From IMG/VR virus record IMGVR_UViG_3300035670_013167, positions 42,764 to 106,763 of that record: a stretch of 64,000 bases of DNA; one strand, written 5' to 3'. The notes beneath the pieces are model-generated. The model ran no database searches. It was given only the letters and a program-made list of their open reading frames with translations, and had not been told where the DNA came from. Both the position numbers and the translations under genes were made by a program. Source of the stretch: a virus. Below are positions 1 to 64,000 of this stretch, piece after piece. Numbering within the stretch: the stretch's first letter is position 1; the number at the start of each line of letters is the position of its first letter.

Positions 1-123
1 CTTAATAAATATGATGTTTATATGTGCGATAATGACAGCGTGTATGTGCCAATAGATTTAGAAAACTTAAAAGTAAAAAATAAAGCATAAATATATGAGT
101 ATTATTTTTTTGGAGAAAAACAA

Positions 124-1281
124 ATGAAATCTTTTCTTGATTATTTAAACGAAGAAAAACTAAAAGGAAGTCAACATAAATTAGACATTAATAAAAATGG
201 AAAATTAGACAAGTTTGATTTCAAAGCATTACAAAATAAAAATAAAATTAAAAAAGAATATGTTAATGATCAAGGAAAATTAATAGAAAAACCAGAAGTA
301 AAAAAAATAGCAGATTATGACGGACCAAATCCTAAAAGCCCACCAGAAAAAAATGCTGCATCCTACAAACCGGCAAATGACAACACAAAATCTCCCACTG
401 TAGATGTAGAAAAAAATGGACTAGGAGAAATGGGAGATCAAAAATTAAAATACGAACCAAACACAGAATACAAACAAGAAATAGTAAAAGCTTCTTGGGC
501 AAAAACTGAAAACTTCTTAAATAAAACAAAAGGAATGTCTTTATCAGAGTTTACCAAATATATGCTTGATGAATGCGGTTGCGGAGCCGTTCAGGATGAA
601 GAGCTTCCTTATGTAACAGCTTACACAACAGGAAAATTTCAACCACATCCTCCAGAAGCGGTCAAATACGTTGTTGTTCTAGCAAATAAAAATAATAATA
701 TATTAGACAACATGATAAGAGAAATGAAATCAACCGGGATGTTGGGAAAGCTTATGCAGGCTTTGCTGGAGAATCCAGAAGCTTACGATGAATTAACAAA
801 CTTATTAGGCGATTCTCAACAAGGACCTAGCAGATGTAAATTGTTGGCAAAATCAATGAGCAATTCCTATCAAAACTTCTTAAAAGATCAAAGCTCAATG
901 TACGAATCAGTAAGCTCTCCAATCGGATTTGACGTGGAAGACGATGATATGGACATGGAAGACGATGATATGGACGATGATATGGACATGGAAGACGATG
1001 ATATGGACATGGAAGACGATGATATGGACATGGAAGACGATGATATGGACATGGAAGACGACGATATGGACATGGAAGACGACGATATAGACATGGAAGA
1101 CGACGATATGGACATGGAAGACGACGATATGGACATGGAAGACGACGATATGGACATGGAAGACGACGATATGGAAGAAAAAGAATTAGATGCAACAAAA
1201 TTTGCACCAAGAATTAAGAAAAAATTCGCCCATAATCATTTATTAGATGCCATGAAAGAATTTGATCATTTTAGAAAGTGA
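124..1281 (+). CDS. Putative virion/prohead core protein with CTS-like N-terminus and long acidic repeat
   Basis: Starts MKSFLDYLNEE; has KLDINKNGKLDKFDF EF-hand-like segment and (DDDMDME)n tail; GGAGA RBS upstream. Confidence 0.55.
   Translation: MKSFLDYLNEEKLKGSQHKLDINKNGKLDKFDFKALQNKNKIKKEYVNDQGKLIEKPEVKKIADYDGPNPKSPPEKNAASYKPANDNTKSPTVDVEKNGLGEMGDQKLKYEPNTEYKQEIVKASWAKTENFLNKTKGMSLSEFTKYMLDECGCGAVQDEELPYVTAYTTGKFQPHPPEAVKYVVVLANKNNNILDNMIREMKSTGMLGKLMQALLENPEAYDELTNLLGDSQQGPSRCKLLAKSMSNSYQNFLKDQSSMYESVSSPIGFDVEDDDMDMEDDDMDDDMDMEDDDMDMEDDDMDMEDDDMDMEDDDMDMEDDDIDMEDDDMDMEDDDMDMEDDDMDMEDDDMEEKELDATKFAPRIKKKFAHNHLLDAMKEFDHFRK
940..1176 (+). repeat. 21-bp tandem repeat GACGAYGATATGGACATGGAA, about 11 units, encoding DDDMDME
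   Basis: Directly visible tandem units, one of them truncated. Confidence 0.95.
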
Positions 1282-1420
1282 ACTACCCACCCGCTAAAGC
1301 GAGTGGGCTTCAAGTTTCATAGCCTTGTCTAACGACAACGACTCCACTTGTTTTTGTTTATTGAGCGACTTGGTTCCCAAGCCACTCATATTCAAACCTT
1401 GTTTTAGTATGTTGAGACTA
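1258..1420 (-). ncRNA. Predicted TnpB omega/reRNA (scaffold over the tnpB 3' end and right end, guide from flank 1258-1277)
   Basis: Established TnpB architecture; right-end hairpin visible; 5' boundary is approximate. Confidence 0.55.
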
Positions 1421-2460
1421 GCGTTATAGTCTCGGTCAATGTTCTTTCCGCAAACGCATTTCCATTCACGGTCTTTCAGCGTCAACTCTTGATTGATGTG
1501 TCCACAATCATAGCAAGTTTTACTGCTCGGAAAGAATCTGTCTATTTTCACAATTGTTCGCCCGTACCATTCTGCCTTGTAGGATAGTTGACGAACAAAC
1601 TCTCCCCAACCGCAATTCATCACTGATTTTGCCAACTTATGATTACGCATAATGCCTTTAACATTAAGGTCTTCTACGCATATGACTTGGTTTTCGTCAA
1701 TCAACTTTTTGGAAAGTTTATGCAAGAAGTCCGTTCTATTGTTGGTGATTTTTTCATATATCTTGGCTAGTTTTATTCTTTGTTTATTTCTAGTTGATCC
1801 TCCTTTATTCTTTTTGCTTAACTGTTTTTGGTTGTATTTCAAATTCTTTTCTAGTTTGTGGTAGTGTTTGGGGTTGTCAAAAACTTCGCCGTTGGAACAA
1901 ACAACAAAATTTTTGATGCCCAAATCAATGCCTATTTTGTTCTTGTTTTTCTTGAGTTTATTTTGCCCAACCTCACAAGTCAACGAAACGAAGTATTTGT
2001 TGGTGGAAGTCTTGGATATGGTAATGAACCTTATCTCTCCAAATTCACGATGGATGTTTAGTTTGATTCCTTCCTTGAATTTGGGGAAATATATCTTGTC
2101 TTTTTTGATTGAAATGTGTTGCGGAACTCTAAATGACTGTTTCTTGTGCTTTGACTTGAAAATTGGAAACTTGGTTTCTTTCCTGAAGAACTTGTTGTAT
2201 GCTGTATCTAAATCTCGTAATGTATGTTGCAATGTTTGGCTGTTCACTTCCTTGAGCCAGTTGTATTCAGTCTTCTTTTTAACTTTGGTTAGTTCATTGG
2301 CACAATCGTAATAGTTCAATGTCTTTTTGTTGTCCAAATATTCTTCTTTTCGTCTGTTCAAGAAGTAGTTCCACACAAACCTTCTGCAACCAAAGTGCTG
2401 GCTCAGTTTTTCTTTTTGGTCTTTTGTGGGTAGTAGTTGAAACTTGAACGACTTTAGCAT
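1294..2460 (-). CDS. tnpB: RNA-guided endonuclease TnpB
   Basis: HTH_OrfB N-terminus (FGCRRFVWN), RuvC IGIDLG / VEDL / DRDYNA, zinc ribbon CYDCG...CVCG; catalytic residues intact. Confidence 0.95.
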   Translation of the reverse strand: MLKSFKFQLLPTKDQKEKLSQHFGCRRFVWNYFLNRRKEEYLDNKKTLNYYDCANELTKVKKKTEYNWLKEVNSQTLQHTLRDLDTAYNKFFRKETKFPIFKSKHKKQSFRVPQHISIKKDKIYFPKFKEGIKLNIHREFGEIRFITISKTSTNKYFVSLTCEVGQNKLKKNKNKIGIDLGIKNFVVCSNGEVFDNPKHYHKLEKNLKYNQKQLSKKNKGGSTRNKQRIKLAKIYEKITNNRTDFLHKLSKKLIDENQVICVEDLNVKGIMRNHKLAKSVMNCGWGEFVRQLSYKAEWYGRTIVKIDRFFPSSKTCYDCGHINQELTLKDREWKCVCGKNIDRDYNASLNILKQGLNMSGLGTKSLNKQKQVESLSLDKAMKLEAHSL

Positions 2461-2526
2461 ACAATGGTATGTACGCAGACCGATTCAAATTTATACGATA
2501 ATTATGGTTTTTGTAAACGGCAAATA

Positions 2527-2763
2527 TTAAAGTCTTTCCGAAGTCTGCACCCAGTGGTAGTACTCGCTGCTCGCACCAAGACTTTTGATCGCTTCTGAAA
2601 TATAACCATAAGTAGAACGATGTGATGCCGCCTCTGGAGGAAAATCTGTATTTTCGTCCGTGTCTGCTCGGTTACAAGCCTCTAGAACCGAAAATAGCAT
2701 ATCAACAGCTTGTTTCTTTGTTATTTTATTGTTTTGTCCCATCCACTCATTAAAACTTTTCAT
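2527..2763 (-). CDS. Small CTS-like-tagged hypothetical protein (78 aa), cargo of the TnpB element
   Basis: Likely start MKSFNEWMGQ at 2763 with AAAGGTGA RBS; the longer ORF call reads through the microsatellite. Confidence 0.65.
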   Translation of the reverse strand: MKSFNEWMGQNNKITKKQAVDMLFSVLEACNRADTDENTDFPPEAASHRSTYGYISEAIKSLGASSEYYHWVQTSERL

Positions 2764-2797
2764 AATTTCACCTTTCTTGAACGACAGCATATATATA

Positions 2798-2823
2798 GTG
2801 TGTGTGTGTGTGTGTGTGTGTGT
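2798..2823. repeat. (GT)13 dinucleotide microsatellite
   Basis: Directly visible. Confidence 0.95.
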
Positions 2824-2883
2824 AATTTTACCGCCATTCATCCCAGCCCCTAAAGGGGACTGGGTTTTCTGACGGGGGGGGCG

Positions 2884-2891
2884 TATAAATA
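2884..2891 (+). promoter_or_regulatory. T4-type late promoter box TATAAATA
   Basis: Exact T4 late consensus 3 nt before ATG 2895; same 17-mer GGCGTATAAATAAAAAT at 44946-44962. Confidence 0.6.
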
Positions 2892-2894
2892 AAA

Positions 2895-3851
2895 ATGAAA
2901 ATATGCGTTCTTAATGATCCTTCTTGGGACGAGCCATTTAATCCAGAATTTTATTTAAAAAATCACATTTGTGAAAAACACGATGTTTTTTATAAATCTT
3001 CATGTGATTACTTAAAAAGCATATCAAAAAAGTACGATCTGTTCTTGAATTTTTGTGATGCTCCTTTTGTAGAAAAAAGGCCAGGAATAGACATTGTATT
3101 GTGTCTTGAAAAATTAAGAGTGCCATTTACAGGTGCTTACTCGTTTTGTTACGAACCATCAAGAAACAAAATGAAAAATATTTGCAATGGCATTTCAATA
3201 CTTATGCCAAAATCAGCAACAGTTGCAAACTTAGATAGATTATCAGAAAAATTAGTTAGCCATATTGATTATCCAATGATAGTCAAACAGTCAAATAGCT
3301 ACGGAAGCGTAGGTCTTACAAAAAAATCAAAAGTAAATAATTTTGAAGAATTGAGAAATCAAGTTCAAGAAATGCTGTGTCATTTCCAAGCAGTTAGAAT
3401 AGAAGAATTCATAGAAGGAAAAGAATTTAGTTGTCTGATTTCTCAAAATCCACTAGATATAAAAAATCCAATAGCATACGAACCAGTAGAAATTAATTTC
3501 CCAAAAGAAGAATCTTTTAAACATTCCGATCTAAAATGGGTTGATTATGAAAAAATGAATTGCTCGCCTGTTGAGATTTCAGAATTGTCCGAAGAAATAA
3601 AAAATATATGCAAAAAATTATTTATTCATACAAATGGAAGAGGCTATGCGAGATGCGACTTAAGAATGAATAATAAAAAAGAACTATACATGCTTGAAAT
3701 AAACTACCAAGCAGGAATACTTTACTCAAAAGAAAATCCAGGAACGGCAGATATAATTCTATTGAACGAAAAAAATGGACATGAAAAATTCATGGAATAT
3801 TTAATAAAGTCCGCGTTCGTAAATGTTTCGTTGAATAATCACATAATCTAG
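2895..3851 (+). CDS. ATP-grasp enzyme, D-Ala-D-Ala ligase-like
   Basis: PFTGA, YPMIVK, GSVGL, EEFIEGKEFS, GYARCDLR, LEIN motifs. Confidence 0.8.
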   Translation: MKICVLNDPSWDEPFNPEFYLKNHICEKHDVFYKSSCDYLKSISKKYDLFLNFCDAPFVEKRPGIDIVLCLEKLRVPFTGAYSFCYEPSRNKMKNICNGISILMPKSATVANLDRLSEKLVSHIDYPMIVKQSNSYGSVGLTKKSKVNNFEELRNQVQEMLCHFQAVRIEEFIEGKEFSCLISQNPLDIKNPIAYEPVEINFPKEESFKHSDLKWVDYEKMNCSPVEISELSEEIKNICKKLFIHTNGRGYARCDLRMNNKKELYMLEINYQAGILYSKENPGTADIILLNEKNGHEKFMEYLIKSAFVNVSLNNHII

Positions 3852-3852
3852 A

Positions 3853-4536
3853 TTATTTTTTAATTATAATAGAAGTTATACTTGTTGGGCCAACTCTAAA
3901 AACTTTTACGGACTTAATATTTTCTTCTAAATATTTTAATTCGCCATCTGAGAGACTATGTGGCTTTGAAGTTTCTACATTAAAATTATTGTGTTTTTCA
4001 AATTGATCTAATAATTCAAGCGGAGTCACATAACCAGGAATTCCCCATCCCCAAGTTTGTGCTTTTTCAGGAACTTCAACTTCAATACTACTGTGCAAGT
4101 CTTCTAATATGTAAACTCCTCCAGATTTCAAAGATCTAAAAAAATAAGCAAATGTTATTTGTTGGTCATAAACATTATGCGATCCATCATCTATTATAAC
4201 ATCATAATTTTGTAGCTTTTTAGAATATTCAATAACTAAATCTCTTCTAGATTGATCAAACCATTCAGTAGTTATTCTTTCTGAATCTTTTATTTCATGT
4301 AAATTTATATCAAGACCTAGTATTTTTGCATTTGGAAAATAATCTCTCCACACTTTTAGGGAATTTCCAGGCACCCAACCAACTTCCTCCCAAAACCCCC
4401 CTATTCCGATTTCACAAAGCAAACTTACTTGGTCCCTAATCGAGCCAAGTGCTTCTTCATATGCGGTATTATAATAATTGTGAGTAAAATCTTTATCAGT
4501 CGGATATTTTTTAGAAATTTCACTTAAAGTTTTCAT
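3853..4536 (-). CDS. Class I SAM-dependent (sugar O-)methyltransferase
   Basis: TDK..H.Y, LCEIGIG, WRDYFPNA.I.GLDI, DVIIDDGSH, GGVYILED. Confidence 0.85.
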   Translation of the reverse strand: MKTLSEISKKYPTDKDFTHNYYNTAYEEALGSIRDQVSLLCEIGIGGFWEEVGWVPGNSLKVWRDYFPNAKILGLDINLHEIKDSERITTEWFDQSRRDLVIEYSKKLQNYDVIIDDGSHNVYDQQITFAYFFRSLKSGGVYILEDLHSSIEVEVPEKAQTWGWGIPGYVTPLELLDQFEKHNNFNVETSKPHSLSDGELKYLEENIKSVKVFRVGPTSITSIIIKK

Positions 4537-4709
4537 TTTTGATTCCACATCTCCCAGTTTTGTTCTGATTTTTTTTTATTACCTTCTTTATAGCCTTCTA
4601 AATAAGCTTTTTTTAGTAAGCTTAAATTTTTGTCATCTTCAAAATGCTGATTTTTCAACCACATTTCAAATAAATAATTAGGATCTATATAAAAATCATC
4701 AGTGCTCAT
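4533..4709 (-). CDS. Hypothetical protein (58 aa, not in ORF track)
   Basis: Open frame MSTDDFYID... overlapping both neighbours by ATGA junctions. Confidence 0.45.
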   Translation of the reverse strand: MSTDDFYIDPNYLFEMWLKNQHFEDDKNLSLLKKAYLEGYKEGNKKKSEQNWEMWNQK

Positions 4710-4987
4710 TCTGTTATCACCATGTTGTTTTTAGGAATTACAATTCCATTTCCAAATTGACCATTATATCCATTTCTTAAATCATCTTCTGGTTCTGACA
4801 TGAGAACAACATGAATTAAAGAAATTTTATACTCTTCATCCTTAGAAAAAGGCATAAGAGGCATGGTGGCGATACCTTCAGGAGTCATTATAAATTTTTG
4901 TGGTTTTTTTAATAAAACAAAATTTTCCTGAACTTCGGCTTCTGAAATTATATCTTCACCCGATACTAATTTTATAACTTTTATCAT
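4706..4987 (-). CDS. Conserved T4-like phage small protein (Sm-like fold suspected)
   Basis: IKVIKLVSGEDIISE...PLMPFS pattern. Confidence 0.55.
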   Translation of the reverse strand: MIKVIKLVSGEDIISEAEVQENFVLLKKPQKFIMTPEGIATMPLMPFSKDEEYKISLIHVVLMSEPEDDLRNGYNGQFGNGIVIPKNNMVITE

Positions 4988-4989
4988 TT

Positions 4990-7505
4990 TTAATCCTCTG
5001 TTTTTGGTACATCAAAAGGGCAATCATCTTCATCCATTATAACAGGATCTATAGAAAATCTCAACTTCATTTGTTTGCCTCCTCTAGATGGACTTAGAAA
5101 TCTAGAAAAAAGCAAATCATGTTCAATTGGATTAACATCTGTGATACCTAGACAATAACAGACCAAAGAACCAACTACGCTACCGCGACCTGGACCTACA
5201 GCCTCTGACCCGTCTCCATAACCTAGTAATTTTGGACAGATTCTTCTAGCCTCGTCAGTCATCATTTTTTGAATCAAAAAGTAGCTAGCGAATCCTTTTT
5301 GACATATCAATTGATATTCTTCTTTTATTCTGTCTAAATATTTTTTATTTTTAGGCAATCTTCTGAGCTTAAAGCCAATTTGTATGGCTTCTAATAATTT
5401 TTCTTCAGATTCAGGAATATAGGGTAATTTTATAGACCTGTCTAACTCTACACCCTTCGATCTTTGGGCGATTTTAGTTGTATTTATTTTGGCTTGCTCA
5501 AAAATTTCATAAGGAATATCTTCACTATAGTCACTTAGCCATTTTGCATTTAATTCTTCTTCGCTTTTCATCCAAAGATTTTGATCTTGAAGCTCAAACA
5601 AATCTGCCGTTTCGTTTTCTGCTTTTTTTTCTTCTATTTCCTTTAAGGTCTTCTTTGTTTGAACCATTAACATAAGACGCTGCATTTTGCTATCTTCTTG
5701 CAAGCAGTAATGACAATCATTACTTAATATTATTGGCAAATTGTATTTTTCATGAGCTTTAATTATAAACTTGTTATAAGGCTTTTGCTTGTTAAAATCC
5801 AAAAGCATTATTTCAAGATAAAAATTATCTTTGCCAAAAAATTCGATATATCTCTCGACCATTCTAAAGCCTTCTTCTTCGCCGCCACGGTCAAAGGCCT
5901 GTCCTATTTCAGAATTATAACAACAAGATGTAAAAATTAATCCTTCTTTATGATCTTGCAATAATTCGTAATTTATTCTTGGTCTGTAATAGAAGCCTCT
6001 AGTCCATGCGGCAGAAGACAAGTTAACTAAATTACTGTAGCCTTTTTGGCTATAAGCTATGGCTAATAAATGAAAAGATTTTTTAAAGTCTTTTCTTTCT
6101 TCTGGACTCATATGTTCGGTAATTTCCGAAGCTTTTTGTCCGATATTTAAAGTGGGTTGAAGAGGATTGATGTAAAGTTCACAGTTATGAACTATAAAAT
6201 CACTAACATAACTATTATCTTCTTCAACCTCAAAATTAAAAACTTCTATATTTTTTTCTTCTACTGATATACTAGAGATAGGCTTGATTATGTAATTATT
6301 TTTAATAAAGTTTCTTCTATATTTTACATTTTCGGTTATAGGGACAGTATAACAAGTTCTTCCATCTAAAGTTTTATTAGAATACACATTTGACCAAAAA
6401 CCTAAATTAGAAATTATTATTCGAACCTGATACGCGAGGTGGGAGGAGGATGTGCGTAAAGTTTTTTGTTTATTTTTTTTATTTATTTTTTTGCCATCTC
6501 CATCTAACAAGCCATCTAAAAATGCTTTTTGTACTTTTCGTGGCGAATCAAAAATTTGATGAGGGATTTTTTTATTTTTTGATCCCATTCCAATCAAATC
6601 AGACACAACATAACACAAAGGAAGGCAACAAAAACAACAATCCATTTTACTATTTTCTTTATCTTCATAGCACGAAAGATTGATTCCAAATTTATTCAAA
6701 AAATTTGCTGCTCTTTTTGCCAAATCAAGTTCAAAATAATTAAGAGAAAACCTCATGCCGCCTGTAAGCCTGCCATCTTTTTTAGAAAAACTTCCTTCTG
6801 CTGCGAACAGTCCTAAAAAATATGCAAATTCCTCATCTAATTCTATGAACAAAGGAATTTTTTCCCACTTTTTTTGTCCTTTCGAAAAAAATAAATTATC
6901 TATTTTGATTTCATCAGGTTGATATTCTTCTAATTTTATTTTAATATTTTCATGTACATCTTGCATTTGTGGAAATGCAACATAACTAAAATGATTATCT
7001 AGACCCAAACCTGATCTGTGTCTTTTAACAATAATATTCTCTGTTTTTGTCCAAGAATAATTGCCATGTTTGTCAAAAATCATAACTGGGTGGTCTCCAG
7101 TTAGTTGAGTTGTCTTCTTCGATCTTCCTACGCCAGATAATTTGATACTGTAAATTTTACCATTATAATTTTTTTTCATTATTCTCAAAACCGATTTAAA
7201 TCTACCTTTGTGCGTGAGAACTTTATCTCCGACATCTATTTCCGATATGTCCTTAAAACCATCAATTGTATGAATTGGAGTCCCAGCAGGCATACAAGCA
7301 AATATAGGATTTATTCCATACTTTTCACATGCTTGAATTTGCCTTGGAATTCCACCTAGAGAACCATGGTCACTTATACAGAGAAATTGTTGATTGATCT
7401 CTTTGGCTCTTTTAGCATATTCGTGCGCTGTGCCGTATCCGTCAAGAACAGAAAAATCAGAGTTAACTAGTGCAGGTGAAGATGTTCAAAACCAACAATC
7501 TTCAC
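4990..7505 (-). CDS. dnaE: DNA polymerase III alpha, N-terminal half (PHP plus part of palm), intein-containing, interrupted by an 8-nt insert at 7462-7469
   Basis: GTG start at 7505 after AAAGGAG; FEHLHLH then SDFSVLDG, ISDHG, NDCHY, GPGRGSVVGSLV, FSRFLSPSR; ends before the PDIDxD motif. Confidence 0.85.
6184..7296 (-). mobile_element. Intein with LAGLIDADG homing endonuclease in the DnaE PHP domain (371 aa)
   Basis: NPIFA|CMPAGT...FIVHN|CELY; YFLGLFAAEG and FLDGLLDGDG. Confidence 0.92.
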
Positions 7506-7509
7506 CTGC
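7472..7509 (-). promoter_or_regulatory. Strong hairpin covering the dnaE start codon up to just before the premature TAG
   Basis: Perfect 12-bp inverted repeat GCAGGTGAAGAT (7472-7483) / ATCTTCACCTGC (7498-7509). Confidence 0.75.
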
Positions 7510-7560
7510 TTGTCTCCTTTCTGCGTCATTTTTTTTCTCTGCTGCGTGGTGTTGCTTAAA

Positions 7561-7770
7561 CTAATCCTTCTTCAATTGCTTTTTTTTCCAATCTTCCCAT
7601 TTAGAATTAGCTAATGAGACTTTATTTTCTAAAGCAGTTTTTTTATTTTTATAGTCTTCAAAGTATTTTTTAAATTCTTCTTCCAGCAACTTTTTTTCTT
7701 CATGTATTGCGGCAACAGCCTTGCTAAAAACAGCAAATTCTTCAGTTAATAACAATTCAATTTCATTCAT
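7561..7770 (-). CDS. Coiled-coil hypothetical protein
   Basis: AAAGGT RBS; K/E-rich helix. Confidence 0.6.
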   Translation of the reverse strand: MNEIELLLTEEFAVFSKAVAAIHEEKKLLEEEFKKYFEDYKNKKTALENKVSLANSKWEDWKKKQLKKD

Positions 7771-7780
7771 AAAAACCTTT

Positions 7781-8506
7781 CTAATTAATATCTTTTTTCT
7801 TACGGCCTGTTCTTGTTTTGGCTAATGTTTCAAAACCTTTTTCGCCCAAAATACCATCGGCAAATCCGTAATAAACAGCTTCATCAGCAGAAAGATACCA
7901 ATCCGAATTATGTCTTATTTTGGAATCAATAAAATTCATAGTCTTTTTAATTCCATAACTTCTGTCTGTGAAGTATTTTCCCATTATAGCTCTTTGAGCA
8001 AATATTTGCAACATCCTTTTGTTGTATTTTTCATTCTGATCAATAGCAGATTTTACAGCAATCGCATTATCGCTTACAGAAACAGATCCATGATGAATCA
8101 TAACTTCGCAATCTGGCAGTAAGACTCTTTTATCCGCTGCTTGAAGTATAATACCACTCATGGACGAAGCTTGAGCGTACGATAATATAGTCACAGGAGA
8201 AGATATTAATCTAATTATATTAAACATCGCCATTCCATCAGACCAACATCCACCTATTGTGTGCATATGAATTAATATATTTTTATGATTTTGAGCCTCT
8301 AGGATATGCATGTTTTTTATAAACTTGGTGGCCATTCGATAATCTACGCCAGGCTCTTCCTCATCAACACCATCCATATGACCATGCAAATAAATCTCTC
8401 TAGAATGATGATTTACATTATTATTATGAATGTCACTAATCAACTGCTCTATGGCAGTAACTTTTTTGGGCGTATAAATTTGACTCATAAGTGTATCTGT
8501 GGGCAT
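7781..8506 (-). CDS. clpP: ClpP-family protease proteolytic subunit
   Basis: REIYL.G, HTIGG...G, QASSMS (Ser), MIHH (His), DWYLSADEAVYYGFAD (Asp). Confidence 0.85.
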   Translation of the reverse strand: MPTDTLMSQIYTPKKVTAIEQLISDIHNNNVNHHSREIYLHGHMDGVDEEEPGVDYRMATKFIKNMHILEAQNHKNILIHMHTIGGCWSDGMAMFNIIRLISSPVTILSYAQASSMSGIILQAADKRVLLPDCEVMIHHGSVSVSDNAIAVKSAIDQNEKYNKRMLQIFAQRAIMGKYFTDRSYGIKKTMNFIDSKIRHNSDWYLSADEAVYYGFADGILGEKGFETLAKTRTGRKKKDIN

Positions 8507-8585
8507 TTGAGTTACACCTATATTTAGACATAATAAAATCCATAATGCATTTTTTTAATAAATTATTAATAATTTATTAAAAAAA

Positions 8586-10205
8586 TTAATAAGAGTCATA
8601 ATTTGGAGATCCTATTCCCAAATATTGGTCTCTTTCTACAACGTCAATTACATCCTCTCCTAAACACCTATAAATAAGCTCTGTGCCGTCTGCGGTCTTG
8701 GTCGATAGGCAGACATCATTTTTCCATAAATACCTCAGAGATTGAATTACAGGCCTTATATAGGGGTCGTAAAGCGGTCTGCCGTCCGATTTGTGCTCTA
8801 AAAATAAAATTCCTTTTCCTTTGTGATTACAATCAGTTAGATAAATTTCGGGCAATCCGCCATTTGTGTATCTTTGAATTAATTTTTTTTTAATTTTTTT
8901 ATGATCTCTACTTTCTATTTTATATTCGCCATTCGGATATTTTTTCCATTCAAAAAATTGATACTTTTCACAAAATTCAGGAGTAAAAAACTCCATAATA
9001 AAAGTCAAATCATTATAGAACTTTCTAACTTCAAAAACCTTATCATGACCCAAATTTAATTTTTTATCCCAATTTTCTTTCTCTCTAATATCTTCGCAGT
9101 CTTCCCACTCAGTGCCAAATTGTCCTTTATTCCATCTTTCTTCAATATCCAAAAATAAACAAAAACCTAATTTATAAGGATTCATAGAATATTTTCCACC
9201 AAGAACCCCCATTTTATGATGAGAGTATTCTATAATTCCAGAACTTTCATGACTCTGGCCTAAAGCACTGAATCCTTGTTTTGCCATTATATTATAGTCA
9301 CAGAAAGAAGCCCAACCCTCATTTATAGTTTTGGTCAACCTCTGGGGGGCGAAGTACATACTCTCATCATAAAGCATAGCGACTATGTCTGCTTCCCAAG
9401 GCTTGAGGGGAGCATAATCCCTAATAAACCTCATTATGTCCTTCGTAGAATTATTAAATATATCTAAATATTCCGCAGCTTCTATTTTTTGAATTTTTTC
9501 TTGTTGCTTGTTTATCCAATCTTGTGGATTTAAATAGTCATCCATATAGTCATGGTCTTCTTTTGACTTTAATCTACTCGGATGTCTATAAATTCTTTCA
9601 TCCTTTATTATCGGATTTTTAATTTTTTTTCTTTCCCAAGATTTTGAAAAATCTATTAAAGTTTCAATTCTCAAGACATGATCTATAAATTCTGTTACTC
9701 TTTCTTTGCCCCAACGACTCATGTACTCTCTAATTCTGGTGCCGTGGTTAGCCAATTGATTCATCATGTTTTGGCTTGTTTGAGAAAAATAAATATTATT
9801 CTTAAAAAAATCAGCGTGGCCTAAAGCGTGAGCAACCACAGTAACATTATCGACCAAAGTATTAGAATCTAAACAATAAAGGTATACTGGGTTTGTGTTA
9901 ACTACCATTTCGTATATCTTATGCATTCCATAAACATATCCTCTTTGTAGCTCTTCATATTCCATTCCCCATCTCCAATGAGGAAAGCGAACAGGAAACC
10001 CTCCATATGCTGCTATCTCACTAATTTCATCATAAGTCAGCATTTCAACAACAGTTGGATAAAAATCACAACCAAAATCACTTACTTTTTTATAAATTTC
10101 AGGCAATAATTTTTTAAGTTCAGGAGGAAGAGAAACTCCTGGAATTGTGTTGTCTCCCATTAAGACAGGAGACCCATGCATAAATTTTTCAGATTTTTTA
10201 TTCAA
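8586..10205 (-). CDS. spoVR: SpoVR/YcgB family protein
   Basis: GFPVRFPHWRWG, KIYEMVVN, VVAHALGHADFFKNN, TKTINEGWASF, NPYKLG. Confidence 0.93.
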   Translation of the reverse strand: MNKKSEKFMHGSPVLMGDNTIPGVSLPPELKKLLPEIYKKVSDFGCDFYPTVVEMLTYDEISEIAAYGGFPVRFPHWRWGMEYEELQRGYVYGMHKIYEMVVNTNPVYLYCLDSNTLVDNVTVVAHALGHADFFKNNIYFSQTSQNMMNQLANHGTRIREYMSRWGKERVTEFIDHVLRIETLIDFSKSWERKKIKNPIIKDERIYRHPSRLKSKEDHDYMDDYLNPQDWINKQQEKIQKIEAAEYLDIFNNSTKDIMRFIRDYAPLKPWEADIVAMLYDESMYFAPQRLTKTINEGWASFCDYNIMAKQGFSALGQSHESSGIIEYSHHKMGVLGGKYSMNPYKLGFCLFLDIEERWNKGQFGTEWEDCEDIREKENWDKKLNLGHDKVFEVRKFYNDLTFIMEFFTPEFCEKYQFFEWKKYPNGEYKIESRDHKKIKKKLIQRYTNGGLPEIYLTDCNHKGKGILFLEHKSDGRPLYDPYIRPVIQSLRYLWKNDVCLSTKTADGTELIYRCLGEDVIDVVERDQYLGIGSPNYDSY

Positions 10206-11383
10206 GATTTTACCTTTCCTAAAAGATCAACTATTGATTTCTTAATTTGAGAATCTCTATCGTCCTCTGACAATTGCATGTTTGGCAAACTATGTGCTGG
10301 ATGTGCTATTTGAGTTGTAACCAAATTTGAAAAATTACTTTGATCTATAGCTTGCTTTAAGCTTCCATCGTAGTTCCAAGCTAATACTTGTGTTATTCCC
10401 ACCATGTTGACAATTTTAGAATTAAAATCATCTTGTAAAATTTTTATAAATTGCTGATTGTCCCCGTCCCAATTTTCACCATCTGTAAAATAAAATAAAT
10501 AAATATTCCACTTTAAGGGATTGTATCTGTTTTCAAACATTTTTTGAATTAATTTTAGTGCTGACGAACAAGTTGTGCCTCCGCCATATCTGTACTTGTA
10601 GAATCTGCTTTCATCGACTTCTTTGGCAACGGTATCATGCCAAACATACACTCGCTCTACTTTTTCATAAAATCTTCTAATCCATACATCAATCCACCAA
10701 CTCATATCACTAACAATATCGCATTTATATTGATCCATTGAGGCAGATCCATCTCTAGCAAAAAATATAACTGCATTGCTTGAAGGTATTTTTATCTCAT
10801 TGAATTGACGGTATCTCTTATCGCTATTAATAGGAGTTATAAGTTTTACTGGATGAGCAAATCCTGGTATGTCGTGGAGATTATTTATGGAACCATCAGA
10901 ACATTGTCTTTTTAAGGCTTGCCTAAGAGTTCTTGCATTGTGCCTTAAGGACTCAGGGCCAGTCAGCGATATATTATTATATTTCTTAATAATTTCTTCA
11001 TAAGTGTCACTAGGCTTTGGCTTCATGTCGGGAAGTTGCAATTCTTCTTGAAGAAATTTCAAAACCTCTTCAAGATCAACAGCAATCTCTATGCCTTCGC
11101 CTTCTTCTTGTCCGGCTTTATTGCCTTTTCCGTCTCCTTGATCTTTATCTTTTCCTATGACCTTACCATTTTCTCCTTCTCCTCTTCCTATTCCTCCGCT
11201 TCCATTATCACCAAAAACAATATGCGGAATATCTATTTTTGGAATAGTTAATATAACTTTACCATCTTTACCGCGATTCCTAAAAATACTTCCATTTTTA
11301 ATGTATTTTTTTAATTCTTTTCTTTTTCTGCCGGCATATACGTCATGGAACTCTTTATGGTCTTCATGTATTCGGCGGGGCAT
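10202..11383 (-). CDS. yeaH: YeaH/YhbH (DUF444) vWA-like protein
   Basis: Gly-rich GIGRGEG..AGQEEG, DKRYR, SNAVIFFARDGSASM, GGTTCSSA, WNIYLFYFTDGENW. Confidence 0.92.
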   Translation of the reverse strand: MPRRIHEDHKEFHDVYAGRKRKELKKYIKNGSIFRNRGKDGKVILTIPKIDIPHIVFGDNGSGGIGRGEGENGKVIGKDKDQGDGKGNKAGQEEGEGIEIAVDLEEVLKFLQEELQLPDMKPKPSDTYEEIIKKYNNISLTGPESLRHNARTLRQALKRQCSDGSINNLHDIPGFAHPVKLITPINSDKRYRQFNEIKIPSSNAVIFFARDGSASMDQYKCDIVSDMSWWIDVWIRRFYEKVERVYVWHDTVAKEVDESRFYKYRYGGGTTCSSALKLIQKMFENRYNPLKWNIYLFYFTDGENWDGDNQQFIKILQDDFNSKIVNMVGITQVLAWNYDGSLKQAIDQSNFSNLVTTQIAHPAHSLPNMQLSEDDRDSQIKKSIVDLLGKVKS

Positions 11384-11397
11384 TTTTCATCCTTTGA

Positions 11398-14300
11398 TTA
11401 GTCGTTATCAGCAACATCGCCGCGAGCGAAAATTGAACCCACGTAGTCCAAAACATCAGTAGCAGATTGTTCGTTATATCCGTATTGAGATATAAGTCTT
11501 TGCTTTACTGCGTCTATCTTTTCTTGAACATCCTTATCAACAACAGCAGCTCCCTTAATATTTAGAGCCGAAAGCTTGATGTGATCCTTTGTGTCTTCAA
11601 AAAGCTTAGCTTCTAAAGCTTTCTTGAGTTGAGGATTGCTATCCCATCTAAATTGCTTTCCACTATGGGCCAAGTGCCCAATAAATCCTGCTAAAGATCT
11701 TCTAAAATCATCTGCTCCGACTTCGGGAATATCTATCTTCTCTTCTATAGATCTCATTAATCTTTCGTCTGGCTCTTGGTCTTGTTCTGTGAATGGATTT
11801 TTAATCTTAGTGCCATCAATATAAGCCATCACATTATCAATATAATTGCCACATAGCCTTTCGATAGCAGTTTCATCTCCTACAAGAGCCTTTTGAACTT
11901 CTGTTTTCAATATTTGATCCAGTTCTTTTCTAGCCAAGTCTACACACGTAATATATTTAGACTTTTCTTCTTCACTAGTAAATAAAGATTGATGATCTAT
12001 TCCATTTTTCAATTCATTTAGAACCATAAAGAAATTTATATAATCATAATGAGAACTAAGACAATTAGAAATTTTGTCTTGAGTATATCTACAACTTACT
12101 CCCACAAACATGCCTTCATCGGGATATTTATCCTTGAGTTCTTTTATAGAGTCTTCAGTCCAACCAGGAAGAGATCTTCCATCATATAATTTAGCTTTCT
12201 CAACTAGAGTTATTTTGCCATCTTTATCATCTTGAAGTCTGGTTAAGACTGTCCAGAGAGCAGCAATTTCCAAGGTATGGGGAGCAATGTGCTGCTTTAC
12301 TCTTCCTCTACCGTAGTAGTACTCTAGTATCTTAAGTTCTTCGCTCCATCTTAATAAGTACGGAACATCAATCTTCACAGTACGATCTCTCAAAGCTTCC
12401 ATAGTCTGATCGCTTTTTAACTTTTCATACTCTGGATTATTGGTGTGAGAAATTAAAACAGTGTCTATGCTAATTTGTGGAAATTTTTTAGGCTTGATTT
12501 GACGTTCCTGAGATGCTCCAAGCAAATCATATAAAAATTCTTTAGCCAACTTTAGAACTTCGATAAATTCAACAACGCCTCTATTTCCAACACAGTTGTG
12601 AACAACTATATCATTTGCCAAAAACGAATGATCTTCTTCTACCTCAAAATCAAAAACCTGTAGGTCAGAAACATTGTTGAAAGAAATAGATTTAATTTTT
12701 CTTGCATATCCAAAAACAGTTCTGTTGACATCTGTCTCGTATAATTCAATTCCATTTTGCCTAACTTCTTCGGCAAAGTCTTCAAAAATGTCTAAGGACT
12801 TTTTGCCTGACGCTCCTACAACATATGCTTTTTTATGGTTTTCAAAAGCAGGCCTGGCATAGGACGATGATCCCATGCCGCTGGACAGCATAAGAACAGA
12901 AATATCTCTGGCTAATTTTTCTGATATTGTTACGCCCGTTATTGACATTGCGGGCTTACCTTTAATTTTTTTAATTTTTCTGTGGCCGTCTCCATCAAGC
13001 CACCCAGATATCAATCCCATCTTAACTGACTCGTTTGAGGTCATAAATACAGGAGGTATTCTTTTTGTTCCGGCCAAACCCGCACAAAACTTAGAGAAAA
13101 ATTTGGCTAAATTAACATTGTTGACCTCGACTATTCTTCCTGTTTTATTTTTATTAACTAACCTATGAGTGGCATTTACTCCGAAAATACTATTGACCAA
13201 TAGTATTATTTCATTAGCTAAATTTTCTTCTTTAGCGCTCAGATTAAAAATAACCTTTTTACTAGTGCAATTTCCTTCTGCTAAATATAGGCCAAATAAC
13301 CTGGCAAAGGAGTGTGTTACGTGCAAATATCTATTGACTACATTTTTCTTTTCTCCAGTTGGGATTCTAACTTTTTCCACGCCATTTTCAAATGTAGAAA
13401 CAAAATTATCCAAATAAATAGATAAATCAACAACTTGATCAATACAATTTCTATTCCAGCCTATTAACACCCTGTCGTTTTCGTTCAAATCAGAAGCTTT
13501 TTTCCAAACTAAATTGCCGGGCTTCCATCTCCAATTTTGACTACTTTCCATAACCGCAACAGGATGATCTGCGGTCATTGTAATTGGAAAAGGAAAATGA
13601 GAAACATTCAAAGTAACCATTTCCCCAGTATACTTTCTATTCATCGTATCGATAACAGACCTTACATTGCCAAGATGAGTAACAACTTCATCTCCAATTT
13701 TTACATCTTCTATGTTTTTTTCAGACCCATCTCCCATGCGAACCAAAGTTCCAGCAGGAAAACAAAACTCGCCGTCAAAGTTAAATGCTCTTGAATCAGA
13801 ATCGGTGCCAAAGTGGGTCAACTTGCCCCAATTAACATCTCCAGTTAATTCTGTGCTGTCTTGATTTTTTTCATCCTTTGGCTGGAAGGTGGCTATTCCC
13901 ATTCTATCTGATTCCGAATGGTTTTTTCTTATTACTCTTATGTGATTCTCTATAACTTTTTCCCAATCGCCTTCGTACTTAACCAATAGTTCTTTCATGA
14001 ACTTTTTAGATCTCGGATCAAGGTCTCCCTCAACATTTAATTTATACAAATTTATTTTTTCTTTTTCATCCGTTTGATCTGCCAATATTTCATTAAGTTC
14101 TTTTAGAACTTCTTTTCTAATTTCAGAAGGTATTAGCTTTAGTGGATCTTCGTGCATTGGAGATTCGTCTTCTGGCTGCGTGTATAGGCCATCGTCTTTG
14201 CCAGTTGGCAAATTAACCCATTTAAATGTGTACCAAGCTCCATCATCAGTTAGAGAATACTTTTCCAAGCCTCTCTTGATACACCTTAATATTGTTGATT

Positions 14301-14649
14301 TAGAAGATCCAACAGGACCGTGCAAAAGAAGCACTCGACGTTCAGGACCATATCCTCCTGCTGCTCCTTTGAAGAATTGAACGAGTTGATGCAACGTTTC
14401 TTCTAGACCAAAGATGGGAACTTCAGGATCATCAAAAAAACTATAGTGAACGTATGTTTTTCTATACTTCTCTACTTTTTTCGTACCTTTTGACATGATC
14501 ATGTCATAAAGATATTGATAAGCAGTTCTTGCTAATTTAGGATTTTTATAAACTAATGACAAATAATCAGAAAAACTCATTTCCTCGTTTAGTTTTTGAA
14601 AATTATCTTTATTAAATTTATTAGCAATTTTTGATAAGACGTTTTCCAT
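11398..14649 (-). CDS. prkA: PrkA/YeaG family AAA+ ATPase (Ser/Thr kinase annotation) with intein
   Basis: LLHGPVGSSKST, FQPKDEKNQDSTELTG, FNFDGEF, EFIEVLKL, EALRDR, HIAPHTLE. Confidence 0.93.
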   Translation of the reverse strand: MENVLSKIANKFNKDNFQKLNEEMSFSDYLSLVYKNPKLARTAYQYLYDMIMSKGTKKVEKYRKTYVHYSFFDDPEVPIFGLEETLHQLVQFFKGAAGGYGPERRVLLLHGPVGSSKSTILRCIKRGLEKYSLTDDGAWYTFKWVNLPTGKDDGLYTQPEDESPMHEDPLKLIPSEIRKEVLKELNEILADQTDEKEKINLYKLNVEGDLDPRSKKFMKELLVKYEGDWEKVIENHIRVIRKNHSESDRMGIATFQPKDEKNQDSTELTGDVNWGKLTHFGTDSDSRAFNFDGEFCFPAGTLVRMGDGSEKNIEDVKIGDEVVTHLGNVRSVIDTMNRKYTGEMVTLNVSHFPFPITMTADHPVAVMESSQNWRWKPGNLVWKKASDLNENDRVLIGWNRNCIDQVVDLSIYLDNFVSTFENGVEKVRIPTGEKKNVVNRYLHVTHSFARLFGLYLAEGNCTSKKVIFNLSAKEENLANEIILLVNSIFGVNATHRLVNKNKTGRIVEVNNVNLAKFFSKFCAGLAGTKRIPPVFMTSNESVKMGLISGWLDGDGHRKIKKIKGKPAMSITGVTISEKLARDISVLMLSSGMGSSSYARPAFENHKKAYVVGASGKKSLDIFEDFAEEVRQNGIELYETDVNRTVFGYARKIKSISFNNVSDLQVFDFEVEEDHSFLANDIVVHNCVGNRGVVEFIEVLKLAKEFLYDLLGASQERQIKPKKFPQISIDTVLISHTNNPEYEKLKSDQTMEALRDRTVKIDVPYLLRWSEELKILEYYYGRGRVKQHIAPHTLEIAALWTVLTRLQDDKDGKITLVEKAKLYDGRSLPGWTEDSIKELKDKYPDEGMFVGVSCRYTQDKISNCLSSHYDYINFFMVLNELKNGIDHQSLFTSEEEKSKYITCVDLARKELDQILKTEVQKALVGDETAIERLCGNYIDNVMAYIDGTKIKNPFTEQDQEPDERLMRSIEEKIDIPEVGADDFRRSLAGFIGHLAHSGKQFRWDSNPQLKKALEAKLFEDTKDHIKLSALNIKGAAVVDKDVQEKIDAVKQRLISQYGYNEQSATDVLDYVGSIFARGDVADND
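12595..13764 (-). mobile_element. Intein with LAGLIDADG endonuclease in PrkA (390 aa)
   Basis: DGEF|CFPAGT...IVVHN|CVGNRG; block B TADHPV; LFGLYLAEG and ISGWLDGDG. Confidence 0.92.
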
Positions 14650-14686
14650 AAAAGCTTCCTTTTAATATTTAAATTAACCTGTGTTT

Positions 14687-14715
14687 ATTATAATAGAAAA
14701 TCAAAACCATAGCAA
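14687..14715 (-). promoter_or_regulatory. Sigma70-like promoter for the prkA operon
   Basis: TTGCTA-N17-TATAAT on the minus strand. Confidence 0.55.
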
Positions 14716-14717
14716 TA

Positions 14718-15068
14718 TCATTTTACTTCGCCAAAATACTTTCCGCTAGAAATATCATCAATTTGCCTATAGGGAGTTTTGCCCATATGAGATTTTTTTT
14801 CAGCGTTTTTTCTTTGATCTCTAACTCCACCAGGCCTATCCATATTCCATTTATGTCTATAATCATGACCTTTAGAGTCACTATGCCAACGATCTGTCCC
14901 AACTGGATTCGTAAATTTGACAGAAGGGCATCCTATTAATTCACATATTTTTTTTGACTTGCATTTTGGACACTTGCTCTTTTTTACAACAATTTCTTTT
15001 TCGGACATCGAAGCCCAAATGTCGAAATTTTCTTTGCATTTTTCGCATTCAAATTCATATCTTGGAAT
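14718..15068 (-). CDS. FmdB-family zinc-ribbon protein, probable ATT start
   Basis: In-frame (I)PRYEFECEKC...CPKCKS matches the MPxYEYxCxxC pattern; GAGGTG RBS before ATT. Confidence 0.7.
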   Translation of the reverse strand: MPRYEFECEKCKENFDIWASMSEKEIVVKKSKCPKCKSKKICELIGCPSVKFTNPVGTDRWHSDSKGHDYRHKWNMDRPGGVRDQRKNAEKKSHMGKTPYRQIDDISSGKYFGEVK

Positions 15069-15100
15069 AACGCACCTCTTTCTTTTGTATTTATAATAGT

Positions 15101-15400
15101 TTATTCTTCGTCTATTCCATCAACTAATTTTTCAAGAAAAGAATAAGTTTTTTTAATTAATTTTATTTTTTTTTCTATGCTATAAAACTTCCAAAAAAAA
15201 GAATTTTCACAAATTTTAATTGCAGAACCAATTAGGTTTTCATTTTCAAGCGGAAACTGTGCCATAGAAAAAAAATCAGGCCCTTGAATGAACTTTTCTT
15301 CATCTTCGTAATCTTCGTTCTCTTCGTCTTCTCCAAAATTAAATCTTTTCAAAAGGACCCTCCTACTAGTTGTTTGTATAAAGGACAAGCTTGCTCCCAT
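15101..15400 (-). CDS. Hypothetical protein
   Basis: ORF in a co-oriented run; start uncertain. Confidence 0.5.
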   Translation of the reverse strand: MGASLSFIQTTSRRVLLKRFNFGEDEENEDYEDEEKFIQGPDFFSMAQFPLENENLIGSAIKICENSFFWKFYSIEKKIKLIKKTYSFLEKLVDGIDEE

Positions 15401-15837
15401 ATATTTAATACAGCATATTCATTAATTGTTAAATCATATGTAGAAAATCTTTTTAAGGCGTTTTCAAAAGGCGGCTTCTTAATGTTTGCCCATTTATATA
15501 GTTCAAAAGAGCCACATCCGTATCTATAATCCACAAAAACAGAAGAAATATTTGTTTTTGAGGAAACGACATCTAATAAATTTCCATTAAATTCACGAAC
15601 AGCCACTACTGATGGCTTTATTTTTTTTATAAAATTGTTCTTAACTTTAGTTTTCTTTCTAAGAAATCTTACTCGTGCTTTATTCGCCCAATCAAACAAA
15701 AAAGAATTGCCAACAGATATAAAAATATCTGCATTGGGGAGTTGTTTTTGCAAAGAGTACCAAGAAGCAAAACACATCCAAGAATCACAAAAATTAGAAT
15801 CGCATTCTATAATTATAGACAGATCTTTGTCTTCCAT
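15349..15837 (-). CDS. Hypothetical protein
   Basis: ORF in a co-oriented run. Confidence 0.55.
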   Translation of the reverse strand: MEDKDLSIIIECDSNFCDSWMCFASWYSLQKQLPNADIFISVGNSFLFDWANKARVRFLRKKTKVKNNFIKKIKPSVVAVREFNGNLLDVVSSKTNISSVFVDYRYGCGSFELYKWANIKKPPFENALKRFSTYDLTINEYAVLNIWEQACPLYKQLVGGSF

Positions 15838-15849
15838 AACATAAAATAG

Positions 15850-15981
15850 TCAAACTGTTCTTTTAATTAATTTGATTTGAGGTTTTGCTGGCTTAAACAT
15901 TCCTCTGGGGTGAATAATATTAGGTTTTGCACCAGATCCTTTTCCACCTTCTCTTATTAATAACCATTCACTAAATTTCAT
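15850..15981 (-). CDS. CTS-like-tagged microprotein (43 aa, not in ORF track)
   Basis: MKFSEWLLIREGGKGSGAKPNIIHPRGMFKPAKPQIKLIKRTV; ATGA overlap with upstream gene. Confidence 0.7.
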   Translation of the reverse strand: MKFSEWLLIREGGKGSGAKPNIIHPRGMFKPAKPQIKLIKRTV

Positions 15982-16268
15982 ATTTTTTTATTATTCATTA
16001 ATTTTTCTTTATTTTTTTGATCTACTTTATCTGCCACGTCTTTTATTTTTAGTATGTCGTCCGGCGAAGAATTTGGATCCATAACGGCTTGCTGAGCTAC
16101 GTTTTGAAGAGCTTTAGCAGGATCTTGTTTTTGCTTCATAGCTCCAACCAAAGCATTTTTAACATTCATTTGAATTTTTTTCTCATCATCCTTCTTTTTT
16201 ACATTATTCAAATTATTAGAAGGTTGAATTTCTTCTTTTATTTTAAGCCATTCTGTAAATTTAATCAT
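15978..16268 (-). CDS. CTS-like-tagged hypothetical protein
   Basis: Likely start MIKFTEWLKIKEE. Confidence 0.65.
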   Translation of the reverse strand: MIKFTEWLKIKEEIQPSNNLNNVKKKDDEKKIQMNVKNALVGAMKQKQDPAKALQNVAQQAVMDPNSSPDDILKIKDVADKVDQKNKEKLMNNKKI

Positions 16269-16275
16269 ATAATAT

Positions 16276-17598
16276 TTATGCTTTATCTTCATTTTTTATT
16301 TTAGATATAATTGAAGAAGTAGAATAACCAGGCTCATTTGGAATAATTACTACTTCTGCCAAATCTTTTCCAACCACATCGTTCACAGAGTAATCAGAAC
16401 CCTTTACAATAATATCCGGTTTTATTTTATTAATTAATTCATAAGGAGTATCTTCTTCAAAGATAATCACTTCGTCAACAAACCTTAAAGATTCAAGCAT
16501 TTTTTTTCTTATATCTTGATTATTTACAGGCCTGTCTTTACCCTTTAATTTTCTTGTAGATTCATCTGAATTTATGCCAACTATTAATTTATTGCCTAAT
16601 TCTTTAGATTTACTCAAACTTTCCAAATGCCCAGAATGCAATAAATCAAACACGCCTGACGTGAAAATAACCTTGTTAAACAAATTATTTGGTTCTATTG
16701 GTTTATTAAATTTATTCTTAACATAAATTGAAGCTCCATCAAAAGCAATTTCTATTGATTTGTTTATAGAAAAGTCACTAAGTAATCCAGAGCACAATAA
16801 AGAAATAAAACAATCACCGGCTCCTATAACAGAAACAGCCTTTGTAGAGCTTTTTGGAAAAAATTCAAAATAATTATTTTCTACACAACCAACAACTCCT
16901 TTTCCTTCTATAGTTATCACTATAATTTCACAATCAGTATCTTTCTTTATAACTTCTATCTGGTCTTTCCAGTGTTCTTTACCAGTTAGTTCAAAAGCTT
17001 CTTTGTAATTAGGCTTTATTAAATCACACCCTCGCCATTTAGAAATTGGACCCTTTTTTGGATCCACTATCTTGAATGCATTTTGCAGAGAATCAAACAT
17101 TTTTTTTATTTCAAAATCATTAAAAATTCCCTTATTGTAATCCGAAAAAATTACAGCGTCGAATTTGTAAACTTCTAAATTCTTAGAAATCTTATTTTGA
17201 AAAAAATTCAATTGACTTTTTGTCAAATTATAATTTTTAGATTCGACATCAATTCTACACAAAGGAAAATCATTTTGATAAAATCTTTTTTTTCTAGGAA
17301 CTTTAGAAAAATAAGGAAGCAAAACACTAAATTCTGTGTTTATGAAACTAAATTCAGACAACAAATCATAAATTTCTAAATCTAAAAATCCAAAATAAAA
17401 TATTTCTTTGTTAAAATTTAAAAATTGATAACAAACATTTGTAGCGCCACCTAATAATCTTTTATCAGGAAAGTAATTTTCGCAATTTAGAATTGGTATA
17501 GGAAATTCAGGACTAATTTTTTCTGCATTTACAAAATGATAATCATCTATTATTGCATCGCCAACAACTGCTATTTTCTTATTTTGTAAATTAAACAT
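16276..17598 (-). CDS. hldE: Bifunctional ADP-heptose synthase (PfkB kinase plus adenylyltransferase), HldE/RfaE-like
   Basis: VVGDAIID, ISPEFPIP, SDYNKG, VDPK, IKPN, GAGD, then GVFDLLHSGH, GINSDES, KGSDY. Confidence 0.9.
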   Translation of the reverse strand: MFNLQNKKIAVVGDAIIDDYHFVNAEKISPEFPIPILNCENYFPDKRLLGGATNVCYQFLNFNKEIFYFGFLDLEIYDLLSEFSFINTEFSVLLPYFSKVPRKKRFYQNDFPLCRIDVESKNYNLTKSQLNFFQNKISKNLEVYKFDAVIFSDYNKGIFNDFEIKKMFDSLQNAFKIVDPKKGPISKWRGCDLIKPNYKEAFELTGKEHWKDQIEVIKKDTDCEIIVITIEGKGVVGCVENNYFEFFPKSSTKAVSVIGAGDCFISLLCSGLLSDFSINKSIEIAFDGASIYVKNKFNKPIEPNNLFNKVIFTSGVFDLLHSGHLESLSKSKELGNKLIVGINSDESTRKLKGKDRPVNNQDIRKKMLESLRFVDEVIIFEEDTPYELINKIKPDIIVKGSDYSVNDVVGKDLAEVVIIPNEPGYSTSSIISKIKNEDKA

Positions 17599-18124
17599 GA
17601 ATATATTTTATAATTCTAAATTTAGACGAATCAATCAATACAGAATCAACTTTCCAATCAGACCAATTTGCATTTGGAAACTTAACATCGCCCTCGTATT
17701 CTCCTTGGACATGAGTGACAATCATTGTTTTTACAAATTTAGAATCTAAGCTTTCTTTAAATAATCTATATCCGCCTATTATAAATATTTGTTTATCGGC
17801 AAATAAATTTAAACAAATATTCATTGCTCCATCAAAATCAGGAACCACAAAAAAATCCAAAGAATTAGAATGACCATCTACTAAAGTCTTCATAAAAAGA
17901 TCAGGATCGGCCCAATACTTTGAAGAAATTATTATATTTTTTCTATTTGGAAGAGGCCTAAATTTATTTGGCAAACTTTCCCAAGTATTTCTGCCCATAA
18001 CACAGATGTTATTGGTAGTTAGTTTCTTAAAATTAGCCAAATCATCTGGTATGTGCCAAGGTATAGAATTTTTATATCCTATATTATAATTTTTATCGAA
18101 TGCTACAATTATGTTTGCTATCAT
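17591..18124 (-). CDS. folA: Dihydrofolate reductase
   Basis: IG..NSIPWHIPDD, MGRNTWES, RPLPNR, IIGG, GDVKFP. Confidence 0.95.
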   Translation of the reverse strand: MIANIIVAFDKNYNIGYKNSIPWHIPDDLANFKKLTTNNICVMGRNTWESLPNKFRPLPNRKNIIISSKYWADPDLFMKTLVDGHSNSLDFFVVPDFDGAMNICLNLFADKQIFIIGGYRLFKESLDSKFVKTMIVTHVQGEYEGDVKFPNANWSDWKVDSVLIDSSKFRIIKYIHV

Positions 18125-18993
18125 ACAGCTACGGGTATATTTATTTTTTCTAATGGATTGTATTCTGATAAAATAAAATCATCAATATTATAAGAAAAAA
18201 TATCTTTTGATTTTTTTATCAATAGTTTGGGAGAATCGGGTGGATTTTCTCTAGAGAGGTACTCTTCAACAGACTTGATTTGATTTTCATAAATATGGCA
18301 ATCCCCCATAAAATGAATAAATTCAAAAGGAGTGCAATTAGTTTGTTGAGCGAGCATAATGATTAAAGAACTATAAAACTGTATATTGGCCGGACATCCT
18401 ATAGGAGCGTCTACAGATCTCTGGTAAAGAATTCCAGAAAGATTCCTATTGTCATCAACAAGAACTTGAAAAAGCATATGACAAGGAGGCAAACGCATTT
18501 TCTCTAAATCTTTTGGATTCCATAAAGTCCAAAGAGTTCTCCGGCAAGAATGATCTTGTTTTATTCTTTCTACTACGAATCTTAACTGATCAAAACCGCC
18601 GTGGCCATAATAAGGACTTTGATGAATTCCCTTGTTATAATTTCCGCCAAAATGTCTCAGTTGAAAACCATAAACGGGACCGAAAACCTCTTCTTCAAAA
18701 CCATGATTTTTTTCAAATTCTTTATCAACCCAAGGAGTCCAAAAATTACAGCCTATTTTTTTCAAGTCTTTATTAGAAGTTGATCCAGACAAAAACCAAA
18801 TCAATTCTGCGAAGACTGACTTGGGCCAAACTTTTCTTTTAGTTATTATTGGAAAATAACCTGTATTCAGCTTATATCTAGCTGACATTCCAAATACAGA
18901 TAATGTTTTTATATTCGTTCTCTTGTTTGTCCTAGAAACTCCATGATCCAATATTTCTTGAAGACAATTATCGTAAGGATGACAAATATACAT
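18121..18993 (-). CDS. thyA: Thymidylate synthase
   Basis: ELIWFLSG, GPVYGFQLR, LPPCH, YQRSVD, GDCHIYENQ. Confidence 0.95.
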   Translation of the reverse strand: MYICHPYDNCLQEILDHGVSRTNKRTNIKTLSVFGMSARYKLNTGYFPIITKRKVWPKSVFAELIWFLSGSTSNKDLKKIGCNFWTPWVDKEFEKNHGFEEEVFGPVYGFQLRHFGGNYNKGIHQSPYYGHGGFDQLRFVVERIKQDHSCRRTLWTLWNPKDLEKMRLPPCHMLFQVLVDDNRNLSGILYQRSVDAPIGCPANIQFYSSLIIMLAQQTNCTPFEFIHFMGDCHIYENQIKSVEEYLSRENPPDSPKLLIKKSKDIFSYNIDDFILSEYNPLEKINIPVAV

Positions 18994-18999
18994 CTAAAT

Positions 19000-19170
19000 G
19001 GGCCTTTCCTAAAGCGATCCTTTGGGCTTCGAACCCATCAGTCCCAAAAGACAGGATCAATAATGAGGTAGTTCATCGAATTTATCAACTCAGTCGGCAC
19101 CACCTCAAACCGCTATGGTTTTATCCATAAGTAGGGCTTTAATGTGTCACATTTGCCTGATCAGGTCATC
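19000..19170 (-). ncRNA. Candidate structured RNA in the thyA leader
   Basis: GC-richer non-coding stretch with nested stems (TATGG/CCATA, TGAGGTGGT/ACTACCTCA, GATCCT/AGGATC, GGGTTCGAAGCCC). Confidence 0.4.
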
Positions 19171-19299
19171 TATTATATTGTTTTTATATAATTAATCAAT
19201 CCAAGTATTATTTCAAAAAACTTCCACAATCCCAAAGGAAGTAATATTAACCAAGTATAAAAAACAAACAACATAAAATTAATTACTATATTTGCTCTA

Positions 19300-19992
19300 T
19301 CATTTTTCAATTTCTTGAACATAATTAATTTCTACAATTCCATTTTTTATCAACAAATAAGAACAAGGATTTTCAGTCCAACATCCGCTATTATAATAAT
19401 GAACTTTTTCAGAATTATCACAAGTTGCAAAATGACTGTGTCCGCAACAAATAATATCGCACTTTTTAGCAAAACAATACTCTTTCGCTCTTTTGCAAAT
19501 TTGCTCAGAACACCTTAGAAAAGTCTTGCTGTTTCTTTTGGCCAATCTAGACCAATAGAAATCTTTATCAATTTTTTGTAAAAATCTGTAGATGTTGTCT
19601 GCTATTTTTGTTAGTCTTGGATATTTCGATATAAAATTATCAAATATATCGCCATGAATAATTAGTATTTTTTTATCTCCGCTTGTAAAGCAATATTCGC
19701 TTACAAAGTCAACTCCTATTAAATGAGAAATAATTTCAGAAGGGCCGTCATGATTACCGTTTATCCATATAACTTTTAATATTTTAGATAATTTTCTTAT
19801 ATCAGATAATATCTTCCATTGATTTTTTCTTAGTTTTCTAAAATCCCAACTATCAAATAAATCTCCGTTGATAACTAATTTTTTAGAAGGTATTTCTTGA
19901 GATTGTATTTTCTGTAGAAAATCAATAAGATTTTTAGATTGACATACGTTACTGCCCAAATGAATATCACTAATTATTATTGCGTCGTTCAT
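19300..19992 (-). CDS. Metallophosphoesterase, UDP-2,3-diacylglucosamine hydrolase-like
   Basis: ISDIHLG, GDLFD, GNHD, HGD, CGHSH, YYNSGCW. Confidence 0.85.
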   Translation of the reverse strand: MNDAIIISDIHLGSNVCQSKNLIDFLQKIQSQEIPSKKLVINGDLFDSWDFRKLRKNQWKILSDIRKLSKILKVIWINGNHDGPSEIISHLIGVDFVSEYCFTSGDKKILIIHGDIFDNFISKYPRLTKIADNIYRFLQKIDKDFYWSRLAKRNSKTFLRCSEQICKRAKEYCFAKKCDIICCGHSHFATCDNSEKVHYYNSGCWTENPCSYLLIKNGIVEINYVQEIEK

Positions 19993-20137
19993 TTTTCTTT
20001 TCTTTGGGCCATTTTCTTCTAACTAGTCCAATTCCAACGGGCATTTTATAAGGAGCAATATCTCCAACTCCTCCTGTGGGTACAGAAGACATTGTTCCAG
20101 ATTCTAATAATTTTAGCCATTCTTTAAAAGATTTCAA
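19970..20137 (-). CDS. CTS-like-tagged microprotein (55 aa, TTG start, not in ORF track)
   Basis: MKSFKEWLKLLESGTMSSVPTGGVGDIAPYKMPVG...; GGAGG RBS. Confidence 0.7.
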   Translation of the reverse strand: MKSFKEWLKLLESGTMSSVPTGGVGDIAPYKMPVGIGLVRRKWPKEKKNERRNNN

Positions 20138-20517
20138 ACTATTCCTCCCATACTAGGATCAGCTTGTGGTTGGTCTTGCCCTTGCATTATTAATTTTTGA
20201 AGATCATCCATAGAAATCAAAAACTTTTCATCTGATCTTGGTTTAACTTTTTTATCATCTACATAATTAATATTTTTAATTTTCGGATCATTTATTTGTT
20301 TCACCAAAACATGAGTAATTTTTCCATTATCATTTTTTTTAAAATCTAAAATTGAATAAGGGCCTATATTAGTAATATTAGAGCCAAACGAAAAAAAAGA
20401 GGCTACTTTAGGGTCTTTTTTAAAATCATCCGGGTGTATGCCGAGTTGGTCTCTTAGAGCAGAAAAATAATCTTCTTCTTCGTTTTTCAAAAAATTACTA
20501 AAAGATAAATTGTTCAT
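20134..20517 (-). CDS. CTS-like-tagged hypothetical protein
   Basis: MNNLSFSNFLKNEEE. Confidence 0.6.
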   Translation of the reverse strand: MNNLSFSNFLKNEEEDYFSALRDQLGIHPDDFKKDPKVASFFSFGSNITNIGPYSILDFKKNDNGKITHVLVKQINDPKIKNINYVDDKKVKPRSDEKFLISMDDLQKLIMQGQDQPQADPSMGGIV

Positions 20518-20546
20518 AATTAATATATATGATCGGAGGCTTTTTT

Positions 20547-20936
20547 ATGAATTCACCAAATTTTTCTAATTTTAGACAATTATTAGACTTATGGGATAAT
20601 AAAAAAACTGATTTCAATAAAAAATGTTTTATGGAAGATAATAATTTAGTTTTTTTCTTCAAGAAAGACAAAACTTTATACGGAGCCTCAGAAAACAGCA
20701 GATTAGTCTTCGCAAGAATGAAAAATCCAGAACCAGAAGATAAAAAATGGAGCAAAGATGCAACGTTTTCGGCATATAATTTAGAAGAAGAAAAGCCAAA
20801 TGAAATAGTTTTTGGAGAAAAAGATTTAGATAAAATCAAAGTAATGGACCAAGAAAAAGCAGAAAAAGAATTAGATAAAAAAGGCAAAAAAATGCCTTCA
20901 ATGAGCGATTCAAATGACTCTGTAGAAGAAAAGTGA
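20547..20936 (+). CDS. Hypothetical protein
   Basis: GGAGG RBS before MNSPNFSNFRQLL. Confidence 0.6.
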   Translation: MNSPNFSNFRQLLDLWDNKKTDFNKKCFMEDNNLVFFFKKDKTLYGASENSRLVFARMKNPEPEDKKWSKDATFSAYNLEEEKPNEIVFGEKDLDKIKVMDQEKAEKELDKKGKKMPSMSDSNDSVEEK

Positions 20937-20937
20937 A

Positions 20938-21594
20938 TTAACTTTTATATAATTCAATATCTTTTTTACTTAATTTTATAAATTTTTCTTCTTTTATTCT
21001 TTCGTAAAATTCATAATCTAATCTATAGAAATCATTTAGTTCACGAAGCTTTTCTTGATTTGAAGGAAAATAATCTATTTTTATTTTTTTACCTTCTATA
21101 ATTTGTGTCAGATGTCCAGAATTGTCCTGTTTAAGTTCAAAATTTTCTAATTTAGTGACTTTATTCAAATCTTCAATCAAGCTATTCCACTCTCCAAACA
21201 AATAAACATTAGTATTTTCAGTAAAAAAATCAGTTTGCGGCCTAATATGATTATGATGAATTCCTCTTTGTTTTTTCACAGATCTCATAACATTATCTAA
21301 ATAATTATAAAAATCATTTTCTGTTCTGTTGGAAATCCAGTAGCCGCCCCATCTAAAAGCACTAAATATTCTTTCTAACGGATGTCTAAAAAAAGCAAAA
21401 GAGAAATCAATTTTAATTTCATTTAATAATTTTTTTAATGCAGGCTCTTCCGGAACACTATGATGTTTTACTTGAGGATCTTTTGAAAACTCTTCAAAAC
21501 CATTTCTTAAAAGCAAATTTTTAATGCTGGTTCCGGCCGTTTTTGGAATGTGCCAAAAAAATATTCCAGTTTCATCTTTAGTGTAATACGGCAT
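20938..21594 (-). CDS. Sulfotransferase family 2 protein
   Basis: HIPKTAGTSI PAPS-binding loop, FAFFRHPLERIFSAF, HIRPQ, FYRLDY. Confidence 0.85.
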   Translation of the reverse strand: MPYYTKDETGIFFWHIPKTAGTSIKNLLLRNGFEEFSKDPQVKHHSVPEEPALKKLLNEIKIDFSFAFFRHPLERIFSAFRWGGYWISNRTENDFYNYLDNVMRSVKKQRGIHHNHIRPQTDFFTENTNVYLFGEWNSLIEDLNKVTKLENFELKQDNSGHLTQIIEGKKIKIDYFPSNQEKLRELNDFYRLDYEFYERIKEEKFIKLSKKDIELYKS

Positions 21595-21619
21595 ACAAAT
21601 CCTCCTTGATAAGTTTTAA

Positions 21620-21772
21620 TTAAATTTTATTAAACAGTTCTTTAGGATAATAATACTCTTCTAAATTTTCATCTAAAATTAGATAAAAACAATCATGCTC
21701 TTTAGCTTCGTATTCTTTGTTTAATTCCAAAGAAGCAGGATAATAATCATTATTAATACAAATAACTTTCAT
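21620..21772 (-). CDS. Small hypothetical protein
   Basis: Likely start MKVICINNDYYPASLE, 5 nt after a TATAAATA box. Confidence 0.55.
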   Translation of the reverse strand: MKVICINNDYYPASLELNKEYEAKEHDCFYLILDENLEEYYYPKELFNKI

Positions 21773-21794
21773 AATAGTATTTATACATATAAAT

Positions 21795-22460
21795 ATGAAT
21801 CTTCCTTTTGAAAACACCAATATAAGAAAATACCAATGCTTTTGCTGCGGATTAGAATTTACAGACTACGAAGAATTTAAGATGCATATAATAGAAAATC
21901 ATGACGAAGGAAGAGAGTATATCGTTTGCCCTTTAGAACATTGCAAAGCTCCTGTTCGAGATTTAAAAATGCATTTTAAATCAAAACATCCAAGTTTTAA
22001 TTTCAATAATATAAAAGGCCAACACAAAGCAATGGTGTGGCATGATTTTTCTAGTAAAGGGAAAAAGAAAACAAAAAAACCAAAATTTAAACAAGGCAAA
22101 TACCAATCAACAAAAACAGGAAAAGTATTGCCATATAGATCTGGCATGGAAGAAAAAGTTTATAAATTATTAGATAGACATGAAGACGTAGCCTCTTTTG
22201 ACTACGAACCGTTTCAAGTTGACTATATTCACCAAGGACAAGCCCACAAATACATACCTGATATATTCGTTACTTTTTTAGATGGTCACAGAGAATTGTG
22301 GGAAGTTAAGCCGTCAAGTCAAACGCATTTAGAAGTAAATAAAAACAAATGGTTCGCAGCTAATGAAGCTTGCAAAATTAGAGGATGGAATTTCGAAGTA
22401 TATACAGAAAAAAAAATCGAACAACTTGAAAAAAAAATAAGAAGTCAAATTATAGACTAA
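21795..22460 (+). CDS. PD-(D/E)xK nuclease (T4 gp4/TnsA-N-like) with two N-terminal C2H2 zinc fingers
   Basis: CFCC..H...H, CPLEHC..H...H; YRSGME, YEP, YIPDIFV, EVKP. Confidence 0.75.
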   Translation: MNLPFENTNIRKYQCFCCGLEFTDYEEFKMHIIENHDEGREYIVCPLEHCKAPVRDLKMHFKSKHPSFNFNNIKGQHKAMVWHDFSSKGKKKTKKPKFKQGKYQSTKTGKVLPYRSGMEEKVYKLLDRHEDVASFDYEPFQVDYIHQGQAHKYIPDIFVTFLDGHRELWEVKPSSQTHLEVNKNKWFAANEACKIRGWNFEVYTEKKIEQLEKKIRSQIID

Positions 22461-23094
22461 ATTTATTTAATATTAAATTATCAATTTTATTATATAAATC
22501 TTGCAAAGATCCATTGTTGATTATAAAAAAATCAATATATTCGCAACCTTTTGAAGATCCTGTTTTGTTTATTTGACTAACATCTCCTTCAATATTTTGA
22601 GATATGTACCAATTCAAAACTGGTCTGATTTGAGCTTCTGACTGGTTGGGGTCGTCGTTCTCAAATCCAGGCCTCCATACTAAGATATTAACTCCTCCCC
22701 TTTCCTTAATTCTTGATAACTCATTTATATATCTCGCGTCCATGTAGCAACAATTATCAGGATTGTTTTTTACCGCGTATTCTACCCAAACATCAGAATA
22801 AATTTGCCTGAAGCCATCTCCTATAAATTGCAAAGCTTGTCTTACATTTTTATTAAATAATTTAGGAGGTTCTGTTTTTGTTTTCCACTGTTCAACAAAA
22901 TCTATATCAACACCAAAAGCATCGCAAAATATCTTTTTTACCGGTGTGGCAAAAGAAACAGGAATATAATTAATTTTTTTACAAATATATTCGCCTATCT
23001 CATTTTTGCCGTTTCGCATTTGACCAGCAATGGCAATCATTTTCATAATAAAACCTCTTAAATTAATTATACCATCTATAAAGAAAACATTCAA
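22450..23094 (-). CDS. Deoxynucleoside monophosphate kinase (T4 gp1-like)
   Basis: IAGQMRNGKN P-loop, SFATPVK, RQALQFIG, DARYINE, INNGSLQDL. Confidence 0.8.
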   Translation of the reverse strand: MNVFFIDGIINLRGFIMKMIAIAGQMRNGKNEIGEYICKKINYIPVSFATPVKKIFCDAFGVDIDFVEQWKTKTEPPKLFNKNVRQALQFIGDGFRQIYSDVWVEYAVKNNPDNCCYMDARYINELSRIKERGGVNILVWRPGFENDDPNQSEAQIRPVLNWYISQNIEGDVSQINKTGSSKGCEYIDFFIINNGSLQDLYNKIDNLILNKFSL

Positions 23095-23115
23095 TACTTT
23101 TTACTCTATTATCAA

Positions 23116-23376
23116 GTGAAAAAAACAATGCAAAAAATTTGTAAAAATTGCCGACTATTTAATAAAGAAAAAGAAACATGCGGAGTTGCTATTTTGTACG
23201 AGGGAAGGCAATACCACATGCCAGTAGCTCCACATGATTCCTGCCACATGGAAGAATTAGGAATCGAAGTAAACCAAGTTCGATGGTGGGTAGAAGATGA
23301 AACCGGAAATCCTACAAATGGAAACGGAGTTGTAAAAATAGAATATCCAGAAAATTTTTTTGGTAAAAATTTATGA
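23116..23376 (+). CDS. Hypothetical protein with CxxC
   Basis: CKNCRLF...C; ATGA overlap with the Cys-rich gene. Confidence 0.55.
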   Translation: MKKTMQKICKNCRLFNKEKETCGVAILYEGRQYHMPVAPHDSCHMEELGIEVNQVRWWVEDETGNPTNGNGVVKIEYPENFFGKNL

Positions 23377-25274
23377 GCGATTGTAATTTAACAGCTAATT
23401 GTGACGGAACAGGCGATGGAGGCTGTTTTATAGATTGCTGCAATATTGTTTGCCCTCCAGAAAACCCCTGTGCAGAAATAATATTAAAATATTATTGCCA
23501 ACCAATAGGAGCATGTTGTCAACCAGATAGTCAAGATTGTTATAGAACAACTCAATGCCAATGCGAGGCAAACGGAGGAACTTACGAAGGAGATGGAAGC
23601 AAATGCGAACCGGACAATCCTTGCGCAAAATGCGTTCCTCCATGTGACCCAAATTTATGTTTAGAATGTATGCCTGTAGAGTGTACTCCCAATCCTGATT
23701 TAGCAACATGGTGCACAGATGCATCCAGTCCAAACAACCCTTGTGGCGGAAAACCTGGCAATTGGATAAGTGATCTAACTATCGAGAATGGTTGTGGAAA
23801 ATGCGTTTGTCCATGTGACGATTGCAATTATGTTTGTCAAAATGGCCAATGCATAGATGTTGGAGGAGGAAATGGAAATTATAGAACACTAAACGATTGC
23901 TTGTCTGATTGTGGGACTCCTTTCTTTGAAGGAATAAATATTCAAGCAATATTGAGATATGAATGCAAGTCCTATTGCGATGCTGACCTTAATGAAGTTT
24001 GCTGTTTTGGAATTTGCTGTCCAGAAAATAGCGTTTGTTGCGATGATGGAACTTGCTGTCTAGAAGGAGAAACTTGTTGCTACGACGAAGAAACCGCATC
24101 TTATTCTTGTTGCAGAGTGGGAGAAAGTTGCTGTAACGGTAGTTGTTGTCCCGCAGATAAACCGGTTTGTTGTGGAGATGGAACATGTTGTTCTGAGGGA
24201 CAAACATGTTGTTTAGACGAAGGATCAGGAACATATACATGTTGCAATCCAGGAGAAGTTTGCTGTGGAGGAACTTGCTGTCCAGCTGGCAATAATTGCT
24301 GCACAGAAAGCACAACAAGCCCGCCTTATTGTTCACCAGATCCTTGCCCAATACCCGGATGTATGCATCCTGGTTCTCCGAGCTATAATCCTGCGGCGAC
24401 ATGTGATGATGGAAGTTGTAGAACATGTTGCAATGCAGGTCTTTGCGTAGTTTTTGACGAAGATAATGCGGCAAATTGTAACGATGTAGGGAATGGATGT
24501 TGCGACAACTTCTGTGAAACCGCAAACGACTGCTCTCCGACTTACAACACAAGTCCAGGTCAACTAACGAGTTGCGACAAAGACTTTGATGGAACTCCTT
24601 TTATAAATGAGTATCCAGCTTGCACAGAAAGCAATGATTGTATTCAAGGATATTTAGATCCAAATATATTCTCAGAATTAGAAAAAAATACAGAAAATTA
24701 TAATAATTCTCAAGTAGTTACATATAACACCGAGGAGAACGAAGTTTTTAATCAACATAATTTAGAAACTTATCAAACAATTAAAGAATATGACTTTTCA
24801 ATGTTGAATTCTTGTGCATGTGTTTGCCCAGATCCGCCTAGCTATATGGGATTTAAATTAAATTATAAAAATATAAAAATATTAAATGCAGCTTGTACAG
24901 AAAATACAATAACTATAACAACAGACTACGAATGCGGATTGACAGGAGAAAAAACAGTTTCTTTAGCCCCTTGTTGTTGCGAGGGAAGTTTCGACACAAA
25001 CACGTACACAGTCAGTGCAAGCTCTAGTGGAGACTGTTTAGAGTTTGAATGGGACGATACTAATATAAAAATTGGCGAAGCTAGAACAATCACAGTAACA
25101 ATAAACGAAGATTGTGAATGTGTTTTTTGTGGGGCAGAGTGCGTTCCTCAAAACTCGCCATTTATTAAAAAAATAAAAGGAAATAAAATAAAATTATATT
25201 CCGACAAACAAGAAATCCAAAAAAGAATAAATATGATCAAAAAACAAATAATCAAAAATAATAAAAAAAATTAA
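23373..25274 (+). CDS. Extremely cysteine-rich protein (about 92 Cys in 633 aa)
   Basis: 15 consecutive CC pairs; GCMHPGSPSYNPAATCDDGSC repeat; basic C-terminal tail. Confidence 0.8.
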   Translation: MSDCNLTANCDGTGDGGCFIDCCNIVCPPENPCAEIILKYYCQPIGACCQPDSQDCYRTTQCQCEANGGTYEGDGSKCEPDNPCAKCVPPCDPNLCLECMPVECTPNPDLATWCTDASSPNNPCGGKPGNWISDLTIENGCGKCVCPCDDCNYVCQNGQCIDVGGGNGNYRTLNDCLSDCGTPFFEGINIQAILRYECKSYCDADLNEVCCFGICCPENSVCCDDGTCCLEGETCCYDEETASYSCCRVGESCCNGSCCPADKPVCCGDGTCCSEGQTCCLDEGSGTYTCCNPGEVCCGGTCCPAGNNCCTESTTSPPYCSPDPCPIPGCMHPGSPSYNPAATCDDGSCRTCCNAGLCVVFDEDNAANCNDVGNGCCDNFCETANDCSPTYNTSPGQLTSCDKDFDGTPFINEYPACTESNDCIQGYLDPNIFSELEKNTENYNNSQVVTYNTEENEVFNQHNLETYQTIKEYDFSMLNSCACVCPDPPSYMGFKLNYKNIKILNAACTENTITITTDYECGLTGEKTVSLAPCCCEGSFDTNTYTVSASSSGDCLEFEWDDTNIKIGEARTITVTINEDCECVFCGAECVPQNSPFIKKIKGNKIKLYSDKQEIQKRINMIKKQIIKNNKKN

Positions 25275-28200
25275 ACATTTTTTGAACATTCTATTATTTC
25301 CAATATTTTTTCTTCTTTCATATTTAACACCTGCTTAACTTTATCAAAATTTCCAACTAAATCTTTAGGAACTCTGAATCCTGCTGCGTATAACTTTTCG
25401 GCTCGTGCCTTTCCTATATTAGGAATTTTACATAAATTAACAAGCTCGGCCCTAACGCCATACGCAATTCTTAGTGAAAGAGTCTTAAAATAATTTTTTT
25501 TATTCCATTTTGCAGCCATATTATCCAAAGCGTTCAATACCGAAGCGGCCCTTTCAAAATCTAATTGCAACCCCCTAGAAAGAGAATTGAATGGTCCAGG
25601 ATCTTTGCCTCGCAACAAACAAAAATAAGCATAGCCGCCTTTTACCGAAGAATCTAAATAAACGTCTCCGAAACTTTTCTTAATTACACTCAAATAATCA
25701 GACATTTCTTCTTTTTCATTTTTAGTAACAAACCCCATCCTTATAGAATCAATATTTCCCAATGCCATAGAAAGAGCATAATCATTATTTTCTAAGTTTT
25801 TCATAAACAAAAATCTAAAATTTCTTCTTAGATCAGAAACATCAAAGGGGCTATAGTAAAACATACTAGAAACTTTGCCTATTGATGTGGCCTCATAAAT
25901 TCCATCAACTTCTTTAATAGCTCCAACCTGCATTAATAATTCTAACGTTTTATCAACAACAGAATCATCAAGATCAACGGCTTGAAATCTTGCCAAAGAT
26001 CTTTCGTACCAATTATGGATATCCTCTATTGTTTTTATTTCGCCATGATGTATTTCACTAACAAGATGAAAAGCTAAAGTTTTATAATGAGGATTATCTT
26101 CATCTCCAATATAATTTAATAACTGAGAATTGATTTCTTGAGGAATTGATAATCTGTCTATATGATGATCAGATGATCTGTCCGGCACAAGAACATAAAC
26201 ATCTCCTTTTGGATCGTATCCTACTCTTCCGGCTCTGCCTGCCATTTGCATAATGTCGTAGGTGTCCACTTCTGTGGTTCCTCTATGCACCCCGGTGATG
26301 ACAACTCTTCTTGCTGGAAAATTGCAGTTATGAGACACAACACCGCCACCAACATAATTATGATATTTATCCACCTCAATATCATACATCTCCTGATTTT
26401 CATCTTTATAAATAATATTAATAATTTTAGAAAACTTAATATTTGAATTTAAAATATTTGTTAGACTAGACTGAATTGGATATCTTTCTGTTATTTTTCT
26501 ACAAGTAGATCTTTTCAAGTCTTGTTTATTTAAACAATTCCACAAATCAACATTAAAATTATCTTTCAAAAATTTGCATTTAAGATTAACTTTATTTTTT
26601 TCAAAGTGATCAATAATAAGATTCCTAACAGGAATAATATCTTTTTCCTCTGGCAATTTGCCCAAAGAACAAACATAATCTCCATAAGATTTTTTATTTT
26701 TGTTTCTAAAGCCTATTGACTTGATAAAATTTATTATTTGATAGTTATAAATCCTAACTCTATAAATATAGTCTCTTCTTGATTTTTGCAATCTTTCTTT
26801 TATGATAACATCTTTCATTTTTTTTCTACCAACACACGAACGAACGCCAAAAAATAATAAAATTTGTTGAACTTGCTGAACAAGTTTTTTAGAAATAGAT
26901 GAAAATTCTATAGAAACTTGACCGTTCCCATGAGAAGAAAACCCCCCATCAGTATCAAATAAGCCTTGAATCAAACCTTTCAAAAATTCTGGATCTTTTC
27001 TTCTCAAAGAAACAATGTCCATTTTATGTTTGTTTCTGCCTGGTTCGAAACAATTAAAGAAATCAACTAGTTTTCTTTTTTTTGAAACCAAATGAAAAAC
27101 ACCAAAAGAATCTTTTCTAGGTCCATTAATTTCTTCGAGTAGCGTTTTTTTAAATAATTCCTTAATGTAATAACAGTGATTTAATTCATCAGAACCAAAT
27201 GCTATGTCCATTACCACTTTATCGGTTTTGTCAGCATATTTGCCGCATTTTGATTTACATCCGTCTCCCATAACATAACCAACCAAATATCCATAATCGT
27301 CAGATTCAATATCGTCCCAAATCTTAATTTCTGCTGGGGTTGCTATATAATCTCCAATTTTATATTTATTTGCACTGAAGTAGTCGGGAGTTTTTCTATC
27401 GACAGCACCAAAAAACTTATGATCTTCACTTACTTTAAAGTTTTCTCCAGAATTCAAAGTAATTTCTATTGTTTTCTTAACTTTTTTAATTCCAGTTCTT
27501 AAAACTTTACAAGGTTTAAATCCATTTTCTGTCATTGACATTACACTGTCTCCGACTAAAATATTTTCTATATATTCAATTCCGTTTTCGGTTAATACTA
27601 AAGTTCCTTTTTCATAACAGCCCCATGCAAGAGTACTAGTTGCTATTATGACTCTTAGACTTCCATTTTTAAATTTATTTTCTACTTCATTTCTTTTTTC
27701 TTTTTCTAAATCGGCATTGTGCAATTCAGATTCTATGTTTAACTGATCTAGATGTTTTTTTATTTTTTGACCAGTGTTTTTAGAATGAACAAAAACTAAA
27801 AATTTATCATCTTTGTATTTTCTTAATATCTCAACAGCCTTATCTATTTTATTATCTTCTTTCATTTCGTATGTTCCTTGGTCTTCGTATTCCTCATAAT
27901 GAATAGAAAGAGGGCAAGGCCTATACTTAGAATTAATTAAATAAGTTTTCTTTTTAGTTAAAGCTTTAGCAAGCCATTCCGAAATTTCATAAACATTAGG
28001 CATAGTGGCTGATAAGCCAACTATTCTACAATCTGGATTAATTTTTGCGAATTTCATTAAGCCAACTTCTAAATGATCTCCTCTGCCCGGGACCGTTAAT
28101 AAATGAAATTCATCTATAACCAAAGTCTTAACTTCTTTTAGCCAATCATTTTTTTCTGACTTATAATTTCTGCATTTTGAATTTAACATCTCAGAAGTCA

Positions 28201-28582
28201 TTATTATGACATCTGAATCTTCCAAGTCTTTTTTTGTCTTCTCATTAAGAACGTAATCTCCAGTACATATAGCCAATTTCAAATCAGAAAAATGATGATT
28301 TGCATCAGTCCAATCGTCTATTTTTTCTTTGGCTAAAGCCTTGAGCGGGGCAAGATACATGACTTTTCCGCCCTTATTTCTAATCTGCTCAGCCATCATA
28401 ATTTCTGAGCAGATTGTTTTGCCGGCAGAAGTTTTTGCAGCAACAACCAAATTGCAATCTTCTTTAAATATTTCACATATTCTACTTTGAACAGGATTAA
28501 ATTTTTCAAAAGGAAATTTTGCATAAGGATATGCAGAAGTTTCAACTAAATCGTTTTGATCTTCTAATTCAATTACTTGCAT
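25271..28582 (-). CDS. Ski2/Hel308-like SF2 helicase with intein and C-terminal HhH
   Basis: FNPVQ, AKTSAGKT, APLKALA, DEFH, LSATMPN, ATSTLAWG|CNFPARRV, QMAGRAGR, IPNIGKARAEKL; likely start MQVIELE. Confidence 0.9.
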   Translation of the reverse strand: MQVIELEDQNDLVETSAYPYAKFPFEKFNPVQSRICEIFKEDCNLVVAAKTSAGKTICSEIMMAEQIRNKGGKVMYLAPLKALAKEKIDDWTDANHHFSDLKLAICTGDYVLNEKTKKDLEDSDVIIMTSEMLNSKCRNYKSEKNDWLKEVKTLVIDEFHLLTVPGRGDHLEVGLMKFAKINPDCRIVGLSATMPNVYEISEWLAKALTKKKTYLINSKYRPCPLSIHYEEYEDQGTYEMKEDNKIDKAVEILRKYKDDKFLVFVHSKNTGQKIKKHLDQLNIESELHNADLEKEKRNEVENKFKNGSLRVIIATSTLAWGCYEKGTLVLTENGIEYIENILVGDSVMSMTENGFKPCKVLRTGIKKVKKTIEITLNSGENFKVSEDHKFFGAVDRKTPDYFSANKYKIGDYIATPAEIKIWDDIESDDYGYLVGYVMGDGCKSKCGKYADKTDKVVMDIAFGSDELNHCYYIKELFKKTLLEEINGPRKDSFGVFHLVSKKRKLVDFFNCFEPGRNKHKMDIVSLRRKDPEFLKGLIQGLFDTDGGFSSHGNGQVSIEFSSISKKLVQQVQQILLFFGVRSCVGRKKMKDVIIKERLQKSRRDYIYRVRIYNYQIINFIKSIGFRNKNKKSYGDYVCSLGKLPEEKDIIPVRNLIIDHFEKNKVNLKCKFLKDNFNVDLWNCLNKQDLKRSTCRKITERYPIQSSLTNILNSNIKFSKIINIIYKDENQEMYDIEVDKYHNYVGGGVVSHNCNFPARRVVITGVHRGTTEVDTYDIMQMAGRAGRVGYDPKGDVYVLVPDRSSDHHIDRLSIPQEINSQLLNYIGDEDNPHYKTLAFHLVSEIHHGEIKTIEDIHNWYERSLARFQAVDLDDSVVDKTLELLMQVGAIKEVDGIYEATSIGKVSSMFYYSPFDVSDLRRNFRFLFMKNLENNDYALSMALGNIDSIRMGFVTKNEKEEMSDYLSVIKKSFGDVYLDSSVKGGYAYFCLLRGKDPGPFNSLSRGLQLDFERAASVLNALDNMAAKWNKKNYFKTLSLRIAYGVRAELVNLCKIPNIGKARAEKLYAAGFRVPKDLVGNFDKVKQVLNMKEEKILEIIECSKNV
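26327..27619 (-). mobile_element. Intein with LAGLIDADG endonuclease in helicase motif V (431 aa)
   Basis: LAWG|CYEKGT...VVSHN|CNFP; YLVGYVMGDG and LIQGLFDTDG. Confidence 0.92.
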
Positions 28583-28591
28583 TTTTTTAAA

Positions 28592-28630
28592 TAAAAAAGG
28601 GTGATATGATATATTATACCATATCACCCT
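28592..28630 (-). terminator. Intrinsic terminator-like hairpin immediately upstream of the helicase start
   Basis: AGGGTGATATG/CATATCACCCT 11-bp stem followed by a T-run on the minus strand. Confidence 0.6.
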
Positions 28631-28653
28631 CACACATCAAAACGAGAGAATGG

Positions 28654-28926
28654 CTATTTTTTTTCTTTTGATTTTTGTCTTTTATTTTTTTCTATTTCAG
28701 ATTGATCTTGAATAAGATCAACCTTATCAAACCAATCAAATGCAGATTTAGCCTGCATTAGCCACTTATCGATTTCTTTGTCTTTAGCAAACAAATAAGA
28801 AACATCGGCTCGATCTCCACTAACAGGTTGCGTTAGTCTTTCTACAATCAAATCCAATTCGTCATCAGAAAGACGACGAAGATACTCTTTTACTATCAAA
28901 GAATCTTGCTTAGAGTTTTTTTTCAT
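28654..28926 (-). CDS. Hypothetical protein
   Basis: Likely start MKKNSKQ. Confidence 0.55.
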   Translation of the reverse strand: MKKNSKQDSLIVKEYLRRLSDDELDLIVERLTQPVSGDRADVSYLFAKDKEIDKWLMQAKSAFDWFDKVDLIQDQSEIEKNKRQKSKEKK

Positions 28927-29233
28927 GAACACCACCAATAACACTAAAGATATATTTGATCCAAGAAATCTTGAAAAACTATTAATCAAGGCTTGGACCG
29001 AATTTATCGACGCTAGAAAATTACTGAATTTCTTAAAAATTAATATAAAAGAAAAATTTCATATTAACAACCCTAAAATTCAAACCCTTTTAGTATCCAA
29101 TGTTATTCTAGAACCTCAGGGGATCTTGCTTTGGATTAATTATAATATAATGAATTCTAGTAATCCTGTCAACATTACACATGAAGTTTTACTTAAGGCT
29201 GACGGGACTATAGAAATTACAAAAACTATATAA
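28925..29233 (+). CDS. Hypothetical protein
   Basis: ORF filling the gap between minus-strand genes. Confidence 0.5.
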   Translation: MNTTNNTKDIFDPRNLEKLLIKAWTEFIDARKLLNFLKINIKEKFHINNPKIQTLLVSNVILEPQGILLWINYNIMNSSNPVNITHEVLLKADGTIEITKTI

Positions 29234-29573
29234 CATCAAAAATAGTAATATTTTCACCATCTTGAGAAATAGATTTTTGTTCACAAATCATTTTATTTTT
29301 ATCTTCAAATCTTAAGCCCAAATTATATTCATCAATGGAAACTTCTCTACCATTCTGAGAAGCTATGATCCAACAATAATTCGGTTGTTTTTCTAAGTCT
29401 CCATACTTATTTTCTTGAGTTATTCCAACTTCTAACACCATATTATTTGGCAAAAGTAACTGAACTTGACCTTCACTCAATAAGTGATTTATAAAAACTT
29501 CTTGAACTTTGTTTTTATTTATTTTTTTCATGGAATCGCCCTCCTTATAAAATTTGCTAAACATGAAAAACAA
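29226..29573 (-). CDS. Hypothetical protein
   Basis: ORF; GGAGG RBS before internal MKKINK suggests a later start. Confidence 0.55.
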   Translation of the reverse strand: MFFMFSKFYKEGDSMKKINKNKVQEVFINHLLSEGQVQLLLPNNMVLEVGITQENKYGDLEKQPNYCWIIASQNGREVSIDEYNLGLRFEDKNKMICEQKSISQDGENITIFDVI

Positions 29574-29580
29574 GCGATTA

Positions 29581-30042
29581 TTAATAAAGATTTAATTGTT
29601 CTGGCTTCATATAGCTGTACTCAAATCCTTCAAAACTTTTGATTTTTGATTTTTCTTGTATCGGAGATGAAATAGGCCTGCCTCTTTCGTCCACACAAAC
29701 ACTCCAACAATAAATTTTATAGTCTTTTTGATAAAATTCCACTAATGATAAAAGATGGCTTCCCAAAACTTTTTTAGCTAGTTTAGTAACTAATGAAAAA
29801 GGTAAAAAAGGAGCATATTTATTATAAACTTGAAAAGTTTCTAGATAATAATTGCCGTAAAAAGCTTTATTAAAATGAATTATTACAGTATAACCATCAA
29901 CTTCCACTTCATTTTTCTTAAGACAGGCAATATCATATTCATTTTCCATAGGACCTAATGGAAAATTATAACCAACTAAATGGCTAGACAAATTTCTTAG
30001 TATTTCAATTTTATTGTCAAAGCTCATGGCTAAAGACCTCAA
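29581..30042 (-). CDS. Hypothetical protein
   Basis: ORF in a co-oriented run. Confidence 0.6.
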   Translation of the reverse strand: MRSLAMSFDNKIEILRNLSSHLVGYNFPLGPMENEYDIACLKKNEVEVDGYTVIIHFNKAFYGNYYLETFQVYNKYAPFLPFSLVTKLAKKVLGSHLLSLVEFYQKDYKIYCWSVCVDERGRPISSPIQEKSKIKSFEGFEYSYMKPEQLNLY

Positions 30043-30045
30043 ATA

Positions 30046-30990
30046 CTATTTATCCTTTTCGCACAAATAACTACAAATTTGTTTATCCAATTGCACACAA
30101 TTTAATATCTCTTTAAATTCAAAAAAAGACCTATTTCTAAAAGAATTCCAATAAGAAACATCACTTTTTATATTAGTAAAAACTCTTTGTAAAAACCAAC
30201 TTCCAAGCTCAGAATTATTAATTTCTAAAAATTCAAAAAAATCTTTTGGATCTAGCCAAGATAAAGAATCCGGCAAACCTTTGAGAACAGCTTTAGATAT
30301 AAAATTATCTAAAAACAAAATCCAATTTTTTGCAAAATAAGAATCCAAACAAGCCGCATTATCTGCTATCCTAAACTCTATTGTAGGCCTTCTATTTTTG
30401 ACTAGATGATATGTATTAATACTCAAGTACTTGTTAGAAAGCTTATCAACGATTTCAGAACAGTCTATTTGATTTACATCAAACAAATCCAAAAGACCTA
30501 TACATTGACAATATTTATTTAATTTTCTGGTATCGGGTATAGAGTCGAAAAAAATAGCTTCGCACTTTATCCACCAACAAAGCACAGAGCATAAATTTAA
30601 AGATTTTGCAAAATTAATTTTTCTATGATCAACATAATTCTCATAAAATAAAAAATCGCTAATATCAAAATGAACATGGAAAGAACATCTTGTATCAGCC
30701 ATTATTTTTTCATCTTTTGATAAATATTCTATAACTTCAACAACTTCAAAAAAATCATCAAGAACTGGGCTACACAGTTCTATTCCACAACTTGAGTCTG
30801 GTTTGCATACCCAATTTTTATTATTACAGGTGTACTGCCAATCTGTGATAACAACCTCTTTATTTAATTTTTCAAGCAATCCAGCTACATATTCTATTCC
30901 TTCAGGTTTTTCTTTCTTAAATAATGGATTTATTTTAAAATCTCTTTTATCAAAAGAATTTAATTCTATTTCTATGCCAAATTTTCTCAT
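30046..30990 (-). CDS. Putative amidoligase (COOH-NH2 ligase) enzyme
   Basis: FGIEIE, KPDSSC, IELCSPVL, CSFHVH, TIEFR. Confidence 0.85.
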   Translation of the reverse strand: MRKFGIEIELNSFDKRDFKINPLFKKEKPEGIEYVAGLLEKLNKEVVITDWQYTCNNKNWVCKPDSSCGIELCSPVLDDFFEVVEVIEYLSKDEKIMADTRCSFHVHFDISDFLFYENYVDHRKINFAKSLNLCSVLCWWIKCEAIFFDSIPDTRKLNKYCQCIGLLDLFDVNQIDCSEIVDKLSNKYLSINTYHLVKNRRPTIEFRIADNAACLDSYFAKNWILFLDNFISKAVLKGLPDSLSWLDPKDFFEFLEINNSELGSWFLQRVFTNIKSDVSYWNSFRNRSFFEFKEILNCVQLDKQICSYLCEKDK

Positions 30991-31042
30991 TGATTATTCT
31001 TTATTATTTTTGTACAATATATTATACAAAAAGGAGAACAAA

Positions 31043-31279
31043 ATGAAATGTCTAATGATACAAACAAATGACAATAGAAAATTACTAACTCATCAAAAAA
31101 ACTACAAACATCTTTTGGAATATATAAAAACTTTTAAAGCAAAAACTTTTGTTGTTAAAGTTGCAAGCGAAGAAAAACAAAAAATATTAGATTTAAATAA
31201 GTTAGTTTCGGCGTTATGCGATAAAAACTTTAATATTAAAAATATAAATGTTGAAATTTTAGAAAAAAAATCAAAGTAA
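31043..31279 (+). CDS. Hypothetical protein
   Basis: AAGGAG RBS before MKCLMIQ. Confidence 0.55.
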   Translation: MKCLMIQTNDNRKLLTHQKNYKHLLEYIKTFKAKTFVVKVASEEKQKILDLNKLVSALCDKNFNIKNINVEILEKKSK

Positions 31280-32044
31280 GCTATTCAATCTTATAAGTGC
31301 TTTGCCATAAAGAGTATGGCTATTTTGAATTCCCCAAGAAAAATCTTTTATATTCATTATGTATTTTTGTTTTGCATATTGATTCCAAAGATGAAGAACT
31401 AAAAGATTTTTTGGAATTTCATATTCATTCTCAAATATATTTTCTAATTTTCTAAAACTAGGCCTAACAAAACAATCAGGAGGCAAAACTAATATGTCTT
31501 CTTTATTATTAAATTTTGAATATATCATCTGCGGCAGGATGGTAGAAGCTTCTTGCCAACCATTTGGATTGAAGAATTTTTCATAATTATTCATCCAAAT
31601 ATTTAAAAATTTGCTATTTTTATAAGACATCATAACGGCGTTAGAAAACCCCATGTTTCTACCGCATTCTGTAATCTCTTGAGAAATTACAAAATTATTA
31701 TTTAATAATAAGTTGTTGTAATTTCTTATTGTAATTGTATCTATATCTAAATAAATTCCACCTTTATTATGCAAAACAAACATTTTCAGTATGTCTGCTT
31801 TGTGTGGAATTTTAATTATATTTTTTTTACCAATTTTTTCAGGAGCTGTAACTTTTACTATTTCTACTAAATCTTTAGTTTTTTCCCACCAAAAACCCTT
31901 TGGCAATTCGTCGCAATAAAAAAATATTTTTTCTGGTTTTTGTATGAGTTTGCAAGACAAAACAGCAACATGATAAACAAATAAAAAATCTTCACATTGC
32001 TGCTTGTCTCGTAAACAAATAAAGTGAACTATATTTGGGATCAC
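31271..32044 (-). CDS. Glycosyltransferase, GT32/DXD sugar-binding family
   Basis: IPNIVHF, HKADILK, GGIYLDID, NAVM, HLW. Confidence 0.88.
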   Translation of the reverse strand: MIPNIVHFICLRDKQQCEDFLFVYHVAVLSCKLIQKPEKIFFYCDELPKGFWWEKTKDLVEIVKVTAPEKIGKKNIIKIPHKADILKMFVLHNKGGIYLDIDTITIRNYNNLLLNNNFVISQEITECGRNMGFSNAVMMSYKNSKFLNIWMNNYEKFFNPNGWQEASTILPQMIYSKFNNKEDILVLPPDCFVRPSFRKLENIFENEYEIPKNLLVLHLWNQYAKQKYIMNIKDFSWGIQNSHTLYGKALIRLNSLL

Positions 32045-33225
32045 TTGTCTTCTTCAACCAAATGAGAAATATCACCATTAGAATCTACTTGCTCTACTCC
32101 GTCACTATTAGTAAGAGCGATAGCTTCAGACCATTCTTTTAGATATTCTCTAACTTGATCGGCACTTTCTGCATCTACTAATTTAGGATATTTATATAAA
32201 ACTTCTGGATCCATTGGTGCTGTTTTTGCCTGCTGAAACATGGCCTCTTCTTCTCCACTCCATTCAGGAAGTATTCTGTATCTTCCTTGTCCTTTTGTAG
32301 GCTCAATTCTTTCTGCCATTAGTAGGGCATCCATAAGACCACCAAGAGGATTTATACCAGTGTTAAAAAACAAAGGAATATTTTCTACTTTTACTCCAGG
32401 CGTAAAATGCCTATTCTTTTTATTTGTCACACTCATATTAACACCAAGAGGAAGCTTGGTTTTTTTATCTTGAAATGATTTTGGAGCACCACAACGAAGT
32501 CTTAAAGAAGCATAAAACTTTAAAGCTTCTCCGCCACCAGAAGTAGTTTCATCATTACCATAAATAACTCCAATTTTTTTTCTGACCTGGTTGATGACAT
32601 ACAAAGTTGCATTATTATTATTTAAGAAAGGATTTAATGTTCTCAAAACTTTATTTGCAATTTTAGCTCGTTCTCCAGGCCTTTCATTTCCTCCTGCTGC
32701 TGCTATTTGAGCCTGCGTGGGATTTTCAGGCAATTCTGTCTCGTTCCATTCTCTACTAGATGGATTCACACCAATCGAATCCCAAACAATTCCAATTGGC
32801 TTGTCTGGAAATTTTTCTCGAATTGCATTAACAATAATTGTAATCTTTTTTTCGACTTGCTCTAGTGTAATTGGATCATAAACCAATAAAGAATCTGGGT
32901 CTACGTGTCCACATCTTTCTGCAAATTCAGAGCCACTAGATCTTTCACAATCTAACAATATCGCTATTCCATTCATTTTCTGAATAGAGTGCATAAAGCA
33001 ATATCCTAGAAAAGACTTACCAGAAGCTTCAGGACCATAAGCCTCTACAATCCTGCCGCCTGGAAATCCTCCGCTTATAAATTTACCACTACAAGCATAA
33101 TTTATAGAAAGATTTCCAGTATCAACAAAATAGGGAACTTGACCTGCTCCTCGAAGAGTTTCTCCACCAGTTGAACTCAATATTTCAGCCAACACATCAT
33201 TATCATTATTTTTCTTTTTTGCCAT
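32041..33225 (-). CDS. recA: RecA/UvsX recombinase
   Basis: DTG, GGFPGGRIVEAYGPEASGKS, WDSI, INQVR, GGEALKFYASLRL. Confidence 0.93.
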   Translation of the reverse strand: MAKKKNNDNDVLAEILSSTGGETLRGAGQVPYFVDTGNLSINYACSGKFISGGFPGGRIVEAYGPEASGKSFLGYCFMHSIQKMNGIAILLDCERSSGSEFAERCGHVDPDSLLVYDPITLEQVEKKITIIVNAIREKFPDKPIGIVWDSIGVNPSSREWNETELPENPTQAQIAAAGGNERPGERAKIANKVLRTLNPFLNNNNATLYVINQVRKKIGVIYGNDETTSGGGEALKFYASLRLRCGAPKSFQDKKTKLPLGVNMSVTNKKNRHFTPGVKVENIPLFFNTGINPLGGLMDALLMAERIEPTKGQGRYRILPEWSGEEEAMFQQAKTAPMDPEVLYKYPKLVDAESADQVREYLKEWSEAIALTNSDGVEQVDSNGDISHLVEEDK

Positions 33226-33245
33226 TATATTTTCTCCATTTTATT

Positions 33246-33290
33246 TTAAAAAATACCCCTGCCCAAGTGCTGCGACAACTTGGGCAGGGG
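33246..33290 (-). terminator. GC-rich hairpin/terminator between ssb and recA
   Basis: CCCCTGCCCAAGT/ACTTGGGCAGGGG 13-bp stem then TATTTTTT on the minus strand. Confidence 0.75.
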
Positions 33291-33310
33291 CCGAACCAAA
33301 CTACGTGCAA

Positions 33311-34303
33311 CTAAGACAACTTTCTAAGTTCTTCTAAAAAGTCTTTATCAGCCATTTCTTCATCTTCATCGTCGTTTTGTTCAACTTTAGAAGTGGATTT
33401 GGAAACGATTTCTTCAACATCCTCTTCTTCCACAACCTGTTTGACCTTAGGGGGAACAGGAGCCGAAACAGAAGAAGCGGAAGTAGAAGCAGAAGACTTG
33501 AATTTTGATGGATCAAAATTCGAACTTGTTTCCTGTTTCAAACCCAAATGAATCATCAATTCATTTTCTAAATCTTCTGCTGATTTGAGCACTCTCAAAG
33601 AAGCCAAGTCATGAAGATTTTCCATCCACTTTTCACACTCATCAGGATCACCGGCTGGCGACTCGTCTAAGAAATGAGAACTTTCGTAGTTAGGATAAGT
33701 ATTCTCACCAGATTTTCTAATGGTCTTGACTAATTTGAAGTCTCTACCAGTTTTGAAATCAGTAACATCACCTAATCTAGGCTGATTCATTTCTTTGTCG
33801 CCGCAAATTCCTCTAAGAATAGCTTCGTGAACTGTTTTACCAACTGAGAGAATTTTAGGACCAACATTCTTTTTTACATTTCCATTTTCGTCAGTTTCAG
33901 CCCTTACTATTACATTGTAATAGTATCTTTCAATAGGCTTCAATTCTCGATAGGTAGCCTGCATTCTATCTCGTTCTTCGGGCGGGGCTTGTTCTGACTC
34001 TTTCCACAGCCACTTGAGATAGTCTCCAATTGGATTTTCACCAACCCACTTGCCATTTACCTTTTCTCTAGGATCATGAAGGCTCTTACCATTTACCTTA
34101 TGAATTCTTGTCCATTGATAAAAAGGATTTTTTTCTCTATCGAACATTCCATTTGGAGCAGGAGGCAAAATTCTCAAAACAACACTGCCCTTGCCTTCGG
34201 GCATTCTTACAAAGTTTTCCAAAAAAGATCCAGAAGAACCACTAGCTTCTACAGCCTTGGATTCCTTGTATTCTTCACTAAGGGAATTAATATCTAGTCC
34301 CAT
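33311..34303 (-). CDS. Single-stranded DNA-binding protein, gp32-like
   Basis: VLRILPP, RYYYNVIVR, GPKILSVGK, D..TGRDF.L, YPNY.SS.F, acidic tail. Confidence 0.85.
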   Translation of the reverse strand: MGLDINSLSEEYKESKAVEASGSSGSFLENFVRMPEGKGSVVLRILPPAPNGMFDREKNPFYQWTRIHKVNGKSLHDPREKVNGKWVGENPIGDYLKWLWKESEQAPPEERDRMQATYRELKPIERYYYNVIVRAETDENGNVKKNVGPKILSVGKTVHEAILRGICGDKEMNQPRLGDVTDFKTGRDFKLVKTIRKSGENTYPNYESSHFLDESPAGDPDECEKWMENLHDLASLRVLKSAEDLENELMIHLGLKQETSSNFDPSKFKSSASTSASSVSAPVPPKVKQVVEEEDVEEIVSKSTSKVEQNDDEDEEMADKDFLEELRKLS

Positions 34304-34377
34304 TTTTCTCTCCGTTAATAAAAAGTTAATTGAAAGTTAATAAACGTTACTAACAATTTCACGTTCATTGTTATCAT

Positions 34378-34406
34378 GTTATAAGTAATATCGAATCAAA
34401 AGTCAA
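34378..34406 (-). promoter_or_regulatory. Sigma70-like promoter upstream of ssb
   Basis: TTGACT-N17-TATAAC. Confidence 0.55.
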
Positions 34407-34417
34407 TATTTTTTTTC

Positions 34418-34867
34418 TTAATCTTCGCTTTTTTCACCAATTGCTTGTTTTTGAGTAAAATCTATTCTGCCTGATTCTTTTTCTTCTTGAGTCATAGAAT
34501 CTTGAACCTGCTTATCTAAGGCACTTAATTTGTCTTTTAGAGTGTGATAGCCTTCCGCCTCAAGTTTTTCATTAATGGCTTTTTTCTGGTTGATCTCTGC
34601 TAAATACTCATCTTCTAAAGCTTTTAATATCTCAGCATTTTTTTCTAATTTAGATAAAATTTGTTCATTCTTTTTGTCTTCTAAAATCTTTTTCTTTTCA
34701 GGATCTTTAATTATAGGCATTATTCTCTCGCGAAATTTTTTATCTAATTTAGATGATTTTTTATTTTCGCTAGCTTGATTTCTCAATAATTTTCTTCTAG
34801 CTAAAACTCTTTTTTTAGCAATTTCTTCTCTTTTCTTTTTCTTTCTTTCTTGTTGTTTTTTAGACAT
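34418..34867 (-). CDS. Basic coiled-coil hypothetical protein
   Basis: AGGAG RBS before MSKKQQERK. Confidence 0.6.
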   Translation of the reverse strand: MSKKQQERKKKKREEIAKKRVLARRKLLRNQASENKKSSKLDKKFRERIMPIIKDPEKKKILEDKKNEQILSKLEKNAEILKALEDEYLAEINQKKAINEKLEAEGYHTLKDKLSALDKQVQDSMTQEEKESGRIDFTQKQAIGEKSED

Positions 34868-35619
34868 TATCTTCTCCTTATATCTGGCATTGATTCTTCT
34901 GTTTTCATGTTTTTCCAAAGATCGATTTCACAACTAGTCGCTCCATGATATTGAGGTTCATCCTCACCAAAACTCAACCCTGCTGGCGGGACTATAAAAC
35001 ACTCGGAACTAACTTCAACTTCTCTGCCGGTATCATCTTTTGTTAAATAATTTAATATACCAGCTCCCAAAGATTTTTCTAAAAAAATTGAATACTTTTT
35101 TCCTACAGTAAACTTATATCCTTTTTGCTCTACCTTTGCTTTTGTCATCAGCTCAGGATCATAAATTTCTTGTCTTATTGCCTTTTTATTTTCTTTCTTA
35201 ACCTGACAAAGATTAACTTTAGGAGTTGGTTCTACATCTTGTTCAACTTCTGGTTTTATTATTTTTTTAATTTTATCTAGCAAAACTTCGTCTTCTAATA
35301 TTTTAGAAACATCTTCGTCTTCTTCAGAATCAGAAGACACAATAGATCCGCTGTCAAAACTAAATTTTTTATTTTTAATTAATATTCCATTTTCGTTTTC
35401 TTTGTAGCTTATTTTTTTCTTTGTATACTCAAATATTTCAATGTCAACAATAAGAATGTTTCTTCTAGCCAACTGCGACATGATTTTCCCAGCTAAAACT
35501 TCTAAGGAAACATCTTCATTATATTTGCCTATTTTAGTAGTTTTAGTTAATATTTCATCCTGATACTCTCCGGGAGTTTCAGCAGATTGTTTGTAGTGAT
35601 AAATAATTTCAAATCCCAT
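34867..35619 (-). CDS. Hypothetical protein
   Basis: Long ORF, translationally coupled. Confidence 0.65.
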   Translation of the reverse strand: MGFEIIYHYKQSAETPGEYQDEILTKTTKIGKYNEDVSLEVLAGKIMSQLARRNILIVDIEIFEYTKKKISYKENENGILIKNKKFSFDSGSIVSSDSEEDEDVSKILEDEVLLDKIKKIIKPEVEQDVEPTPKVNLCQVKKENKKAIRQEIYDPELMTKAKVEQKGYKFTVGKKYSIFLEKSLGAGILNYLTKDDTGREVEVSSECFIVPPAGLSFGEDEPQYHGATSCEIDLWKNMKTEESMPDIRRR

Positions 35620-35632
35620 AAAACTAAATTAG

Positions 35633-36250
35633 TTACTTTTGAACAATTCCAACTCCGTATCTTGTTTCGTAAACAATTCCTTCTCTATTTTTAGTTTTAC
35701 AAAAATCTAAAAATATTTTTTTTATTTTTTTATCGTAATCTAAGTAATCAACCACTAAAAATCCATCTAAATTTAAATTATTCCAAAAAATATTTAAGGC
35801 GTCCATGATTTTATCAAAATTATTTTTTTCAGTAATTAATATAAGATCAAAATTTTTCAATTTAGACAAAAATTCATCATCAAATATTGATCCATAATAA
35901 AATTCTTTATTAATTTTTTTTGATATGTCCTTGATATTAGAAAAAGCAAGACGCTCTGAGTAGAAACTTCCATCGTTATTTTGAAAAGCAAAAAAATATT
36001 GAGGACTTTTTGATCCTTGTAAAAAACAACAAATTTCTAATCCTAAATTTAATCCAATTTGCAAAATAGATTTTGGAGCTATATATTTGCCCATATGGTA
36101 ATAAAAAGGCAAATATAAAGGATCTTGATATTGGCCGCTTTTCCTAGAACTTTCATCTACAAGTCTTAATTTATCTAATAAAACTCTTGATGAAATTAAT
36201 TGATTTTTTAATTTTAAATCTAAATCTTTAGAAAAGTCTTTTAGGTTCAT
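35633..36250 (-). CDS. Degenerate class I methyltransferase-like protein
   Basis: PKSILQIGLNLG, FDLILI, LNLDGFLVVD. Confidence 0.55.
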   Translation of the reverse strand: MNLKDFSKDLDLKLKNQLISSRVLLDKLRLVDESSRKSGQYQDPLYLPFYYHMGKYIAPKSILQIGLNLGLEICCFLQGSKSPQYFFAFQNNDGSFYSERLAFSNIKDISKKINKEFYYGSIFDDEFLSKLKNFDLILITEKNNFDKIMDALNIFWNNLNLDGFLVVDYLDYDKKIKKIFLDFCKTKNREGIVYETRYGVGIVQK

Positions 36251-36507
36251 AAAGAAATAAAAATAGGATCATTTTCTCCAAAATGACTTCCTAAAACATT
36301 ATATTCAAAATACTCAACAGCATCTTTCAAAGGCATTCCGCTATTCGTTAGCACTACGATGCATTTTTCAACATCATAAACAGGAACAATTGGATTTTTG
36401 CCGTTTGTATAACCTATTATAGCTTGATCAAATCCTTCTGCAAAAAGAGCTTCAGGATTTAATTCTGTTATTCTCTCAATTATTTGCTTGTATCTTGTTT
36501 CTTCCAC
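36247..36507 (-). CDS. Conserved phage hypothetical protein
   Basis: AEGFDQAIIG...VYD..KCI...EYFEYNVLGS..GE..PIF pattern. Confidence 0.6.
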   Translation of the reverse strand: MEETRYKQIIERITELNPEALFAEGFDQAIIGYTNGKNPIVPVYDVEKCIVVLTNSGMPLKDAVEYFEYNVLGSHFGENDPIFISL

Positions 36508-37069
36508 TATATTCTCTCCAAATCATCAGATCATATTCAGCAACAGACATTCCCGACTTTTTTACTAAATCTAAAAATATTTTTTCTATTTCTAGATAAC
36601 TTTTTCTAGTTGGAGTCTGCTGGGGCACATTATAACCGTTATCTCTCAAAAAAGAAAGAATATGAACATCTAAACCAGCGTAACTAGCATTTCTTCTAGA
36701 GTGTATTATAAAACATCTACTAGTTTTCATGCCTATTCCGTAAATATTTTCGAGATCTTCCGCAGAACATTCATGAAGATCTAATCCAGAATTAGCCAAT
36801 TCATAAAATGTTTTAGCCTTATTATTATAACAACCTATCCCATTGTATTTTAATACATTGGGAAGTTCGCTTTTATTAATTTTTCTTATACACTCAAAAG
36901 GATTATATAATTTTATATTTAAATTATTATGAATTGACTGTAATAATTTTTCAAGACATCTACTGGCAGTGAGGGCATTTTTCCCTGCTGCCAAAACCCA
37001 AAATAATAAAACTTCTTCAAGTTCTTCTTTTGTATTTTTGAACTTGGTAATATTAACAGGATCTATCAT
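36476..37069 (-). CDS. HhH-GPD DNA glycosylase/AP lyase (OGG-like)
   Basis: LENIYGIGMKTS HhH with Lys, LDVHIL, YLEIE, DLMIW. Confidence 0.75.
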   Translation of the reverse strand: MIDPVNITKFKNTKEELEEVLLFWVLAAGKNALTASRCLEKLLQSIHNNLNIKLYNPFECIRKINKSELPNVLKYNGIGCYNNKAKTFYELANSGLDLHECSAEDLENIYGIGMKTSRCFIIHSRRNASYAGLDVHILSFLRDNGYNVPQQTPTRKSYLEIEKIFLDLVKKSGMSVAEYDLMIWREYSGRNKIQANN

Positions 37070-37572
37070 GAGTTTTTTCTAACAATATTTTCTACTTCAT
37101 CGTTCATTTCTCGCTTAATCATAATATCTGTACTTAATTTGTCCATTTCTTTTCTTATCATGTGTCCTCTACTTTGGGCATTTTCATGAGCTTTATCCCA
37201 AGATCTCAAGTGCTGTTTAAGCAGAGTAACCTTATGCTTAGCTCCAATAATTTCTTTTTTTAATTCAGAAACCTTTTCTTGTTTTTTTGCATTTGCTTCA
37301 GCCAATTTATCTGTGCATCCTTCTTCTTTTGATTTTTCGTAAGCACAGGCAAATGCAAGTTCGTATTCATATTCCCTGTAGGCCAATAAGGCTTCTGCCT
37401 CGGCTAGTTTTTGAGAAAAATAATCATACCACAAGCCTAAATTTTCCATGAAAGAATTTAATGTAATTTCATTAAAAGACAATCTTGAATTGTCTAATAT
37501 AATTTCCTGATCTCCTACCTTGATAGAAGTTTTAGCAATTGGAGCATCTTTAAAATAATCTAATTCACTCAT
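37066..37572 (-). CDS. UvsY-like recombination mediator
   Basis: Helical 168-aa protein beside the helicase; called from pattern and context only. Confidence 0.45.
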   Translation of the reverse strand: MSELDYFKDAPIAKTSIKVGDQEIILDNSRLSFNEITLNSFMENLGLWYDYFSQKLAEAEALLAYREYEYELAFACAYEKSKEEGCTDKLAEANAKKQEKVSELKKEIIGAKHKVTLLKQHLRSWDKAHENAQSRGHMIRKEMDKLSTDIMIKREMNDEVENIVRKNS

Positions 37573-39214
37573 CAGAATCTTCTCCGTTTTCTATGTTATC
37601 GGGCTGGTCTAGATCTGCGTTATTATAGCCTATGTCATCTTTAAATTTTGATTTATTTTTTTTGTTTTTATTTTTATATTTCATTTTATTCTCAATCTCT
37701 TCTTGTTGACGCTCTTCGTCAGTCTTTCTATTCACAACAGTCATTTGATAAGCTTTCCATCTTCTGTCATATTCGGCTCCGCTAATTTCTTTCATTTCCA
37801 GAGTTTTCATATTATATTCTACATAAAAAGTGAACCTACTTTTGCCATGTCGATGCTTAATAACAAATATTCTGGCTATTGCGGCCTCTTTTTCTCCATG
37901 CATTTGATTTATAGACCAACAGCCATCTAAAGGCCTAATTTGACCATAAGAATCAGCCAAGTTCGTATCATCTATAACTCCTGGTCCTAGTCCCTCTTTA
38001 TTTTGAGCCTCTCTGGCATCTTTATTAGGCTGCATAGCGGTGTATATGCAAACATCTTCCTCAGTCGCCAATCCTCTTAAGTCTCTTACAATTCTATATC
38101 TAGACTCATAAGTGGGCATTCCTGGGTAATCTTTCATTTCACCTATATAATCAATAATTAATAAGTCTGGTCTAAATCCTATCATGTATAGTTGCTGCAT
38201 GTATGCTCTTAAAGTGTTAACGGTCATGCTGCCTGCTGGGAATTGCTTTATTACCAGTAATCTTTTATCTTCCTTATCTTTTGTTTTTTCTTCCATTGCG
38301 TTTCTGATAATGTCGGCATTTTCATGTATTGTGCCTATAGCAATATCACCAACTTGAGCGTCAAATCTTTCGGCTATCTTGTCCTCGTCCATTTCAAGAG
38401 AAACATATAGAACTTTCTTGCCAAGCTCAGTTACATTTTTTAATGCAGCGGTGACTAAAGCCAAGCTTTTTCCAGTACCGCTCAATCCAATCCAAGAATA
38501 TATTTCTCCTCTATGAGGCCCACCCCCTAATAAAGCATCATCAATACTCTTAAATCCGCTTGTAAACCTTTCTTGAGCTTCTTCTTCTTTTTGCATTCGC
38601 AAGAAACGCTCTTCAAATGTTTCAAAATAATTTAATCCCTCGTCAAAATTTCTATCAACGAGCAAAGCTTCTTTGAGAACAGATTGAATTTGCGTCCATG
38701 TTGATTCCTCTTCGGGATCTTTCTTCATTAATTGAAGAGATTTATCAAATGCATTTTTTAAACTCATTAATTTAGCAAAATTAAGTATCTTTTCTAAAAG
38801 ATACTCTCTTGAATCTAAATTTGGAACGTATTTTTCGTATAAAGAAATTGTTTCTGCGATGTAATGATTTTTAATCGTAGGTTCTTTATTTTTTATTGCA
38901 GTCTCTATCTCTTGAATAACAAAAGATCTTTGAGGAAGTATTTTGTATTTTTCTAAGTGATAAAATAAATTTCTACAAAGAAGCTGATGAACTTCGTCAA
39001 CAAAATAATTTGGATTTATTAAATCCCTACATTGCACAGCAAACCATCTATCATTTAGTAAAAGAGCTATTATATTTTTTTGAAATTCTTCTGCCCAATT
39101 ATATTTTATTACGGAATCGCCATCTGGGTTTGTGTGGCTTTTTAATTTATTTTTTTCTTCTTCTGTGAGTTCTTCATCAAAATCGCCAAAATCATATTCA
39201 TCATGTTCTGACAT
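37565..39214 (-). CDS. Replicative DNA helicase, DnaB/gp41-like
   Basis: SGFKSID..LGGG, GLSGTGKS, YVSLEM, IIDY, TAMQ, KHRHG. Confidence 0.92.
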   Translation of the reverse strand: MSEHDEYDFGDFDEELTEEEKNKLKSHTNPDGDSVIKYNWAEEFQKNIIALLLNDRWFAVQCRDLINPNYFVDEVHQLLCRNLFYHLEKYKILPQRSFVIQEIETAIKNKEPTIKNHYIAETISLYEKYVPNLDSREYLLEKILNFAKLMSLKNAFDKSLQLMKKDPEEESTWTQIQSVLKEALLVDRNFDEGLNYFETFEERFLRMQKEEEAQERFTSGFKSIDDALLGGGPHRGEIYSWIGLSGTGKSLALVTAALKNVTELGKKVLYVSLEMDEDKIAERFDAQVGDIAIGTIHENADIIRNAMEEKTKDKEDKRLLVIKQFPAGSMTVNTLRAYMQQLYMIGFRPDLLIIDYIGEMKDYPGMPTYESRYRIVRDLRGLATEEDVCIYTAMQPNKDAREAQNKEGLGPGVIDDTNLADSYGQIRPLDGCWSINQMHGEKEAAIARIFVIKHRHGKSRFTFYVEYNMKTLEMKEISGAEYDRRWKAYQMTVVNRKTDEERQQEEIENKMKYKNKNKKNKSKFKDDIGYNNADLDQPDNIENGEDSDE

Positions 39215-40251
39215 TAATTTTTCTCAAAAATTCTATTATGAGTGTTATTTACCCTAACAAATGTACAACATTTGCTGAAGTCTTTCAAGGTCTCTGTGCC
39301 GACATATGTGCAAGCACTCCTAATTCCTCCCAATAACTCAATAATAGTATCTTCAACAAATCCTTTGTAGGAAACCCAGACCGACCGACCTTCTGAAGCT
39401 CTGTAATTACATTGGCCGCCATTAAACTTCTTCATGGCCTCTTTACTACTCATTCCATAAAAATTCAAAAACTTTTTATTTCCATCATTATCATATTCCC
39501 AATCGCCTTCGCATTCTTCATGGCCACTCAACATTCCCCCCAACATAACAAAATCAGCACCCGCTCCAAATGCTTTTGCAACATCTCCAGATGATGTACA
39601 ACCGCCATCAGCAACAATGTGGCCCCGTAAGCCATGGGCGGCATCTGCACACTCTGCTATACAACTTAGCTGCGGATATCCTACGCCCGTGACTATTCTC
39701 GTTGTACATGCACTACCGCCGCCAATTCCAACCTTAACTATATCGACACCCCCGTTGAGCAATAATTCTTGAACCATCTCAGGAGTGCATATATTACCAG
39801 CCATGAGAACAGAATCTTTAAATTTTTCTCTTATAATTTTACATTTCTCTTCAAAATATTTTGTATATCCATTAGCAACATCTAAACAAATATATTTTGG
39901 AACATACCCTGCCACTTTTATAAAATTATTCAACTTATCGAAATCATCTTCTTTAATTCCTAATGTGTAAAAAGCTTGATGATTCTTAAAGAATTCAACC
40001 AACTGATTCACAGTGTAATGCTTGTGAAGACAAACGCTCATGTCATACTTAGAAAAAACATTCGCCATAGCAAAGGTTCCAGTTGTGCTCATATTAGCAG
40101 CTACTATTGGAACTCCTTGCCATTCAACGCCAGAATTTAAGAATTTAAAGTTTCTAACAAGGCTGACATTTTTTCTACTGGGAGATTCTGATCTTTTTGG
40201 GCGAATCAAAACATCAGAAAAATCTAACTTAATTTCGTTTTCAATTCTCAT
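39214..40251 (-). CDS. guaC: GMP reductase
   Basis: KLDFSDVLIRPKRS, AANM, LDVANGY, KVGIGGGSACTTR, GYPQLS, FYGMSS, YRASEG. Confidence 0.95.
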   Translation of the reverse strand: MRIENEIKLDFSDVLIRPKRSESPSRKNVSLVRNFKFLNSGVEWQGVPIVAANMSTTGTFAMANVFSKYDMSVCLHKHYTVNQLVEFFKNHQAFYTLGIKEDDFDKLNNFIKVAGYVPKYICLDVANGYTKYFEEKCKIIREKFKDSVLMAGNICTPEMVQELLLNGGVDIVKVGIGGGSACTTRIVTGVGYPQLSCIAECADAAHGLRGHIVADGGCTSSGDVAKAFGAGADFVMLGGMLSGHEECEGDWEYDNDGNKKFLNFYGMSSKEAMKKFNGGQCNYRASEGRSVWVSYKGFVEDTIIELLGGIRSACTYVGTETLKDFSKCCTFVRVNNTHNRIFEKN

Positions 40252-40322
40252 TTATTAATTTCCTTATAAACAAACTATATTTTATTAGATTTTAGACTTT
40301 TGTCAATCGTAATGGGAGAAAT

Positions 40323-40598
40323 TTGAGAAGAAAAAAACTCATCAATAAAAAAATAAAAAAATTAACAGATAAAAAATGCAAGTTTTGTTTACAAGAAGAT
40401 TATTGCACCCTACAAGTACACAGAATAAAACCTGGCTGCGAGGGTGGAGAATATACAGAGTTCAATACAGTCACCACATGTAGCAACTGTCACAATAAAA
40501 TTCATGATAAAAAAATAAAAATAGATAGAAAGTATCAATCAACAAAAGGATGGATACTTCATTATTGGGATGAAAACGGGAATGAGCATTGGGACTAA
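40323..40598 (+). CDS. Small HNH endonuclease
   Basis: CKFC, LQVHRI.PG..GG.Y, N...CSNCH..IH. Confidence 0.8.
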   Translation: MRRKKLINKKIKKLTDKKCKFCLQEDYCTLQVHRIKPGCEGGEYTEFNTVTTCSNCHNKIHDKKIKIDRKYQSTKGWILHYWDENGNEHWD

Positions 40599-40740
40599 AT
40601 AATAAAATTATTAGAAACTAATTTTATTTTAACATAATTTTCATCATAATTTTCTATTTCAACTACGGTTTTTCCTAAAAAACAATCTCCAATTTTAATA
40701 TTTTTTGATTTTTCTACTAAGTAACAATTTTCTTCTAATT

Positions 40741-41304
40741 TCAATTAGATCCACCTCCTAAATAGTCAAATTCCGAGATAGAGACCATTCCTGTTCTGAT
40801 AGACTTTTCTCTTGTGATTCTTTTGCCCAAATTTTTCTGAGCATTCCATGTTATAGCTTTGCAATAAGTTATAAATTTGGAATCCATAATCAATCCTGCT
40901 TTTTTGTTTGGTCTTTCAGATATTGGAACTAAGCACTTCACTAATTTATCTAATATCTTTTCTTGGTATGGGCCAAACTTTTGACGGTTAGCTCCGTGTC
41001 TAGTTTTGTTTTTCCAAAGATTAGCCAATTGCTTAATCATAGATTTTATAAAATCATCTTTAGCGTACTTCTTGCAAATCTCTAAAGACCTTTCGATATA
41101 GCACTGTCTTTTGTAGTAAGAAGCTGCTCGCAATAAAGCTATTCTCATATCTTGAGCAATATCTTCTTGGCTATCTGTATGGTTGTTTCTGGCATTTTTT
41201 TTAATTAATTGCCAAGCCTGATATTCACAAAGTTCGCCAAATTTATTATCTAATTGCATGTATTCTTCTTCTGTAACAGGAAAAGAATTTTGTATAACTT
41301 TCAT
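40741..41304 (-). CDS. Sigma-factor region-2-like protein (candidate late sigma)
   Basis: QEDIAQDMRIALLRAA ... KFITYCKAITWNA resemble regions 2.2 and 2.3-2.4; no region 4. Confidence 0.45.
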   Translation of the reverse strand: MKVIQNSFPVTEEEYMQLDNKFGELCEYQAWQLIKKNARNNHTDSQEDIAQDMRIALLRAASYYKRQCYIERSLEICKKYAKDDFIKSMIKQLANLWKNKTRHGANRQKFGPYQEKILDKLVKCLVPISERPNKKAGLIMDSKFITYCKAITWNAQKNLGKRITREKSIRTGMVSISEFDYLGGGSN

Positions 41305-41315
41305 TTTAACCTCTT

Positions 41316-42623
41316 TTAATATTTTATAAGTTTATTTAAATTTTCTCCAAAATGACAAGAAGTTTTCAATTTTAAATTAGGAAACAAATCATCATCTTCT
41401 TCCAAAACTTTTTTACTTAATTCAATGATAGACCTATATTCTTTTTTATTACAAGAAATACAATATCCGTCATGTAAATGAAAGCATATCTTAGCCTTAT
41501 TTGATAAGGCCTCATGCAGCTTTACAAGTTTTCTTAAGCAAATCATGTTTGATGGTGATTGTATACAAAAATTTTTAATTTTATACAACTCGTCTTTTTG
41601 AAATTTTCTTCTTCTACCGAATATATCAGTAGCAAAATTGTTGCTATCGGTAGCTTGGCTTTTAACCCAAGCAAAAGCAACGGGAAAGGATCGTTCTAAA
41701 TTATATATTAGTTTAGTTGCATTTTTTTCGCTAATTCCAATTCTTTTAGATAAAGAAAATGCTCCTTGACCAAAAATAACAGGCAAAAAGATATTTTTAC
41801 ATATTTTTCTTTGATCTTCTGTCGCGTCTTGATTTGTTAGCTTTTTCCAAATTAAATCATATAAATCGTCCTGAGATCTGGTGAACTCCATTAATTTTTC
41901 ATCTTTTGTAATCCAAGCTAAAACACTAACCTCCATGTGTTTATAATCAAAATAAACAAAGTATTCTTGATCGCTTGGCAATCTCAAATTACTCTTTTCT
42001 TTTTCACCCATGGAATGTGGCAAAAAACAATCTTTTAATACTTTTAAATTTTTCATTCTTCCATTAGATTGACCTTCAATTTCATAATAAGAATACACAA
42101 GCCGTTTAGCAGCAACGTCAACAAGAGGATTCGTTTCGATGCTAGGAATAACTCGACAAATTAAAGGGTAAAAAACTTCTTCATAAAACTTCTCAAAGTT
42201 CTTCCAGCCATCTGTTTTTCTTATATAATTCATAAGAAAAAAAGCATCTTTTGAAGAATTTGGCTTTTTTCTAGGCAGACTAAAATAAGAACATATTAAA
42301 TTTAGATCATATACAACTTTATTGAATTGTATATTTATTTGAGATTTTTTTCTGAAGTAAGAGATTATATTTTTTAGATTCCAAGAAATAAGATCGCAAT
42401 TTTTTGTATAAAAATAAAAACTTGCTGCGATGTTTTCTATGTCTTTTTCATTTTGCAAGCCAATAGTGAATTTATTTCCATTAGTTTGAATACTCAAATC
42501 AATTAAAGAATCATCAGTCCAATCAACGTGATCTTGCTCAAAATGAAAAAAAACTTTTGAGTCTTGTATAGATTCTAAAACAGACGCTACTTCTTGCATT
42601 TGCGTATTATATTTGAAAAACAA
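41316..42623 (-). CDS. Family A DNA polymerase-like protein, polymerase domain only, divergent
   Basis: SNGRM, motif A FDYKHME, motif B RKICKNIFLPVIFG, DIFGRRR, NFCIQS, motif C LHDG. Confidence 0.8.
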   Translation of the reverse strand: MFFKYNTQMQEVASVLESIQDSKVFFHFEQDHVDWTDDSLIDLSIQTNGNKFTIGLQNEKDIENIAASFYFYTKNCDLISWNLKNIISYFRKKSQINIQFNKVVYDLNLICSYFSLPRKKPNSSKDAFFLMNYIRKTDGWKNFEKFYEEVFYPLICRVIPSIETNPLVDVAAKRLVYSYYEIEGQSNGRMKNLKVLKDCFLPHSMGEKEKSNLRLPSDQEYFVYFDYKHMEVSVLAWITKDEKLMEFTRSQDDLYDLIWKKLTNQDATEDQRKICKNIFLPVIFGQGAFSLSKRIGISEKNATKLIYNLERSFPVAFAWVKSQATDSNNFATDIFGRRRKFQKDELYKIKNFCIQSPSNMICLRKLVKLHEALSNKAKICFHLHDGYCISCNKKEYRSIIELSKKVLEEDDDLFPNLKLKTSCHFGENLNKLIKY

Positions 42624-42626
42624 AGA

Positions 42627-42896
42627 TTAATCTATTGGTTTGATAATTTTTTGAGTTTGTCTAATTAAACGATCTTCATTTTTATATTTGTCATTCTTAA
42701 TTTTTCTTACATTAATTCTTTTTTCTCTTTCTTTTTTACTCACTCCAATAGATCCTTTATTTCTTTTTTTTATAATAGAAAAATAAACATTCTTATTAAT
42801 TTGTTGATCTTTATAAAATTTTTCAATAGCTTCATCTAAGGTAATTCCAAGTTTCTTAGATAATCTTTTTATATTTCTTCTATGTTTTTTTAACAT
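42627..42896 (-). CDS. Basic hypothetical protein
   Basis: K/R-rich ORF directly upstream of the Pol A-like gene. Confidence 0.5.
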   Translation of the reverse strand: MLKKHRRNIKRLSKKLGITLDEAIEKFYKDQQINKNVYFSIIKKRNKGSIGVSKKEREKRINVRKIKNDKYKNEDRLIRQTQKIIKPID

Positions 42897-42899
42897 TTA

Positions 42900-43380
42900 A
42901 TTATAAGTGCGCACCTAGGGTATAATCCCTAGAGATCTTATCCTTTAACACTTTAGTTAATTAGGGGATCTATATTGGGATTGAGTGTTTTAAATTGATC
43001 TTTGTATTCTACCTTTTCAGTTTCTTCACTTAACTCCCTTGGATATTTTTTATTACTATCTCGTATGACCATGACCCTATACCCTGTTGATAGATCTACT
43101 ACTATCTGGTTACATGGAAAACCCGTAGAGGGAAAAATATCCTTTTCGTTAAGCAATTCAGCTTCCCTATATTAATCAAAATTGATTAAAAGCTTAGAAA
43201 CACTGGGGGAGTTTTTAACCCCATTGGTTCGTCTGACACACCTGTTACTTTTTCTTTTTCAAGACTTTTTGCCAATTACGAATTAGCCCGTGCAAGTTTC
43301 AGGTAAAAACAACGGTAAAGATCAATTAACTCACTAGAAATAAATTCTAGACCGTACATAAGTTATGATAATGTAGTAAA
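42900..43380. other. Hairpin-rich intergenic region (candidate ncRNA or replication origin)
   Basis: Several inverted repeats, a long-range 11-bp pairing and repeated GATCT. Confidence 0.35.
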
Positions 43381-43421
43381 ACCGTTTGACGAATTGTATC
43401 TGTTTTTTTAGAATAGTCAAT

Positions 43422-44072
43422 ATGAATGAGTTAGAATTAATTCTGAAGTACAAAATGAACGATTTAGAAGCAAAAGCTTTTAAAATTTGTTTAATGTGGC
43501 AAGATTTATGCAAAAAAGAATTTCCTAATGAAAGATATTTAAAAATATCTAAAACAAAAGATCCAAGAAAAACAACTTTATTTAAATATGCATATAAATT
43601 AATTAGAGAAACAAAAGGATTATTAACAAGCGATAAAGAATATTATATTTATATTCTTGCTCAATTACAAATATTAAAATTGATGAAAGAAGGCGATATA
43701 CATGCTTTAATTGAACCTCAAATTCTTGTTGGTGATAAAGCTTGGAAAAGATGGAAAATTTGGAAGAAGAAATATGACAAAAAAGTAAATGAAATAAAAG
43801 ACTATAGAGATGTCGGATTAGTAACTAGCGAAAGACAAATAAAAATCGAATTAAAAAGAACTTTAGAATTTTTAAATAAATTAGATTATTCATCTATAAA
43901 AAAATCAGACTTTGAAAGATGGGTAAGTACAAAACAAATTTCTCCTTATTATGTAATTTTATCTCCTTTTGCTAAAAAATTTATTACAGAATTTGATTAT
44001 GAATTATACAAACCTTCTATAACTCCTAAAGTTGAGGAATTTTTTAAGAAAGAATTTAGCCATGAGTTTTAA
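43422..44072 (+). CDS. Hypothetical protein
   Basis: Long ORF, likely start MNELELIL. Confidence 0.65.
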   Translation: MNELELILKYKMNDLEAKAFKICLMWQDLCKKEFPNERYLKISKTKDPRKTTLFKYAYKLIRETKGLLTSDKEYYIYILAQLQILKLMKEGDIHALIEPQILVGDKAWKRWKIWKKKYDKKVNEIKDYRDVGLVTSERQIKIELKRTLEFLNKLDYSSIKKSDFERWVSTKQISPYYVILSPFAKKFITEFDYELYKPSITPKVEEFFKKEFSHEF

Positions 44073-44502
44073 AAATCACAGTATATTTGGACCAAAAAAA
44101 GAAGAAGAACATATTAATAAAATTTTTATCAAAAAGAATAAAAAAGGAGAATGGTCTTTTGAAAAAAATGGTCAATTTTACAACATGAGTCCGGCCGAAA
44201 TTACCAAATATTCTTTTTCGCCAATAATATCAGGAGCAGATAAATTAATTAATAATGCTTGTAAAATAAAAAATATAAACTCAAATAAAGGAATGTATCT
44301 GTATTTTTCAGAAGAAGAATTTATAGATTGTGATGTTAGAATGGAATTTGATGAAAAATTATTTGATGGTTGGCTTTATAATATTTATTCTGAAAAAATA
44401 TCTGTAGACAAAGGACAAAAAGCTTGGGCATGTGATTATTTAAAATTATATTACAAAGAGCCACCAAAAAAAGTTTATTTAAAACTAGAAGAAAAATCAT
44501 AA
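44062..44502 (+). CDS. Hypothetical protein (DUF6717-like pattern)
   Basis: GADKLI, LYFS, GWLY, AWAC..LKLYY..PP..VY. Confidence 0.5.
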   Translation: MSFKNHSIFGPKKEEEHINKIFIKKNKKGEWSFEKNGQFYNMSPAEITKYSFSPIISGADKLINNACKIKNINSNKGMYLYFSEEEFIDCDVRMEFDEKLFDGWLYNIYSEKISVDKGQKAWACDYLKLYYKEPPKKVYLKLEEKS

Positions 44503-44555
44503 ATTAAAATTTAAAATATATACAAATAAAATTTTAATTCTATTGTATAATTTAT

Positions 44556-44849
44556 TTAACAAGATCCCCAAAATACTACATATGTGTCTCCACAAGAAGG
44601 AGCAGAAACTCCATACACTATACTATTTCCGTCCCATAAATGTCCAACACCCTGAGGAGTAGAGGGACACGAGCAGTCATTAACTTCTCCAACCTTTACG
44701 CATTTATTGCTAAGGTTCCATTGTCCTTGATCTCCGGAACATGTGTATTCGCAACCCATGTAATAAAATGGATCGTTAGGGCTTCCTTCTGCATCTCCGT
44801 TGTAACATCCGTTTTTTGCACTTAAAACACTAAATATTGGCTCATTCAT
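44556..44849 (-). CDS. Small cysteine-rich protein
   Basis: 8 Cys in 97 aa; AAGGA RBS. Confidence 0.55.
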   Translation of the reverse strand: MNEPIFSVLSAKNGCYNGDAEGSPNDPFYYMGCEYTCSGDQGQWNLSNKCVKVGEVNDCSCPSTPQGVGHLWDGNSIVYGVSAPSCGDTYVVFWGSC

Positions 44850-44962
44850 GATTTATTCCTTTTTTTAAAATTGTTATATTATTAAATGACACGAACATAA
44901 CGAAAAGCAACCTTTTAAGATTATTTATTTTTATTTATAAATTAAGGCGTATAAATAAAAAT

Positions 44963-45268
44963 ATGAATTTTAGGCAATTTTATGAAATGGCTAGTTTTAC
45001 TTTACCTCATTCTATAAATATAGATGGAGAAAAAGTACAAGCTATAGATATGCAATTTGAACTAAGTCCAAAAACCTTAGATAAAAATGGCAAAGTAATG
45101 AATCAAGGATCTAAATTTATTGCTAAAATGCCTAATTCTAGTGATTATTTAGTTTATAATGGCGAAGGATATTCGATCTTTGCCGACAGAGATAATTTAT
45201 ATAATTTATTAGAAAAAGGCTATGAATTAATTCCAAAAGATTGGTGGAAAAAAGCTAGATTTATTTAG
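44963..45268 (+). CDS. CTS-like-tagged hypothetical protein
   Basis: MNFRQFYEMA, 5 nt after TATAAATA. Confidence 0.65.
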   Translation: MNFRQFYEMASFTLPHSINIDGEKVQAIDMQFELSPKTLDKNGKVMNQGSKFIAKMPNSSDYLVYNGEGYSIFADRDNLYNLLEKGYELIPKDWWKKARFI

Positions 45269-45638
45269 ATTCAAATTCTATTAATAATTTTTCTACTTCT
45301 TCTATAGAATTAATATAAATTTCTATTTTGTCTCTCGTTCTTTCATTTGAAGAATGAGTTTTTTCCATATGACAATTATGACATAATAAAATACACTTTT
45401 TCATTTCTTCTATTAATTCTGAAGGTTTGTGTTTTTTAGAATAAAGTCGATACATCCCACCAGCACTAGATCTTTTAGAATATCCATTTTTAACATGCTC
45501 AGATTTATCTTCTCCGGGCAAATGATCAAAACACAAACAAGAAGGATGTTTGTTATAACCGCAATTTTGACATCCTACTGATATTTTATAAATGTCTACA
45601 ATTTTATGTCTATAATCTTTTATATTTTTACTATTCAT
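45261..45638 (-). CDS. HNH-like endonuclease
   Basis: GCQNCGY..HP..L.FDH...KCILLCHNCH. Confidence 0.8.
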   Translation of the reverse strand: MNSKNIKDYRHKIVDIYKISVGCQNCGYNKHPSCLCFDHLPGEDKSEHVKNGYSKRSSAGGMYRLYSKKHKPSELIEEMKKCILLCHNCHMEKTHSSNERTRDKIEIYINSIEEVEKLLIEFESK

Positions 45639-45686
45639 GATACAATCTAGAAATCAACATTAAACTATATTATATTAAATATTAAA

Positions 45687-46193
45687 ATGATTATCAATAG
45701 CAAAAAGTTTAAAAGATTCATAACTAGCAAAAAAATAAAAAATAAAATAAATTTTATAGCCAAAAAAATAAACAAGGACTACAAAGATAAAAATCCTTTG
45801 TTCTTATGCATACTAGATGGATCATTTATGTTTGCATCTCAACTTTACAAAAAAATAAAAGTTGAATCTGAAATAAGCTTTGTAAAAATAAAATCTTACA
45901 AAGGCACCAAATCAAATGGAATAAATAATTTAATAGGAATAAATCAAGATCTAGAAGATAAAGATGTTGTGATAGTAGAAGATATTGTAGACACGGGCAA
46001 AACTATAAAATATATACTTAACAATATAAATTGTAGATCAATTAGAATCGCAACTCTGTTATCAAAACCAGAAGTTCATAATCTAAAATTAGATTATGTT
46101 GGGTTTGAAATACCTGATAAATTTGTAATTGGCTATGGTTTAGATTATAATGGTTTAGGAAGAAATTTAAAGGAAATATATCAAATATCATGA
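45687..46193 (+). CDS. hpt: Hypoxanthine-guanine phosphoribosyltransferase
   Basis: ILDGSFMF, KSYKGT.S, VEDIVDTGKT, FVIGYGLDY..GRNL. Confidence 0.93.
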   Translation: MIINSKKFKRFITSKKIKNKINFIAKKINKDYKDKNPLFLCILDGSFMFASQLYKKIKVESEISFVKIKSYKGTKSNGINNLIGINQDLEDKDVVIVEDIVDTGKTIKYILNNINCRSIRIATLLSKPEVHNLKLDYVGFEIPDKFVIGYGLDYNGLGRNLKEIYQIS

Positions 46194-47230
46194 TAAATGA
46201 AATTTTTTTAGAACCTGTTATGTATGTTTATGTTTTGAGTGGAGAAAACTTAAAGAAAAAATCTAATAATGAAGATTATTGGAAAATAAAAGTATTGACC
46301 ACTCTTGATAGTCCTAAGGAAATTGACCTAAAAATATGGGAATGCGGCCCTAATCCTAGCGATAATAATGATTTGCCACAAAAAGGCGATTACTTAAAAA
46401 TAATTATAGAAAATTTAGAGGAATTTGAAAAAGAGTACAAACTTCCGGCAAGTAGATTTTCATCAACAATTGGCCGTGGGAAAAACTTGAGCAATATTAA
46501 AATAGACAAATCAAAAATCCCAGAAGAATACTTGAACAAACTTGTTCTAAAGTGTGCGAGTCCAAAGCAAATTAAAAAAGCATGGTCGATAATAGATTCG
46601 AATGAGTATTGGGAATGCGAAGAAAATTATAAATTTATAATGACCGTTTTAGACCGTGTAGGAAGAAAAAAAATTGAAGAAGCACCTGCTGCTAAATCTT
46701 GTCATCATAATTACAAAGGCGGTCTATTAATTCATACTAGCGAGGTACTAAGAAGTGCTAGATATAATGTATTAAGTAAGCAACCTCATTATGATTTTAT
46801 AAATTACGATGTTGTTTGCGGAGCGGCAATATTACATGATATTGGCAAAATAAATACGTTTATGTGTGATGAGCTTAATGTTCCTGATAGTTCTGAAGAA
46901 GAGTCTTTACTAGGACATCCTTACTATTCAATGTTTTATATTAAAAAAATAGCAGAAGAAATTAATTTTGAAAATAAAGAATATATTAAAGAATTGCTAC
47001 ATTGCGTTGCTTCTCACCACGGCAGGCCAGAATGGGGAGCAATAAAAGAAGCAAAAACCCCTGAAGCTCTAATTTTACATGACGCAGATAATGAAAGCAG
47101 TACAATTGAATCCTTTAAGGATTTATTATTAAAATCAACAAATGATCAAAAGTTTATGAAACATTTTGGAGATAATTTTTATATAACTTACAAAGCTAAA
47201 AAAATGAAATCGGAAGGCAAATTAAATTAA
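46190..47230 (+). CDS. HD-domain protein, YhaM/Cbf1-like 3'-5' exonuclease
   Basis: N-terminal OB-like region; PAAKSCHHNYKGGLLIH, LHDIGK, SHHGRPEWGA, PEALILHDAD. Confidence 0.85.
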   Translation: MINEIFLEPVMYVYVLSGENLKKKSNNEDYWKIKVLTTLDSPKEIDLKIWECGPNPSDNNDLPQKGDYLKIIIENLEEFEKEYKLPASRFSSTIGRGKNLSNIKIDKSKIPEEYLNKLVLKCASPKQIKKAWSIIDSNEYWECEENYKFIMTVLDRVGRKKIEEAPAAKSCHHNYKGGLLIHTSEVLRSARYNVLSKQPHYDFINYDVVCGAAILHDIGKINTFMCDELNVPDSSEEESLLGHPYYSMFYIKKIAEEINFENKEYIKELLHCVASHHGRPEWGAIKEAKTPEALILHDADNESSTIESFKDLLLKSTNDQKFMKHFGDNFYITYKAKKMKSEGKLN

Positions 47231-48216
47231 TACAAACCGATATATTCTACCGGAGCATCTTTTATTACTTGGTAATATTTTATTGGTCCATCTAAAGTTT
47301 TTATTAAGTATTTGTTATTTATTTTAATTTTATAAATATCTCTTCTTTCATCTGTGCCGGACAGATCACCAGCCAAACCGTCAACATGATTGAAGCTATT
47401 TGATAAAAATATATTGGCTGGCAAATAATCTGTTTTATTATAAAATTCTCTATCTTTAGTTGGCCTTGCTGTATACAAGGTTAATATTTGATTTTTTTTA
47501 TTTGGGTTTTGAAGTTGTGAAATTAAATTAAAATAATCTTGTTTTTCCTCGTTACTTGTAAAAAGATATTCTGACTCTTCTTCGTCTGCTTCTAATATGT
47601 CTTCTATGGTGAATTTTTCATCTTGTTTCCAAATTTGAAAATCTCCATTTTTATTTCCCACCTTAATTTCAGCACTATCTGAAGAAGATAAAAAATCCTC
47701 ATCAGATGAATTATAAATTGGAAATATTGTTACTTTGGATCCATTCCAATCTAAATTTGATATTGCTTGATCTATTTTATTTTTTATTTCAAGCATATTT
47801 TGATTTGTTTTTTCTAAAACATTATTTAATAAATTATAATATTCATTTTTATCTATTTTTCTATCGTCCAAAGAGTCCAGATACCTCCAGAGATATCTCA
47901 TTACATTAAAAACTTTGTATCTATCATCACCGGACAAAGATCTTTGCCAATCCCACAGATCATCGCTCCATGTTTTTGCTACTGATCTTGTGGACGAATT
48001 GGGCAATTGAACAATCAATTCATTTATTTTTGGGTAGTCTTTTAGTTCTTTTTTTATATAATTTAGATCTAATTTGAAATTTTTTAATTCTTCGGTTTCA
48101 TTTTCATAATCACTAAAAAAATCTTCTATTTTTTTAGTGATTATTTTCTTGAGATTATCTATATTGATTTGAACCAAATTATTTATATTTTCTAGGAATT
48201 GATAAAAAGTTTTCAT
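47227..48216 (-). CDS. CTS-like-tagged protein, possible C-terminal ADP-ribosyltransferase-like fold
   Basis: MKTFYQFLEN; LTLYTAR..IFLSNS..IYKIKI. Confidence 0.55.
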   Translation of the reverse strand: MKTFYQFLENINNLVQINIDNLKKIITKKIEDFFSDYENETEELKNFKLDLNYIKKELKDYPKINELIVQLPNSSTRSVAKTWSDDLWDWQRSLSGDDRYKVFNVMRYLWRYLDSLDDRKIDKNEYYNLLNNVLEKTNQNMLEIKNKIDQAISNLDWNGSKVTIFPIYNSSDEDFLSSSDSAEIKVGNKNGDFQIWKQDEKFTIEDILEADEEESEYLFTSNEEKQDYFNLISQLQNPNKKNQILTLYTARPTKDREFYNKTDYLPANIFLSNSFNHVDGLAGDLSGTDERRDIYKIKINNKYLIKTLDGPIKYYQVIKDAPVEYIGLY

Positions 48217-48632
48217 ACATTGCACTCTATAAAAATAGGAGAATAAGCAGAGGCGTCGTAATCATTTGAAATAATAGCAACATCTCCAAAAAAAACATGA
48301 TTAATTTTGTAAACTTCTATATCTTCTCCATATATGTCTTCTGCATCTTTTAGATTTATAAAAGCCAGAGTTTTTCCAAATTTTTTTAAAATATTATATA
48401 TTCTTCCATCAAGATCATGTTGTTCTGTGTATATTTTTTTAATATTATTTTTTTTACAAATTTCAACAAGATTATATATTAATTTTGTTCCTATGCCTTT
48501 TCCTTGTAGGTTATCAGGAACAGATAATCCCGCAATATATGCATAGTTTGAACCTAGTTTATAAGAAAGAAAAGAATCTCCTTCTTGAATGTTTTTATTT
48601 ATATTTTCTAGGAATTTATAAAAGCTAATCAT
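48213..48632 (-). CDS. CTS-like-tagged GNAT acetyltransferase
   Basis: MISFYKFLEN; YIAGLSV...QGKGIGTKLI acetyl-CoA motif. Confidence 0.8.
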   Translation of the reverse strand: MISFYKFLENINKNIQEGDSFLSYKLGSNYAYIAGLSVPDNLQGKGIGTKLIYNLVEICKKNNIKKIYTEQHDLDGRIYNILKKFGKTLAFINLKDAEDIYGEDIEVYKINHVFFGDVAIISNDYDASAYSPIFIECNV

Positions 48633-48633
48633 T

Positions 48634-49260
48634 TTATTCCCAACTTATTCTTTTGCTGCTTTTTTTTCTTCTAGTTCCTTTTTTATTGCAAGCTGATAAA
48701 GTTGGTCTGCAAGCTGGGTATTCTCTTTCTGCTCCTTTGCCTGCTTTTTTTCTTCCGCAAGGAACTAAATTTCCTTTTTTACTAGCTTTGCAATCAATCC
48801 AACCGCCAGTTTTTCTGTCGAACCAGCCTTTTAGCCCTCTTTCTTTTTCTAATTTGAATGTGTTTTCCTTGAAATCTTCTGGTTTTGTGTTTTCTTTAGC
48901 AATAGATTTTATCCTAGCAATAAATAAATTTAGATCTGTTCTTTCTGGTATTTTTTTATGCATATCAATCAAAGCTTTTCTTATTTCTTTTGATGGCGCT
49001 GTTTCTGCATCTATGCCTTTATATTTTAATGACATTATTGCTTGCATTGCATCATCATATTGTTTCTTTTCTTTTAGAGATTCATTTATTTCTACTTGCT
49101 CTTTTTTTGTTTTATTTCCCCAATTTTTAGCTCCTACTTTGCGACAACGAACCAGCGCACCCGAGGCATAAGCGCTAGGAAAAACTGAATATCTATTTTT
49201 TACTTTGTGATAACAGGCATCTTTTTCTTCTCTTATTTCTAACCACTCTGAAAATTTCAT
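48634..49260 (-). CDS. CTS-like-tagged modular protein
   Basis: MKFSEWLEIREE; DACYHKVK.RY.VFPSAYASGALVRCRK and GLKGWF..W...PCGRK..YPACRP modules seen in T4-like phages. Confidence 0.7.
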   Translation of the reverse strand: MKFSEWLEIREEKDACYHKVKNRYSVFPSAYASGALVRCRKVGAKNWGNKTKKEQVEINESLKEKKQYDDAMQAIMSLKYKGIDAETAPSKEIRKALIDMHKKIPERTDLNLFIARIKSIAKENTKPEDFKENTFKLEKERGLKGWFDRKTGGWIDCKASKKGNLVPCGRKKAGKGAEREYPACRPTLSACNKKGTRRKKSSKRISWE

Positions 49261-49333
49261 TTCCGACCTCTTTATTGGTATTTTTTAGTATTAATCATTG
49301 ATCTATATTCTATACTTGGGGAGTTTTGTCATT

Positions 49334-49996
49334 TCATGCGTTCAAGTCTTTAGTTAAGTTTCCTATATTTATTTTATATTTTGTGAATCTATCGCCCCAA
49401 AGTGATTTTTGAGGTATTTCTTCTAATATTCTTTTTTCTATTAATCTTGCAATGGCTTTTTGTGTATCATAACTTTGCAAGCCAATTTCTATTTCTCTAA
49501 CTTGTAATTTTGATAACTCATGAAGTAATTTTTTAAAAAATCCTCTTCTTTTTAAATTAGATTCTTCAGGCGAGTATTTCTTATCTATAGGAACAGAATC
49601 CATTCTTGTAATGCTTGCTAATCGACCTTTTATCCAACCGGTTGCACTTCCACCCAACTCGTCTTCGTATTCAAAATCCCTCACAGGAATTTTTCTAGAT
49701 TGCTTCATATCTGGTCCGATATTATTGTAATTAAATTTTGTTGTTCCGGGTGATTGATTAATGTTTTCTAGCCAATTTTTGAAAGATTCATCTTTTTGTG
49801 TTGCTAACTTTTGAAAAGTGTTTACAGGTCTGCTGGGGTCAACAATTATTTTCTTTATTTCTTTTTCTCCATCTTTACTGGTTATTTTGTCCCATGCTTT
49901 TTCTCTAGTATTTTTAGAATATTTTTTAAATACTACTTCTAAACTTTTAGCTATGTCAACTATTGCGTCTTTTACGTTCGTATCGTTTTTCTTCAT
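49334..49996 (-). CDS. Fusion protein with internal CTS-like tag and degenerate GNAT-like C-terminus
   Basis: Internal ESFKNWLENIN; LKRRGFFKKLL. Confidence 0.55.
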   Translation of the reverse strand: MKKNDTNVKDAIVDIAKSLEVVFKKYSKNTREKAWDKITSKDGEKEIKKIIVDPSRPVNTFQKLATQKDESFKNWLENINQSPGTTKFNYNNIGPDMKQSRKIPVRDFEYEDELGGSATGWIKGRLASITRMDSVPIDKKYSPEESNLKRRGFFKKLLHELSKLQVREIEIGLQSYDTQKAIARLIEKRILEEIPQKSLWGDRFTKYKINIGNLTKDLNA

Positions 49997-49998
49997 AA

Positions 49999-50448
49999 TT
50001 ACCCCAATCTAATATTTGCAATGTCAGAGACTTTTATATTTTTTAATTTAAGTGTTCCGTGAGCTAAAGGACGATAATACCCAGTAGAATGTATATATTG
50101 CATAGCATAATACAAATAATCAGGCAGCAAATCGTCAGAAATAACTTTTATCCCGATGTGTTCTGGGCTAAAATCTTTTGTAGGACTTCCAACTTTATCC
50201 TCAGTTCCTTTTCTAATTATCCAAAAATCTGCTTCTGGGAAATTCGTTTTCATTTCTGTTTTCTCAGACAAAGTAACAGAAACATTTTCATTTTTATTAA
50301 ATTTCATTTTTAGAATCTTGTTTTTTCTTTTGCACCCTAAGTTTGAAAGTGCTCCTTGGACTTGAAAATTAGGATGTTTCAAGTCTTTGCATGATACGAT
50401 TGAATCAACCGATCCCATCATTTCTAAAAAATCATAAAAATTAAGCAT
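49999..50448 (-). CDS. CTS-like-tagged two-module protein
   Basis: MLNFYDFLEM; second module ADFWIIRKG..VG.P..F..EHIGIKV..LLPDYLYY. Confidence 0.6.
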   Translation of the reverse strand: MLNFYDFLEMMGSVDSIVSCKDLKHPNFQVQGALSNLGCKRKNKILKMKFNKNENVSVTLSEKTEMKTNFPEADFWIIRKGTEDKVGSPTKDFSPEHIGIKVISDDLLPDYLYYAMQYIHSTGYYRPLAHGTLKLKNIKVSDIANIRLG

Positions 50449-51244
50449 AATTGTACAAAGCTCCAGAGATACAGTCTATTATTTCAGAATTTGGCTGGGC
50501 TGGAGAAAAATACTCGTCCCATTCAGAAGGTTGAGGAATCCATTTGTGGCCTTTGGTGGGAGATTGAACTTCGTATCCTGTAGATCTTATTATTCCGGTT
50601 TTTGGATTATAGTTCATGTCTACGAGAAAAGCTTCTACTCTTGCTGATGTTGGAGCCTCAACTCCTTGTCCTTTGCATTCGAAATGAATTATGTAACTTT
50701 CATTATGTTTTATTTCTTTTACACCTATGAACATTAGTACTTTTGGAATAACACTTGGTTTTTGGCATTCTCTAACTATTTGTACTATTAAATTTTCTAA
50801 GTTGGAATAATCTCCAATGGCCGACTCTAATTGATTTTCATTTGTTTTTTCTACTTCTTCAAATATTTTATGGGCTAAGTTTTCATCGATTCTTAAGTTA
50901 GAATGAAGAACCTCTTTGAAAGGTAATACTTTTTTACAAATCCAAACTTGATTTCCTTCTAAGTTTGTTTGTAGTCTTCTTATTGTTGCTCTAAAAGATC
51001 CTAATGGGCTAATTGTGACTTGAGTTGCTCCATTATTTCTTCCCCACTGAATGTGACTAGAAAAATTTGAAAAAGGATGAGTATCATTTAAATTAATTCT
51101 TAATAATTCTTCCATCATATTTTCTGTATTAATATAATTAATTGGATATTCGTCTTGAACTTGATTGTAAGTTTTATTATTAATTTTTTCAAATCCAAAA
51201 ATGTCTTTAGATTCGTTTATCCAATTTTTAAATGATATTTTCAT
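50441..51244 (-). CDS. CTS-like-tagged hypothetical protein
   Basis: MKISFKNWINES. Confidence 0.65.
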   Translation of the reverse strand: MKISFKNWINESKDIFGFEKINNKTYNQVQDEYPINYINTENMMEELLRINLNDTHPFSNFSSHIQWGRNNGATQVTISPLGSFRATIRRLQTNLEGNQVWICKKVLPFKEVLHSNLRIDENLAHKIFEEVEKTNENQLESAIGDYSNLENLIVQIVRECQKPSVIPKVLMFIGVKEIKHNESYIIHFECKGQGVEAPTSARVEAFLVDMNYNPKTGIIRSTGYEVQSPTKGHKWIPQPSEWDEYFSPAQPNSEIIDCISGALYNYA

Positions 51245-51249
51245 AGTAA

Positions 51250-51257
51250 TATATATA
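51250..51257. promoter_or_regulatory. Palindromic TATATATA box 5 nt from both divergent ATGs
   Basis: CAT-AGTAA-TATATATA-CTATT-ATG. Confidence 0.55.
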
Positions 51258-51262
51258 CTATT

Positions 51263-51589
51263 ATGAAAAAGTTCTCTGTTTGGCTAGAAGAAAAAGATTA
51301 TCTAAATGAAGAAAAAGATTATCTAAATGATGCAATTTTAGGCGTTTTTGGGGGAGACTCTATTCTTGGCGACTCTGAAAAAAGATACATCATGAGTAGA
51401 AATACAAATGAATTTAGTAACGAAATATTAAATAATTTTTTGAATTTAGGAGTTTTGAAAAGTTCTTTTGAGAACAATCCTAATAAGATGTTAGATATAA
51501 AAAATATGGTTAAGAATGGAATACTAATAAAAGACTTGATAGACAAGATCAGGGGAGAAAATTTAGCTCCCAATGCGAGGATAGAATGA
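51263..51589 (+). CDS. CTS-like-tagged hypothetical protein
   Basis: MKKFSVWLEE with a 21-bp duplication (EEKDYLN x2). Confidence 0.65.
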   Translation: MKKFSVWLEEKDYLNEEKDYLNDAILGVFGGDSILGDSEKRYIMSRNTNEFSNEILNNFLNLGVLKSSFENNPNKMLDIKNMVKNGILIKDLIDKIRGENLAPNARIE

Positions 51590-52083
51590 TAAGTTTTAGT
51601 GAATTTTTAGAAGGCAAAATGGTGGGTAATCAAACTAACATGAAATTAGTTGGAGACTTAGGTAAAAGTGCAACCAAAGCAGCAGTAGACGCGTTTGTTG
51701 ATTACTCTGGTTATGGTTTGGCTAAAAGTGTTTTTGATGCTGCATTGAGTCAAAGAAAAAATGTTACTAAAAAAATACAAGACGATGCGGCGATTAGAAA
51801 ATCAAAAGAAATAATTAAATCTAGAATCAGCCAAAAAGCACAAAATAGACTTGGGAATATTGATGCCATAGTAGACTCTTACGTGTCTGCTACCGACGAA
51901 TCACAAGCATTTTTGAATGATCAAGAACATCAGCTTGTTGTAAACGCAATATATCAAGCAGTTGATAATGGATCTATAAAATCAGGATTTGCACAAGAAT
52001 TAGTTAATGGCATTTTGCAAGAAAAAATAAATGCTATTCAAAATGTGTTAGATATGAGCAAACCAAAAAAGATTGTTATTTAA
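51586..52083 (+). CDS. CTS-like-tagged hypothetical protein
   Basis: MISFSEFLEG. Confidence 0.65.
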   Translation: MISFSEFLEGKMVGNQTNMKLVGDLGKSATKAAVDAFVDYSGYGLAKSVFDAALSQRKNVTKKIQDDAAIRKSKEIIKSRISQKAQNRLGNIDAIVDSYVSATDESQAFLNDQEHQLVVNAIYQAVDNGSIKSGFAQELVNGILQEKINAIQNVLDMSKPKKIVI

Positions 52084-52772
52084 TCATACACAATATAGCC
52101 ATTGGAAGTTACTACTCCAAAAACATGAATTAAGTCTAATTCAAAAATTTCTGACTCTGGGATGTGTTTGTACAAAACATGTTCAAAATCTAAATATTCA
52201 TTGTTTTTAAATGCATATATTAGATCATCAATCATTAAATCTATGTATTCTAAAGTTTTTGTAATCTTAGAATATGGAAAGCTCCATAGTCTACTTTCAT
52301 GGTAATATTTTATTTGAGAATTTGGAATGTATGATTCTTTTTTTATCTTTAGAACATGTTTGTCTATTATTTTTTCGTCATTATATACATTTATGTCAAA
52401 GTTAGGACTCAGTTGATATCTGCCTGATATTCTAAATATTCTATCTATTTTTATTTTTGACTTTAGTACGGCTTGTATAGCGTTTCTTGTTAGCACAACA
52501 TCATTAAGAGATTTAGAAGGTCCTAAGTTAGTTGGAGTTCCTAATTCGTTACTTATACCAAATAAAAAAACTTTACTTTTTACTTCTTTTAAAAATTCAT
52601 TAAGATAAATGTCATCTGATTTTTCTCCTCCTTCAATAAAAATTATTTTTGAATTTGGTGCGTAATCTTGTATGCTTCGAAGAGTTCTGTTTGTTTGTTT
52701 TATTCTTGTTTCTGTATTAAATATTCCGAGATTAGTAAAAAGAGCAGAGGTAACTATAAAAGCCGAATTCAT
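52080..52772 (-). CDS. Hypothetical protein, glycosyltransferase-like
   Basis: FIVTSA, R..QT..TL.SI, RIFRISGRY, DFEH pattern. Confidence 0.5.
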   Translation of the reverse strand: MNSAFIVTSALFTNLGIFNTETRIKQTNRTLRSIQDYAPNSKIIFIEGGEKSDDIYLNEFLKEVKSKVFLFGISNELGTPTNLGPSKSLNDVVLTRNAIQAVLKSKIKIDRIFRISGRYQLSPNFDINVYNDEKIIDKHVLKIKKESYIPNSQIKYYHESRLWSFPYSKITKTLEYIDLMIDDLIYAFKNNEYLDFEHVLYKHIPESEIFELDLIHVFGVVTSNGYIVYD

Positions 52773-54169
52773 TTAAAATCCTCAACTTTTACTTCGTGTC
52801 CTTCTTTTTGTAGTATTTTTATTCTTTTTCTACTATGGTTTAATAAGTACTGATTATTGTAAAATATAAAGTCGTAATAATTTAAAACTTCTTTATCGTC
52901 GGCGGTTCTGAGTCCTCTTCCTAATCTTTGAATTATTTGATGGTCAGCCTGACCCCCTGCTGCATTTATTAAGTTGTGTACTTTGACGTTTATTCCGGTA
53001 TTGAATATTTGTTGAGTGCTTATACTTATTGTGTTATCTTTTGATGTTTTTAATTTTTCTATTACAAATTTTCTTGTTTCTAAATCGTCTTTTCCTTGGA
53101 CCCACAAAACATTTGGAATCATTGAAAATAAAGCGTCTCCATGAGCTATTCTATCAACGAGTATCAGCGTTCTGCCTTTAAGGCTCAATGCTAATTTTTT
53201 AACTATCTCATGGAACGACCAATTTTCTGCAATGCCGCGAGTAACTGCATCAATATAAATTTCATATTCTAGTTTAGGTTCTGTAATGGGATAAAATACA
53301 CATTTTGCTTTTGATAAAGTTCCTCTTTCTTGGAGATGTTTAGTAGTGAGTACGCCTCCTGCACTTTTAGATTTTAGTACCGGGCCAAAGTATCCTTTTA
53401 CAAGCCATTTTTGACAAAGATCTTTACCGCCAAACTTAAAAGGAGTTGCACTGATTGCCGCTCTAATTGAACAGTTCTTCATTTTATTGAGATATTTTTT
53501 AGGCTGTTTGCTCATGTTTTCGTGAATTTCATCTACGAGCACAGCATTTATTTTATCTAAAATAGGTTCTATCTTGTGTAAACTTTGAACTGTAGAGCAA
53601 GTTATAATATTTGGTTCTTTATGTTTTCCATATAATCTTCCAACATTTTTTATTCCACATTTTATTATTTCTTCGTAATTTTGTTGAACCAAACTTGTTT
53701 TGTTTGCCAATACAAGCGTAGGGCAATCTGGTGGCAAAGATTTTAGTATAGACAAAAGAACATTCGTCTTCCCCGCAGCAGTTGGAGCACAAATAACTCC
53801 ACGTTTATGTTTGAGCAAAGCGTTTGTTAGATCGACCTGATAATCATAAAGTTTAAAGTCTTTACTTAAGTAATGCTCATCAATTTGATCAACTATAAAA
53901 TTAATTTCTTTTCTGTTGTCTATTGTTTCGTATTTTTCACCAAGGTGATCCAAAGCAGCGATAACCTCAGGTAATAGTCCAGTAAGAAATTTGCCTGTTT
54001 TTTTACTAAAAAATTCTGTATATCCGTCCCATAATTTTTGTTTGTATAATCTGCTATGAAAATAATTTCTTTCACGAAAACGCATATTTTCATGTAAGAT
54101 TTTCAGCATTTCCATGTTGTCTGACAACAACTGACTGTAGCAATTTTCTATTTTTAGGATTGTAGACAT
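52769..54169 (-). CDS. uvsW: SF2 helicase UvsW-like
   Basis: WDG, LYDYQ, APTAAGKT, DEIH, SATP, TGINV, IQRLGRGLR. Confidence 0.88.
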   Translation of the reverse strand: MSTILKIENCYSQLLSDNMEMLKILHENMRFRERNYFHSRLYKQKLWDGYTEFFSKKTGKFLTGLLPEVIAALDHLGEKYETIDNRKEINFIVDQIDEHYLSKDFKLYDYQVDLTNALLKHKRGVICAPTAAGKTNVLLSILKSLPPDCPTLVLANKTSLVQQNYEEIIKCGIKNVGRLYGKHKEPNIITCSTVQSLHKIEPILDKINAVLVDEIHENMSKQPKKYLNKMKNCSIRAAISATPFKFGGKDLCQKWLVKGYFGPVLKSKSAGGVLTTKHLQERGTLSKAKCVFYPITEPKLEYEIYIDAVTRGIAENWSFHEIVKKLALSLKGRTLILVDRIAHGDALFSMIPNVLWVQGKDDLETRKFVIEKLKTSKDNTISISTQQIFNTGINVKVHNLINAAGGQADHQIIQRLGRGLRTADDKEVLNYYDFIFYNNQYLLNHSRKRIKILQKEGHEVKVEDFK

Positions 54170-54228
54170 AAGATATTTATATCTTATTTTTGAATAAAAA
54201 TCAATATTAAATATTAATATATAATTTT

Positions 54229-55380
54229 ATGAAATTTAATGAAAGAACTTTGTATCACGGAACAATTATAGACAATGAGCCTTCAATTCGTCAATTTGGA
54301 TTAGTAGGAGGATGGCATGGGCCAATTGGGAGTTTTGTAGATGATGCATATGGTTCTGATTACGAAAATATAGAACCGACAGAAGAAGACGAAATAGTAT
54401 TCGCAGCGGATAAAAATAATTTAAATAAAGCTGTAAATGCTATGGTGCATCACATAGGTAAAAAATTAAATAAAAATTTTCATGATGTTAGTGATAATGA
54501 CATAAGAAATCACGGTTTGTTGGTTATTATAAAAGATAGTGAATTAGAACCACACGACCAGGATAAATATCAAGACAACATTCCTAGAGGAGTAGAACCT
54601 GGGGATTATTATGATTCACAAATGGGTGCAGATTTATTTTTAAGAGGATCTTCGCTAATAAGATTTTTAAGAAATAAAGGACAATGGCCCAGAACTTGGG
54701 GTACAAATAGCGGAAATAGGGAAAAAATAACTATGGGAAAAACACAAGCTTCTTGGATGCAAAATAAAACAAATAATAATCAAAAAATTATAAAATTTAA
54801 AGAATGGATCAACCAAAATACAGTAGGAACTGATTTAGTAGATTCTTCTCAAATAGAAAGATTATACGATAAGGCAAAATTATCTGTAAAAATAGTGCAA
54901 ATTTATAGCAAGACTACTAATCAAAATTTATTAAAAAATATTAGCACAATAGCTCCACTTGCAGCCGGTGTTTACGGAATGTACATGAGCAAAGAAAACA
55001 AAAGAGTTATTGGTAAAGAAACAGCGGAAAAAATGAGGTTATTATTTCCCAAAGACATGATGCTCCAACAAAAATTACAAACTCTTCCAAATGCTGTAAT
55101 TAAAAAATACGTTCCAGATGTGGATGATAAACAACTTCAACCAACAGATACGATTAGAGTTAATGTGAAAAAAATAGTTGATAAATTAGGAGATTCAAAA
55201 GAAGCAGTTTTAGAAATAGCAAGCACGATAGTTCACGAAGCAACTCATGAAGTTGAACTTCAAACTACTGGTAAAACAAATGAAATTGGCCCAAAGAATG
55301 CAGAAGCAAAGTTCATTCAATGGGCCAATCAAAATTGGAACATGTTAAGAACAAGAATTCCCGAATTATCTAATTTATAA
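54229..55380 (+). CDS. Two-module protein: LYHGT ART-like N-domain plus internally tagged HExxH metallopeptidase-like C-domain
   Basis: TLYHGT...I...GL; internal IKFKEWINQ; STIVHEATHE. Confidence 0.6.
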   Translation: MKFNERTLYHGTIIDNEPSIRQFGLVGGWHGPIGSFVDDAYGSDYENIEPTEEDEIVFAADKNNLNKAVNAMVHHIGKKLNKNFHDVSDNDIRNHGLLVIIKDSELEPHDQDKYQDNIPRGVEPGDYYDSQMGADLFLRGSSLIRFLRNKGQWPRTWGTNSGNREKITMGKTQASWMQNKTNNNQKIIKFKEWINQNTVGTDLVDSSQIERLYDKAKLSVKIVQIYSKTTNQNLLKNISTIAPLAAGVYGMYMSKENKRVIGKETAEKMRLLFPKDMMLQQKLQTLPNAVIKKYVPDVDDKQLQPTDTIRVNVKKIVDKLGDSKEAVLEIASTIVHEATHEVELQTTGKTNEIGPKNAEAKFIQWANQNWNMLRTRIPELSNL

Positions 55381-55600
55381 TTTTATCTATAGAAAATATT
55401 CCACAACAAGCGGAAATTATTCCTGCAATGCAAACTGGAAAAGGGCTGGCAAATGTCCAAAATATCCCAGATATTATTGATAATAAGCCAAACAAAACAG
55501 TTAAATAATAAAAATCAAAATAACTAAATATTAGAGACAAAGGCCCAGATAAAATAACTGTTAAAAAAATAATACAAACTATTAAAGCTAATGAAAACAT
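55370..55600 (-). CDS. Small integral membrane protein
   Basis: About three hydrophobic segments; AAGGAGG RBS. Confidence 0.65.
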   Translation of the reverse strand: MFSLALIVCIIFLTVILSGPLSLIFSYFDFYYLTVLFGLLSIISGIFWTFASPFPVCIAGIISACCGIFSIDKIIN

Positions 55601-55611
55601 AAACCTCCTTG

Positions 55612-56091
55612 TTAGTCAGAAAATACAGCACACCAATAATTTTTTCCATCGCCATCTTTTGATAAACCAAACCCTACTTTTTTATATTTTTTACCTAATA
55701 TGTTGTAGCGATGAACAGGACTCCATAGCCAAGAATTCACAACACTATTTTCATTTTTTTGTCCCCAAGCTATATTTTCTCCAACCCAATTTGAGTCAGA
55801 TGTTGCTTTTTTAAGTTCGGCCATATCTGAATGATATAGCCAATCTTTATTAGCCATTTTTTCAGAATGAGATTGAGCATAATTGCATAATTTTTGATCT
55901 AGTTCTAATTTTTTTATGTTTTTTGTGATTCTTTGATTATTATGTAATTTCAATAATTCTAATTGAAAATCTTCAAAAACATGATCTTCAATTAATTCCT
56001 TTTGAAGTTTATTAATATTCAAATTTTGTTCTGTATCTGCAGAACATCCAAATAAAATAGAACATAGCAATAGGGCTATTAATTTTTTCAT
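55612..56091 (-). CDS. CAP/SCP domain lipoprotein
   Basis: Lipobox LFGC; HN..R, AQSHSE.M, GENIAWG, W.WSP.H..NIL, YWCAVF. Confidence 0.88.
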   Translation of the reverse strand: MKKLIALLLCSILFGCSADTEQNLNINKLQKELIEDHVFEDFQLELLKLHNNQRITKNIKKLELDQKLCNYAQSHSEKMANKDWLYHSDMAELKKATSDSNWVGENIAWGQKNENSVVNSWLWSPVHRYNILGKKYKKVGFGLSKDGDGKNYWCAVFSD

Positions 56092-56113
56092 TTTTGCCTC
56101 CTTGCAAAAATAT

Positions 56114-56293
56114 TTATTTTTTAATTATTACATAAACTCCGTGAACTAATCCTGCAATATAGAATCCGAATATAGTTAATACTAAATTGACCCAAAAATG
56201 AGTTGTAAATCCAACCTTGAAGAAAACGCCTAAAGGTGGTAAAATTAATGTGCATAAAAGCAATAATAGATCTTGTCCATCGAAATTTTCCAT
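56114..56293 (-). CDS. YqaE/Pmp3 family membrane protein (59 aa, not in ORF track)
   Basis: ILPPLGVFFKVG...FWVNLVLTIFG..IAGLVHGVYVI; AAGGAGG RBS. Confidence 0.85.
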   Translation of the reverse strand: MENFDGQDLLLLLCTLILPPLGVFFKVGFTTHFWVNLVLTIFGFYIAGLVHGVYVIIKK

Positions 56294-56325
56294 AAAACCT
56301 CCTTGTATTGTTTACATATTTATAT

Positions 56326-57084
56326 ATGATTATTAATAAAAATAAAAAACAAATAGAAGGAATAAAACAAAGTTGCAAATTAGCTGCTGAATGTTTGAAT
56401 TTTATAGAACCATATGTTGTTCCTGGAATTTCTACTAACGAACTAAATAGCAAATTAAATACATTTATAAGAGACAATGGAGCTATTCCTGCTCCATTGG
56501 GATATGGAGGATATCCCAAAGAAACTTGCATTTCTGTTAATGAAGTAATATGTCATGGAATTCCTAGCGAACAAGTTTTATTAGAAGGCGATATAGTTAA
56601 TATAGATGTTACAACCATATTAAATGGATATTATGGCGACACAAGCAAAATGTACGCTGTTGGAGAAATATCTCAAGAAGCTCAAGATTTAATTAATATA
56701 ACTAAAAAAAGTTTATATGAAGGAATCAAAGCAGTAAAGCCAGATGTTCCATTCAATAGAATAGGATATTCTATTACTCAATTTTTAAAAGATACTAAAT
56801 ATTCTATTGTAGATAAATTTGTTGGACATGGTTGTGGATTAAAATTTCACGAAGATCCCAAAATTTGTCATTACGTGAATGAAAAATACAAAGATATAGG
56901 CCAAAAAATGCAGCCGGGTATGATATTTACAATAGAACCCATGATAAATCTAGGCAGCCCAGATTGCCTGATATTAGAAGACAAGTGGACAGCTGTAACC
57001 ATAGATAAGAAGCTTTCTGCTCAATATGAGCACATGATCTTAGTTACAGAAGATGGTTTTGAAATTTTAACTGAATTAAATTGA
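56326..57084 (+). CDS. map: Type I methionine aminopeptidase
   Basis: CISVNEVICHGIP, GDIVNIDVT, YYGDTS, GHG.G..FHEDP, FTIEPM, SAQYEH. Confidence 0.95.
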   Translation: MIINKNKKQIEGIKQSCKLAAECLNFIEPYVVPGISTNELNSKLNTFIRDNGAIPAPLGYGGYPKETCISVNEVICHGIPSEQVLLEGDIVNIDVTTILNGYYGDTSKMYAVGEISQEAQDLINITKKSLYEGIKAVKPDVPFNRIGYSITQFLKDTKYSIVDKFVGHGCGLKFHEDPKICHYVNEKYKDIGQKMQPGMIFTIEPMINLGSPDCLILEDKWTAVTIDKKLSAQYEHMILVTEDGFEILTELN

Positions 57085-57094
57085 TATATATTGT

Positions 57095-57457
57095 ATGAAA
57101 ACATTTTACCAGTTTTTATTAGAAGCTCCTACACCTCCCAGCCCACCTCCACCTGGAGGTGCAGCGCCAAGTTCTAACGCTCCGCCTCCTGGAGGCCCTC
57201 CTGGAGGTTTAGGTGGCGGATTAGGAGGTCCTGGACCTTCTTTAGGAGGTCCGCCACTAGGAGGCCCATCTTTGGGCGGAGGTCCATCGTTAGGAGGCCC
57301 ATCGTTAGGTGGAATGGATTCACCACCTGCTCAAGGATCTCCTCAAAATGCCCCTGTACAAAAATATAAAACTACAAATGTTTGGCAAGCTTTAGAAAAG
57401 CTTATAAAAAATAAGAATGGACAAAATCAGAATAAAATGATAGATTCTGATACATGA
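57095..57457 (+). CDS. CTS-like-tagged Pro/Gly-rich protein
   Basis: MKTFYQFLLEA then PPPP and GGPSL repeats. Confidence 0.7.
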   Translation: MKTFYQFLLEAPTPPSPPPPGGAAPSSNAPPPGGPPGGLGGGLGGPGPSLGGPPLGGPSLGGGPSLGGPSLGGMDSPPAQGSPQNAPVQKYKTTNVWQALEKLIKNKNGQNQNKMIDSDT

Positions 57458-58530
57458 GAATTCTTATTTTTAGTGATATTCATATTCATCCTCATAAAAA
57501 ATCCGTAGAGCGTCTAGACGATTGTATAAAGGCTCTAGATTGGGTTTTTGAATCAGCAGAAGAAAACAATATAAAAGATATTGTTTTTCTTGGTGATCTT
57601 TTTCATGACAGGCAAAAGATAGATGTTTTGACTTACCAAAAAACATTTGAAGTTTTTGAAAAATATTTACTAAAAAATAAATTTAAATTATATCTTTTAT
57701 TAGGCAATCATGATTTATGGCACAATCAAAAATGGGATGTGTCATCAGTTAATCCGCTAAGAAACTTGCCAGGAGTTTCAGTAATTAATGAACCTTGTGT
57801 TAGGTTTATTTCTGAGGATTATTTATTTGGTTTTTTACCTTATACTCATGATCCAATTAGTGATTTAAAGAAAATAGAAAAACAATGGAAAAGCGAATGT
57901 AAAGAAAAAGAAATCAATCCTCCCAAAATGCTTGGTGGACACATCGCTGTAGACGGTGCTTTGTGGAATGTAAAATACGGCACTACTGCTGAAGTTGCAA
58001 TAGAGCATGATGGAGATATGGTTAAGGTTGGCCCAAATATCTTCAGTAAATGGGATCGAGTTTTTCTTGGGCACTACCACGCAGAACAAAAACTAGCTGA
58101 AAATATCGAATACGTTGGGTCGCCTCTTCAATTGAGTTTTGGAGAAGCATTCCAAAATAAGCATATAATTATTTATGACATAGAAAATAATCAGTGCAAA
58201 TATTTAAAAAATGATTTTAGTCCAAAACATTACATAATTAATGAAGATGAAATTGACGAATACGAATTAGAAGGAAATTTTATAAGACTTGAGGTCTCTG
58301 ATATATCGTCTTCATCCATGGCTGATGTAAGAAAAAATTTAGTTGAAAATAAAAAAGTCGCAACCATGGAAATAAAACAATCTCATAAAAAAGAAGAACA
58401 CGTTGTGACTGACGCTAAATCGATATTGTTTAAGGAAGATGAGATGCTAGAGAGATACGTAAAGCAAACAGACCCAGATTTAGATAAAGAAAAGCTTATA
58501 TCTATTGGCAAGCTGATTATAAACGATTAG
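57454..58530 (+). CDS. Mre11/SbcD (gp47-like) nuclease
   Basis: SDIH, GDLFH, GNHD, GHYH, YVGSPLQLSFGE. Confidence 0.92.
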   Translation: MRILIFSDIHIHPHKKSVERLDDCIKALDWVFESAEENNIKDIVFLGDLFHDRQKIDVLTYQKTFEVFEKYLLKNKFKLYLLLGNHDLWHNQKWDVSSVNPLRNLPGVSVINEPCVRFISEDYLFGFLPYTHDPISDLKKIEKQWKSECKEKEINPPKMLGGHIAVDGALWNVKYGTTAEVAIEHDGDMVKVGPNIFSKWDRVFLGHYHAEQKLAENIEYVGSPLQLSFGEAFQNKHIIIYDIENNQCKYLKNDFSPKHYIINEDEIDEYELEGNFIRLEVSDISSSSMADVRKNLVENKKVATMEIKQSHKKEEHVVTDAKSILFKEDEMLERYVKQTDPDLDKEKLISIGKLIIND

Positions 58531-58572
58531 TTTGCATTGTAATTAAGTTTTTTTTAATATATAATTGCTTCT

Positions 58573-60573
58573 ATGAAGAATCTTGATTTCAAGCGTATAT
58601 CCGCACAAAATTTTCTTTGTTTTGGATCTGACGGCGTAGAATTTAATTTTGATAACTTTTCCAATATAGTATTAATTAGAGGAAATAATTTAGATATAAA
58701 AGAAATAGACGACAAAGTTGCAAGTAATGGTGTTGGCAAAAGCTCCATCCCAGAAATAATAGTTTATGGCTTGTTCGGAAAAACAATTAAGAATCCAAAA
58801 AAGATTACTCATGAAGATGTTGTAAACAATAAAATTGGAAAAAATTTAAAAATTGAAGTTGTTTGGGGGGATTATCGAGTTGTAAGAACAAGGAAGCCAC
58901 ATTCTCTTAGAATTTGGGAAGATCCAAAAAACGAATGGGGAGACGAAACAGAAATCACGCTAGGAGGAATTCCTGCTACCCAAAAATTAATTGAAGAAAA
59001 AATAGGTCTTAATTATGAAACTTTTGTGAATGTGCTGGTATTCACAGATAATAATGCTGGTAGTTTTCTTGAATGTGATGCGTCTAGTAAAAGAGAAATA
59101 GTAGAAAATTTACTTTCTTTAGACAAGTATAGAAATTTTGCTGAAAAAGCCAAAGACTTAAAAAAAGAAAAAAAAGATTTATTGAAAAGTGTTTTATTTG
59201 AATATGACAACGTATTGTCACAAACAAAACAACTAGAAAATAGATTGAATGTTTCCAAAGATCAAGAAAAACAATGGCAAAAACAAAAAAAAGAAGAAAT
59301 ATTAGAATTAAGACAAAAAATCAATTTATTAAATAAAGAATTGCAAATTGCTGACGTGAGTGGTGAGCTAACGTCTTATTTAGAAGCTCAAAAAGAATTA
59401 GAAAATCTCAATAAAGATTTGCAAGAGGAAGAAAATAAACAAAACGAGATAGAAGAAGCTTTAAGTTTGGCCAAAACTAAAATAAACGATAAAGAAAGAA
59501 ATAAAAATTCTCTTCAAATAAAATTAGATAATATTGAAAATGACTTGGATAAAATTGATGATCAAATAAATGATTGCAAAAAAGAAATTAATAGACTAGA
59601 AAAAAACAAAGGTTCAAAATGTAAATTTTGTTTTGGAGAAATTTCTGAAAAAAATTATAAAAATTATGTTGACCAAATCTTAGAAAAAATTAAAGAATTT
59701 GAAGATAATAAAGAAAAAGTATTAGAAAACAAAAATAATGTTTGTTCTGAAATAGAACAAGAAGATAAAATATTAATAAAACTCAAATCAGCAGTTGGCT
59801 CCGCAAAGACCAACTATGATAACATTATTAAAAAAATAGCTCAAAAAAGAAAAAAAATACAAGAATTAAATAAAATAGATAAGCCAAAAAACAAAGATGT
59901 TTCTGCTAAAATAATAGAAGAAAAAATTAATAATATCAACGAACAAATTATTAATAAAGAAAAAGAATTAGAAGTTAGTCCATTCGTAAAGATTATAGAA
60001 TCTGTTAATAAAGATTTAGAAGAAAACCTAAAATTAACAGAAGAGAAAAAGCAAAAAATAGAAGAAATAGAAAAAGATATTCCTTATTATGATTTTTGGG
60101 TAACTGCTTTTGGAGATTCTGGAATAAGGAAATTTGTTATAGATGGGATTATTCCTGCATTAAATTCTAGGATAGCTTATTGGCTTCAATTTTTAATAGA
60201 TGGTAAAATTAAATTAGAGTTTAATAACGAACTAGAAGAGAAAATAGAAAGAAATCCGGCGGACGGAGATCCTTTTGTTTATCATGCTATGAGTGGCGGA
60301 GAAAGAAGAAGATTAAACCTAGCAGTTTCCCAAGCTTTTGCTTATATTATGAGTCTGAGTTCGGGTGTTTGTCCTTCTATTGTTTTTTTAGACGAAGTAA
60401 CAACTAATATTGATCCAATCGGAGTTCAAGGCGTTTATAACATGATAGCTGAGATGTCTAAAGATCGAAAGGTTTTTATTACTACTCACGATCAAAATTT
60501 ATTGGATTTATTAGAGGGTTGCGATTTAATAAGACTAGAAAAATTCGAAGGATTTACAAAAATAAAAAAATAA
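58573..60573 (+). CDS. Rad50/SbcC (gp46-like) ATPase
   Basis: NFLCFG, SNGVGKSS, coiled coil with CKFC hook, MSGGE, FLDE, TH. Confidence 0.93.
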   Translation: MKNLDFKRISAQNFLCFGSDGVEFNFDNFSNIVLIRGNNLDIKEIDDKVASNGVGKSSIPEIIVYGLFGKTIKNPKKITHEDVVNNKIGKNLKIEVVWGDYRVVRTRKPHSLRIWEDPKNEWGDETEITLGGIPATQKLIEEKIGLNYETFVNVLVFTDNNAGSFLECDASSKREIVENLLSLDKYRNFAEKAKDLKKEKKDLLKSVLFEYDNVLSQTKQLENRLNVSKDQEKQWQKQKKEEILELRQKINLLNKELQIADVSGELTSYLEAQKELENLNKDLQEEENKQNEIEEALSLAKTKINDKERNKNSLQIKLDNIENDLDKIDDQINDCKKEINRLEKNKGSKCKFCFGEISEKNYKNYVDQILEKIKEFEDNKEKVLENKNNVCSEIEQEDKILIKLKSAVGSAKTNYDNIIKKIAQKRKKIQELNKIDKPKNKDVSAKIIEEKINNINEQIINKEKELEVSPFVKIIESVNKDLEENLKLTEEKKQKIEEIEKDIPYYDFWVTAFGDSGIRKFVIDGIIPALNSRIAYWLQFLIDGKIKLEFNNELEEKIERNPADGDPFVYHAMSGGERRRLNLAVSQAFAYIMSLSSGVCPSIVFLDEVTTNIDPIGVQGVYNMIAEMSKDRKVFITTHDQNLLDLLEGCDLIRLEKFEGFTKIKK

Positions 60574-60658
60574 AAAAAATTTTTTATTTATCAAACTTAG
60601 ATATATCTTATCAACAACATAATAACGAACAAGAAAACAGCAAAAGGAGATGATTTTT

Positions 60659-61630
60659 ATGATTTTTGAAGAACAGATTAGCCGCAAACCCGACCACTAT
60701 CCTTGGACTCAAGATTTTATTGAAGCTATGCATAATGGATTCTGGACAGATAAAGAATTTAGCTTTCAAAGTGACAAACAGGATTTTATGGTCTCTTTAA
60801 CAGAACAAGAAAAAGAAATAATTGTTCGAGCCTTGGCAACAATTGGACAATTAGAAATATCTGTTAAAAAGTTTTGGGCTAAACTAGGAGACAATTTGCC
60901 TCATCCTAGCCTAAACGACATGGGATATGTCATGGCCAATACAGAGGTCATTCATGGGGACGCTTACGAAAGATTATTGGAAGTTTTAGGAATAGATGAT
61001 GCTTTTGATAAGATTTTAGAATTAGACATCATCAAAGGAAGAGTTAATTACTTAAGAAAACATTTGCATAAATTTCATAATGATAATAAAAAGCAATTTG
61101 TATATTCTTTAATCTTGTTCACATTGTTTGTTGAGAATATAGCTCTTTTTTCTCAATTTTACACCATAAGCTATTTCGGCAGATATAAAAATTTATTAAA
61201 AGATACTAATAAACAAGTCGAATATACCAGCAGAGAAGAAAATCTTCATGCAATGATAGGAATGAAAATAATAAATGCAATCAGAAAAGAACATCCTGAA
61301 TTGTTCGATGAAGAATTAGAAAATAAAATAATAAGCGAAGCAAAAGAAGCTGTTAAATATGAGCTTCAAATTGTGGAGTGGATTGTGAATGGATACAAGT
61401 CTGAAAAACTAAACTCGGAACTTCTTAAAGAATTTATTAAAAATAGAATGAATGATTCTTTGAAGCAAATAGGATATGATTCTATTTTTGATGTGGATAA
61501 AGAATTGCTATCTAAAACAGTTTGGTTTGACGAACAAGTTTTAGGAAATAACAGCACTGACTTTTTTCACAGCAGACCTGTAGAGTACAGTAAAAAGTCA
61601 AAAAGTTTTTCAGAAGAAGATTTGTTTTGA
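60659..61630 (+). CDS. nrdB: Class I ribonucleotide reductase beta subunit
   Basis: EVIHGDAY, FVENIALFSQF, EENLH, DFF. Confidence 0.92.
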   Translation: MIFEEQISRKPDHYPWTQDFIEAMHNGFWTDKEFSFQSDKQDFMVSLTEQEKEIIVRALATIGQLEISVKKFWAKLGDNLPHPSLNDMGYVMANTEVIHGDAYERLLEVLGIDDAFDKILELDIIKGRVNYLRKHLHKFHNDNKKQFVYSLILFTLFVENIALFSQFYTISYFGRYKNLLKDTNKQVEYTSREENLHAMIGMKIINAIRKEHPELFDEELENKIISEAKEAVKYELQIVEWIVNGYKSEKLNSELLKEFIKNRMNDSLKQIGYDSIFDVDKELLSKTVWFDEQVLGNNSTDFFHSRPVEYSKKSKSFSEEDLF

Positions 61631-61691
61631 TTTCTTTTTTCTGTTTTTTGTGTATAATGCCCATCCTAATTTCATTACTGGTTAAATTAAA

Positions 61692-63773
61692 ATGAACAAA
61701 GAATATTATTGGTTAAATAACCATAGTCGATTATTTTTAGAACGAGGATATTTAGAAGAAGGAATAACGCCCGAGCAAAGAATCAAGCAAATAGCCGACA
61801 ACGCAGAAAAAATATTAAAAATAAAAGGATTTGCAGATAAATTTGAAAAATATATGAGTTTGGGCTTTTATAGCTTAGCAACTCCAGTTTGGACAAACTT
61901 CGGAAATAAAAGAGGATTGCCCGTCAGCTGTTTCGGCTCATTTGTTCAAGACAAAATGGAAGCCATTCTAACAAAATCTGCCGAGGTTGGCATGATGAGC
62001 AAATTAGGAGGAGGAACCAGCGGATATTTTGGCGAACTAAGACCACGAGGAACAAAAATTAGTGTTGGCGGCGAAAGTAGTGGTGCTGTCCATTTTATGG
62101 AGATCTTTGATAAGGTTGCGGATGTAATAAGCCAAGGAAGCGCAAGAAGAGGTAGCTTTGCGGCTTATATGCCGATTGAACATAACGATATTGAAGAGTT
62201 CTTAAGAATCCGATCAGAAGGTCATCCTATACAAAATATGAGTATAGGCGTCACAGTAACTGATAAGTTTATGAAAGGTCTCATAGAAGGTGATAAAGAT
62301 AAAAGAAAAGTATGGGCAAAAGTTATCCAAAAAAGATTCGAAACTGGCTATCCATATATTATGTTTGTTGATAATACAAACAAGCAAGCTCCAAAAGTCT
62401 ATAAGGATAAAAAATTAAAAATAAAAGCCAGCAATCTTTGTGTTTCAGCAGACACAAAGATTCTTACAAAAGAAGGCGAATTGACTATTGGAGAAAATGA
62501 AAATCAAGAAGTTGAAGTTTGGAACGGTAAAAATTGGTCAAAAACAAAAATAGTAAAAACAGGACAAAATCAAAAATTAATAAAATTTGCTGTTATACTG
62601 AGACAATTCGATGACTTAGACACAGAAACTTTTTCAAGAGTTGAATTAAAAACTACTGAATATCATAAATTTTATCTTAGAGATGGAAAACATGTCGAAG
62701 CAAAAGACTTAAAGCCGGGTGATCTATTGCTTAAGTTTGAAGATGCAAAAGGCAGATTGTTTAGTCCTGAAGTTATTGATATTTATAATGAAAATGAAAT
62801 TGGCGATACTTATTGTGTCAATGAGCCTTTAGAACACAAAGCAGTTTTTAATGGAATATTAACAGGCAATTGCTCAGAAATACAATTGTATTCTGACGAG
62901 GACAATAGTTTTGTGTGCGTATTGTCTAGTCTAAATCTTCTTCATTGGGATGAAATTAAAGAAACAGACGCAGTCGAAACTTTGGTTTATTTTCTAGATG
63001 CTGTAAACGAAGAATTCGTGCAGAAAACAGAAAATATCAAGTATATGGAAGCTGCACATAATTTTGCCAAATCCCAGAGAGCATTAGGAATGGGAGTGTT
63101 AGGATGGCATTCGTTGCTTCAATCTAAAATGATTGCGTTCGAATCTATGCAGGCTAAATATCTTAATACAGAAATATGGAAAACAATTAGAGAAAGAGCA
63201 GATAAAGCCACTGAAGACATGGCAAAAGAATACGGAGAGCCAGAACTACTCCAAGGCTACGGCAGAAGAAATGTTACTACTTTGGCTGTTGCCCCTACCA
63301 CAAGTAGTTCGTTTATTTTGGGTCAGGTTAGTCCTAGTATAGAGCCACTAAATAGCAATTATTTTGTTAAGAATTTGGCAAAAGGAAAATTTACATATAA
63401 AAATCCATACTTAAAAGAAGTTCTTAAGAAACATGATAAAAATAATGATGAAGTCTGGAAAAGTATACTTATCAAGGGCGGAAGTGTTCAACACCTTGAT
63501 TTCCTGACAAAAGAAGAAAAAGAAGTGTTTAAAACTTTTGGCGAGATTAGTCAAAAAGAAATTGTTATTCAAGCTGCTCAAAGACAAAAGTATATCGACC
63601 AAGCACAGTCATTAAATATTATGATTCCTCCCGACACGAGTCCTAAAGAAGTAAATACTCTTTTGATAGAAGGTTGGGAATTAGGATTAAAAACTTTTTA
63701 TTATCAAAGAAGCGCCAATCCCGCCCAAGAATTAGCCAGAAGCATATTGACCTGTGCTTCTTGTGAAAGTTGA
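61692..63773 (+). CDS. nrdA: Class I ribonucleotide reductase alpha subunit with mini-intein, no ATP cone
   Basis: LPVSCF, GGGTS, RRGSFA, GYPY, SNL|CSEI, CVLSS, APTTSSS, C-terminal CASCES. Confidence 0.94.
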   Translation: MNKEYYWLNNHSRLFLERGYLEEGITPEQRIKQIADNAEKILKIKGFADKFEKYMSLGFYSLATPVWTNFGNKRGLPVSCFGSFVQDKMEAILTKSAEVGMMSKLGGGTSGYFGELRPRGTKISVGGESSGAVHFMEIFDKVADVISQGSARRGSFAAYMPIEHNDIEEFLRIRSEGHPIQNMSIGVTVTDKFMKGLIEGDKDKRKVWAKVIQKRFETGYPYIMFVDNTNKQAPKVYKDKKLKIKASNLCVSADTKILTKEGELTIGENENQEVEVWNGKNWSKTKIVKTGQNQKLIKFAVILRQFDDLDTETFSRVELKTTEYHKFYLRDGKHVEAKDLKPGDLLLKFEDAKGRLFSPEVIDIYNENEIGDTYCVNEPLEHKAVFNGILTGNCSEIQLYSDEDNSFVCVLSSLNLLHWDEIKETDAVETLVYFLDAVNEEFVQKTENIKYMEAAHNFAKSQRALGMGVLGWHSLLQSKMIAFESMQAKYLNTEIWKTIRERADKATEDMAKEYGEPELLQGYGRRNVTTLAVAPTTSSSFILGQVSPSIEPLNSNYFVKNLAKGKFTYKNPYLKEVLKKHDKNNDEVWKSILIKGGSVQHLDFLTKEEKEVFKTFGEISQKEIVIQAAQRQKYIDQAQSLNIMIPPDTSPKEVNTLLIEGWELGLKTFYYQRSANPAQELARSILTCASCES
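62439..62870 (+). mobile_element. Mini-intein (144 aa, no endonuclease) at the RNR active-site Cys
   Basis: SNL|CVSADT...TTEYHKF...ILTGN|CSEI. Confidence 0.9.
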
Positions 63774-63774
63774 T

Positions 63775-64000
63775 ATGGATACTAGAAAAACTTGGTTTTT
63801 AGATTTTGATGGCACTATTGTTTATCAAAAAAGCTACTTGAAAGATGAAGATTATATTCTTCCATCAACCATAGACTTTTTTACTAATGTTGTTAAAGAA
63901 ACTGACTTTGTGATTATAACGACAGGAAGAGAAGAACATCACAAAGAAAGAATTGAAAAATTTATGAAAGGCTTTGGATTGAAATGCGATATGATTATAT
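63775..64000 (+). CDS. HAD-superfamily hydrolase (partial, runs off the window)
   Basis: MDTRKTWFLDFDGTIV ... ITTGR. Confidence 0.75.
   Translation, partial: MDTRKTWFLDFDGTIVYQKSYLKDEDYILPSTIDFFTNVVKETDFVIITTGREEHHKERIEKFMKGFGLKCDMII

Follow-up and report, generated by a model that had tools for sequence, protein, structure and literature searches.

An 8-nt stop-containing gap abutting a start-codon hairpin in a giant-phage dnaE gene: a candidate site of programmed translational bypass

The DNA analyzed here, referred to as the window, is a stretch of 64,000 nucleotides from the metagenome-assembled contig of an uncultured giant phage (positions 42,764 to 106,763 of IMG/VR record IMGVR_UViG_3300035670_013167). 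The minus strand carries a dnaE gene whose main frame encodes the N-terminal half of the Pol III alpha subunit, comprising the PHP domain and the start of the palm (Pfam matches: PHP, 1.6e-31; DNA_pol3_alpha, 9.9e-25). A first-pass annotation had described this gene as broken, directly after a hairpin, by an 8-nt insert containing a stop codon, with a leader beginning at GTG 7505 and a second frame of more than 800 codons. Direct reading of the minus strand confirmed this layout (Table 1): the leader peptide, MKIVGFEHLHLH, comprises 12 codons from GTG 7505, the last being CAC 7472-7470, and the second frame runs for 823 residues. Joining the two frames across the 8 nt gives the canonical PHP motif, HLHLHSDFSVLDG. 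Uninterrupted relatives likewise read HLHLH[S/T]DFSVLDG, and in them the length of the motif is invariant (17 of 17).

Table 1. Features at the interrupted dnaE site of the window.
Feature	Position	Strand	Remarks
Shine-Dalgarno sequence AAAGGAG of the dnaE leader frame	7520-7514	(-)	Read directly; 8 nt 5' of GTG
Hairpin 5' arm GCAGGTGAAGAT	7509-7498	(-)	Holds the GTG start codon
GTG start of the 12-codon leader frame	7505-7503	(-)	Read directly; relatives have GTG, ATG or TTG there
Hairpin loop, 14 nt	7497-7484	(-)	Encodes part of IVGFE
Hairpin 3' arm ATCTTCACCTGC	7483-7472	(-)	Encodes HLHL; its last base is also the first of the take-off codon
Proposed take-off codon CAC	7472-7470	(-)	His 12, final His in HxH of the PHP motif
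TAG stop, directly 3' of CAC	7469-7467	(-)	First triplet of the gap
8-nt coding gap TAGTTAAC	7469-7462	(-)	Read directly; separates the leader from the main dnaE frame
Candidate landing triplet AAC	7464-7462	(-)	Inferred; equals CAC at positions 2 and 3
Proposed resume codon TCT	7461-7459	(-)	Ser of HLHLH-S-DFSVLDG; opens SDFSVLDG
Main dnaE frame	7461-4990	(-)	823 residues (translation); stop at 4992-4990
Intein with LAGLIDADG homing-endonuclease domain	6184..7296	(-)	55 codons after the gap

On its 5' side, the main frame is closed by a TGA within the leader, and past the gap it holds no ATG, GTG or TTG for 56 codons, the first of these triplets lying at 7293; reinitiation was rejected on this ground. 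The intein further downstream has matches to LAGLIDADG_3, Intein_splicing, Hom_end and Hint_2, with borders, taken from the translation, between A and C and between HN and C, and is missing in 53 of 54 relatives. Genetic code 11 gives a coding density of 85% with all three stops in use, TAG being the rarest (6 of 54 long ORFs), and the window contains no tRNA or suppressor. An alternative genetic code was rejected on these grounds, and reassignment of TAG was rejected because it would still not restore the frame. The palindrome AGTTAACT, to which the first-pass annotation had also drawn attention, is found in the window and is incidental, since it has no counterpart in relatives.

The 8 nt are real: a contig from an unrelated wastewater-metagenome study spans positions 7312-7513 without gaps. 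An estuary contig likewise spans 7435-7612 with no difference, a marginal case with only 27 nt on one flank of the insert. The assembly error that had been raised as a possible cause is thus excluded, as judged from these contigs.

Related giant phages keep both the insert and the hairpin at this codon. On viral and metagenome contigs, we found 31 distinct alleles with an insert at the same codon, all with the hairpin; these alleles share descent, and their counts overstate the number of independent events. The insert measures 8 nt in 19 alleles, 7 nt in nine, and 5, 6 and 9 nt in one each. Its first triplet is a stop in 31 of 31 alleles, mostly TAG, with TGA in L014 and L086 and TAA in L083, and its last base is C or T in every one. 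The take-off codon is CAC or CAT across all alleles, and a Shine-Dalgarno sequence stands at the equivalent place in relatives too. The resemblance of AAC to CAC noted earlier in the window generalizes: in 22 of 31 alleles the gap ends in an NAY triplet, and in two others it ends in a cognate His codon (CAC in L063, CAT in L107), so that take-off and landing codons match in L063 (CAT...CAC) and L107 (CAT...CAT); the last triplet is CTT, GTC or TTT in the remaining seven. The two positions that vary in the 7-nt class do so synonymously in the +1 frame (AGY TAY). The main frame is intact across dozens of lineages at 57-89% identity, and each of five relatives, 136-245 kb in length, carries only one PHP gene. 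A blastn search of the site against GenBank phages gave no match, and no cultured relative was found in GenBank; the closest record by protein is an uncultured 595-kb phage with 56% identity and an uninterrupted dnaE.

The stem of 12 bp at 7472-7509, reported earlier to enclose the start codon and to end in CAC, was borne out by folding: it consists of 12 perfect pairs with an MFE of −26.1 kcal/mol (z = −4.37), and none of 200 shuffled sequences folds as well. Nothing like it occurs among the 25 inverted-repeat pairs listed for the window. The 12 core pairs are formed in 17 of 17 distinct sequences (100%); three of them show compensatory double changes, with G-U intermediates, and further compensated hairpin alleles occur in the wider allele set. 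Every interrupted allele has the hairpin, with an MFE of −23 to −39 kcal/mol, versus −7 to −18 kcal/mol in 14 uninterrupted relatives (Mann-Whitney p = 2.5e-6), which lack it. The codons for HLHLH vary jointly with the 5' arm while the amino acids stay unchanged, which indicates continued selection of the leader as protein; the residues GFEHLHLH are retained in all interrupted alleles despite nucleotide change. As the hairpin (−24 kcal/mol) buries the start codon, it should also repress initiation.

The same region of dnaE is interrupted in other ways in relatives. At a second site, L006, L007 and L011 carry an in-frame CTT/CTC-TAA-CTA/CTT insert (Leu-stop-Leu), with matched Leu codons at take-off and landing and a hairpin of its own that reaches from the start codon to the take-off codon; a pattern scan for further alleles of this layout returned only these three. 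Longer gaps occur in L016, L030 and L033 (40 nt each), L039 (41 nt) and L051 (47 nt), each with a GC hairpin inside the gap in addition to a 5' hairpin like that of the short gaps, an arrangement matching T4 gene 60. Group I introns lie at neighboring codons in L027, L049 and L053; in the window there is no Rfam match, including to the group I intron core model RF00028.

Directly upstream of dnaE, 20 of 38 interrupted loci carry an HNH endonuclease gene or a vestige of one, versus 0 of 17 uninterrupted loci (p = 1.3e-4); counted by lineage, the figures are 11 of 24 versus 0 of 13 (p = 0.003). The nuclease was recognized in the ORFs upstream of dnaE by PHROGs; Pfam gave no match. In sister phages, the sequences upstream of dnaE are unrelated to each other, as judged by flank comparison. 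In the window, the upstream ORF (7561-7770) does not match any nuclease, and no homologue of the nuclease was found anywhere along the stretch. The gap could have originated as an immunity mark of an HNH homing-endonuclease cassette targeting this conserved dnaE stretch, and the window would hold an orphan copy, its nuclease gene lost or never present. Since the window has no such gene, it is the relatives that suggest this origin. The idea of a footprint left by a lost element, put forward in the first-pass annotation, is also right in part, given the HNH genes of the relatives.

The stop at the head of the insert, its fixed position and a covarying hairpin limited to interrupted alleles support programmed recoding, as had been proposed from the window alone. 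With the sequence and its reality, conservation, covariation and association with nuclease genes as observations, we regard the locus as probably one at which translation is recoded in a programmed way, by bypass (a hop); that a hop occurs, where it lands and how efficient it is are what we infer from the sequence. A ribosome starting at GTG 7505 would make MKIVGFEHLHLH and pause once peptidyl-tRNA-His sits on CAC and TAG, a stop in rare use, occupies the A site. At this pause, the 5' arm of the hairpin would already be outside the ribosome, with the 3' arm in the E site and exit channel, and as the arms begin to pair, the mRNA would be pulled forward. The tRNA would then release CAC, slide 8 nt and settle on the near-cognate AAC, and decoding would restart at TCT to give a product with the PHP motif HLHLHSDFSVLDG. 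Burial of the start codon by the hairpin should, moreover, keep trailing ribosomes off the 5' arm. Pairing of the mRNA as it exits the ribosome has been proposed to drive forward bypassing in work on T4 gene 60 (10.1101/2024.12.09.627546). Several points speak against a hop: the landing triplet in the window is near-cognate, AAC versus CAC, and seven alleles have CTT, GTC or TTT there; a chain of 12 residues leaves no room for the nascent-peptide signal that is essential in T4 gene 60; and the hairpin over the start codon could act chiefly as a throttle on translation.

A broader version of this proposal, which we put forward tentatively and with some doubt, is that a strong 5' hairpin re-forming at the mRNA exit might be enough for an efficient, length-tolerant hop of 5-9 nt over a stop, without a nascent-peptide signal, a gap structure or a matched landing codon, with sequestration of the start codon enforcing one ribosome at a time. 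The site in the window would then represent one of several forms (5-9 nt, in-frame 6 nt and 40-47 nt) taken by a family of bypass elements, which an HNH homing endonuclease would spread through giant-phage dnaE as immunity marks that are interchangeable, at the same target, with group I introns.

The first-pass annotation had placed a bypass and a −1 shift side by side. A wider reading of the latter kind, which we consider unlikely, is that the inserts are passed by length-specific frameshifting or readthrough, which would lengthen the PHP loop by one to three residues. The 8- and 5-nt classes would use a −1 or +2 shift at CAC-TAG, giving HLHLH-LVN-SDF or HLHLH-VN-SDF in the window, the 7-nt class a +1 shift, and the in-frame inserts readthrough. 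The synonymous variation of the 7-nt class in the +1 frame fits such a reading, +1 shifts are classically stimulated by a stop in the A site, and the pull exerted on the mRNA by a hairpin that forms at its exit could amount to 1 or 2 nt just as to 8. Against this, insert lengths of 5-9 nt fall in all three frame classes within one architecture, so that no single frameshift rule fits and three separate mechanisms would be required; a −1 shift is unable to serve the in-frame or +1 classes, and no frameshift can mend the 6- and 9-nt inserts, which are in-frame. The site also lacks the features of −1 shifting of the dnaX or IS type: a slippery heptamer is lacking, since C CTG CAC T does not qualify as one, tRNA-His is unable to re-pair at −1 (GCA) or +1 (ACU), and there is no 3' stimulatory structure (downstream fold z = −1.4). 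Nor does it resemble +1 shifting of the prfB type, as an 8-nt insert needs −1 or +2 and no SD-like sequence precedes CAC. The extra residues would, furthermore, differ in number and chemistry inside a length-invariant motif, and the matched Leu codons around the stop in L006, L007 and L011 are explained by a hop only. The hop is thus the favored reading of the two.

Alternatively, translation might simply end at TAG, the hairpin and leader forming a regulatory mini-ORF or throttle, with a DnaE that is inactive in its PHP site or is made without the HxH strand, or with a pseudogene tolerated through use of the host polymerase. The hairpin lies over the start codon and could mainly be a translational throttle, and metal ligands are absent from the PHP domain of some bacterial DnaE enzymes. 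This reading nevertheless seems improbable in view of the downstream frame, which is intact in dozens of lineages and yet has no start codon within its first 56 codons, and of the GFEHLHLH residues kept despite nucleotide change; the first-position stop and last-position pyrimidine of the gap would, moreover, escape selection. More improbable still is that the RNA loses the 8 nt, or has them altered, ahead of translation, whether as a micro-intron, through editing or through hairpin-guided cleavage and ligation: group I introns do occur at neighboring sites in relatives and the hairpin could serve as a recognition element, but 5-9 nt is far under the size of any self-splicing intron known to us, the window has no Rfam family, no bulge-helix-bulge geometry was found at the hairpin, and the zero-frame stop at the head of all 31 inserts is a translational signature with no role in splicing. 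That the insert is an artefact of sequencing or assembly, or a lethal mutation private to a single assembled genome, would fit a metagenome-assembled contig and has a negligible chance of being right, as the same 8 nt in contigs from other studies and habitats, together with homologous inserts in dozens of contigs, already refute it.

To our knowledge, utilized bypassing is known from very few systems, namely T4 gene 60 and its homologues, Magnusiomyces mitochondria and a Streptomyces phage terminase. If a hop does take place in dnaE, its gaps would represent dozens of natural variants of a minimal hop of 5-9 nt, for which the stop codon and the 5' hairpin are the only evident stimulators, and the exit-pairing proposal for forward bypassing would become directly testable on natural sequence variation. 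One conserved motif of an essential giant-phage replication gene is also seen to be invaded by four kinds of elements, namely gaps both short and long, group I introns and an intein, with a homing endonuclease attached to interrupted dnaE forms. In such genomes, dnaE will come out of gene callers split or truncated, and annotation pipelines need the pattern.

Among known recoding sites, prfB (RF2, +1) and dnaX (−1) resemble dnaE in that the A site is where a stop or pause occurs and in that an upstream element acts at the mRNA exit side, an SD sequence in prfB. In contrast to both, the dnaE site has no slippery sequence, re-pairing register or 3' structure, and the window needs −1 or +2, with other alleles at 0 or +1. 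The byp elements of Magnusiomyces are mitochondrial, GC-rich, 27-55 nt long and numerous in each genome; in the giant phages there is one site per genome, its gap measures 5-9 nt, the ribosome is of the bacterial type, and a 5' hairpin contains the start codon. Both are short non-coding inserts in essential genes that behave as mobile or repeated elements, and in Magnusiomyces capitatus mitochondria they are neutralized by ribosomal jumping (PMC5009743, PMC10732093). In Streptomyces phage Hau3's terminase gene, bypass occurs at a rare UUA codon, depends on the bldA tRNA and was confirmed by the junction peptide (PMC10732093). Here, too, a phage gene would be joined by bypass with a slow A-site codon triggering take-off; the trigger in Hau3, however, is a rare sense codon, and the gene, gap and structures differ.

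The closest parallel in layout is offered by T4 gene 60, with a 50-nt bypass and an HNH homing-endonuclease cassette, MobA (10.1101/2024.12.09.627546; 10.1101/2022.08.31.505936). Both have a stop directly after the take-off codon (TAG in the window; TAG, TGA or TAA in 31 of 31 alleles), a 5' stem-loop upstream of it, present in the window too, and a gap close to the 5' end of a replication gene that is essential in a large phage. Shared as well are an HNH endonuclease gene beside the gap (in relatives, not in the window), a patchy distribution with some copies lacking the nuclease, and, in the relatives with 40-47 nt, a hairpin inside the gap. The host gene, however, is a topoisomerase gene there and dnaE here, and a gap of 8 nt (5-9 in short-gap alleles) instead of 50 cannot hold an A-site or extended stem-loop. 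Landing is matched in gene 60 and near-cognate, at two of three positions, in the window. The nascent-peptide signal, essential in gene 60, could not operate here in that form since a chain of 12 residues is too short to span the tunnel, and any peptide effect must differ. The 5' hairpin, 9 nt from take-off in gene 60, abuts the take-off codon here and contains the start codon; it is the best-conserved element of the dnaE site and is reported not to be conserved in gene 60 homologues.

In mechanism, the proposed event comes near to the synthetic stop-hops of Weiss et al. (1987) in E. coli, which occurred at low level in constructs without stimulators (summarized in PMC5009743). Natural short stop-hops had long been expected, with no natural in-frame one known at the time of a 2016 review (PMC5009743). 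In both cases, a peptidyl-tRNA would make a short forward hop over a stop, with decoding resumed just past the landing triplet. The dnaE site differs in being natural, conserved and equipped with a dedicated hairpin, and in that the codons of the window are unmatched (CAC, AAC) and the frame changes; the Leu-stop-Leu inserts of L006, L007 and L011 have exactly the matched layout of the synthetic constructs.

The leader frame of dnaE, the gene for the Pol III alpha subunit, opens with GTG behind a Shine-Dalgarno (SD) sequence and comprises 12 codons (MKIVGFEHLHLH), the last of which is followed by an 8-nt insert, TAGTTAAC, made up of TAG and five further bases (see table). The frame that begins behind the insert is shut upstream by a TGA within the leader, and its first ATG, GTG or TTG lies at 7293; in a domain search it matched the PHP domain (1.6e-31) and the beginning of the catalytic domain of Pol III alpha (9.9e-25). 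The PHP domain houses an intein, and an insertion of similar size is present at this place in only one of 54 relatives (L056; L numbers denote dnaE loci on related viral contigs). The gene is also split a second time: soon after FSRFLSPSRGG, its N-part runs into a short unrelated tail and stops, and the missing catalytic portion (positions 100-260 of PF07733) is encoded on that strand about 6 kb farther along, with genes including TnpB, an ATP-grasp protein and a methyltransferase between the two parts.

Features at and around dnaE in the window and in related loci
Feature	Position	Strand	Basis
SD AAAGGAG, 5' of GTG	7520-7514	minus	sequence reading
GTG start of leader frame	7505	minus	sequence reading
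Leader, 12 codons	from 7505; last codon CAC 7472-7470	minus	sequence reading
Hairpin arms	7509-7498 with 7483-7472	minus	
TAG stop, directly 3' of CAC	7469-7467	minus	
8-nt insert	7469-7462	minus	sequence reading
TCT, opens SDFSVLDG frame	7461-7459	minus	sequence reading
Main dnaE frame, 823 codons	TCT 7461 to stop 4992-4990	minus	translation
Intein with LAGLIDADG homing-endonuclease domain	7296-6184	minus	domain search
Second split of dnaE	4990-5130; G000:C1 ~40000-41700 (outside window, loci L002, L004)		
ClpP-like, SpoVR-like and two long ORFs	7781-14649	minus	
Acidic protein	124-1281	plus	
TnpB gene	1294-2460		
Short ORF through (AC)n	2527-2841	minus	
HNH ORFs directly upstream of dnaE	L040:4915-5742, L048:4575-5744, L007:4794-5795, L051:4528-5742, L049:4785-5561		
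ORF-less group I introns	L027:5614-5839, L049:5610-5837, L053:5563-5825		RF00028
Leu-TAA-Leu inserts	~5840-5850 of L006, L007, L011		
Long gaps	~5770-5830 of each locus		
tmRNA	L016:9051-9414, L027:9550-9908, L033:7704-8047, L049:12562-12937, L053:12923-13285		RF00023

The contig containing the window is viral, 106.8 kb long and 21% complete according to CheckV, which puts the genome at roughly 0.5 Mb. Long ORFs occupy 85% of the window, with TAA (31), TGA (17) or TAG (6) as their stops; the genetic code is standard, and no tRNA genes lie within the window. Assembly error, which the first-pass annotation had considered as a source of the 8 nt, is excluded together with sequencing error, since the insert is carried by a contig from the wastewater metagenome of an unrelated study (spanning 7312-7513, with two substitutions and no alignment gap) and by an estuary contig (spanning 7435-7612, with zero differences and an insert flank of only 27 nt on one side).

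A protein-guided scan of viral contigs yielded 54 loci with 57-89% identity. Seventeen are uninterrupted and read HLHLH[S/T]D[F/Y/N]S[V/L]LDG, 24 share the window's state, a short, stop-first insert right behind the last His, three (L006, L007, L011) have an in-frame 6-nt insert six codons later, five have a 40-47 nt gap behind the Asp codon of the PHP motif, and in five a group I intron (RF00028, 75-102 bits) either separates FSL from LDG or follows TD. The introns of L027, L049 and L053 are without ORFs and occupy two different codons of the PHP motif. Further short-insert alleles came from pattern scans of viral and metagenome contigs, bringing the total to 31 distinct ones, the window counted.

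All 31 inserts begin with a leader-frame stop, mostly TAG, with TGA in L014 and L086 and TAA in L083; the inserts of L005 (TAGTTCTT) and L086 (TGATTCTT) are two substitutions apart, with the stop retained. Insert lengths are 5 nt (n = 1), 6 nt (n = 1), 7 nt (n = 9), 8 nt (n = 19) and 9 nt (n = 1), and the final base is C or T in 31/31. The last triplet is NAY, matching the His codon in its second and third bases, in 22 alleles, a cognate His codon in two (CAC in L063, CAT in L107), and CTT, GTC or TTT in the remaining seven.

The hairpin described in the first-pass annotation is indeed present, with perfect pairing of its arms around a 14-nt loop; the 5' arm holds the start codon and the 3' arm the first base of CAC. 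Its MFE is -26.1 kcal/mol (z = -4.37), and 0 of 200 shuffles fold as well. The MFEs of 14 uninterrupted relatives, at -7.1 to -17.6 kcal/mol, differ from those of interrupted relatives, at -23 to -39 kcal/mol (Mann-Whitney p = 2.5e-6). In an alignment of interrupted alleles (n = 17), every sequence forms all 12 core pairs, three pairs are changed on both sides (C-G to A-U, G-C to A-U and A-U to G-C) with G-U intermediates present, and the pairing values are unmatched by any shuffle or slid register. Metagenome alleles supply more compensated arms (GCAGATGAAGAT/ATCTTCATCTGC, ATGAAGATGGA/TCCATCTTCAT, GAAGGTGGAGG/CCTCCACCTTC). The G-U pairs fit the sense strand alone. The amino acids HLHLH are unchanged throughout the hairpin alleles, and the leader is therefore under constraint at both the RNA and the protein level. 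A given hairpin allele can accompany inserts of several lengths (GCAGGTGAAGAT, for instance, goes with 5, 6 and 8 nt); thus, distance from the hairpin does not set the resumption point.

We consider it very probable that the interruption represents programmed recoding. Two conserved features implicate the ribosome: the gap opens with a zero-frame stop and closes with a pyrimidine, in keeping with the tRNA-His wobble base. Our preferred mechanism, held with some confidence, is a hop in which the peptidyl-tRNA slides forward over the gap and the canonical PHP motif is restored; a forward hop would cover all insert lengths by one mechanism. Frameshifting, by contrast, would need a separate rule for each insert length class and would add one to three variable residues to a motif whose length does not vary; moreover, slippery sequence, re-pairing register and 3' stimulator (z = -1.4) are all absent. 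The geometry suits a hop: with CAC in the P site, the 5' arm would already be outside the ribosome and the 3' arm still within, and a forward slide of any size would let the stem start forming. Pairing of the exiting mRNA has been proposed as the driver of T4 gene 60 bypassing (10.1101/2024.12.09.627546), and stem formation upon the slide would play the same role in dnaE. Inter-ribosome spacing matters for the gene 60 5' stem-loop (10.1101/2024.12.09.627546); in dnaE, the position of the start codon in the 5' arm would allow either the stem to form or a second ribosome to load, but not both.

L006, L007 and L011 read SDFSVL, TAA, a second Leu codon and DG (CTT TAA CTA, CTT TAA CTT and CTC TAA CTT). 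In their own hairpin, CACCGTGAAATC with GATTTYTCGGTG, the start codon is again part of the 5' arm, and the structure extends as far as the take-off codon. No frameshift could mend an in-frame stop between matched Leu codons, and the layout is exactly that of synthetic stop-hops. Short natural hops have long been expected, and no natural in-frame stop hop is known (PMC5009743, review); the Leu-TAA-Leu insert is a candidate for one. The long gaps follow GAC or GAT, measure 47 nt (L016), 40 nt (L030, L033, L051) or 41 nt (L039), each contain a GC-rich hairpin and end in AAC or GAA. In each of these loci, a further hairpin of 10-20 bp stretches between start codon and take-off region, making up a two-hairpin layout like that of gene 60. 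The gap lengths fall into two frame classes.

Insert states are scattered on the protein tree, requiring 22 changes, and sister phages differ (L034 has a 7-nt gap and L035 none; L014 has 5 nt and L015 8 nt). The DNA upstream of dnaE is unrelated between sisters. A PHROGs scan of the ORFs directly upstream of dnaE assigned those of L040, L048, L007 and L051 to HNH endonuclease families (E 6e-17 to 9e-36); that of L049, located by tblastn, joins this set, and all five share a WHxDHIFP...NCLENLRP...EN motif and Cys-rich repeats. The endonuclease is free-standing, its repeats are zinc-ribbon-like, and it was undetected by Pfam. Either the HNH gene or a remnant of its C-terminal tail precedes dnaE in 20/38 interrupted and 0/17 uninterrupted loci (p = 1.3e-4), or in 11/24 and 0/13 by lineage (p = 0.003), and short-gap, long-gap, Leu-hop and intron types are all represented among its bearers. 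Tail vestiges precede the intron loci L027, L049 and L053. Presumably, the nuclease cuts conserved uninterrupted dnaE, and any interruption shields its carrier. No nuclease homologue was found in the window, where a 69-residue ORF ends 40 nt before the SD, and the window's gap would thus be an orphan copy.

Regarding neighboring genes, ClpP-like protease and SpoVR-like genes lie upstream of dnaE in the window, followed by two long same-strand ORFs, and ClpP and SpoVR homologues are kept there in many relatives. Several relatives have phage tmRNA genes (100-151 bits) a few kb downstream of dnaE; ARAGORN found none in the window. The acidic protein contains a long DDDMDMED-type repeat, and the short ORF through the microsatellite adjoins the TnpB gene.

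Our literature searches turned up no description of such a dnaE device. The pairing of nuclease and interruption mirrors the MobA-gene 60 cassette, and the proposed dnaE system would work like gene 60 bypassing, yet it misses several of that system's defining features: the gap is unstructured, the landing codon is unmatched, the 12 residues made before take-off are too few for a nascent-peptide signal like that of gene 60, and another host gene is involved. The 5' hairpin, in turn, is the most conserved element of the dnaE system, whereas it is not conserved among gene 60 homologues.
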